A stretch of DNA of 34,657 nt. Source: a virus. Lineage: Duplodnaviria > Caudoviricetes. The position numbers were made by a program, and so were the translations under genes. Positions 1-34,657 of the stretch are shown piece by piece. How positions within the stretch are numbered: position 1 is the stretch's first letter; the number at the start of each line of letters is the position of its first letter. The stretch covers positions 1-34,657 of the IMG/VR virus record IMGVR_UViG_3300042366_001181. One strand, given 5' to 3'. Below the pieces are notes generated by a model that saw only the letters and a list, made by a program, of their open reading frames with translations, made no database searches and was not told the DNA's origin.

Positions 1-258
1 ATGCACCCTAACGTAAGAACAACCAACCGCCAGAACGGCAGCGTCCTCATCGCCAACACGACCCAAGTGACCGGCGAATTCGTCAGCATCGACAGCCTGG
101 ACAACGCCACCAAATTCGAAGTCCTCACCGGCAACAGCACCGGCATCGCCAACGTAACAAGTGGCAGCGCCACCGCCATCCCGAACGGCACCACGATCGA
201 CGGCATCTTCACCGCCATCAAACTCCACGCCGGGTCCGTCATCGCCTACCGCAAATAA
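1..258 (+). CDS. hypothetical small beta-rich virion-associated protein
   Basis: 85-aa ORF, phage-like codon usage, ends 'FTAIKLHAGSVIAYRK'; just upstream of the lysis genes. Confidence 0.55.
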   Translation: MHPNVRTTNRQNGSVLIANTTQVTGEFVSIDSLDNATKFEVLTGNSTGIANVTSGSATAIPNGTTIDGIFTAIKLHAGSVIAYRK

Positions 259-262
259 TGCC

Positions 263-469
263 ATGAGCTACATGCAGAGCCATCTGTCAACCGTCGAGCG
301 TGGCGCCTTGGGCACCTTCGCCAGCATCGGCTCTGCCGCCGTCAGCATGGTCAGCCACTTGGAAGTCTACCTAAGAGTCGCCGGCCTATGTGTCGGCCTC
401 GCCGTCGGCGTAGTCACCCTAATTTCGGTCCTCCACGACCTCCGCAAAAAGCAACAGAAAGACAAATAA
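263..469 (+). CDS. holin-like membrane protein
   Basis: ATG at 263; two hydrophobic segments and basic C-terminus (LRKKQQKDK); upstream of endolysin. Confidence 0.55.
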   Translation: MSYMQSHLSTVERGALGTFASIGSAAVSMVSHLEVYLRVAGLCVGLAVGVVTLISVLHDLRKKQQKDK

Positions 470-470
470 T

Positions 471-644
471 ATGCGCAACTGGAAAACAACGACCATCGGA
501 ATCTTGACCGCCCTCATCGCCCTGGCGACTGGCGCGAAAGAGTTCCTCGCCACCGGCACCATCCCTGACATCGGCCTCATCGCCGCCAGCCTCATGGCTG
601 CATGGGGATTAGTGGTAGCGAAAGACGGCACGGCACGCCTCTAA
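471..644 (+). CDS. holin-like 2-TM protein (57 aa, not in ORF track)
   Basis: MRNWKTTTIGILTALIALATGAKEFLATGTIPDIGLIAASLMAAWGLVVAKDGTARL; NWKTT...AKD pattern of small phage holin-like proteins. Confidence 0.65.
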   Translation: MRNWKTTTIGILTALIALATGAKEFLATGTIPDIGLIAASLMAAWGLVVAKDGTARL

Positions 645-749
645 CACGCGAGTGATCCAGTGTTCAGTCTGCCAGCCGAGTCTGCGAGACAGGTCGCCGC
701 GGCGACCAACTGATACTGCCAACTGCCAACTGAAAACTCCGTCACGCCG

Positions 750-902
750 ATGAAAAGCAAAACCATCAAAGCCATCGCCGCCCTCATCCTGCTCACCGGG
801 TTCGCCCTCATGGGCACCGGATGCGTGACGGTTGGCTACGACTTCGTGCGGCAACAAGCCACCGTCACCGTCAATCCCCCGCCCAAGGGTCACGCGAAAT
901 AA
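750..902 (+). CDS. small lipoprotein, possibly spanin-like (50 aa, not in ORF track)
   Basis: MKSKTIKAIAALILLTGFALMGTGC VTVGYDF...; signal peptide with lipobox-like Cys, Pro-rich tail; in the lysis module. Confidence 0.55.
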   Translation: MKSKTIKAIAALILLTGFALMGTGCVTVGYDFVRQQATVTVNPPPKGHAK

Positions 903-905
903 CCC

Positions 906-1502
906 ATGTGGACCTGGCTCAAAAGAATCTTTGGCAAGAAATCCGACGCTACCCCAGCGCCGGTCTCGCCGAATTTGCCCTCCGCATCCACAACGAGCTT
1001 CACCGTCGAGCCACCGCTGACGACCTACGACGAGCGCCGTCTCAGCACGCCGAACAAACAAGCCCACCGCATCAAACCGGAAGCCATCGTCCTGCATCAT
1101 TCGGACGGCAGCTACCACGGCAGCTGCGCCTGGATCACCAACCCCGCCGCTAAAGTGAGCTACCACGTCCTCATCGCCAGAGACGGCCGCCGCACCGTCT
1201 TCGGAAGCGACACCGACCGCTGCTGGCACGCCGGCCGCAGCAACTGGCACGGCCGCCCCGACCTGAATAGCTGGAGCCTCGGCGTCGCCTGGGAAGGCAA
1301 CACCTACGAAGACCCCCTCGGTGAAGCGGCGATGAACAGCGCCCTAGAATACCTCGTCCCCCGGATGCGCAAGTGGAACATCCCCATGAACCTCGTCCTC
1401 ACCCACCAACAAATCGCCCCAACCCGCAAAACCGACATCTCCCCCGGCGACGCCGCCCGCTTTAAGAGCAGACTCCGTTCTGCCCTGACGCCTGCTAACT
1501 GA
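906..1502 (+). CDS. endolysin, N-acetylmuramoyl-L-alanine amidase (Amidase_2)
   Basis: IVLHH, VSYHVLI, CWHAG, NSWSLGV, THQQIAPTRKTD motifs. Confidence 0.9.
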   Translation: MWTWLKRIFGKKSDATPAPVSPNLPSASTTSFTVEPPLTTYDERRLSTPNKQAHRIKPEAIVLHHSDGSYHGSCAWITNPAAKVSYHVLIARDGRRTVFGSDTDRCWHAGRSNWHGRPDLNSWSLGVAWEGNTYEDPLGEAAMNSALEYLVPRMRKWNIPMNLVLTHQQIAPTRKTDISPGDAARFKSRLRSALTPAN

Positions 1503-1519
1503 CGACTGACGACTTCCCC

Positions 1520-3691
1520 ATGTCCCTCGAATCTCCAGTCCAACGCGACGGCGACAACGGCTTCATCGGCTTCGCCAGCCGCTTGAACCCGCTGACCTTG
1601 CCCGCCGGAATGCTGCAAGACAGCGTCAACATGCGCTTGGATCGCGGAGTCGCCCAGACCCGCAAAGGATCAAAGCGTCTTACCGATACCATCGGAACGA
1701 CCGGCGCCCCGCTGACATTGGACTTCACCCTCGGCACCGACAAGACCGTCACGTCGATCACCCGCGCCTCGACCACGGCGACCGTCACGGCGACCGCCCA
1801 CGGATTCACGACCGGCGACCAAGTGAACATCCGTGGCGCCACGCAGACCGATTACAACGGCGACTTCATCGTCACGGTCACGGACGCCAACACTTTTACC
1901 TATACCGTCAGCGGCAGCCCCGCGACACCGGCCACCGGCACCATCATCGCCAACAACGGCCCCGAAGTGCGCGACAGCTATGACGGCGGACTCTATGCGG
2001 CCGGTGTCTTCGCCAGCCAGAACTACGACAACGCCAACGAATTCATCGTCCTTGCCGGAAGCGACAGCGCCACGCTTTACCGGCAGGGACAATCGCCGGT
2101 CGTGAAGACCTATCCGACCAGCCCCGCCGAGAAGATCGAAGGCACCGACACCGTCTCGGTGGTGCAGGCATTCGACCGCCTCTACATACTCCGCGAAGCA
2201 TCCCGCACTGCAACCGGCTATGAGGAAAAGCTGACTGACGCCGGAGGTATCAGCGTCAGTTCAACGACAGCCACCGTGAGCTTCGCCTCGGCCCATGGCT
2301 ATCCGGTTGGCGCCCGCGTCCGTATTGAAGGATCTACAACGCCTGCGTTCGACGGCCATGAGTTTGACATCGTGGACGCGGCACCGGCAGGTGACAACAC
2401 GCACTTCACTATTACCGTCCCAAGCGGCACCGCCACGCATGCCGCCGCAGGCATCAAGGTGCGGAGAACAAAGCCGCCGATCTATTGGGACGGCGGCAGC
2501 GGCAACTTCGTCCGCGCCACCGCAGGCGTTCCGGCCGCAGGCGTCACCTACACGACCATGCCGAGCACCGGCTGGGCGGCCTACCACAATAACCGGCTTT
2601 GGTTTGCCAAAAACCGCGACACCGTGGCGATCTCGGACGTTCTCGACCCCGACCTCTACGATCCATTCTGGAACAGCTTCCGCGCCGGAGCCGGAGGCGA
2701 TGACCGCATTGTGGCCGTGCATCCGTGGGTTGAGGGGCAGGCGCTCGTCTTCTGCCGCAAATCCATCTGGCTCGCCACGCTCAATCAATTCAGCAGCACC
2801 GATGGCAGCGACTTCTCGGTGGATACGCCGGTCAGCGGCCTCACGCTCTTAACCAACGAGATCGGCTGCTCGGCCCGCAATACCATCGTAACGGCAGGCA
2901 GCTTCGTCTTCTTCCTCTCGGACGCGGGCATCTATCGCTTGGATAGCCGCCTCGATCTCAAGCTCCGCGGCGACACCAAGCCGCTCTCCGAACCTATCGC
3001 CGACCTCTTCAGCCAAGTGGTGCAGGCCCGCGTGGAGAAGTCGGCTTTTGGGATCTGGCACAACAACCGCTATTTGGTCGCGCTTCCTACCAGCGCCGAG
3101 CCGCTTGATGGCAACAAGCTGGTCATTGCATGGAACGCACTCACCGACACTTGGGAATACCGCGACACATACCCAAGCAGCGCATCGGTCAACCAGATCC
3201 TTGTAGGAACCTACGACAACCAGCGCCGCGTCTTTAGTATCCCTCGTAGCGGCAACTTATATCTGCTTGAGGAGCAAACTGGCGGTGGTGACGACCAAGC
3301 GACTGGAACGGCGACCAATCCCATCATCGGGGCAATCAAGACTCGCCGCTACGACTTTGGCGACATGCACTCAAAGAGATTCCTCCGCACGATTGCTGAC
3401 GTTGTTTTGCCGCTCAACTCAACGGTCAAGACCAAGATCAACTCAATCAACCCAGACCTGCCGCCAGATCCGAACGACCTTGATCCAATCACCGGCTACA
3501 AGATCGGCGAGCTGACCAACTCGGCCAACGACAACCCCGAAGATTACAACATGAAGTCGCCGATCCGTTACAAGGCGCACGCCATGGAAATCATTTACAC
3601 AACCTCCGGTGGGCGGCCGGAAATCAGATCCGCCAGCATCGAGGCATCGCCCAAGTCCTTGCCTCCGACCGAAACAAGATCAGCAGCATAA
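1520..3691 (+). CDS. tail tubular/nozzle (stabilization)-like protein with two inserted FCCH-like beta domains
   Basis: NNRLWFA, LVFCRKSIW, EIGCSARNTIV, VFFLSDAGIY, PLSEPI motifs of podovirus nozzle proteins; two 'AHG(F/Y)xxG' repeats. Confidence 0.75.
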   Translation: MSLESPVQRDGDNGFIGFASRLNPLTLPAGMLQDSVNMRLDRGVAQTRKGSKRLTDTIGTTGAPLTLDFTLGTDKTVTSITRASTTATVTATAHGFTTGDQVNIRGATQTDYNGDFIVTVTDANTFTYTVSGSPATPATGTIIANNGPEVRDSYDGGLYAAGVFASQNYDNANEFIVLAGSDSATLYRQGQSPVVKTYPTSPAEKIEGTDTVSVVQAFDRLYILREASRTATGYEEKLTDAGGISVSSTTATVSFASAHGYPVGARVRIEGSTTPAFDGHEFDIVDAAPAGDNTHFTITVPSGTATHAAAGIKVRRTKPPIYWDGGSGNFVRATAGVPAAGVTYTTMPSTGWAAYHNNRLWFAKNRDTVAISDVLDPDLYDPFWNSFRAGAGGDDRIVAVHPWVEGQALVFCRKSIWLATLNQFSSTDGSDFSVDTPVSGLTLLTNEIGCSARNTIVTAGSFVFFLSDAGIYRLDSRLDLKLRGDTKPLSEPIADLFSQVVQARVEKSAFGIWHNNRYLVALPTSAEPLDGNKLVIAWNALTDTWEYRDTYPSSASVNQILVGTYDNQRRVFSIPRSGNLYLLEEQTGGGDDQATGTATNPIIGAIKTRRYDFGDMHSKRFLRTIADVVLPLNSTVKTKINSINPDLPPDPNDLDPITGYKIGELTNSANDNPEDYNMKSPIRYKAHAMEIIYTTSGGRPEIRSASIEASPKSLPPTETRSAA

Positions 3692-3696
3692 TTCCT

Positions 3697-5172
3697 ATGG
3701 CAACTTACGCTTACACCTTCAACTCGGGCGACACCGTCACACCGACACGCATCAATGACGCCCGCACGATCAGTGACATTGTCAACGCCGACGTAAAGAG
3801 CGATGCGGCGATTGCTGGAACCAAAATCGCACCGGATTTTGGAAGCCAAAACATTACAACAACTGGCAACGCACAGTCCACGAATGTCACCGCTTTGGGT
3901 TCTGGCTTTATCGGCCTTCGTCAACGCTGTCACGCCGATGCGGGCGCAGGAAGTCCAGAGCTTATCTCAAGCAGAAGTCGCGGCACTGCATCGTCTCCAA
4001 CCATAGTTGGCAGTGGCGACAGCCTTCTGTTTATTGCTGCACAGGGTTATGATGGCAGCACTTACCGCAACGCATGCTTTATTGGCTGCGACGTTGACGC
4101 AACACCAGGGTCGAGCGACATGCCTGGTCGCATTGTATTTTCTACATCGCCGGACGGAAGCGCGTCGCCAGTTGAGCGCATGCGGATTACTTCGGCAGGC
4201 CGCGTTGGGATTGGAACGAGCATTCCAGAAGCTCCATTGGAGGTATTCATCTCAACCGGAAACACCGAATATCTCCGAGCAGGCTCAAGCGTGTCTGACC
4301 GGAGCCTGAGATTCTCTTCCTTTGCCGTCTCCGGCACCAATAGCGTTGGTCACGATATTAAGGCGCCAGAGGCCAACGGCACGCTGACGTTTTCTACAGT
4401 TTCGTCAGAGCGCGTGCGCATCACCAATACAGGAGCTGTCTGCGTCGGAACAACATCACCGACCGCAGACCACTTGCTGCACGTTGCCGGACGAACAATC
4501 ATTCGCGGGGCGGTCGCAGGCACAACGGCGGCCATGCCGAGCGAGACAACCATGCTGTCAGTGCTTAATGGCGCATCCTATAATGGAACTCCTTCGGTTT
4601 CGCTTTCAATTGGCGCTTCGAACTACGACTCCGTGGACAGTGGAGTGCCCTTCCAGTGGGTATTTTTAACACCCTCTGAAGCCACAGGATCGGCGCTAAC
4701 CATTAACGAGAGGACCTTCAACGGGTCTTATTCCAGAACCGAGCGCCTGCGCGTTGACTCAAGCGGCATAGCGGTTGCTGGAGACGCTACAATTTCCGAC
4801 AAGCTCATCCACGCCGGAGACACCAACACATGTGTGCGGTTTCCGGCCGCAGATACCGTAGCCGTTGAGACGGCAGGGAGCGAAAGACTGCGCGTAGACT
4901 CAAGTGGAAACTTAGGAATCGGCACCACGTCACCAAGCCACAAGTTAAGCGTGGTTGGCGACATCAACACAACTGAGAGCTTTTTGGTAGATAGCACAAA
5001 AGTCGTCGGCAACCGCGTCACCGGCTGGGGCGCTCCGACCGGAACAATTAGCCGCTCGGCGCTGACCCTCACGGCATCGGCGACCTACTCGCAGTCGGAA
5101 ATCAACACGATCATTCAAGCCCTCAAGGCGGTTGTCACCGACCTGCGCACGCATGGCCTCATCGGAAACTAA
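3697..5172 (+). CDS. tail fibre protein
   Basis: N-terminal anchor (YTFNSGDTVTPTRIN); four ERxR(I/V)xxxGxxxxG repeats; lower GC than its neighbours. Confidence 0.8.
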   Translation: MATYAYTFNSGDTVTPTRINDARTISDIVNADVKSDAAIAGTKIAPDFGSQNITTTGNAQSTNVTALGSGFIGLRQRCHADAGAGSPELISSRSRGTASSPTIVGSGDSLLFIAAQGYDGSTYRNACFIGCDVDATPGSSDMPGRIVFSTSPDGSASPVERMRITSAGRVGIGTSIPEAPLEVFISTGNTEYLRAGSSVSDRSLRFSSFAVSGTNSVGHDIKAPEANGTLTFSTVSSERVRITNTGAVCVGTTSPTADHLLHVAGRTIIRGAVAGTTAAMPSETTMLSVLNGASYNGTPSVSLSIGASNYDSVDSGVPFQWVFLTPSEATGSALTINERTFNGSYSRTERLRVDSSGIAVAGDATISDKLIHAGDTNTCVRFPAADTVAVETAGSERLRVDSSGNLGIGTTSPSHKLSVVGDINTTESFLVDSTKVVGNRVTGWGAPTGTISRSALTLTASATYSQSEINTIIQALKAVVTDLRTHGLIGN

Positions 5173-5175
5173 TTT

Positions 5176-5346
5176 ATGAAACAACAACTCGCCGAACTCA
5201 TCGAAGCCTACGCCTGCGCCCGCGTGAGCGGGAACCGGATGCTCATGGAATATGCGGCAGGCAAACTCAACGACCTCATGGCCGCCATCGAGGTGGCGGT
5301 GCCGAAGGAGATTTTACAAGAAGTAACTAAAACGGAGGGACAATAA
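5176..5346 (+). CDS. hypothetical protein (56 aa), possible fibre chaperone
   Basis: MKQQLAELIEAYACARVSGNRMLMEYAAGKLNDL...; fills the gap between the fibre gene and the next gene. Confidence 0.55.
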   Translation: MKQQLAELIEAYACARVSGNRMLMEYAAGKLNDLMAAIEVAVPKEILQEVTKTEGQ

Positions 5347-5348
5347 CT

Positions 5349-6710
5349 ATGGCCGCGAAAACCAAACCCAAGCCTAAGCCCAAACAGCCTAAGCCTAAGC
5401 CGAAACCCAAGCCCAAAGCGAAGCCACTTCCCGGAACGCTGACCGGCAAAGGCGCTGGCACAAGCAAAACAAAGCCGCCGAAAGGTGGGGGATTTTTGGA
5501 CAACCGCCCTAAGCTCGGCCCCGGAGTAAATGCGCCGGAAGTCTTGCGGGGCACCAACCAAGGCGGGGCGCAGTTTGTCGATGCTCAAGGCGATGCACAG
5601 GTGCCATTGTTCCGGCAACTGGCCAATCAACAGTTTGACCAGATCGGGCGGATTGCGAGACAGCTCAACAATCCATACACGCGAGATGCCCGTAACCAAG
5701 TAAATCGGTCGTTCACCACGGCAAACCAACTCGGCGCCATCGGCAACAGAACAATGGCCATGGGCGACGCGGCCGGCCAGCAGATCACCAATCTGGCTCC
5801 CGTGGCACAGCGGCAGGCTGGCTTTGCCGCTAACAACATCTATGGCTTGGGTGGGCTGCTGGCCAACCAAGCGCGTGAGGGATTTGCCACGGCTGGGCCG
5901 ACCAGCATTGAGCAGGCGCTTTACGATCAAGGCCAGTCCGAGTTGGCGCTGGGACGTTCGCTCTCGGATGGCGAGTTGCGTGACGCCACGCAGTCCGCCC
6001 GTCAAGGCATGGCCGCTCGCGGCTTGGCCACGGGCAATGCGGCACTCGGGGCTGAATTGCTAAACCGCGACCGCTTTGCGAATCAACGGCTGGCCGAACG
6101 CCGCGCCTTTGCCGGAACAGCAAACAACCTGCGCGAGCAAAACGTCAATGCTCGGCGCGAGCTGGCCGGAAACTTTGCAACCGCAGGCGGCAACCTCTTC
6201 GACGCCGGCGGCCGCATGAATCTTCTCGGCACTCAGACGGCCGGAAACCTCCGGCAAGCTGGTGCTGACACGATGATGCAAGGCCGCCAGATCGGCGGGG
6301 CGCTGCTCAATAACTCCGCACTCTTGCGCCAAGCTGGCGCGGGAATGATGGCCGACCTCGATCCGTATCAACGCGCCATCCAAGGCGGGCTGTCACTCGG
6401 ACAGACGGCCCAAGCCGGTTCGCTCGACACAACGCAGGGCGGCTTCAACAACGCGCTGGATCTCTTCGCCAACACCGGCAGCTTCAACGTCAACCGCGGC
6501 GACAGCCTCTACAATTCGTGGCTGAACAATGCCACGGCGGTGAAGACGGGAAATATGGCGGCCAGCTCGCAGCGCGAGGCGGCCAACATAACGGCGGCGT
6601 CAAACCGGGCTGCCGGAAGAGACGCCATGTGGGGCGGCATTGCGTCAGGAGTTCCTGTTCTTGGGCCAATCGCTGCTGGAGTATCCAAAGTGTTTGGTTG
6701 GCGGAAATAG
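5349..6710 (+). CDS. putative DNA ejection/internal virion protein
   Basis: A/G/Q/N-rich helical protein with MAARGL..G motif and C-terminal GG-rich hydrophobic helix; (KP)n N-terminus. Confidence 0.65.
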   Translation: MAAKTKPKPKPKQPKPKPKPKPKAKPLPGTLTGKGAGTSKTKPPKGGGFLDNRPKLGPGVNAPEVLRGTNQGGAQFVDAQGDAQVPLFRQLANQQFDQIGRIARQLNNPYTRDARNQVNRSFTTANQLGAIGNRTMAMGDAAGQQITNLAPVAQRQAGFAANNIYGLGGLLANQAREGFATAGPTSIEQALYDQGQSELALGRSLSDGELRDATQSARQGMAARGLATGNAALGAELLNRDRFANQRLAERRAFAGTANNLREQNVNARRELAGNFATAGGNLFDAGGRMNLLGTQTAGNLRQAGADTMMQGRQIGGALLNNSALLRQAGAGMMADLDPYQRAIQGGLSLGQTAQAGSLDTTQGGFNNALDLFANTGSFNVNRGDSLYNSWLNNATAVKTGNMAASSQREAANITAASNRAAGRDAMWGGIASGVPVLGPIAAGVSKVFGWRK

Positions 6711-6737
6711 AAAATATACAATCAGAAAGACACATAT

Positions 6738-7313
6738 ATGTTCTCATATAATCCAATAGAAAGAAACCGTTCGGGCGAAATTTTGTCCAAGGGATTGCGC
6801 TACGAAGCCGAACAACTGGCCAATGCCAGAATACGCGAGTCTGAAGTGCGAGCAGCAATGGACGCTAATGCCGGAAAACAAATTGGCCAAGGCATACAAG
6901 ACGCCGGACGAGTGGCGTTGGCTATATTCGGCGGGACTGCTGGAATGGCGGCTGCCTCACAAATGGGCGGCGGCGGCGGTGGCGGAGGAGGCGGTGGTGG
7001 CGATTTGATCGGCTCGCTCGTCAGCTCGTTTGCCAACAAGAAGGCGATGGATGCCAAGGACAAGGCTTACATGGGATTCTTCGAGCGGCACGGGGACCAG
7101 TTGGGCTTCGATGGGGATTACCTGGCGCAACTGAAGAACATGAACCGCGACGAACGCGTCGCCGCCTTCGACCTCATGACCGGCCAACCCGGCCAACGCC
7201 TCGGCAGCCTCAACTATCTGAACCAGCAAATGGGTCCGCGGACCGCGGGACCGGCGACGGGGACGGGGGCGGGCGGCATGAACCAGGCGCCGGTGCGCAG
7301 CAAGACGTTTTAA
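6738..7313 (+). CDS. putative ejection/internal virion protein
   Basis: MFSYNP..NRSGEIL start, Gly-rich hydrophobic segment, 12-Gly run; between tail genes and the giant gene. Confidence 0.55.
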   Translation: MFSYNPIERNRSGEILSKGLRYEAEQLANARIRESEVRAAMDANAGKQIGQGIQDAGRVALAIFGGTAGMAAASQMGGGGGGGGGGGGDLIGSLVSSFANKKAMDAKDKAYMGFFERHGDQLGFDGDYLAQLKNMNRDERVAAFDLMTGQPGQRLGSLNYLNQQMGPRTAGPATGTGAGGMNQAPVRSKTF

Positions 7314-7322
7314 GGAGACATC

Positions 7323-7892
7323 ATGGCGGAACCACGGATCATGTCGGACATCGAGTTCGGGCGGCAGGTCATGGGCTATCAGCCCGGACAGTCGATCGAG
7401 GGCGCGGAACTGGATAAGTTCGAGCGGGAGTATGAGGCTTACCGCAAGAAGGCTCTCAGCGATTGGCAGCTCCGGACCGATGACCAGGGACGGATGGTGC
7501 GGGCGAACCCGACGACGGGTCTCGTCATGACCATGACCAATGCCCAAGGACAACCGGTCATGGCGGGGACTTCGGGTAGCCAGGACCCTTATGCTGCTTA
7601 TATGAATCCCACCGGCGTAAGCGGGGCCGATCCCGCGGCGGCAGATATGACAAACTCGGCGGCGTTCCAAGGGGTGCAGCCGACGGCGGCGCCCGCGGGG
7701 AATGCGGTCGTGCCGGTGAATGTGAATCCGGCGATGCAGCGGACCGCTGGGCCAGCGGTCCCTACCGGGGTAACGGCGGCGGCGCCGGTGTTCCGGACGG
7801 AGGATGATGTGATCTCGGCGGCGCGGGCGGGGCAGCTGTCGAAGGAGCAGGCGCAGCAAATTTTGGTGAATCAATTCGGACTCGATCCGTGA
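7323..7892 (+). CDS. putative internal virion protein
   Basis: AAGGAG RBS; 189 aa; overlaps the next gene (GTGA). Confidence 0.55.
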   Translation: MAEPRIMSDIEFGRQVMGYQPGQSIEGAELDKFEREYEAYRKKALSDWQLRTDDQGRMVRANPTTGLVMTMTNAQGQPVMAGTSGSQDPYAAYMNPTGVSGADPAAADMTNSAAFQGVQPTAAPAGNAVVPVNVNPAMQRTAGPAVPTGVTAAAPVFRTEDDVISAARAGQLSKEQAQQILVNQFGLDP

Positions 7893-9438
7893 GTAGCCGC
7901 TCCGCCAGCGCACTCCTCGATGCGGCTCTGGCCGTGCCGTTTGATCCGGAGGAAGAGGATCGGCGGCAGCTGGCGTTGGCGCGGTCGGCGTCTTGGGACT
8001 CGGGGCCGGTGTCGCCTTCGGTGGTGGATATCGCGCCGGAACCGGCGTTTGTGCCGGACCCGCTGGTGCAGGCCGCAGATCAGCAAATGCAGCGGACGGC
8101 TGAGCCAGCCGTCCCTACCGGGGAATATATGGAGCCGCCGCTACCGCAGGCGGATGAGGATTTGCCGCCGGTGAGTCAGCCTGGAGCAGGGGGCATGGGG
8201 CAGGGAGTAACCAGACAGGGAGGCGGGCGGCGGTCGGCTTCGGCGCTCCTCGCGGAGGTTTTGCCGGAGGCGACGGCAGCTGAGCAGCGGACGGCTGGGC
8301 CAGCCGTCCCTACCGGGGGCACGCGGCGGCGGTCGGCGGCGGCGCTTTTGGCGGATGTTCCGGAGGATAGTGGGGTGCTGCGGCGGGCGGCGGATGTGCC
8401 GATCTTTATTGCCCAGGGAATCACGACGGGGCTGAAGGGGCTGACGGATGCTTTCGGCGCGGATAATGCGGCGTCGCAGGCGCTGGCGGCGAATCAAGAT
8501 TTTTACCAGGCGCAGCTGTCACCGGAGGCGCAGGCTTCGCAACAGCGGGTGGCGCAGATCCAGGCGGAGGCGGCGGACCAGGGCGTGATGGCGCAGCTGG
8601 GGGCGGCGGGCCGGGCGTTTGCGGAGTCGCCGACGGCGTTCGTGGCGCAGGGCGTGGGGACGATGGCGCCGACGATCGCGCTGGGCGCGGCGGGCAAGGC
8701 GGTGGGCCTGGGCGCCCGCGGCGTGCAGGCGGTGCAGACGGCGACGGGGGCGACGATGGGCGGCGGGATCGTGAAGGGGGAAATTTATCAGGCGGTGGAG
8801 CAGGCGATGCTGCAAGCGGGACGTTCGCCGGAGGAGGCGGCGGAGGCGGCGTCGACGGCGCAGGCTTACGGCGGGGAGAATCTTGACCAGATCCTGGCGG
8901 GCTACGGGCTGGGGGCTTTGGCGACGGCGATCGGGGCGGAACGCTTGGCGGGTCGGGCGATCGCGGGCGCGGCGGCGCCGACGGGTGGCGTGCTGCGGGT
9001 GGCGGGACGGACGGCTTTGCAGGAGGCGTTGCCGGAGGCGGCGCAGGGTGGACAAGAGCAGCTGGCGCGGAACTTGGCGCAGCAACGTGAGGATTTCAAT
9101 GTGCCGACGATGCGCGGCGTGGTGGGCGCCGGGGCGCTGGAGGGCCTAGCCGGTCTGGCGATCGGCGGTCCGGCGGGCGTGGCGGCGGGGGTGGGCGCCA
9201 GGATGGCGCCGCAGGGAGCAAGGAGCACGGAGCAGGGAGCCGGAGCACCGGCGGCCGCTGCCGCGGCGCCGGCACCGGTGCGGCGGGTGGTGGTGGAGGC
9301 GGATGATGTCTTTGGGGAGGCGACGACGGCGGCGGTGAGTGAGCCTGGAGCGGGGAGCATGGAGCCGGGAGCAGGGGATGAAAGGTTTGCTCCGCCGCCC
9401 GCAGCTGAGCAGCGGCCCGCTGAGCCAGCGGGCCCTAC
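7741..9438 (-). repeat. four GTAG-type REP-like hairpins inside CDSs (7741-7765, 8094-8118, 8289-8313, 9414-9438)
   Basis: 9-bp stem/3-nt loop followed by CTAC (GTAG on the - strand). Confidence 0.85.
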
Positions 9439-12400
9439 CGGGGAAGATTTGTTTGGCGAGGTGGAGCAGCGGGGTGAGACGATCGTGACGCCGCCGCCGG
9501 CGCCGGTGGACCCGACGGTGAATCCTTACCGTGATGCAGAGGGCGGAATACAAATCCCGTTTCGCGCCAGTTCAAATTTTGATCCGACGTTGCAGCAGTT
9601 TGAGGACCGGATGCGGGCGACGGCCAATGATCCGGTGGTTGCTGATGAGACTTACAATGCCATTCCCGGCAGCAAAGGGGGCAAGGTCATCGGCACGGAC
9701 ATTGCCAGGGAATTGTTGCCGGAGTATGGCGCGGGGCGCCAGGGCAAGATCGACTTTGTCAATGCCACGGGCCGCGTGGCGCAAGCCTATGCCAAGGATC
9801 GCCTGTGGCGGGAGATCAACAACCGCGGGGATCGGAAAATTTTATTGTTCACGGCGGGCGGAGTGGCGGCCGGCAAAAGCACGGCGGTGACGGATCAAAT
9901 GGTGGAGCGTGCTGACGTAGTATTTGATGGCACGTTGCGAGAAACAGAATGGGCCAAGCAAACTATCCAACAGGCACTGAACAATGGATGGGAAGTCGAA
10001 GTGAATTATGTGCAGCGTCCGTTGGATTTGGTGGCGCGTGGAGCAATCAGACGGGCGCAACAGGAAGGCCGATGGGGCCCATATCAGTCAGTCCCGGAAA
10101 CTCACGCCGGCGCGCAAAGATCAATTGTCGATTTGTCCAAGACGTTTGCTGCAAATCCAGATGTTCAATTTAGTTACTACCTGAACGACGGCGCATCGGT
10201 CACGGACGTGCCAAAGATTTTGTCTGTGAAGGACATTGACAAGGGAGGAAAATATTCTTATGATGCAAGTGATGAGCGAGTATCCAACAGGCAGGACAGC
10301 CCTCGGGGACCTAATCGCAGCCAAGCTGGACCGCAATCCCAACAACCCACTCAATCGGGCCAAGAGGGCGGCGGAGGCGGCGCGTTTGCGTGGCGAGTCC
10401 GCGGCTACAGTCCAGACGAGCACCTCGAAATCTTTCGAGAAGCCGCTCGGTCAGGCGATGTCGAGCCCGGCATCTTACGCCGCTTAGCGGCGGGTAATCC
10501 GGCGCTCGAGCAGGCCGTCGACGAGGCGGCGCCGGCTAAGGCTAAACTCAGCATCCAACGCAAGCTGCGGCCGGACTCGGGGGCGATCGACTTGTCGATC
10601 GTCGAGGACATCGTGGAGTATGGGCAGACGGTCTACCGCGCTGGCATGGATCTGGCGACTTGGTCGGCGCAGATGGTGCGGGAGTTCGGGCAGGGCGTGG
10701 CACAATTTCTTCGCCAGGCGTTTGACCGGATCGTGGCGGCTTATCGGGACTCGCGGTTTGCGGATACGACCGGGGCCGTCGGGGATGTGCGGCCGCGGCA
10801 GACGAAGCCGCGGCAGCTGGAGGAGAAGGCGATGCGGAATGAGGCGCTGGCGGCGGAGACGCGGGCGCGACTTGGGTCGGAGTATCTTCCTATTTCGCTG
10901 AATGCGCAGGCGGAGGCGGCGAAGGAGTGGATCAATACGAATGGGCTGGATGCGGCGAAGTTGCGGATTGCGCAGTTGTCGGGGGAGGATTCGGTGCCGA
11001 CGCCGTTGGATTTTGCGATTGGGATCGAGGCTGCGGGGCGTTTGTCGGCGGTGGGGGATCACCAGGGGGCGGCGGATATTGTCTCGACGATGAGTCACCG
11101 GGCGACGGGGATGGGGCAGACGATTTCGACGTTGGCGATGATGGCGCGGTTGTCGCCGGAGGGGATTGTTTTCTACGGGGAGAATATCATTCGGCGGTAT
11201 ATCAATGCGTTGCCGCCGGAGGCGCAGGATCGTATCCGGGCGCTCCAGGCGGAGGTGGCGCGGTTGAAGGCGGAGCTGGCGCAGGCGAAGTTCGACCAGG
11301 GGAGTGAGGTGATCCGGTCGGGCAAGCTGGGGGATGAGAAGATCCAGGATCGGATCAAGCGGCGGCAGCGGGCGAAGGTGACGGCGGACTTGGGGCCGGC
11401 GGCCTCGGGGCCGGAGGTGACGGCGGAGACGCGGTCGCGGGTGATCTCGATGAATCGGGCGGTGCGGGATGTGCTCTTGGGCGATGCGACGAAGGCGGAG
11501 GCGACGAAGGCGATCGAGGCGATCCTCCTCGAGCAGGGGAATCTCTCGGCGTCGGAGGCGGCGGCGATGGCGAAGTCGATCGCGGATGCTTTCTTCAAGC
11601 TGATGCGGGAGACGCGGACGCGGTTGACGAATGAGGCGCGGACGAAGGCGCTGCCGACGAAGGCGCGGGGGTTTGAGAAGTTGCTGGAGTTGCTGCGGTC
11701 GGGCAAGGATGTGTCGGACGCGGAGTTCACGGGGAATGTGGCGCAGCTGCTGGGCTTGCCTGGCATGACGCGGGAGATGGCGAAGGAGCTACAGGAGCTG
11801 GGCAAGCGGTATGAGCGATCGACCGATCCGGATGTGCGGTTGGCGCTGGCGGCACAGATGTTTGAGATGACGCATGAGATGGTGCCGGCGGATATTTGGG
11901 CAAAGGTGCGGGCGTGGGCGTATCTGGCAATGCTGTTTGCGCCGAGGACGTGGATTAAGAATATCTTGGGCAATGAGATTTTGTGGGTGGCGCACATCGG
12001 GCGGGATGCGTTTATCTCGGGGATCATGGACCCGGCGATGTCGTTGCTGACGGGCAAGCGGACTTTGTCGGGAGTGCATTTTGCCAAGCGGGCGCGGGCG
12101 TTGCTGACGCCGATCGAGGACGTGAAGCGGGGCTACATGTGGAGCAAGCAGGAAAACCCGTCGTTCAATTTCCGGCAGAATCTGGCGGCGGGGGTGAATC
12201 ATTTGCGGTTGCTGGCGAAGCTGACGTCGCAGAACAGGTTTGAGATCACAGATGTGCGGAATGTAAACGGGCGGATTTTCTCGTCTAAGTTCGGGCGGTT
12301 CTGGGAGAACGGTCTGTCGATCGCCCTGGGCGCGGGCGACCGGGCCTTCTGGATGGCGCAGTTCCGAACGAGCCTGGCGCAGATGCAGGCGGCGGCGGAG

Positions 12401-13852
12401 AAGAATGGCGAGTGGTCGGGGCAGCCGACGCCGGAGATGATTGAGGCGGCGTATGCGGAGGCGGCGTATGCCATTTTCCAAAACCCGAACGTGGTGAGCA
12501 AGGGGCTGAATTACATCCGCAAGGGGTTGAACTTGATTTCAACTTGGGGGCGGTCGTCGGAGTTTGGGCTGGGAACGGGGTTGCTGGCGTTCACGCAGGT
12601 GCCAGGCTCGATCACGGTGCGGGGGCTGGTGGATTGGTCGCCGCTCGGGTTTATCCAGGCGATGTATACTGGCATGCGGGGGATTCTCTACGCCTCGAGC
12701 ACGGGGCGGATGGGCGCGAAGTTCGACCAAGCGGCGTTCAACAAGGAATTCACGCAGGCGTTGTTGGGATCTGGCGGGCTTTATCTGCTCGGCGCTTGGC
12801 TTTACTCGCTGGGCATCATTTCGGCGAGCCGAGAGGATGATGATGACCTCGAGGCTTTCCGTCGGGCATCGGGCACCGGGGCGTATCGGATCAATGTGAC
12901 GGCGTTGCGCCGGGCGTTGCTGAGCGGGAACTGGTTTCAGCGACAAGAGGGCGAGATGGGGGATTTGATTTATCCGTATGATTGGGCGCAGCCGCTGGCC
13001 ATCACGCTGGCTGCGGGCGCGGAGCTGGCGGCGCAGAAAGAGCGGGCGGGCCGCGAGGAGTTGAAGAAAGGCGCGGCAAAGCAGCAGACCATGGCGGCAA
13101 CGATATTCAAGCTGTCGGGCACTAAGTCGCTGGAGGAGTTGCCGCTGTTGAGCGGGTTGTCGTCGTTCATGAAGGCGTGGGGTTACGGTGGCGCGGTGGA
13201 TGCCGTGGCCAATACGGTGGTGGGGATGCCGGCGATGTTTGTGCCGCAGGTGGTGCGGCAGTGGATGCAGCTAACGGACAACATGCAGCGTGAGACGTCC
13301 GCCGGCGATCCGGTGAAGAGGGAGTTTATGAAGGTCTTGGCGTCGATGCCGGTCTATTCGACGAAGTTTCCGCTAAAGTTTGACACGATGGGCCAAGCCA
13401 TCGAGCGGTATCAATACGGCGGGAACAATGTGTTCAACGTGATGCTGAATCCGGCCGTGGCGCAGCAGATCAAGATCAACCCCGTGATGCAAGAGATCAG
13501 TCGGCTGGTCGATGCCACCGGGCAGACGGGCATGGCGCCAAAGAAGGTGGATCGCAAGGCAACGATCAATGGCCAAGAAGTCGAACTGACCAACAACCAG
13601 ATGTCAGTTTACCAATACTATCTGGGCAATTTCACGATGGCGCATTTCACCTGGCGGATGGCGGCGCCGGTCTATGCCAGGCTGCCGGATGAGCTAAAGG
13701 TCAAAATGCTGGCCGACGACATCCAAGACATCGACGCCGCGGTGAAGTCCGCCGTGCTCGGCCACGACATGCGCCGGCTGACGCGCAAGCAACTTTTCTT
13801 GCGGAATGCGCTGGTCAATAGCCCGCTCGGGCGGAGTGTGCCGCCGAAGTAA
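7889..13852 (+). CDS. large polyvalent/ejection protein with zeta-toxin-like P-loop kinase domain and LPD38-like C-terminus
   Basis: 1987 aa; GGVAAGKST Walker A (9857-9883), VFDGTL, RRAQQEGR; C-terminal YDWAQP...FVPQVVRQ...FDTMG motifs. Confidence 0.75.
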   Translation: MSSRSASALLDAALAVPFDPEEEDRRQLALARSASWDSGPVSPSVVDIAPEPAFVPDPLVQAADQQMQRTAEPAVPTGEYMEPPLPQADEDLPPVSQPGAGGMGQGVTRQGGGRRSASALLAEVLPEATAAEQRTAGPAVPTGGTRRRSAAALLADVPEDSGVLRRAADVPIFIAQGITTGLKGLTDAFGADNAASQALAANQDFYQAQLSPEAQASQQRVAQIQAEAADQGVMAQLGAAGRAFAESPTAFVAQGVGTMAPTIALGAAGKAVGLGARGVQAVQTATGATMGGGIVKGEIYQAVEQAMLQAGRSPEEAAEAASTAQAYGGENLDQILAGYGLGALATAIGAERLAGRAIAGAAAPTGGVLRVAGRTALQEALPEAAQGGQEQLARNLAQQREDFNVPTMRGVVGAGALEGLAGLAIGGPAGVAAGVGARMAPQGARSTEQGAGAPAAAAAAPAPVRRVVVEADDVFGEATTAAVSEPGAGSMEPGAGDERFAPPPAAEQRPAEPAGPTGEDLFGEVEQRGETIVTPPPAPVDPTVNPYRDAEGGIQIPFRASSNFDPTLQQFEDRMRATANDPVVADETYNAIPGSKGGKVIGTDIARELLPEYGAGRQGKIDFVNATGRVAQAYAKDRLWREINNRGDRKILLFTAGGVAAGKSTAVTDQMVERADVVFDGTLRETEWAKQTIQQALNNGWEVEVNYVQRPLDLVARGAIRRAQQEGRWGPYQSVPETHAGAQRSIVDLSKTFAANPDVQFSYYLNDGASVTDVPKILSVKDIDKGGKYSYDASDERVSNRQDSPRGPNRSQAGPQSQQPTQSGQEGGGGGAFAWRVRGYSPDEHLEIFREAARSGDVEPGILRRLAAGNPALEQAVDEAAPAKAKLSIQRKLRPDSGAIDLSIVEDIVEYGQTVYRAGMDLATWSAQMVREFGQGVAQFLRQAFDRIVAAYRDSRFADTTGAVGDVRPRQTKPRQLEEKAMRNEALAAETRARLGSEYLPISLNAQAEAAKEWINTNGLDAAKLRIAQLSGEDSVPTPLDFAIGIEAAGRLSAVGDHQGAADIVSTMSHRATGMGQTISTLAMMARLSPEGIVFYGENIIRRYINALPPEAQDRIRALQAEVARLKAELAQAKFDQGSEVIRSGKLGDEKIQDRIKRRQRAKVTADLGPAASGPEVTAETRSRVISMNRAVRDVLLGDATKAEATKAIEAILLEQGNLSASEAAAMAKSIADAFFKLMRETRTRLTNEARTKALPTKARGFEKLLELLRSGKDVSDAEFTGNVAQLLGLPGMTREMAKELQELGKRYERSTDPDVRLALAAQMFEMTHEMVPADIWAKVRAWAYLAMLFAPRTWIKNILGNEILWVAHIGRDAFISGIMDPAMSLLTGKRTLSGVHFAKRARALLTPIEDVKRGYMWSKQENPSFNFRQNLAAGVNHLRLLAKLTSQNRFEITDVRNVNGRIFSSKFGRFWENGLSIALGAGDRAFWMAQFRTSLAQMQAAAEKNGEWSGQPTPEMIEAAYAEAAYAIFQNPNVVSKGLNYIRKGLNLISTWGRSSEFGLGTGLLAFTQVPGSITVRGLVDWSPLGFIQAMYTGMRGILYASSTGRMGAKFDQAAFNKEFTQALLGSGGLYLLGAWLYSLGIISASREDDDDLEAFRRASGTGAYRINVTALRRALLSGNWFQRQEGEMGDLIYPYDWAQPLAITLAAGAELAAQKERAGREELKKGAAKQQTMAATIFKLSGTKSLEELPLLSGLSSFMKAWGYGGAVDAVANTVVGMPAMFVPQVVRQWMQLTDNMQRETSAGDPVKREFMKVLASMPVYSTKFPLKFDTMGQAIERYQYGGNNVFNVMLNPAVAQQIKINPVMQEISRLVDATGQTGMAPKKVDRKATINGQEVELTNNQMSVYQYYLGNFTMAHFTWRMAAPVYARLPDELKVKMLADDIQDIDAAVKSAVLGHDMRRLTRKQLFLRNALVNSPLGRSVPPK

Positions 13853-14909
13853 GCGAGCCTTTTTTGTTGTTGGCAATTTCCTCTTCGAGCCAGCGCATGA
13901 AGGCTTTATCCTGCGCAGGCGTCATGCGGTTAAGCGCATCATTTGTCATGCGGCGGACGCCATCGCTAAAGCGGACAAGAATGTGTCCATTAGGGTCACG
14001 GCCGACAACGCCCACAAATTCCGCTCGAAGGCGGTGCACCCATTGGGGATCGGTAGGCGTTTTAGCAAATTTCAGTCCAAGTTGTTTAAGCTGATTCTTC
14101 AGTTCATTTAGTGATTGTTTGCCGAATTTAGGAATCATAAGAAGCTGAGATTCCGTTTTGTCTACCAGATCGCCAATGGTTCGGATGCCCGCGTCGTTAA
14201 GCAAGTTCGCGCAACGCACACTTAGCTCAATTTCATTAACTGACGTGTCACGTTGTTGCTGGTTTGACAGTGCGTCCCAGCGATCCAGTTCTGCACCACG
14301 CCGACGACGTCCTTTGTTGCGTTGCCAAAGAGGAACAGTGACGTTTTTAACCTTTAACTTGTAGCCGCACGCGTGAGTCAAAGACATGCGCAGTGATCTC
14401 AGTAGGTCTTGGATTGCTGCCAATTGGTGAGCGCCGATGTTGTAAATTTGCCGGAGTTCGTAAGGATACTTGTCGGCTACTGCGCCAAGTGTATTCAAAC
14501 CAGCGTTCCGCAAAGCCTTTTCCGTTTTTGGCAACAACCCAAAGGCATCCAAATCCAAAGCACGCCTTCGCTCAATGGTTGTAGCGGCGGCGATGTAATC
14601 TAAGTAGCGGTGTTTTTCATCATCTGTCATGGCGCGGACTTTGTTAGCCGGGCAGAGGTAATCGGTAAGTGTTTTCTTTGGCGGTGGCCATAGAGGCCCT
14701 TGAGACTTCGCCGCTGGCTGCGGGGCTACTGCGTCCGTGCTTTGAGCATCAATCCATTTCATCAAAGCGTCATGGGAAACAACCACGCGCCGGCCGAGAC
14801 GTGTCATCGGCAATCCTTGTTTCTCCACCATGTTGTAAATGTGGCGAACGGAACAACGCAACAACTTGGCAACTTCGTCGAGGGTGAGGAATGTTGGAAC
14901 ATTATTCAT
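13815..14909 (-). CDS. Xis-like HTH fused to two RNA polymerase alpha-CTD-like domains and a terminase-N-terminus-like segment
   Basis: ATG at 14909; FLTLDEVAKLLRCSVRHIY..LGRR (HTH_17); SVNEIELSVRCANLLNDAGIRTIGDLV..FGKQSLNE (alpha-CTD); lower GC. Confidence 0.85.
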   Translation of the reverse strand: MNNVPTFLTLDEVAKLLRCSVRHIYNMVEKQGLPMTRLGRRVVVSHDALMKWIDAQSTDAVAPQPAAKSQGPLWPPPKKTLTDYLCPANKVRAMTDDEKHRYLDYIAAATTIERRRALDLDAFGLLPKTEKALRNAGLNTLGAVADKYPYELRQIYNIGAHQLAAIQDLLRSLRMSLTHACGYKLKVKNVTVPLWQRNKGRRRRGAELDRWDALSNQQQRDTSVNEIELSVRCANLLNDAGIRTIGDLVDKTESQLLMIPKFGKQSLNELKNQLKQLGLKFAKTPTDPQWVHRLRAEFVGVVGRDPNGHILVRFSDGVRRMTNDALNRMTPAQDKAFMRWLEEEIANNKKGSLTSAAHSARAGY

Positions 14910-15001
14910 GCCGGAATCATTGCATGTATGTGCAGACGCGTGCAACTACGAATTTGCAGCACGGGCGAACGAATGTTGCGCTCGGGCGGAGTGTGCCGCC
15001 G
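13824..15001 (+). repeat. 23-bp direct repeat CGCTCGGGCGGAGTGTGCCGCCG at 13824-13846 and 14979-15001 flanking the moron
   Basis: exact match read from the sequence; both copies are followed by one codon and a stop (AAG TAA / CGG TGA). Confidence 0.9.
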
Positions 15002-15054
15002 CGGTGATTTTATGACACGTTTGGGGGGTCGAAAGTCTGATCCCTAATTTGATA

Positions 15055-15289
15055 ATGGACCGACTAGTGGCCCGACCCCTCCCGTAACAGGTTCAACTAC
15101 CCCTTCCGTAGTCAGATGCTCTATCCAATTGAGCTATGGCTGCAAAGTCTCTGTTGGAGGGTGGTGTTTGGGCCAGTGCCCTCTGATGGACCCTCTGATT
15201 TTAGGGAAAGAATTTGCTTGCAGGCTGCGTCTGCGTGCATCACTTTGTCGCTATGAAAGTGGACCAACCCGTGGCCCGAGTGGCCCAAC
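15055..15289 (+). repeat. putative integrase arm-type binding sites, RTGGMCCRAS x5
   Basis: ATGGACCGAC 15055, GTGGCCCGAC 15067, GTGGACCAAC 15259, GTGGCCCGAG 15271, GTGGCCCAAC 15280, on both sides of the att core. Confidence 0.7.
15105..15143 (-). other. attP core region: 5' half of tRNA-Arg(ACG), not a complete tRNA
   Basis: reverse complement GCAGCCA TA GCTC AATTGGATA GAGC A TCTGA CTACGGA gives acceptor 5' strand, D arm, anticodon 5' stem and loop; similarity stops at the end of the loop; adjacent to integrase. Confidence 0.85.
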
Positions 15290-16428
15290 CCGTTAATGCA
15301 CGCAAGCAGACTCGCCAGCAGCGCCGACATCATGAGGTGTCGGTCTTTAAGGAGCCGGGCTCGGAGTTTTATTACTATCGGGTGAAGATTCACGGGAAGC
15401 GGTTTAAGCGGTCGACGAATACGACTACTTTGGCGGCGGCGATTGCGCAAGCTAAAGTGATCCGCCGTCAACTCCTCGAGGATGGGCAGGCGCGGGATTC
15501 GATGAAGCGGCCGGGCTTTGCCTCGGTGGGCGATGTGCTGAAGGTGTGGATGGAGCGGTCGACGGCGGAGACTCGGGCCAATAATCGGTCCACTTTGAAG
15601 AAGTGGGTGCGGTCGTTTGCGGCGGGCGATGAGGATGCGGTGTCTATGACACGGCTGACGGCGGAGGTGTTTGAGCGGTATTTGCAGAAGTGGCCGGGGT
15701 CGCCGCAGGGTAGGGAATCTACTTGGCGGCAGATCCGGGCGGTGTTCGCTAAGGAGCCGATGCGTTGGTATAAGCAGGCGGGGTTGGTGTTGCCGGATAT
15801 GGAGGAGTTCCGGGCGGTGAAGGGGAAGGTGAAGGCGCGGGAGAAGCTGTTTAAGGGGTTTGTGCCGTTGCGGGCGGAGGTGTTGGCGGAGATGGATGCG
15901 GCGGCGGAGAGGTTGCGGACGTCGGCGGATCTGGAGGAGCGGAAGGTGTGGGCGGTGTATGCTCTGATGCGGTGGTGTGGGTTGCGGAATTCGGAGACGA
16001 CGGCGCTGCGCTGGGAGTGGTTGGTGCGGGGGCAGAAGGGCTATCTGTGGAAGTTTGAGGTGCATAGGGATGAGGAGGGGAATTGGCAGGAGCCGAAGGG
16101 GACGCCGGGGCAGGTGCCGGTGCGGACGCGGTTGATCGGGCAGTTGCGGTGGGCGCTGAAGTCGCGGCGGTCGGGGTTTGTCATTCCGCGGGCGAATAAG
16201 ACGGAGGCGGATGAGCTGGCGTCGCGGCGGATTAATGATTTCTTGCGGCCGTGGTTTCCGAATGCGGGGCCGAAGGACAAGAAGGCTTATGATTTGCGCA
16301 AGCAGTTCGGGTCGGAGATTGCTTTGCGGGATGGGATCGAGGTGGCGTGCCGGATTTTGCGTCACGCGGATATCAAGACGACATGGAATCATTATCACGC
16401 TTTGTTGAACGAGCCGGCGCCGCTTTAG
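15253..16428 (+). CDS. int: tyrosine recombinase (phage integrase)
   Basis: arm-binding N-terminus (YYYRVKIHGKRFKRST); GLRNSE, YDLRK, ILRHADIKTTWNHY catalytic motifs; ATG 15253 preferred. Confidence 0.9.
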   Translation: MKVDQPVARVAQPVNARKQTRQQRRHHEVSVFKEPGSEFYYYRVKIHGKRFKRSTNTTTLAAAIAQAKVIRRQLLEDGQARDSMKRPGFASVGDVLKVWMERSTAETRANNRSTLKKWVRSFAAGDEDAVSMTRLTAEVFERYLQKWPGSPQGRESTWRQIRAVFAKEPMRWYKQAGLVLPDMEEFRAVKGKVKAREKLFKGFVPLRAEVLAEMDAAAERLRTSADLEERKVWAVYALMRWCGLRNSETTALRWEWLVRGQKGYLWKFEVHRDEEGNWQEPKGTPGQVPVRTRLIGQLRWALKSRRSGFVIPRANKTEADELASRRINDFLRPWFPNAGPKDKKAYDLRKQFGSEIALRDGIEVACRILRHADIKTTWNHYHALLNEPAPL

Positions 16429-16760
16429 TCGCGGTGTTGGTGGTCGGGTGTGCGTCGGGGCCTGGGCCTGCGGCGGAGGTGGCGGCTTTGCCGGAGCCGA
16501 TCGTGACGGGGGTGATGATTCAGTCGATCCCGCGGGGGGCTTGGATCGAGGTGGATGGGGGTTATGTGGGGACGTCGCCGGTGGTGGTGGCGGTGGAGGT
16601 GAATTCGCTGAACAAGCCGCGGCGGGTGGTGCGGATCAGGGCGACGGATGTGGGGTCGGGGGCGTTTGAGGAGAAGCGGTTCTATGGGGCGCCGATGCCG
16701 GATAAGGTGCTCTTTGATTTGCGGCCGTGGATCAGGCGGCCGGAGGTGTTGACGTTTTAA
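16383..16760 (+). CDS. PEGA-domain lipoprotein
   Basis: lipobox VVGC; IQSIPRGAWIEVDGGYVGTSP PEGA motif; overlaps the int 3' end. Confidence 0.7.
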   Translation: MESLSRFVERAGAALVAVLVVGCASGPGPAAEVAALPEPIVTGVMIQSIPRGAWIEVDGGYVGTSPVVVAVEVNSLNKPRRVVRIRATDVGSGAFEEKRFYGAPMPDKVLFDLRPWIRRPEVLTF

Positions 16761-16784
16761 CCGGGCGGTCGGTAGGGTGGCGCT

Positions 16785-17747
16785 ATGAAAGCGCACTATC
16801 TTGCGTGGTTTTTGGTTGTTGGGTGGTGGGTATCGGTGTGGGGACAGGGGCAGGATGTGATGGTGGGGTTGGAGCGGGCGGATTCGTTGCATGGGCCGTG
16901 GGTGGCGGTGCCGATCGAGGCGGGGATGTTGCACGGGGGTCGGGTGAATGCGGGGCGGGTGACGAATGACCAGGGGTTTTATCGGTTGCGCGGGGAGTTG
17001 GTGGCGGCGCCGACACCGTCGCCGAGTCCGTCGCCTTCACCGACGCCGGCGCCGGTGTTGCCGGTGTTTGATGGGGTGACGGTGCCGGGTGGGGTACAGT
17101 CGGGGTGGTTCGGGTCGGGGTGGATGAATGGGTTTGTCATAACGCGGCATGAGGTGTCGGGGGCGAAGTGGGCGCCGGTGCGGGCGTGGGCGGTGGCGAA
17201 TGGTTATGACATTGGCGCGGGGTCGTTTGCGGGGGATGATTTTCCGGTGGGCGGGATTACTTGGCATGATGCGGTGAAGTGGTGCAATGCGCTCTCGGAG
17301 TGGTCGGGGCTGTCGCCGGCGTATCAGGTGGATGGGGCGGTGTATCGGTCGGGGGTGCGGGATGATGTGGCGATGGTGGGCGGGACGGGGTGGCGTTTGC
17401 CTTCGGAGCGGGAGTGGGAGTGGGCGGCGCGGGGTGCGACGCTGAGCGGGGGGTTTGTTTATGCGGGGTCGAATGACGCGGGCACGGTGGCTTGGTATGA
17501 TCAGAATGCGGGGTCGGCGCAGCGGGTGGGGACGAAGGTGGCGAATGAGTTGGGGCTGCACGATATGAGCGGGAATGTGGCGGAGTGGTGTTTTGACCTG
17601 GCTACGGTGGGGATGACGCCGCGGAGGTTCCGGGGCGGGGCTTATGGGACGCTGGGGGAACTTTCGGTGCGGTCGACGCGTCGTGGGGAGCAGCCGGCCG
17701 CGGCGGTGAATGCGTGGATGGGGCTTCGCCTGGCGAAGTGGAACTAA
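16785..17747 (+). CDS. exported formylglycine-generating-enzyme family (SUMF1/FGE, C-type lectin fold) protein
   Basis: signal peptide, PS/PT linker, ITWHDAVKWCN, RLPSEREWEWAARG, NELGLHDMSGNVAEWC, GLRLA. Confidence 0.9.
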   Translation: MKAHYLAWFLVVGWWVSVWGQGQDVMVGLERADSLHGPWVAVPIEAGMLHGGRVNAGRVTNDQGFYRLRGELVAAPTPSPSPSPSPTPAPVLPVFDGVTVPGGVQSGWFGSGWMNGFVITRHEVSGAKWAPVRAWAVANGYDIGAGSFAGDDFPVGGITWHDAVKWCNALSEWSGLSPAYQVDGAVYRSGVRDDVAMVGGTGWRLPSEREWEWAARGATLSGGFVYAGSNDAGTVAWYDQNAGSAQRVGTKVANELGLHDMSGNVAEWCFDLATVGMTPRRFRGGAYGTLGELSVRSTRRGEQPAAAVNAWMGLRLAKWN

Positions 17748-17765
17748 ACGTGCGAGGGTGACGCT

Positions 17766-18047
17766 ATGATGGCTTGGAATTTGTTTGTGATATTTGCCGC
17801 CGCGGCGTTTGGTTTTTATGTCGGGGAGAACAAGCGGACGATCAAAGGGGAGAAGCTGTTTTTCGTAGTGTGTGCGGGAGTGGCGTTGTTATGGTGTGCG
17901 CATCGCTACAGTTGGGAAGAGATAGCAGATAGCAAGAGGGCATACCTGGTCGATGGATGGAGCCAGACGCGGATCGGAGTGCTGTTTAATGCGCCAAGGG
18001 ACCCCGCGTCGGACGATTCGGGACGAGACAGGTATTCGCCGTTTTGA
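17766..18047 (+). CDS. hypothetical 2-TM membrane protein
   Basis: two hydrophobic segments; lower GC. Confidence 0.55.
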   Translation: MMAWNLFVIFAAAAFGFYVGENKRTIKGEKLFFVVCAGVALLWCAHRYSWEEIADSKRAYLVDGWSQTRIGVLFNAPRDPASDDSGRDRYSPF

Positions 18048-18115
18048 CAATTACCAATACGATCCCGGCCATGGACCGTGAATGATATTGGCTTCCGAAT
18101 ACTCGGCAGCTAACA

Positions 18116-18394
18116 CTAGAGTCCCACATTGTCGGCAGCGCGTGCCGTGGGGTTTTGCGGGTTGTCGAGTGGGTAGGAAATTACTTTGCCGGCGTGGCTT
18201 TTGTGGATGGTGATGGTAAGGCCGCGGGCCACGGCGTCGTGGATGCATTCGCGGGCCATGGCCGAGCGGGTAAGGCTCGAGGCCTCGGCTAGGCGGCACA
18301 GCTCGGCGTCGGTGGCCTCGCTGATGGTGGTGCTAATGCGGGTGCGGCCCTTGCCGGCGGATTGGTCCGACTTGCGTCGGTTCGTGCGTTTCAT
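18116..18394 (-). CDS. ribbon-helix-helix regulator (putative immunity repressor)
   Basis: RTRISTTISEATDAELCRLAEASSLTRSAMARECIHDAV gives a beta-helix-helix pattern; divergent from the early operon. Confidence 0.7.
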   Translation of the reverse strand: MKRTNRRKSDQSAGKGRTRISTTISEATDAELCRLAEASSLTRSAMARECIHDAVARGLTITIHKSHAGKVISYPLDNPQNPTARAADNVGL

Positions 18395-18418
18395 GGGATG
18401 AATTTGGCACGGTTTAAA

Positions 18419-18465
18419 GTTCTAGCAAGAATTATCTTGCGTTCTAGGTAGAACTACCTAGAAGT
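18419..18465. promoter_or_regulatory. operator/divergent promoter region with two inverted repeats
   Basis: GCAAGA-atta-TCTTGC (18425-18440) and TTCTAGGTAG-aa-CTACCTAGAA (18442-18463); GTTCTAG also at 18419. Confidence 0.75.
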
Positions 18466-18472
18466 ATTCCTC

Positions 18473-18646
18473 ATGCCCACCAAAGTGCTCGCCCTGCACG
18501 TGCCGGCGGATGTCATCAAGCGAATCGACGAACACGCGCAAAGCCTGTGTTTAAGCCGATCCGCGGCTGTCCGGCTTATCCTCATCAATGAACTTGAGCG
18601 GCGCCGGATGCAATCCGACGACGCGCAACCGGAGGCCGCCGCGTGA
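18473..18646 (+). CDS. CopG/Arc-like ribbon-helix-helix protein (Cro-equivalent; 57 aa, not in ORF track)
   Basis: MPTKVLALHVPADVIKRIDEHAQSLCLSRSAAVRLILINELERRR... Confidence 0.75.
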   Translation: MPTKVLALHVPADVIKRIDEHAQSLCLSRSAAVRLILINELERRRMQSDDAQPEAAA

Positions 18647-18747
18647 GTGATTCGGCCCTGCTTTTATTTTTGCTGGCGTGGTTCCTGGTCGGATGTGCCG
18701 GGGTTTGCCATGAAGCCGGGAAGCTACTCCGGAGGCGCCGGCTATGA
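18643..18747 (+). CDS. tiny membrane/lipoprotein (34 aa)
   Basis: GTG start overlapping the previous stop, LVGC, basic tail; ATGA overlap with the next gene. Confidence 0.4.
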   Translation: MSDSALLLFLLAWFLVGCAGVCHEAGKLLRRRRL

Positions 18748-18980
18748 GCCTGGCGGCAACAATGTCTCGGGTCGAGCGCGGCCGTTTTTCGGCTGAGATC
18801 CAACGGGCACCGCGGGCGACTGTGGTCCCGACGTTGCGCCGGTGGATGGTCATGGCGTTCTGCCCGATCACCGGGCCTTGGCGACAGCTGGTGCAGGCCG
18901 AGTCGGCCTCCGGCGCCATCGTCAAATACTGCGCCGAGCACGATCTATCGCCGGATCAATGCCAGGCGGTGCCGGACTGA
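18744..18980 (+). CDS. hypothetical protein
   Basis: 78-aa ORF translationally coupled in the early operon. Confidence 0.55.
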   Translation: MSLAATMSRVERGRFSAEIQRAPRATVVPTLRRWMVMAFCPITGPWRQLVQAESASGAIVKYCAEHDLSPDQCQAVPD

Positions 18981-19003
18981 CGACCCGCCCTTTTCTTTTT
19001 TTT
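18966..19003 (+). terminator. possible intrinsic terminator/attenuator
   Basis: weak GGCGG...CCGCC stem followed by TTTTCTTTTTTTT. Confidence 0.35.
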
Positions 19004-19005
19004 GT

Positions 19006-19239
19006 ATGTTAAACCAATCCAAGGAAACAAACAAACCTGGGGAGCTGCCTCAGTGTTACTCTGTGTCGCAGCTGTGCGATCGCACCGGATTAAGCCGTGC
19101 GACTCTCAGCCGGGCGCTTAGCCGCGGCGAGCTGGAGCACTATCGGATCGGCTCGAGGGCTGTCATCCCGGCGCCGGCGGTCATCCTTTGGCTGGAACGC
19201 AACAAGGTTGCCCGCCGTCCTGCTTTGCGCGTGGCATGA
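19006..19239 (+). CDS. excisionase-like HTH (HTH_17) protein
   Basis: YSVSQLCDRTGLSRATLSRALSRGELEHYRIGSRAVIP..WLE. Confidence 0.8.
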   Translation: MLNQSKETNKPGELPQCYSVSQLCDRTGLSRATLSRALSRGELEHYRIGSRAVIPAPAVILWLERNKVARRPALRVA

Positions 19240-20162
19240 GTAAGAAGGCTAACAGCCTAATCGTTGCCGAGGCCGAGGCTGAGGCTTCGGCCCCCGCCCT
19301 TTCTTTTTTTGAGGAAGTCGAAAGAGGTGAGATAGAGCTGGCTGCTGCTGGTGAGTTCACCGGCGAGCGGTTGTTCCGTGACCGGCCAGAGATTTACCAG
19401 GCGATCGTCCGCATGACGGCCGAGGGGCTCAGCATCTCGGCTGCCGCTCGGGCGCTTCGCGTCTCTCGCAATACAGTGTGCGCAGTCAGGGAGAGGGAAG
19501 CTGTTCCTATAGAGCAGGAGAAAAAGGAAGTGTTGAACCTGTTGCGGAAGGGGATGCGACTCGGAGCTGAGCGCACCCTCGAGCTTTTGCCTGACACCAA
19601 GTCAGCCAAGGATGCTGCACTGGTCACGGCCATCATGGCGGACAAGCACCAGCTGCTGTCAGGTGAGGCGACCAGCCGGATCGAGCGGGTCGAGGCAAGG
19701 CCAGACCAAGTGCGTCAATACCTGGACAGCCTGCCAGTCATCGAGGCCGAGATCGTCGAGTGTGAGATTTCAACCGGTATTGCCGGCGAGATCCCTGGAC
19801 AAAAGGGGACCGACGCACCGGCCGCCGCGCCTCTGTTGCTGGCGCCGTCCTCTGATATAGGATCAGATGATCTTTGCCCCTGTCACACTGTAGAGGCGCA
19901 GACGTGGGCCACACCAAGGGCCACGCATGATGACACCACCCCCCCACCCAGGGGGGGAGGGGGTCCGGATACTGACTACCCCCAGCCCCAAGGTATTGAT
20001 CCCGAAAAACAGAATTTTGGCCAAAGGGCCAATGTCCGCGGTTTCGGTCTTGGGGAACCGGCCGCGGACAAAACTCTATGCAAACGCACACCACCGAAAA
20101 AGAAGGGCTCCTCGAAGAAGGCGCCGACTACAGCAAAAAAGAAGGGGGGCTCCGAGTGTTGA
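19236..20162 (+). CDS. putative terminase small subunit (HTH) with low-complexity C-terminal extension
   Basis: GLSISAAARALRVSRNTV HTH; IMADKHQLLSGEATSRIE motif; ATG 19236 overlaps the previous stop. Confidence 0.55.
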   Translation: MSKKANSLIVAEAEAEASAPALSFFEEVERGEIELAAAGEFTGERLFRDRPEIYQAIVRMTAEGLSISAAARALRVSRNTVCAVREREAVPIEQEKKEVLNLLRKGMRLGAERTLELLPDTKSAKDAALVTAIMADKHQLLSGEATSRIERVEARPDQVRQYLDSLPVIEAEIVECEISTGIAGEIPGQKGTDAPAAAPLLLAPSSDIGSDDLCPCHTVEAQTWATPRATHDDTTPPPRGGGGPDTDYPQPQGIDPEKQNFGQRANVRGFGLGEPAADKTLCKRTPPKKKGSSKKAPTTAKKKGGSEC

Positions 20163-20512
20163 CGCGCACTGGAGTGAACAAGGTCGCTGAGATGCTGCGC
20201 CAACGCCGGCAGCAGGCCCAGCAGCCGCCACCCGAGCCCGAAAGTGTTCCGGTAGCGGAACCCGAAAAAAAAGAAGAGTGGCGCCCGGGCGAGGGGATCG
20301 GGACCGCACCGGCGCCCATCTTCGCCACGGCTCTGCGCTCCCGCAACCTGCCGAACCGCAAGCGTCTCAGCTGCACGATCAACGGCCAAGAGCACGCCGT
20401 CCTGGTCCGCGACACCGGCTACTACCGCCAAGGCGAGTCCTTCGAAGTCCACCTCAACGACTACGGCGAATGGGAAGCCACCGTGCACCGCAGTCAGCCC
20501 CGCTTCCGATGA
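20078..20512 (+). CDS. hypothetical protein
   Basis: 144 aa, LEEGADY...LTRTGVNKV N-terminus; ATGA coupling to the next gene. Confidence 0.6.
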   Translation: MQTHTTEKEGLLEEGADYSKKEGGLRVLTRTGVNKVAEMLRQRRQQAQQPPPEPESVPVAEPEKKEEWRPGEGIGTAPAPIFATALRSRNLPNRKRLSCTINGQEHAVLVRDTGYYRQGESFEVHLNDYGEWEATVHRSQPRFR

Positions 20513-20700
20513 ACGACCTCGACCACCCCCAATGGTGCTGCCTGTGCCCACGCCGCGCCGGCTTCCTCACCGACGTCGGCTTCCTTTGCTCCGGCTGCTT
20601 CTACGAAACCCAAAAAATCATGATCTGGCTCCTGACCAATCTCGGCTGGCGCCCCATGGACAAACACGAACGCCACGCCCATGACCACAAAACAGCCTGA
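20509..20700 (+). CDS. small Cys-rich (Zn-finger-like) protein
   Basis: CCLC...LCSGC; ATG 20509. Confidence 0.5.
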   Translation: MNDLDHPQWCCLCPRRAGFLTDVGFLCSGCFYETQKIMIWLLTNLGWRPMDKHERHAHDHKTA

Positions 20701-20833
20701 CCCACTCCACCCCGCGCCCCACCGCGCCGCCAAGCCCCCCGTCATCCTCCGCGAGAGCGACGGCCGTCGCCAGCTCGTCGGCTACCTCGGCTGGCGCACC
20801 ATCCTCACCCGCCTCGCCAACCCCCGCCCGTGA
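20681..20833 (+). CDS. hypothetical protein (50 aa)
   Basis: MTTKQPDPLHPAPHRAAKPPVILRESDGRRQLVGYLGW...; coupled to neighbours. Confidence 0.4.
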   Translation: MTTKQPDPLHPAPHRAAKPPVILRESDGRRQLVGYLGWRTILTRLANPRP

Positions 20834-21021
20834 AAAAAATGAACGGCCGCACCATCGAAATCGAACCCGGCACCATCGGCTACCAGCACTTTGACGCCGC
20901 CGCCATGAACCGCGCCCTCAACGCCTGGGCCAAACGCCGCGGCATCACCTGGGAGAGCCCCTTCCGCAAACCCCTCCAATTCGGCCGCAAAAAGAAAGGA
21001 ACCCCCTCCCATGGCAGGTGA
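20830..21021 (+). CDS. hypothetical protein
   Basis: 63-aa ORF in operon. Confidence 0.5.
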   Translation: MKKMNGRTIEIEPGTIGYQHFDAAAMNRALNAWAKRRGITWESPFRKPLQFGRKKKGTPSHGR

Positions 21022-21940
21022 TTGGATCAAACTCCGCACGAACCTCCCCGGCGATCCCGCCGTCATCGCCATGGCCCGCGCCCTCCGCGAAGACGCCTTC
21101 ACCATCGTCGGCCGCCTCCATGCCTTGTGGGCCTGGGCCGACCAGCACACCGACGACGGCGATCTGCCCTACACGGTCCTCGCCGACATCGACGACGTGG
21201 TGAAGAAACGCGGCTTCGCCCAGCAAATGCTCCGCGTTGGCTGGCTCGAGCACCGCGGCGAAGAGCCCGGCGTCATCATCCCCATGTGGGACCGCCACAA
21301 CGGCCGCAGCGCCAAGAAACGCTGCCTCGACAGTGAAGCCCAACGCCGCAAACGCGAAACCCACACTGACATAAATCGAACCATGTCAGAATCCCATTCT
21401 GACAAAACACGACCCGAGCCTGACCAGAGAAGAGAAGAGAAGAGTAACACCCCTATAGTCCCCGCAAGCGGGGACAAAGAGCTCGAGGAAAAACCAGCTC
21501 ATCTCCTCCGCGCAATGGCCCTTTTCCGCATGCGCCCGGCCACCCCGCTCGACCGATCCACCCGCCGCGCCTGGAAGCTCGCCGCCCCCGCCGTCGCCGC
21601 CACGTCCGACGCCGAATGGTCCCGCCTCGAAGCCTACTACGCCGCCGAGCTCGCCGACAAAGACGACTACCGCCGCCAAGACCTCAGCACCCTGCTGAAC
21701 AACTGGTCCGGCGAACTCACCAAAGCCGCCCGCTACTGCGAACGCCAAGGCCTGCATCCCGATTCCGCAAAAAAAGAAAAAGACGGGGGCGCCCCGCCCG
21801 ACGACCTCTGGCGCGAAGTCCTCCACGCCCTTTATCCCGATAGCGACCCGTCCGTCTACAGCACCTGGTCCCAAGTCCCCGACAGCCTCCGCGCTGAGAT
21901 CCTGTCCGCCATACAGCTCGCCGAAAAGGAGGCCGCATGA
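21011..21940 (+). CDS. phage replication initiator protein
   Basis: MAGDWIKLRTNLPGDPAV..VGRLHALWAWADQHTDDG N-terminus, charged linker (PDQRREEK), upstream of DnaB. Confidence 0.8.
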   Translation: MAGDWIKLRTNLPGDPAVIAMARALREDAFTIVGRLHALWAWADQHTDDGDLPYTVLADIDDVVKKRGFAQQMLRVGWLEHRGEEPGVIIPMWDRHNGRSAKKRCLDSEAQRRKRETHTDINRTMSESHSDKTRPEPDQRREEKSNTPIVPASGDKELEEKPAHLLRAMALFRMRPATPLDRSTRRAWKLAAPAVAATSDAEWSRLEAYYAAELADKDDYRRQDLSTLLNNWSGELTKAARYCERQGLHPDSAKKEKDGGAPPDDLWREVLHALYPDSDPSVYSTWSQVPDSLRAEILSAIQLAEKEAA

Positions 21941-22035
21941 TCGCCCCCGTGCTCGCCTACATCCTGCTCTTCGGCCTCCTCGCCATCATCCTCGCCACCA
22001 TCTTCGACGACGACAACGGCCCCCGCCATCCATGA
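21937..22035 (+). CDS. tiny membrane protein (32 aa)
   Basis: MIAPVLAYILLFGLLAIILATIFDDDNGPRHP; ATGA overlaps at both ends; AGGAGG RBS. Confidence 0.5.
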   Translation: MIAPVLAYILLFGLLAIILATIFDDDNGPRHP

Positions 22036-22340
22036 GCCGCGCCCTACAGACCGCCTTCCGCATGTGCAGCCGCAAAGTCCGCTACGCCCGCGCCGCCGAC
22101 GCCCAACGCGACCAACCCGGCATGCGTCATTACCACTGCCCCATCTGCGCCGGCTGGCACGCCAGCAGCCCCGCCTGGCACAAGCTCCGCGCCTACAAAC
22201 GCCTCAAGCGCAAGATCCAAGAAGCCATTTGGTTTAACCCCATACCTTTGCCCCTGACCCATGGTGCGGCGGGAGATCCGCCGACCGGGCGCCACACAGT
22301 AGTGCACCGCATGAAACAGGCAGGAGCAACCCCCCTATGA
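22032..22340 (+). CDS. hypothetical Zn-binding protein
   Basis: CSRKVRY...YHCPICAGWH motif. Confidence 0.6.
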   Translation: MSRALQTAFRMCSRKVRYARAADAQRDQPGMRHYHCPICAGWHASSPAWHKLRAYKRLKRKIQEAIWFNPIPLPLTHGAAGDPPTGRHTVVHRMKQAGATPL

Positions 22341-22435
22341 CAAACAAAACCCGCACCCAACTCCGCACCGGCCTCCTCCTGTTGGCCGCCTTCGCCATCT
22401 ACACCGCCCTCGGCCTCGCCCTCATATTCCCATGA
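22337..22435 (+). CDS. tiny membrane protein (32 aa)
   Basis: MTNKTRTQLRTGLLLLAAFAIYTALGLALIFP; ATGA overlaps. Confidence 0.5.
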   Translation: MTNKTRTQLRTGLLLLAAFAIYTALGLALIFP

Positions 22436-22608
22436 ACAAATTCCCCAAAGACTTCCCCACCGCGCCGACCAGCATCCAACTCGCCGAGCTCTATGACAAA
22501 GCCGCCCAGCGCATCAAGAAGCTCGAAGAAGCCCTCAAACTCTGCGCCCCGCTCACCCAACGCGCCATCGACGCCAGAAGCGAAGCCCTCGACCCCGACT
22601 TGCAATGA
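22432..22608 (+). CDS. hypothetical coiled-coil protein (58 aa)
   Basis: AELYDKAAQRIKKLEEALK; ATGA overlaps. Confidence 0.55.
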   Translation: MNKFPKDFPTAPTSIQLAELYDKAAQRIKKLEEALKLCAPLTQRAIDARSEALDPDLQ

Positions 22609-22829
22609 AACACACCAGCTCACCCCTCCGGCACTACAAGCAGAAGCTCGGTCTCACCACCACCACCTTCCGCAAATGGCGTCGCACCACCATGCGCGGC
22701 CGCCGCACCACCCCCGGCACCGCCGCCACCAACTTCCACGGCCGCGCCCGCGTCAAACGCCTCCGCCTCCGCAAACTCCAGCGCATCGCCCGCCAGGTAG
22801 GGCGGGGCCTCCGGACCCGCCGCCTCTGA
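22605..22829 (+). CDS. highly basic hypothetical protein
   Basis: 74 aa, Arg/Lys-rich; ATGA overlap. Confidence 0.5.
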   Translation: MKHTSSPLRHYKQKLGLTTTTFRKWRRTTMRGRRTTPGTAATNFHGRARVKRLRLRKLQRIARQVGRGLRTRRL

Positions 22830-22866
22830 CCCTCTGAAATCTCAAATTTCAAATCTCCAATCCACC

Positions 22867-23205
22867 ATGACCCTCCTCACCCTCAGCCACCAAATCCTCA
22901 AGCAGAAGATCCACGATCTCCTCCGCGCCAACCCCGCCATCACCAAGCGAGACCTGTCCGACCAACTCGGCGTCACCTACGCGTCCCTGCAAGCCTTCCT
23001 CAAGAAAGCCGGCATCACCATCGAGCGCCCCCGCCGCAACCGCCTCAAAGCCCCCCAGCTCAACTCCCGCGCCTTCCGCGTCCTCGGCTACCTCATCAAC
23101 CACCCCCACAGCACCCTTCAACACGTCGCCGACCAATTCCACGTCACCCGCGAATACGTCAGCCAGATCGAAGTCAAAGCCAAAGCCGCCGGCATCATCC
23201 GCTGA
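22867..23205 (+). CDS. double-HTH regulator with sigma70 region-4-like domain
   Basis: ITKRDLSDQLGVTYASL and STLQHVADQFHVTREYVSQIEVKA. Confidence 0.7.
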   Translation: MTLLTLSHQILKQKIHDLLRANPAITKRDLSDQLGVTYASLQAFLKKAGITIERPRRNRLKAPQLNSRAFRVLGYLINHPHSTLQHVADQFHVTREYVSQIEVKAKAAGIIR

Positions 23206-23287
23206 CCCTCTCAAATTTCAAATCTCCAATTTCAAATCTCCAATCCCTGCCAACCGCCAACTGCCAACTTTCCCACCTTCCCACCAA

Positions 23288-24688
23288 ATGACCTCTCCCG
23301 ATTCCACCACCATCCCCCTCTGGTCCCACGAAGCCGAAGCCTCCCTCATCAGCTCCGTCCTCAACGGCGGCCAGCCCGCCCTCGACGCCGCCCTCGAGCT
23401 CGTCCAGGACGACTGGTTCTTCGCCCCGGTCAATAAAACCGCCTGGCTCCTCCTCAAAGACATCGCCCACAAACGCCAACCCCTCGACCTCCTCACCTAC
23501 ACCGAGGCCTGGCGCCAATCCGGCGAGCTGCAAAAGATCGAAGGCGGGGCGGGCTACATCACCAGCGAATACACCCGCATCGCCGGCAACCTCACCCATT
23601 GGGCCGACCAACTCCGCGACTACTGGCGCCGCCGCGAGATCCACCGCATCGGCCTCGAACTCGTCCTCGAGAGCCGCAACTTCCAACGCCCCACCGACGA
23701 CATCCTCGACGCCAGCGAAAAAATGCTCCTCGACCTCCGCCTCGAGACCAAGCAATCCGGCCTCGTCCATTGTGCCGACGCCGTCGACGCCGCCGCCACC
23801 CGCATCGAACTCGCCCACAAAAAGCGCGGCAAACCCATCGGCATCGCCACCGGCTTCAGCGACTTGGACCGCATGACCGGCGGCCTCAAGCCCGGCCAGC
23901 TCGTCATCATCGCCGCCCGCCCGTCCATGGGCAAATCCGCCTTCGCCACCAACATCGCCGAGCACGCCTGCCTCACCGACAAAGTGCCAACGGCCCTTTT
24001 CAGCCTAGAAATGACCGGCGAAGAATTAATGGAACGCGTCCTCTGCACCCAATCCGGCGTCAAACTCCAACGCGTCCGCGACGGCTTTATGTCAAAGGAC
24101 GAAATGGCCAAGCTCGGCCGCAAAGTAGGCGAGATCGTCGACGCCCCCCTGTATCTCGACGAGACCCCCGCGCTGTCCATCGCCGCCTTCCGCGCCCGAG
24201 CGAGACGCGCCGTAGCGAAACACGGCGTCAAACTCCTCATCATCGACTACCTCCAGCTCATGAAAGGCAGCACCAAACGCGCCGCCCAAGACCGCCGCCT
24301 CGAGATCGACGAAATCAGCTCCGGCCTCAAAGCCACCGCCAAAGAACTAGGCGTCCCCGTCATCGCCCTGAGCCAGCTCAACCGCGACGCCGAAGAAAGA
24401 GCCGAGCCCAAGCTCAGCCACCTCCGCGAGAGCGGTAGCATCGAACAAGACGCCGACGTCGTTGCACTGCTCCACCGCCCCGAACGAGTAAGTCATAAAG
24501 AAGAAGACAAAGGCAAAGCCGTCCTGATCCTGGCCAAGCAAAGAAACGGCCCCGTCGGCAGAATCGAAATGCACTTCGACGCCGAAATCACCCAATTCCG
24601 CAGCTCAACCGAAAAGCTCTACAGCAACAACAAAGCCGAACGCCAAACCTACCAACCCAAAAACTTCAACGACCCCGACGGGAACTAA
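23288..24688 (+). CDS. dnaB: replicative DNA helicase
   Basis: AARPSMGKSA Walker A, FSLEM, IIDYLQL, LSQLNR, LRESGSIEQDAD, KQRNGP. Confidence 0.97.
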   Translation: MTSPDSTTIPLWSHEAEASLISSVLNGGQPALDAALELVQDDWFFAPVNKTAWLLLKDIAHKRQPLDLLTYTEAWRQSGELQKIEGGAGYITSEYTRIAGNLTHWADQLRDYWRRREIHRIGLELVLESRNFQRPTDDILDASEKMLLDLRLETKQSGLVHCADAVDAAATRIELAHKKRGKPIGIATGFSDLDRMTGGLKPGQLVIIAARPSMGKSAFATNIAEHACLTDKVPTALFSLEMTGEELMERVLCTQSGVKLQRVRDGFMSKDEMAKLGRKVGEIVDAPLYLDETPALSIAAFRARARRAVAKHGVKLLIIDYLQLMKGSTKRAAQDRRLEIDEISSGLKATAKELGVPVIALSQLNRDAEERAEPKLSHLRESGSIEQDADVVALLHRPERVSHKEEDKGKAVLILAKQRNGPVGRIEMHFDAEITQFRSSTEKLYSNNKAERQTYQPKNFNDPDGN

Positions 24689-24693
24689 CCACC

Positions 24694-24990
24694 ATGAAAA
24701 CCACCAAGAAGAAACCCAAAGTCAAACGCAAGGCCAAGCGGCCTGTTGATCCGGCCCATCCCAAGCAAGTCAACGCCGCCCTCGACAAAGCCGACTACTG
24801 CATCGCCCAAATCGCCTGCGGCATGGCCACCGAAAAAGCCGTGCTCTTCACCCTTGAGCGCTTCATCCGCTGCCACCGCGTTCAGCTCGCCAAGTTTATC
24901 ATCGAAAACTCCGACTGCGCCAACCCCGTGGAACTGGCCCGCCGCATTCTGGTCATCTGCAAATGGCTCGAACTTAAAACCCGCAACTAG
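24694..24990 (+). CDS. hypothetical protein
   Basis: 98-aa ORF, consistent codon usage. Confidence 0.6.
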   Translation: MKTTKKKPKVKRKAKRPVDPAHPKQVNAALDKADYCIAQIACGMATEKAVLFTLERFIRCHRVQLAKFIIENSDCANPVELARRILVICKWLELKTRN

Positions 24991-24992
24991 CC

Positions 24993-25313
24993 ATGAGCCA
25001 CCAAGAAAAGATCGAAAGAATCAACGCCCAGCTCAACACCAGCGAGACCTGGGCCAGACGCTGGCAAGTCGAGCGCGAGCACAACGAACGCCTCTGCAAA
25101 CAAGCCAGTCTCGCCCGCGAAGGCATCCAGCAACTCCGCGCCCGCGCCATCGAACGCTACAGTCACAACCAACGCTACGCCGCCGACCTCCGCACCGCGG
25201 ACGACCCCAAACGCGCCGACGTCTACGAACGCATGTGCGTCGTCCAATCCGGCATGGTCCGCGCCCTAGACGACGTCCTCCAACTCTTCGACCAAATCGA
25301 CCGGGCGGACTAA
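24993..25313 (+). CDS. hypothetical protein
   Basis: 106-aa helical ORF. Confidence 0.6.
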   Translation: MSHQEKIERINAQLNTSETWARRWQVEREHNERLCKQASLAREGIQQLRARAIERYSHNQRYAADLRTADDPKRADVYERMCVVQSGMVRALDDVLQLFDQIDRAD

Positions 25314-25359
25314 CCGCCCGGAGTTTTCAGTCTTCAGTCTTCAGTATTCAGCAAAACCC

Positions 25360-25650
25360 ATGATCGCAAAAATCCTCAACGCACTTCGGCCGCTTACCAT
25401 GCGGTCAAACCTCTGGCTGCTTATGTATCACCCCGAGCAAGGCCAGTTCACCGTCTGCCGCGCCGACAAAGAATGCGCCGTCAACGACCGACTCTACCGC
25501 GAAGGCCGGCTCAAGGAAATGAACGCTGGCCTGCTTTGCGCCGTCGAGTCGAGCGAAGCCGAAGCCATGAGCCAAATTCCCGTGCTCGCCAAAATGATCG
25601 GCCTGCGCTGGGACCCGGATCAATCCCGCTGGCTGCCAACTGACTCCTGA
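25360..25650 (+). CDS. hypothetical protein
   Basis: 96-aa ORF between repeat tracts. Confidence 0.6.
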   Translation: MIAKILNALRPLTMRSNLWLLMYHPEQGQFTVCRADKECAVNDRLYREGRLKEMNAGLLCAVESSEAEAMSQIPVLAKMIGLRWDPDQSRWLPTDS

Positions 25651-25699
25651 CTACTGCCAACTTTCCCACCTTCCCACCTTCCCACCTTCCTACCTCTTT

Positions 25700-25954
25700 A
25701 TGTCATACCAACCAAAACCCGACACCTGGACCCTATTCCCGAACAAATTCAAAAAAGACGGCAACCATCCCGACTTCAGCGGCACCGCGTTGCTCACCTT
25801 ACCCGACGGCACCCAGGCGGAATACAAACTCACCGCCTGGAAGCGCGTCACGAAAACCGACGTCAAATTCATCGGCGGCTTCATCAAAATCAAAGAACCC
25901 CAAAAAGAACTCCTCCCCGAAACCGAAGCCGGGGCAGGGGAGCAACCCTGGTAA
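25700..25954 (+). CDS. small putative ssDNA-binding (DUF736-like) protein
   Basis: LFPNKFKKDGNHPDFSG...LTAWKR..FIGG, acidic tail ending PW. Confidence 0.6.
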   Translation: MSYQPKPDTWTLFPNKFKKDGNHPDFSGTALLTLPDGTQAEYKLTAWKRVTKTDVKFIGGFIKIKEPQKELLPETEAGAGEQPW

Positions 25955-25956
25955 TC

Positions 25957-26268
25957 ATGAGCGCCGGCAAAGGCAGCAAACCAAGACCCGTGAACCCGCG
26001 CACCTACGCCGCGAACTACGCCGCGATCCGCTGGTCCGATCCTCCGACTGTTTCCACCCCGGTAGGGTCCGCTGGCCCAGCGGACCGCCCATCATATCCC
26101 GACTGGATATGCCACGAATGCGGCCGCAAGCACGGCCGCGGCTGGCCCGAAGGCCACGTCGCCACCTTCCACGCCGGCACCTGCGACATCTGCGGCCAAT
26201 CCGCCAGCGTCACCGAACCCCGCGACTACGGCCACCTCCGAGCCTGGCCACTGTCAACTGCCAACTGA
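25957..26268 (+). CDS. hypothetical Zn-finger protein with internal REP hairpin
   Basis: GKGSKPRP N-module; CHECG...CDICG..TEPRDYG C-module. Confidence 0.65.
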   Translation: MSAGKGSKPRPVNPRTYAANYAAIRWSDPPTVSTPVGSAGPADRPSYPDWICHECGRKHGRGWPEGHVATFHAGTCDICGQSASVTEPRDYGHLRAWPLSTAN

Positions 26269-26288
26269 AAACTGCCAACTCTGCCCTT

Positions 26289-26909
26289 ATGTCCTACATC
26301 CAAAAACCCAACACCTGCCCGAAATGCGGTTCGCCGCAAGAATCACCAGAACTGGACGGAACCACAGCGCGTATTTGGTTTACCTGCGGGAGCTACGGCT
26401 ACGCAGACGAACCAGAACAACTCGTCTACAGGTCAGACAAATGCCTCGTCAGAGAGGAAATTAACACCCTGCAGCGCAAGGTCGAGGAACTGCAGATCGA
26501 GTTGGATTTCGCCAACGAAGCCATCGATCAGCGGGAGCGTTCTCGCAAAGAGACCGAAACACGACTTTGCGAGATCCAAGCTGCACAGGATTATTGGCAT
26601 AGCAAATGGAAAGATGCGTGTGAAAACGCCAGAATTAAACACAAACAAGTTTGTGAACTAAAGCGGGAGCGAAACAGGCTTATCGACGACCTCCAAGCCT
26701 CCACGATCCACAGTTGCGGGGACTCCTGCAGTCGCCCCATGTGTGTGTTGCGGAGGGAGAGGGATGCTTACAAGGAGGCGTTGCAGATGTGTGTTTTTTG
26801 GGCTGAATCCATCAGCCGTAGAGTCACCGAGGACAGAGACAGCATAAATTGGACGGGACTGCAGATAGCTCGCAAGGCTCTGGCAGACATCCAAAAGGAG
26901 GCGAAATGA
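26289..26909 (+). CDS. hypothetical protein (Zn ribbon + coiled coil)
   Basis: ATG 26289; CPKCGS..FTCGS; lower GC. Confidence 0.6.
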   Translation: MSYIQKPNTCPKCGSPQESPELDGTTARIWFTCGSYGYADEPEQLVYRSDKCLVREEINTLQRKVEELQIELDFANEAIDQRERSRKETETRLCEIQAAQDYWHSKWKDACENARIKHKQVCELKRERNRLIDDLQASTIHSCGDSCSRPMCVLRRERDAYKEALQMCVFWAESISRRVTEDRDSINWTGLQIARKALADIQKEAK

Positions 26910-27244
26910 CCAGCGCAGAAATCAACATCGCCATCGCGCAAGCGTGTGGGTGGACGGACACCGAAATCGTCAATGAGGGTGGAAAGCTAATGTATGGGCA
27001 GACAGAAGTTCCAAACTATTGCAACGATCTCAACGCTATGCACAAAGCCGAGATGCGTATTCCAGAAGACAGGCAAGCCGTATACGACACGCACTTGGTC
27101 GCTATCGTTGGCAAGGAAACGGGCCTAATGCCCAGCTTGCAGTTTCGCTGCATTCACGCATCAGCAAAACAGCGAGCCAAGGCATTCCTGCGAACTGTCG
27201 GAAAATGGACGCCGCAGCAGTGGGGCGCAACAAAAACCAAGTGA
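26906..27244 (+). CDS. hypothetical phage protein
   Basis: AGGAGG RBS, ATG 26906; INIAIAQACGW...PNYCNDLNAMH...ASAKQRAKAFLRT pattern. Confidence 0.65.
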   Translation: MTSAEINIAIAQACGWTDTEIVNEGGKLMYGQTEVPNYCNDLNAMHKAEMRIPEDRQAVYDTHLVAIVGKETGLMPSLQFRCIHASAKQRAKAFLRTVGKWTPQQWGATKTK

Positions 27245-27295
27245 CCTCAGCCATCTGAACACGTCACTCGTCACAAGTCACACGTCAGGCGCCTT

Positions 27296-28993
27296 ATGAT
27301 TTTCACCCAGCACCAAATTCATAAGGCGCCGTCCATCCTCGGCCGCGACCCCGCCGGCAACGTCCTCGTCCGCTTCGACGACGGCGTCCGCCGCATGACC
27401 CCGGATCAGCTCGTCGAATTCCACAAACTTTTCGAAGAGCGCATCCGTCTCGAGATCGAAGATCCTTACCGCTACGGCGCCGTCCTGCCCGTTTGGTCCA
27501 CGGCCGACCGCCAATTCGCCGAACTCCGCGAGCAATTCCCCAAAGGCGTCACCGAGCTCCTCATCCTCGGCGGCAACCGCGCCAGCAAATCCCGCTACCT
27601 CGCCCGCCGCGCCGTGCAGATCCTGGTCAATACCCCCGGCGCCAAAGTCTGGTGCCTGCAATCCACCGAAGCCTCCAGCATCCAGAACCAGCAACCCTAC
27701 ATCTGGGAATACCTGCCCGCCGAATGGAAACCCGCCGCCTCCGGCAAACTCCGCAAAGGCGTCGTCACGAACATCACCTACTCGCAGAAAGGCGGATTCA
27801 CCGAAAACTCCTTCGTCCTCCCGAACGGCAGCCAGTGCTGGTTCAAATTTTACTCCATGGACGTCAAAGCCGTAGAAGGTGCCGAATTAACCTACTGCTG
27901 GGCCGACGAACTCGTCAGTCCCGAGTGGATCGAAGCCCTCCGCTTCCGCCTCATCACCCGCAACGGCGAGCTCGCCGTCGGCTTCACGCCCGTCCTCGGC
28001 TACACCGACACCGTCGCCGAATACCTCGCCGGCGCCATCACCCTCGAAGATACCGAAGCCGAGCTCGTCCTCGACATCAAAGGCCGCCCCATCCGCGTCC
28101 CCCGCGTCCAGCAATGCGCCAAGCCCACCGCCCGCGTCGTCTACTTCCACACTGCCGACAACCCCTTCGGCAACTACGACGCGATGAAGACCGAACTCAT
28201 CAAGTCCCCCAAAGACCGCATCCTCATGCGAGCCTACGGCGTCCCCACGAAAAAGGCCGCCAACATGTTCGTCAACTTCAATACCAACATCCACGTCATC
28301 CCCCCCGACCGCGTGCCGAAACGCGGCGTCAACTACCAAGTCGTCGATCCCTGCTCCGGCCGCAACTGGTTCATGATCTGGGCGCGATTCGACGCCGCCG
28401 GCCGCTGCTTCGTTTATGACGAATGGCCCAGCCAAGTCCGCGAAGTCCCCGGCGTCGGCCTCCCCGGCCCCTGGGCCGTCCCCGGCGGCAACAACCCCGA
28501 CGGCATTGCCGGCGACGCCCAGCGCAGCTTCGGCTTCGGGTTGAGCCACTACAAACTCGAGATCGAAAACATCGAAACCCGCCACGCCCGCGACGCCGAA
28601 GACTTCGTCATCTTCGAGCGCATCATGGACAGCCGGTATGGCAACGCCGCCACCGTCGCCAGGGAAGGCGCGACAACCTTGATCGAAGAATGCAGCGAGA
28701 TCGGCCTCCACTTCACCGCCGCCCCCGGCGACGGCATCGCCGAAGGCGTCACCATGATTATCAACTGGCTCAGCTACGACGACAGCCAGCCCATCGGCGC
28801 CCTCAACCAGCCGACCCTGTATGTCACGAGCAACTGCAAAAACCTCATCTTCGCCTTGAGCCAATACACGGGGACGGGCCCCAAAACCTCCGGAACAAAA
28901 GATGCAATCGACGTCCTGAGATACCTCGTCCTCAGCGGCGCCAGCTACCACGACAACACCGACCTCAGCTTCCAACCCCTAGGCAGCTACTGA
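27296..28993 (+). CDS. terL: terminase large subunit
   Basis: GGNRASKS (variant Walker A), YCWADE Walker B, GFTP motif, VVDP nuclease motif, KDAIDVLRY. Confidence 0.9.
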   Translation: MIFTQHQIHKAPSILGRDPAGNVLVRFDDGVRRMTPDQLVEFHKLFEERIRLEIEDPYRYGAVLPVWSTADRQFAELREQFPKGVTELLILGGNRASKSRYLARRAVQILVNTPGAKVWCLQSTEASSIQNQQPYIWEYLPAEWKPAASGKLRKGVVTNITYSQKGGFTENSFVLPNGSQCWFKFYSMDVKAVEGAELTYCWADELVSPEWIEALRFRLITRNGELAVGFTPVLGYTDTVAEYLAGAITLEDTEAELVLDIKGRPIRVPRVQQCAKPTARVVYFHTADNPFGNYDAMKTELIKSPKDRILMRAYGVPTKKAANMFVNFNTNIHVIPPDRVPKRGVNYQVVDPCSGRNWFMIWARFDAAGRCFVYDEWPSQVREVPGVGLPGPWAVPGGNNPDGIAGDAQRSFGFGLSHYKLEIENIETRHARDAEDFVIFERIMDSRYGNAATVAREGATTLIEECSEIGLHFTAAPGDGIAEGVTMIINWLSYDDSQPIGALNQPTLYVTSNCKNLIFALSQYTGTGPKTSGTKDAIDVLRYLVLSGASYHDNTDLSFQPLGSY

Positions 28994-29085
28994 AAAGCTG
29001 AAATCTGAAATGCTGAAATCTCAAATTTCCAATCTCCAATCCCCAATCCCCAACTGCCAACTGAATACTGCCAACTGAAAACTGT
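28990..29085 (+). repeat. compound heptamer tandem-repeat tract (CTGAAAT/CTCCAAT/CTGCCAA), largest of about 12 such tracts
   Basis: similar tracts at about 706-738, 1496-1514, 22835-22861, 23208-23285, 25323-25352, 25633-25696, 26250-26281, 27259-27288, 29517-29547, 29940-29970, 31809-31839. Confidence 0.85.
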
Positions 29086-29088
29086 TCC

Positions 29089-29268
29089 ATGACCAAACAC
29101 CTATTGAAACGCGCAGACATCCTCGAATGGCTGCAAATCACCCCCGCCACCTACCGCAAGTGGTTAGAGAGCGGACTATTAAAACCCGTCAAACTCCGCG
29201 GCATAGCCAAGAAATGGTTCCGCCGCACCGACATCATCAAAACCCTACAACTAGAAGAAACCCTATGA
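29089..29268 (+). CDS. Xis/MerR-like HTH protein (59 aa, not in ORF track)
   Basis: MTKHLLKRADILEWLQITPATYRKWLESGLLKPVKLRGIAKKWFRRTDII. Confidence 0.7.
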   Translation: MTKHLLKRADILEWLQITPATYRKWLESGLLKPVKLRGIAKKWFRRTDIIKTLQLEETL

Positions 29269-29531
29269 GCGACACGCCACAAACAAACGCATTTATTGAA
29301 TCTCTCCACGACGATTGGGATGTGGAGTTTGCCAGCTTAACGGCACATGCCAAAAAACTTCAGCGCGAGCGCGACGCCCTCAAAGAGCTGTCGATCCAAC
29401 TAGCCAAGGAACTCGTCTCCAAATGCTCCGACCCTGTGCACAAGCATCAAGTCTCTCAACTGCAAGAGGTTGAAGACTACTTCAAGTATCGCCCGCAGAC
29501 CATGTGCACGTCCGGTCCTGCCAACTGCTAA
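29265..29531 (+). CDS. hypothetical protein
   Basis: MSDTPQTNA...HAKKLQRERD pattern; ATGA overlap. Confidence 0.6.
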   Translation: MSDTPQTNAFIESLHDDWDVEFASLTAHAKKLQRERDALKELSIQLAKELVSKCSDPVHKHQVSQLQEVEDYFKYRPQTMCTSGPANC

Positions 29532-29547
29532 CTGCCAACTGAAAACT

Positions 29548-29835
29548 ATGCGAAGCATCTTCACCCGCAAAATCCAACTCAACGTCCCCACGTTGACCGA
29601 CCAAGAAAAGCGCGGCGCCCTGGCCGTCCCCGAAAGCACGCCGCTATGGGCCGCCATCATAGCCATCATCGACGAGCACATCCTCGACGCCCAAGCCATC
29701 GTCAGAGCCCCCCAAACCGCCCAACAACCCCCATTGTTAGCCCACACCGCCGGCGGCCTAGACGCCCTAGCCAGCCTCAAAGAAGACCTAGCCGCCCGAA
29801 GAGCCGACGCCCTCGCCAGCCCCGAATCCCTCTAG
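29548..29835 (+). CDS. hypothetical head-module protein
   Basis: ATG 29548; PLWAAIIAII...HTAGGLDAL helical pattern. Confidence 0.55.
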   Translation: MRSIFTRKIQLNVPTLTDQEKRGALAVPESTPLWAAIIAIIDEHILDAQAIVRAPQTAQQPPLLAHTAGGLDALASLKEDLAARRADALASPESL

Positions 29836-30229
29836 GGTAGGGCGGGGCCTCCGGACCCGCCGGCGATGTGGATAGAAAAGGCAACAGATAACAAAAAGTA
29901 ATGCGTCTTTGTGATCGCCGCGGCGACCGCCTGCCTTTACTCCATGCTCCCTGCTCCATGCTCCATGCTCGGAGCAATGCGCTAATTGATGCTACTTCGT
30001 GCGCGTTGCAGTCCGTTCCGCCGCCATCCCCTCGCAATTCCCCCGCCGCCCCCGCATTGATCCCGGCGCATGGATCAAAGGCAACGCGTCAAAAACAAGT
30101 CAAAGCATGGCGTCGCCACTGCTCTCCGGATCTATTCCACGGACGGCCCCGCTCCTTCATCTATGCACCGGGAAATCGCGCAGGTAAGCGGTCACATTCA
30201 ACCCACTGCGCCTTCCCCAACCTAAGCGC

Positions 30230-31051
30230 ATGCCCAAGAAGAAAGCCGACAAAAAGCCGTCGATCCTCGTCGTCTGCTCCGATCTGCACTGCGGCAGCAC
30301 CGTCGGCCTCATGCCGCCCGACAGCGAGAACCTCGCCGGCAACACCATCAATTTCGGCCGGAACTATCATCAGCGTTGGTTGTGGGAGTGTTGGCAAAAC
30401 GCCCTCAGCCAAGTCGCCACCATCGCCGGCCCCGACCCCTACGCCGTCCTGGTCAACGGCGACGCCACGGAGGGCATCCATCACCGGAGCCCGGAAGTCG
30501 TTGCCAGCTTAATCGAAAACCATTGCGCCATGGCCGCCGAAGCCCTCAAGCCGCTCACCGCCAAAGCCGCCGCCACCTTCGTCGTCAAAGGCACCGAATG
30601 TCATACCCACGACGTCGAGAGCTACCTCGCCAGACTCATCGGCGCCCGAGACGAAGTCGCCCGCGACAAGTGGCTCATCAACATCCACGGCTGCGCCATC
30701 GACGCCACCCACCACATCGGCGCCACCTCCCGCGCCTACCTCGAAGCCAGCGCCCTTTCGATCACCCTCGGCAACGCCCGCCTCAACTCCGTCCGCGCCG
30801 GCCACCCCGTTGCCCAAGTCTACCTCCGCGGACACCGCCATTGCGGCGGCGTCTACAGCGACGGCAGCGGCATGATCGGCGTCACCGGCGGATGGCAATT
30901 CTTGACCCGCCACGGCCACAAAGTCGTCCCCGACAGCATCCCGCGTCCCAGCCTGCTCATCCTCGACTGGCGCGGCAAACCCCAAGGCGCCCTCCCAAGC
31001 CCGCATCACATCTTCTACAACCCCCCGGCGCCCAAAGTGACCCATCTATGA
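30230..31051 (+). CDS. calcineurin-like metallophosphoesterase
   Basis: SDLHCG, NGDATEG, GTECH, THH, GHRH. Confidence 0.85.
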   Translation: MPKKKADKKPSILVVCSDLHCGSTVGLMPPDSENLAGNTINFGRNYHQRWLWECWQNALSQVATIAGPDPYAVLVNGDATEGIHHRSPEVVASLIENHCAMAAEALKPLTAKAAATFVVKGTECHTHDVESYLARLIGARDEVARDKWLINIHGCAIDATHHIGATSRAYLEASALSITLGNARLNSVRAGHPVAQVYLRGHRHCGGVYSDGSGMIGVTGGWQFLTRHGHKVVPDSIPRPSLLILDWRGKPQGALPSPHHIFYNPPAPKVTHL

Positions 31052-31323
31052 GCAAAAAGTCCAAGATCACCGCCGAGCAAATCGAATCCTCGCTCGCCCA
31101 ATTCATCACCGAGCTCAAGAAAAGCCCCGTGAAGCTCGATCATGTCCCCGCCGGATGGTTCACCGTCGCCCAGCTCGCCCAAGAAACCGGCAAATCCATC
31201 TGCATCACCAGCGAACGCGTCCGCAAAATGGTCAAAGACGGCGCCGCCGAACGCAAGGACTACATCATCCAACTCGAACAACGCGCCCGCGCCGTCCCCC
31301 ACTACCGCCTCACCCCCCGGTAG
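31048..31323 (+). CDS. hypothetical wHTH-like protein
   Basis: PAGWFTVAQLAQETGKS...VPHYR; its stop codon lies in the REP GTAG. Confidence 0.6.
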   Translation: MSKKSKITAEQIESSLAQFITELKKSPVKLDHVPAGWFTVAQLAQETGKSICITSERVRKMVKDGAAERKDYIIQLEQRARAVPHYRLTPR

Positions 31324-31354
31324 GGACGGCTGGCCCAGCCGTCCGCCCGCCGCC

Positions 31355-31633
31355 ATGCAGCACCGCTTCCGCATCGCCAGCCGGTCATGGCCCTGGAAAT
31401 ACGTCCGTTTGAAAGGCAAAGCCGACGGCTACGCCTTCACCCCTGAGCCCGGCGACAACAGCTCCGGCCACCGCATCCTGATCGACCGCCGCCTAGTCGG
31501 CCGCAAACGCCTGAGAGTCGAACTCCACGAATTCCTCCACGCCGCCTTCCCCGACATGGCAGAGGAAGTCATCGACCAAAGAAGCCGCGAGCTAACGACA
31601 ATTCTCACCGCCCTAGGTTACAAGCGCAAATGA
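31355..31633 (+). CDS. small HExxH metallopeptidase-like protein
   Basis: ELHEFLHA motif. Confidence 0.6.
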   Translation: MQHRFRIASRSWPWKYVRLKGKADGYAFTPEPGDNSSGHRILIDRRLVGRKRLRVELHEFLHAAFPDMAEEVIDQRSRELTTILTALGYKRK

Positions 31634-31773
31634 GCACCTGGCTCATCGCCAGCGTAGGCATTGTCTACTTTGTCATAGGCGCCGAGATGGCATGGACCGG
31701 CCGCTACGCTCTCATGCTCGTCTGGTGGGGCTACGCCCTGGCCCAAATCGGCCTCTGGCAAGTCTCCCGCTGA
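31630..31773 (+). CDS. small 2-TM membrane protein (47 aa)
   Basis: MSTWLIASVGIVYFVIGAEMAWTGRYALMLVWWGYALAQIGLWQVSR. Confidence 0.6.
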   Translation: MSTWLIASVGIVYFVIGAEMAWTGRYALMLVWWGYALAQIGLWQVSR

Positions 31774-32022
31774 CATTGTAGCGGCGGACTATGTCCGTCG
31801 GTGCCTTTCCACCGAAACACCGCCCCACCGAAACACCGAGGGAATTAAGGCTAATTCGCGCTACTTCGCGTCAGTTCGTGCGAGTTGCAACGCACCCCCA
31901 TAGCAATTCCTCCACCGGCGCCGTAATTCCCCCTGCATGCGCAGGGACTTCTTGATTCACCCCGCACGCACGGCCCACACGCCGGGCAACCCGAATCCTG
32001 CCGGGACTTGGACCCACTAACC

Positions 32023-33072
32023 ATGGCAACAGACACCACCGACAAGGTGCAAACAACCGGTCCGGACGTCACCGACATCGACTTCGCAGACATCGCCGAA
32101 CATCTCGGCGTCCAGTTCGCCAAGCCGACCACCGCGACAACCGAGCCAGACGCAGAAACCAGCGGAACCGAAGCAGCCGACGAAGAGCCAGACTCCGAGC
32201 CAGCCGCCGAAGAATCCGGGGACACCGAAGAAAAAACCGACGAGACCGACGCCGAGCCATCCGACGAGGAAGGCGAGGGGACCGACGAAGAAGCCAAGGC
32301 CGAAGAGCCCGAAGCTCCGACAAAGGTTCAGCAACGCATCGACAAGCTCACCGCCCAAAAGCGCGAAGCCCTCGAGCAGCTCGACGACCTCAAGGCCCAG
32401 CTCGAGGCAGCGAAAGCCGCCGCCGACGCCAAGCCACCGGTCATCATCCAGGACCCCGCCAATCCGCTCAGTTCTTTCACAGACGCAGCCGCCCTCGAGG
32501 CGGAGATTGCAAAGGCCCAAGCGGTCCTTGATTGGACCGACGACCACCGCGACGGCGGCACGGTAACGGTTGCCGGCGAGGAGAAGTATTACGACTCCGA
32601 AGCCGTCAAACAAATCCGCGCCAACGCCCGAGCCCTGGTCAAAGCCGGCCCACGCCAGCAGGAATACATCCGCGTCCGCGAGCAAACGCTCCCGGAAGCC
32701 AAAGCGTTCTATCCCGAATTCTTCCAGAACGGGACCAGCGCCCATCAATTCCTCCAGGCCACGCTCAAGCAATATCCGACCATCGTCAGTTTCCCGAATT
32801 GGGAACTCATCGTAGGCGACGCGTTTGCGGGACAACAACTGCGCATGGCACGTGTCGAGCAGATGCAAAAGCGAGCATCCGCCGACAAGACCAAGAAAGC
32901 ACCGGCGACGAAAGCGGCGGCCACCGACAAGGTGCCGAAAACCCCGACTCCGAGCGCCAGTCCCAAAGTATCTGCAAATTCGAGCGCGGCCCTGCGGCAA
33001 AAGGCCGACACCGCGCTCAAGGCCCGAGGCGATCGCAACGCCCTCGAAGCATTCATGGAAAGCATCGTGTGA
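32023..33072 (+). CDS. capsid scaffolding protein
   Basis: acidic N-terminus, KVQQRIDKLTAQKREA coiled coil, directly upstream of the capsid gene. Confidence 0.8.
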   Translation: MATDTTDKVQTTGPDVTDIDFADIAEHLGVQFAKPTTATTEPDAETSGTEAADEEPDSEPAAEESGDTEEKTDETDAEPSDEEGEGTDEEAKAEEPEAPTKVQQRIDKLTAQKREALEQLDDLKAQLEAAKAAADAKPPVIIQDPANPLSSFTDAAALEAEIAKAQAVLDWTDDHRDGGTVTVAGEEKYYDSEAVKQIRANARALVKAGPRQQEYIRVREQTLPEAKAFYPEFFQNGTSAHQFLQATLKQYPTIVSFPNWELIVGDAFAGQQLRMARVEQMQKRASADKTKKAPATKAAATDKVPKTPTPSASPKVSANSSAALRQKADTALKARGDRNALEAFMESIV

Positions 33073-33126
33073 TGCATTTCCAACCAAGATTCCAAACAAC
33101 ACAACTTTCCCAAGGAGGAAACTAAG

Positions 33127-34140
33127 ATGGCTGAATTAACTATCACGCAGCAAATCGGAGCCCGCGAGGACCTCGCCGATTTGATTGCTGTCGCCGACCA
33201 GAAAAGCACACCGCTGCTTTCCATGGCGAAAAAATCCAAAGACCCGACCAACCCGCTTTTCTCGTGGCTGGTCGACAACCTCGAAGAGCCCGTCCTCACC
33301 GGTGTGCTCTCCAACCAAGACGCCACGACCTTCGCCAACCCGGCTGCCGGTCGCGCCCGTCTCTACGGCCGCATTCAAAAAATGTGGCGTTTGCCGAAAG
33401 TCGACGATCTCGCGGAATCCGTTTCCCAGGTCGCAGGCATCGGCCGCAAACGCGAGATGGCTCGCGCCGTCACCAAGAGCTTGCAGGAACTCGCTCGCGA
33501 TCTCGAGTCCGTGTTCTGCTCCGACCAGGACAGCACCGAACAATCCGGCACCACGCCCTTCAGAACTAGGGGCCTGGGTAGTTGGATTTCCAACTCGGCT
33601 CAATCCGACAGCGCCACCGCCGTTCCCGCTGCCTACCGCACACCCGCTGCCTCGATCAGCACGACCGCGACCAACAGCATCACGGATGGCACCATCCAGG
33701 CGCTGCTCCAGTCGCTCTACGAACAGTGCGGCAAGAACAAGAGCTACACGCTCTTGGCCGGCCCCACGCTGAAACGCCGCTTCACCGGCTTCCAGCAGGT
33801 CCAGTTCGGCAGCGCCAACACCAGCGCCGTCGTGCGCACCTTCAACCAGGATTCCGCCGACATGTCTTACATGGCGAAGGTCGACCTGTTCGTTGGTGAC
33901 TTCGGCGAGCTGGCTCTCACCCCGTCGTTGTTCCTGGCCAAGGACCAAGTCGCCGCTCAACAGCTGCGCCGCGGTTACATCCTCGACATGGACGGCGTCT
34001 CGATCCGTTACAACCGCCGTCCGCGCTATATGCCCTTGGACGACGCCGGCGCCGGCCCCCGTGGCATCGTCGACACGATCGCTGCGCTCCAGGTCGATAA
34101 CCCCTTGGTTCACGGCAAGATCGCCAGCACCGCGGATTAA
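33127..34140 (+). CDS. major capsid protein (DUF5309/SU10-like)
   Basis: AGGAGG RBS; REDLADLI...TPLLSM...FSWLVD...ARDLE...RTRGL...GDFG motifs. Confidence 0.85.
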   Translation: MAELTITQQIGAREDLADLIAVADQKSTPLLSMAKKSKDPTNPLFSWLVDNLEEPVLTGVLSNQDATTFANPAAGRARLYGRIQKMWRLPKVDDLAESVSQVAGIGRKREMARAVTKSLQELARDLESVFCSDQDSTEQSGTTPFRTRGLGSWISNSAQSDSATAVPAAYRTPAASISTTATNSITDGTIQALLQSLYEQCGKNKSYTLLAGPTLKRRFTGFQQVQFGSANTSAVVRTFNQDSADMSYMAKVDLFVGDFGELALTPSLFLAKDQVAAQQLRRGYILDMDGVSIRYNRRPRYMPLDDAGAGPRGIVDTIAALQVDNPLVHGKIASTAD

Positions 34141-34158
34141 TCGGAGGAAATCACTATT

Positions 34159-34608
34159 ATGACAACCAACGCATTCCGCTCACTCCACGAGAGTCCTCGT
34201 GGATTCAACTACCGCTTCGTCATCGATCACACCGATTTGACGACCTCGGCTGACAACACCGCGCAGGACATCACCTTGATCACCCTGCCGGCCAACAGCG
34301 TCGTGAAGTCCGCCGCCACCTACTTGAAGACCCCCTTCGAGCTGGTCGGCACCTCGGCCTACAACAGCAACACCGTCATCGTTGGCGACGCCACCGACGA
34401 CGACCGTTTCATCACGTCGCAGCAGATCAACGTGAACGGCACCGAAGTGTTGGCCAAGGCCCACGCCTCGACCACGCCTCACGCCTACGTTGCCGCGACC
34501 GCGGTGGTCGCCAAGTTCGCCTCCATGGCGAGCCACGACCTGCTCGAGCTCGACAAAGGGGAGATCCACATCTTCCTCGAAGTCGCCCAGCTCGACAGCC
34601 TCAGCTGA
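34159..34608 (+). CDS. capsid decoration/cement-like protein
   Basis: GGAGG RBS; LPANSVV...VGDATDDDRF beta-sandwich pattern after the MCP. Confidence 0.6.
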   Translation: MTTNAFRSLHESPRGFNYRFVIDHTDLTTSADNTAQDITLITLPANSVVKSAATYLKTPFELVGTSAYNSNTVIVGDATDDDRFITSQQINVNGTEVLAKAHASTTPHAYVAATAVVAKFASMASHDLLELDKGEIHIFLEVAQLDSLS

Positions 34609-34657
34609 TGAGGTAGCACGCACTTTGCTCCCCTGGGTTCATGTCGCCAACTCGGCA

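Follow-up and report, generated by a model that had tools for sequence, protein, structure and literature searches.

A single-gene cassette in the genome of a tailed lake phage encodes an accessory protein that has captured, in frame, a domain of the viral packaging motor, namely the N-terminal domain of the large terminase (TerL), and this domain is likely kept under selection. Alleles representing the states before and after the capture are still found in nature, together with empty sites. The window, i.e. the whole stretch of DNA analysed, comprises the 34,657 nucleotides of the Caudoviricetes record IMGVR_UViG_3300042366_001181.

Domain architecture of the fusion protein

13815..14909, minus strand: fusion gene P0001, 364 aa (ORF call and homologues)
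14742..14891, minus strand: HTH_17 / excisionase-type winged HTH, residues 7-56 (Pfam, E 1.8e-13)
14382..14564, minus strand: degenerate alphaCTD-like HhH domain, residues ~116-176 (weaker RNA_pol_A_CTD stretch, Pfam)
14064..14264, minus strand: host-like alphaCTD, residues 216-282 (RNA_pol_A_CTD, best stretch 216-276, E 9e-24)
13869..14018, minus strand: captured TerL N-terminal domain, residues ~298-347, with an 8-residue duplication (BLASTP and model)
13938-14009, minus strand: conserved 24-residue core of the captured module (homologue alignment)

The original prediction described a fusion of an excisionase-type HTH, two RNA polymerase alphaCTDs and a copy of the TerL N-terminus; the HTH_17 domain, the second alphaCTD and the TerL copy were borne out, whereas the first alphaCTD is degenerate, with an HhH-like model. 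The ATG start is backed by homologues beginning at the same residue. In profile searches the HTH domain scored 51 bits against a cutoff of 27 for HTH_17 and 45 against 28.8 for TIGR01764; its predicted fold matches the Xis/BldC winged HTH in model comparisons, and five homologues differ at 5 of the 58 opening columns of the protein. The domain at residues 116-176 shares 25% identity with the second alphaCTD (E 1e-6), and the best fold matches of its model are other HhH/SAM domains, e.g. the N-terminus of a RAD51 paralogue (Z 8-9). The second alphaCTD is 56-61% identical to rpoA from two Chthoniobacterales MAGs and resembles a solved alphaCTD both in sequence (E 2.5e-12) and in fold (Z 12.4, rmsd 1.1). 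One of its arginines, which we take on the basis of the motif to be the equivalent of alphaCTD R265, is invariant in 7/7 homologues. R265 is described as a DNA-contacting residue (PMC11434276). The model of the whole protein has no confident interdomain packing (pTM 0.33).

DNA or host activators are the likely targets of the HTH and alphaCTD domains; such binding would be the older function, that of the alleles devoid of the TerL module. The architecture appears to be undescribed so far: no account of it, or of a corresponding mechanism, was found in the literature covered, in which few subscription journals are represented.

A repeat-bounded cassette with filled and empty sites

7889..13852, plus strand: 1987-aa gene with the insertion site at its 3' end (tail-to-tail overlap with the fusion gene, 38 nt)
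13824..13846, no strand: left 23-bp direct repeat, inside the 3' end of the 1987-aa gene
14979..15001, no strand: right 23-bp direct repeat, identical; present as a single copy in the empty-site relatives L092 and L093

The fusion gene fills a 1155-bp cassette between exact 23-bp direct repeats. The 23-mer is coding sequence and occurs only at this site; the stop codon and the final 8 residues of the fusion are supplied by the target, antisense to the end of the 1987-aa gene. Composition sets the cassette apart, with a GC content of 50.5% against 61% in the flanks and a GC3 of 52% in its gene against 78-84% in five core genes. It is missing from both relatives which share the site (L092, L093). 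Filled and empty forms coexist in lake metagenomes, where the empty junction was recovered in runs X8 and X12 and the cassette is the minority form in several runs. The exact fusion protein is found on 8 contigs from three sources and the cassette is spanned by single contigs in public runs, some of them possibly the window's own source; an assembly chimera is excluded by these contigs.

Morons are accessory phage genes of the kind associated with lysogenic conversion. The proposed moron status is supported, as the gene lies between positions which are adjacent in the empty relatives and has a distinct composition. Like other morons, it is a single extra low-GC gene, opposite to the late genes and beside attP; unlike them, it has a 23-bp target duplication at its borders, takes its stop codon from the target and contains a captured core-gene domain, and no sigma-70 promoter of its own was called. 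More precisely, neither a minus-strand sigma-70 promoter nor a terminator was called in 13600-15300 by a model which does not cover the host promoter type. Repeat-bounded accessory genes are also known from the PeSL cassettes of T4-type phages, reported to be acquired and shed when short repeats recombine, through circular intermediates (PMC2839356). PeSLs are presented there as multi-copy promoter/terminator elements, in contrast to the single-site, coding 23-mer observed here.

Origin of the captured terminase module

27296..28993, plus strand: large terminase (TerL), 565 aa (Terminase_6N clusters, Foldseek)
27332-27460, plus strand: donor domain, TerL residues 13-55 (match to the fusion module)

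The donor gene was assigned as a Terminase_6N ATPase with a Walker A motif, through Atlas clusters carrying Terminase_6N at 0.99 and through a terminase-like Foldseek match (E 2e-22); it has no direct Pfam match itself, while its relative P0022 passes the Pfam cutoff. A sequence search found no solved relative, and the model is poor past residue ~120 (mean pLDDT 40.8).

The match reported between 14003-13944 and TerL residues 16-35 (27341-27400) was confirmed, with 16/20 residues identical. BLASTP extends it to 18/26 (E 6e-9) and the copy as a whole spans TerL residues ~13-55; the duplication first given as 7 residues measures 8. Within the fusion, significant alignment is limited to TerL 14-39, and the ATPase and nuclease domains are absent. 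At the DNA level the pair constitutes the longest inverted repeat of the window (61 nt, 77%). Derivation from the phage's own terminase holds at the level of the clade: the fusion most resembles the clade it belongs to, with 18/26 residues identical against 4-9/26 outside it. The 20 shared codons contain 9 synonymous and 6 non-synonymous differences (dS 1.17, dN 0.15). The synonymous excess claimed at the outset as a sign of selection is thus real, yet on its own it is no proof for the fusion, because the donor may have been an already diverged TerL. GC3 is 50% in the fusion copy and 96% in TerL, which, along with the fixed differences described below, rules out recent gene conversion; a DNA-level copy of a pac site is ruled out by the 9 synonymous changes in 20 codons.

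The captured stretch coincides with a predicted domain (TerL 11-50, pLDDT 87-94), and the donor and the module are both predicted as three strands plus a helix. Inside the fusion, the module is modelled with the same secondary structure at a pLDDT of ~70; it does not appear among the top fold matches of the fusion, and the fold matches of the TerL domain itself (PH/FERM, kinesin MBS, COMMD; Z 3.5-4.2) are uninformative. The N-terminus of TerL proteins is typically helical. The conserved part of the module is instead an arginine-bearing beta-meander with 4 basic residues; distant TerLs retain the glycines and the acidic residues of the helix, not the arginines. In a distant clade, identity falls to 22-33% over TerL 13-39 against 76-79% in the ATPase, and this fast variation, joined to the closeness of the fusion to its own clade, is what would be expected of a specificity module.

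Conservation and distribution of the module

The module is present in 5/7 clusters of fusion homologues and absent in 2/7, so that it can be regarded as an optional addition to an older HTH-alphaCTD protein. Absence from fusion homologues had been named as evidence of a neutral fragment, and it holds in part, for those two clusters. In a protein-level comparison of five carrier clusters, 2/24 columns of the core are variable as opposed to 127/340 elsewhere (Fisher p=0.003), while the flanks of the core vary at 8/18 and 13/23 columns. Of 341 windows of 24 residues, 20 reach the conservation of the core, and each of these lies either in the HTH region or in the module. The five carriers share six fixed differences from TerL and all keep the frame open; the alleles are mosaic, with tails differing inside one cluster, and one amino-acid polymorphism segregates in the core. 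From this contrast in variable columns, the core is likely under purifying selection, and the idea of selection for retention gains support from conservation among the homologues. A plus-strand ORF overlapping the module (13806-14111) may be an alternative source of the constraint.

A profile search over 1.84 billion representatives returned 23 hits. The 12 which match the whole module are all TerL N-termini of this lineage or the fusion, and the possibility that the segment is a widespread domain unrelated to terminases was not sustained. The other 11, comprising Rib, Ig-like, FG-GAP, Tudor and unclassified proteins, were rejected as homologues since they match at 14-31 positions only, repeatedly; one of them, P0033, has three meander-like repeats that lack the helix. 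The fusion occurs in 0/50 related records (drawn from 95 TerL, integrase and HTH loci, mostly the longest), 16 of which matched through a single domain only. Weak negatives came from viral contigs, with neither the full-length fusion nor the 21-nt repeat pattern found, from metagenome contigs, with 1 unrelated alphaCTD match among 77 stretches, near-identical records possibly being withheld from these collections, and from word-based searches of shorter and longer proteins, which returned nothing for residues 284-350. No RNA data set was listed as containing the sequence.

Probable attachment site

15105..15143, minus strand: likely attP core, 5' half of tRNA-Arg(ACG) (match to tRNA-Arg in MAGs)
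15214..16428, plus strand: tyrosine integrase (profile match)

The att core equals the 5' half of a tRNA-Arg in two Verrucomicrobiota MAGs; it precedes the fusion gene by ~195 nt and is oriented the same way. The window contains no whole tRNA, and 13500-15400 gave no Rfam match. Upstream of the host tRNA in L127 no sigma-70 promoter was called; a TTGACA is visible there. This geometry makes the 5'-half tRNA site a candidate integration-dependent switch. A long hairpin (z -1.8) can form in the 201 nt that separate core and gene, and it could stop read-through.

A tentative packaging mimic and its alternatives

19236..20162, plus strand: HTH_23 protein, candidate small terminase (TerS) (HTH_23 and a conserved helical region)

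The explanation tentatively preferred, with less than even confidence, is that the conserved TerL-domain copy acts as a mimic which binds the partner of TerL, likely TerS, and hinders the packaging of related phages. A single-gene cassette is present or absent at one site between 23-bp repeats, and its alleles exist with and without the module. The beta-meander of the module, probably under purifying selection given its protein conservation, is predicted to fold like TerL 13-55. Integration into the tRNA-Arg would bring the host tRNA promoter to a position immediately ahead of the fusion gene and excision would remove it, so that synthesis of the protein would largely be limited to the prophage and the phage's own lytic cycle would be spared. 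The module may then bind TerS or another packaging partner and affect packaging. Possible targets are relatives sharing TerL and differing in the integrase, and there are phages with TerL 98.6-99.5% identical whose integrase DNA is only 71-73% identical. In P22, TerL 1-58 is reported as a minimal TerS-binding domain (PMC9611059), and TerI and Rpp are described as blocking packaging through TerS (bioRxiv 10.1101/2025.02.27.640495; PMC6739421). Set against the mimic, conservation in the module is lowest in the helix resembling a typical TerL N-terminus (13/23 variable columns), which the 8-residue duplication interrupts; the module is dispensable, because alleles without it persist; and self-inhibition becomes a problem, because the copy is closest to the phage's own TerL and the cassette contains no immunity gene. 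The candidate TerS matched no terminase family in profile searches and sits 7 kb upstream of TerL, among replication genes. It does not covary with the TerL domain, being 59-61% identical across three phages whose TerLs are 98.6-99.5% identical. The portal gene was not identified in this partial genome. A stronger version appears unlikely: the cassette would turn a piece of the phage's own packaging motor into a kin-specific weapon, switched on by the tRNA-Arg promoter and off by excision, which blocks or diverts terminase-sharing relatives escaping repressor immunity.

The companion domains all belong to DNA-binding families and include the invariant R265 equivalent (7/7 homologues), and the conserved part of the module is an arginine-bearing meander rather than a helix. 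The module might be a fourth nucleic-acid-binding or structural unit, its meander binding DNA, possibly as in TerL, or packing on the other domains, with no terminase partner at all; this is improbable in view of the distant TerLs, which keep glycines and acidic helix residues and not arginines, and of the low pTM (0.33), with no confident packing between domains. DNA-binding domains joined to a TerL contact domain could also work as an adaptor, not an inhibitor, attaching to phage DNA close to attP or a promoter. Recruitment of TerS or another TerL partner would then favour genomes with the cassette in packaging or late transcription during mixed infections, as Rpp does for PICIs. Rpp, as described, redirects packaging by mimicking a TerS domain (PMC6739421), RppC is among the fold matches of the HTH (Z 7.8, rmsd 2.6, 67 aligned), and filled and empty genomes coexist. 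However, the RppC match is tied with the BldC and Xis folds (Z 6.5-7.0) and stays below the tool threshold of 8, the fusion gene is directed against the late operon, and the cassette has not swept, being absent from both site-sharing relatives and in the minority in several runs; the adaptor is considered slightly less probable still.

A neutral passenger, captured once and made uniform by recent recombination among cassette alleles, would account for the 2/7 clusters without the segment, the mosaic alleles and tails differing within one cluster, the polymorphism in the core and the limited number of carrier clusters, only five. It is rated lower again: the strongly varying flanks confine any homogenised tract to ~72 bp, coinciding with the folded meander, the frame is open in all carriers, and GC3 has dropped to the cassette level while 16/20 residues were retained. 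Lowest stands the view that the module diverts a host sensor or protease which recognises the TerL N-terminus of this lineage, and that the alphaCTDs are further decoys, for host activators. The domain does evolve fast in TerL, and a related phage carries a stand-alone alphaCTD gene, so that host-mimic domains are in the gene pool. A decoy should nevertheless keep pace with the present-day TerL, whereas the five carriers share six fixed differences from it, and the host-defence decoy proposed in the original prediction is weakened by Avs2 and Upx, which are described as recognising, and being activated by, the conserved ATPase domain absent from the fusion (bioRxiv 10.64898/2026.04.30.721860).

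Should the module bind TerS, it would inhibit packaging as a self-derived factor, a different route from those of TerI, Ppi and Rpp, and could readily serve to probe the TerS-TerL contact, described as transient and, for most phages, poorly mapped (PMC9611059). If it is only a DNA-binding addition, it would still illustrate clearly how domains are shuffled in phages that infect a poorly studied group of hosts.

Relation to known systems

TerI of the Listeria prophage phi10403S is prophage-encoded; as reported, it blocks packaging via TerS, which is the mode of action proposed here, and can inhibit its own phage, but it is a small protein accompanied by two anti-TerI immunity proteins (bioRxiv 10.1101/2025.02.27.640495). 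The available text of that report does not describe TerI as TerL-derived, unlike the present protein, which is TerL-derived, fused to HTH and alphaCTD domains and of putative function. Rpp of E. coli PICIs and Ppi of SaPIs are likewise mobile-element proteins hijacking or blocking the terminase, and the winged HTH of Rpp, a fold also predicted for the HTH of the fusion, mimics a terminase subunit domain; that domain is the DNA-binding one of TerS and not TerL, and PICIs are described with their own integrase and replication genes instead of a one-gene cassette inside a phage (PMC6739421). RppC gave no sequence match among the 44 solved matches to the fusion. P22, where an N-terminal TerL segment suffices for TerS binding, offers a precedent for the donor domain (PMC9611059), with the difference that here the conserved part is a beta-meander and no solved terminase is matched in sequence. 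Like the fusion, T4 vs.8 is an accessory phage protein with homology to one domain of the terminase that its phage encodes; it copies the ATPase domain and, in the available description, is not fused to regulators (bioRxiv 10.64898/2026.04.30.721860). Membership in MADS (MAD1, 26.7 bits against a cutoff of 80) and in BREX (PglW, 34.4 against 990) was rejected, the matches being confined to single shared domains and the cassette containing one gene. Elsewhere in the window, a second HTH_17-like ORF lies at 29089-29268; the fusion gene itself is missing from the empty-site relatives.

Architecture of the fusion protein

Capture of a terminase domain within a polymorphic cassette is real, probably selected and undescribed. 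Re-analysis bore out the reading frame, domains and coordinates originally proposed for the fusion gene (364 aa), in which HTH_17 and alphaCTD-like domains precede a module copied from residues ~13-55 of the large terminase (TerL). The main features are:

7889-13852, plus strand, 1987-aa gene whose 3' end is the cassette target
14909-13815, minus strand, fusion gene
15214-16428, plus strand, integrase
19236-20162, plus strand, HTH_23 protein, candidate small terminase (TerS)
27296-28993, plus strand, TerL (565 aa)

The two predicted alphaCTDs fared unequally, the second being clear (56-61% identity to rpoA of two Chthoniobacterales MAGs) and the first degenerate; the internal duplication of the module is present, with a length of 8 residues. 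Profile searches of family collections returned no model covering this architecture, and no description was found in the literature searched, which included few subscription journals. In the related phage G001, a stand-alone 71-aa alphaCTD-like gene lies immediately after dnaB (L123:1498-1713, minus strand), with 40% identity to the second alphaCTD of the fusion.

Origin of the module

Language-model and fold matches identify the 565-aa protein as a large terminase, and a relative exceeds the Terminase_6N cutoff; the protein itself has no direct match in Pfam or PHROG. For TerL 13-55, AlphaFold predicted a helix together with three strands (pLDDT 87-94, the remainder of the model being mostly poor), and it gave the fusion module the same elements (pLDDT about 70). 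A profile of 20 module sequences, searched against 1.84 billion representatives, gave 23 matches: 11 TerL N-termini or fragments, one fusion and 11 short repeat matches. Within TerL the module-equivalent region diverges far more quickly than the ATPase does; the TerL nearest to the fusion module is that of the window's own clade. TerL residues 1-12 (27296-27330) are variable, sharing 67-83% identity in phages that otherwise have TerL proteins 94-99% identical. P0033, a 357-aa protein of no Pfam family, carries three repeats resembling the beta-meander of the module, the helix being absent (E 1.5e-4, module profile).

A polymorphic cassette

The fusion gene is bounded by an exact 23-bp direct repeat, its copies 1155 bp apart (longest repeat in 200 shuffles, 13 bp), and the GC content of the cassette is 50.5% against 61%. 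Both related phages with the same site (L092 and L093) hold a single repeat copy and no cassette, while L088, L089, L094 and L095 have the att core in common with the window and lack the 23-mer; the fusion was found in none of the 50 related records examined. Among public sequencing runs, X8 and X12 contain contigs across the empty-site junction, X10 has a second empty allele, and X5 and X10 both yield contigs that run through the filled cassette. The target supplies the final residues and stop codon of the fusion gene, and the target alleles of L092 and L093 predict both C-terminal endings found among homologues, so most homologues are likely at the same site. The cassette carries no recombinase gene; one crossover with a circular form that contains the 23-mer could account for its gain, for which PeSL mini-circles (PMC2839356) offer a comparison. 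In its behaviour the cassette gene resembles a moron.

A protein search returned 10 matches, namely seven full-relative clusters and three sharing the alphaCTD alone. The module is present in 5/7 clusters; the other two, more distant (63-74% over residues 35-282), lack ~69 residues there. In run X13, a contig of 1002 nt, which falls 215 nt short of the 1217-nt filled contig, would fit a module-less allele. In the simplest order of events, the HTH-alphaCTD cassette would have come first and one lineage would later have captured the TerL domain.

Selection and possible roles

Over 20 codons, fusion and TerL differ with dS 1.17 and dN 0.15, in a stretch picked for similarity and with TerL itself constrained. 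Among five carriers, 2/24 columns vary in the core (residues 301-324) versus 127/340 elsewhere (p=0.003, with n=5 and columns not independent), 56/96 in the linkers and 13/23 in the helix following the core. Among the best supported 40 of 249 variants, 12 of 20 in-gene variants are synonymous and one lies in the module.

Most simply, the copied TerL domain, which is clade-specific and would be made in the lysogen, may be a competitive mimic, a tentative reading argued from P22 TerL 1-58, which binds TerS (PMC9611059), and from TerI and Rpp, which act via TerS (bioRxiv 10.1101/2025.02.27.640495 and PMC6739421, respectively). The cassette protein may act like these two, and the present tests do not support its membership among them. 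Against mimicry, phages whose TerL proteins are 98.6-99.5% identical have candidate TerS proteins with no more than 59-61% identity, it is the meander and not the helix that bears the mark of selection, and the module is dispensable. It is unlikely that the module is instead a DNA-binding add-on, beside an alphaCTD of a kind that contacts DNA (PMC11434276), and slightly less likely that the fusion is an adaptor. A neutral passenger is more doubtful again. Least probable is the host-sensor decoy of the original prediction, weakened because the known sensors Avs2 and Upx sense the terminase ATPase (bioRxiv 10.64898/2026.04.30.721860); the text consulted from bioRxiv 10.1101/2023.04.06.535777 deals with host decoys and contributes nothing specific.

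Integration and expression

A 39-bp stretch common to relatives (15105-15143), including some whose integrases differ considerably, is the likely attP core. It matched the 5' half of tRNA-Arg(ACG) in 2/5 MAGs searched (36 bases compared, 1 mismatch), and lies on the fusion gene's strand, ~195 nt upstream. The usual attP core is the 3' half of a tRNA; with a 5' half, the phage would have to provide the promoter of the rebuilt tRNA. Crossover at this core would fuse the cassette to the host's promoter and the tRNA's 5' half, a joining that excision would reverse. No sigma-70 promoter was called on the minus strand at 13600-15300 or upstream of the host tRNA in locus L127, where a TTGACA can nonetheless be seen. 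A hairpin in the core-to-gene gap could terminate transcription, which would speak against integration-dependent expression.

Phage, host and minor features

The 34,657-base record is probably partial, since complete relatives measure 38-44 kb. It matches an SU10-type capsid protein, tail fibre, needle, DnaB, replication initiator, amidase and tyrosine integrase; a portal gene was not identified among its genes. Public sets holding the phage sequence are mostly lake metagenomes. Six of seven genome loci with related TerL belong to Verrucomicrobiota MAGs (five of them Chthoniobacter or Chthoniobacterales) and one is labelled Lysinibacter, pointing to a Chthoniobacterales bacterium as the likely host.

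Downstream of the integrase, an FGE-sulfatase-fold gene (16785-17747, E 4e-25) holds the same position in L092 and L093. The only family match in the 1987-aa gene is a Zeta_toxin-like P-loop stretch at residues 666-755, and its 3' end is substituted in some relatives. Three of the six copies of a GC-rich REP-like repeat lie within its reading frame.

Repeats in the window
7739-7771, 8092-8123, 8287-8319, 9412-9443, 26056-26088, 31314-31346; both strands; REP-like repeat of ~32 bp
715-738, 23246-23269, 26250-26287, 29046-29083, 29524-29547; short heptamer-based recurrent repeats, mostly intergenic
22825, 23201, 29004; second repeat family, AT-rich
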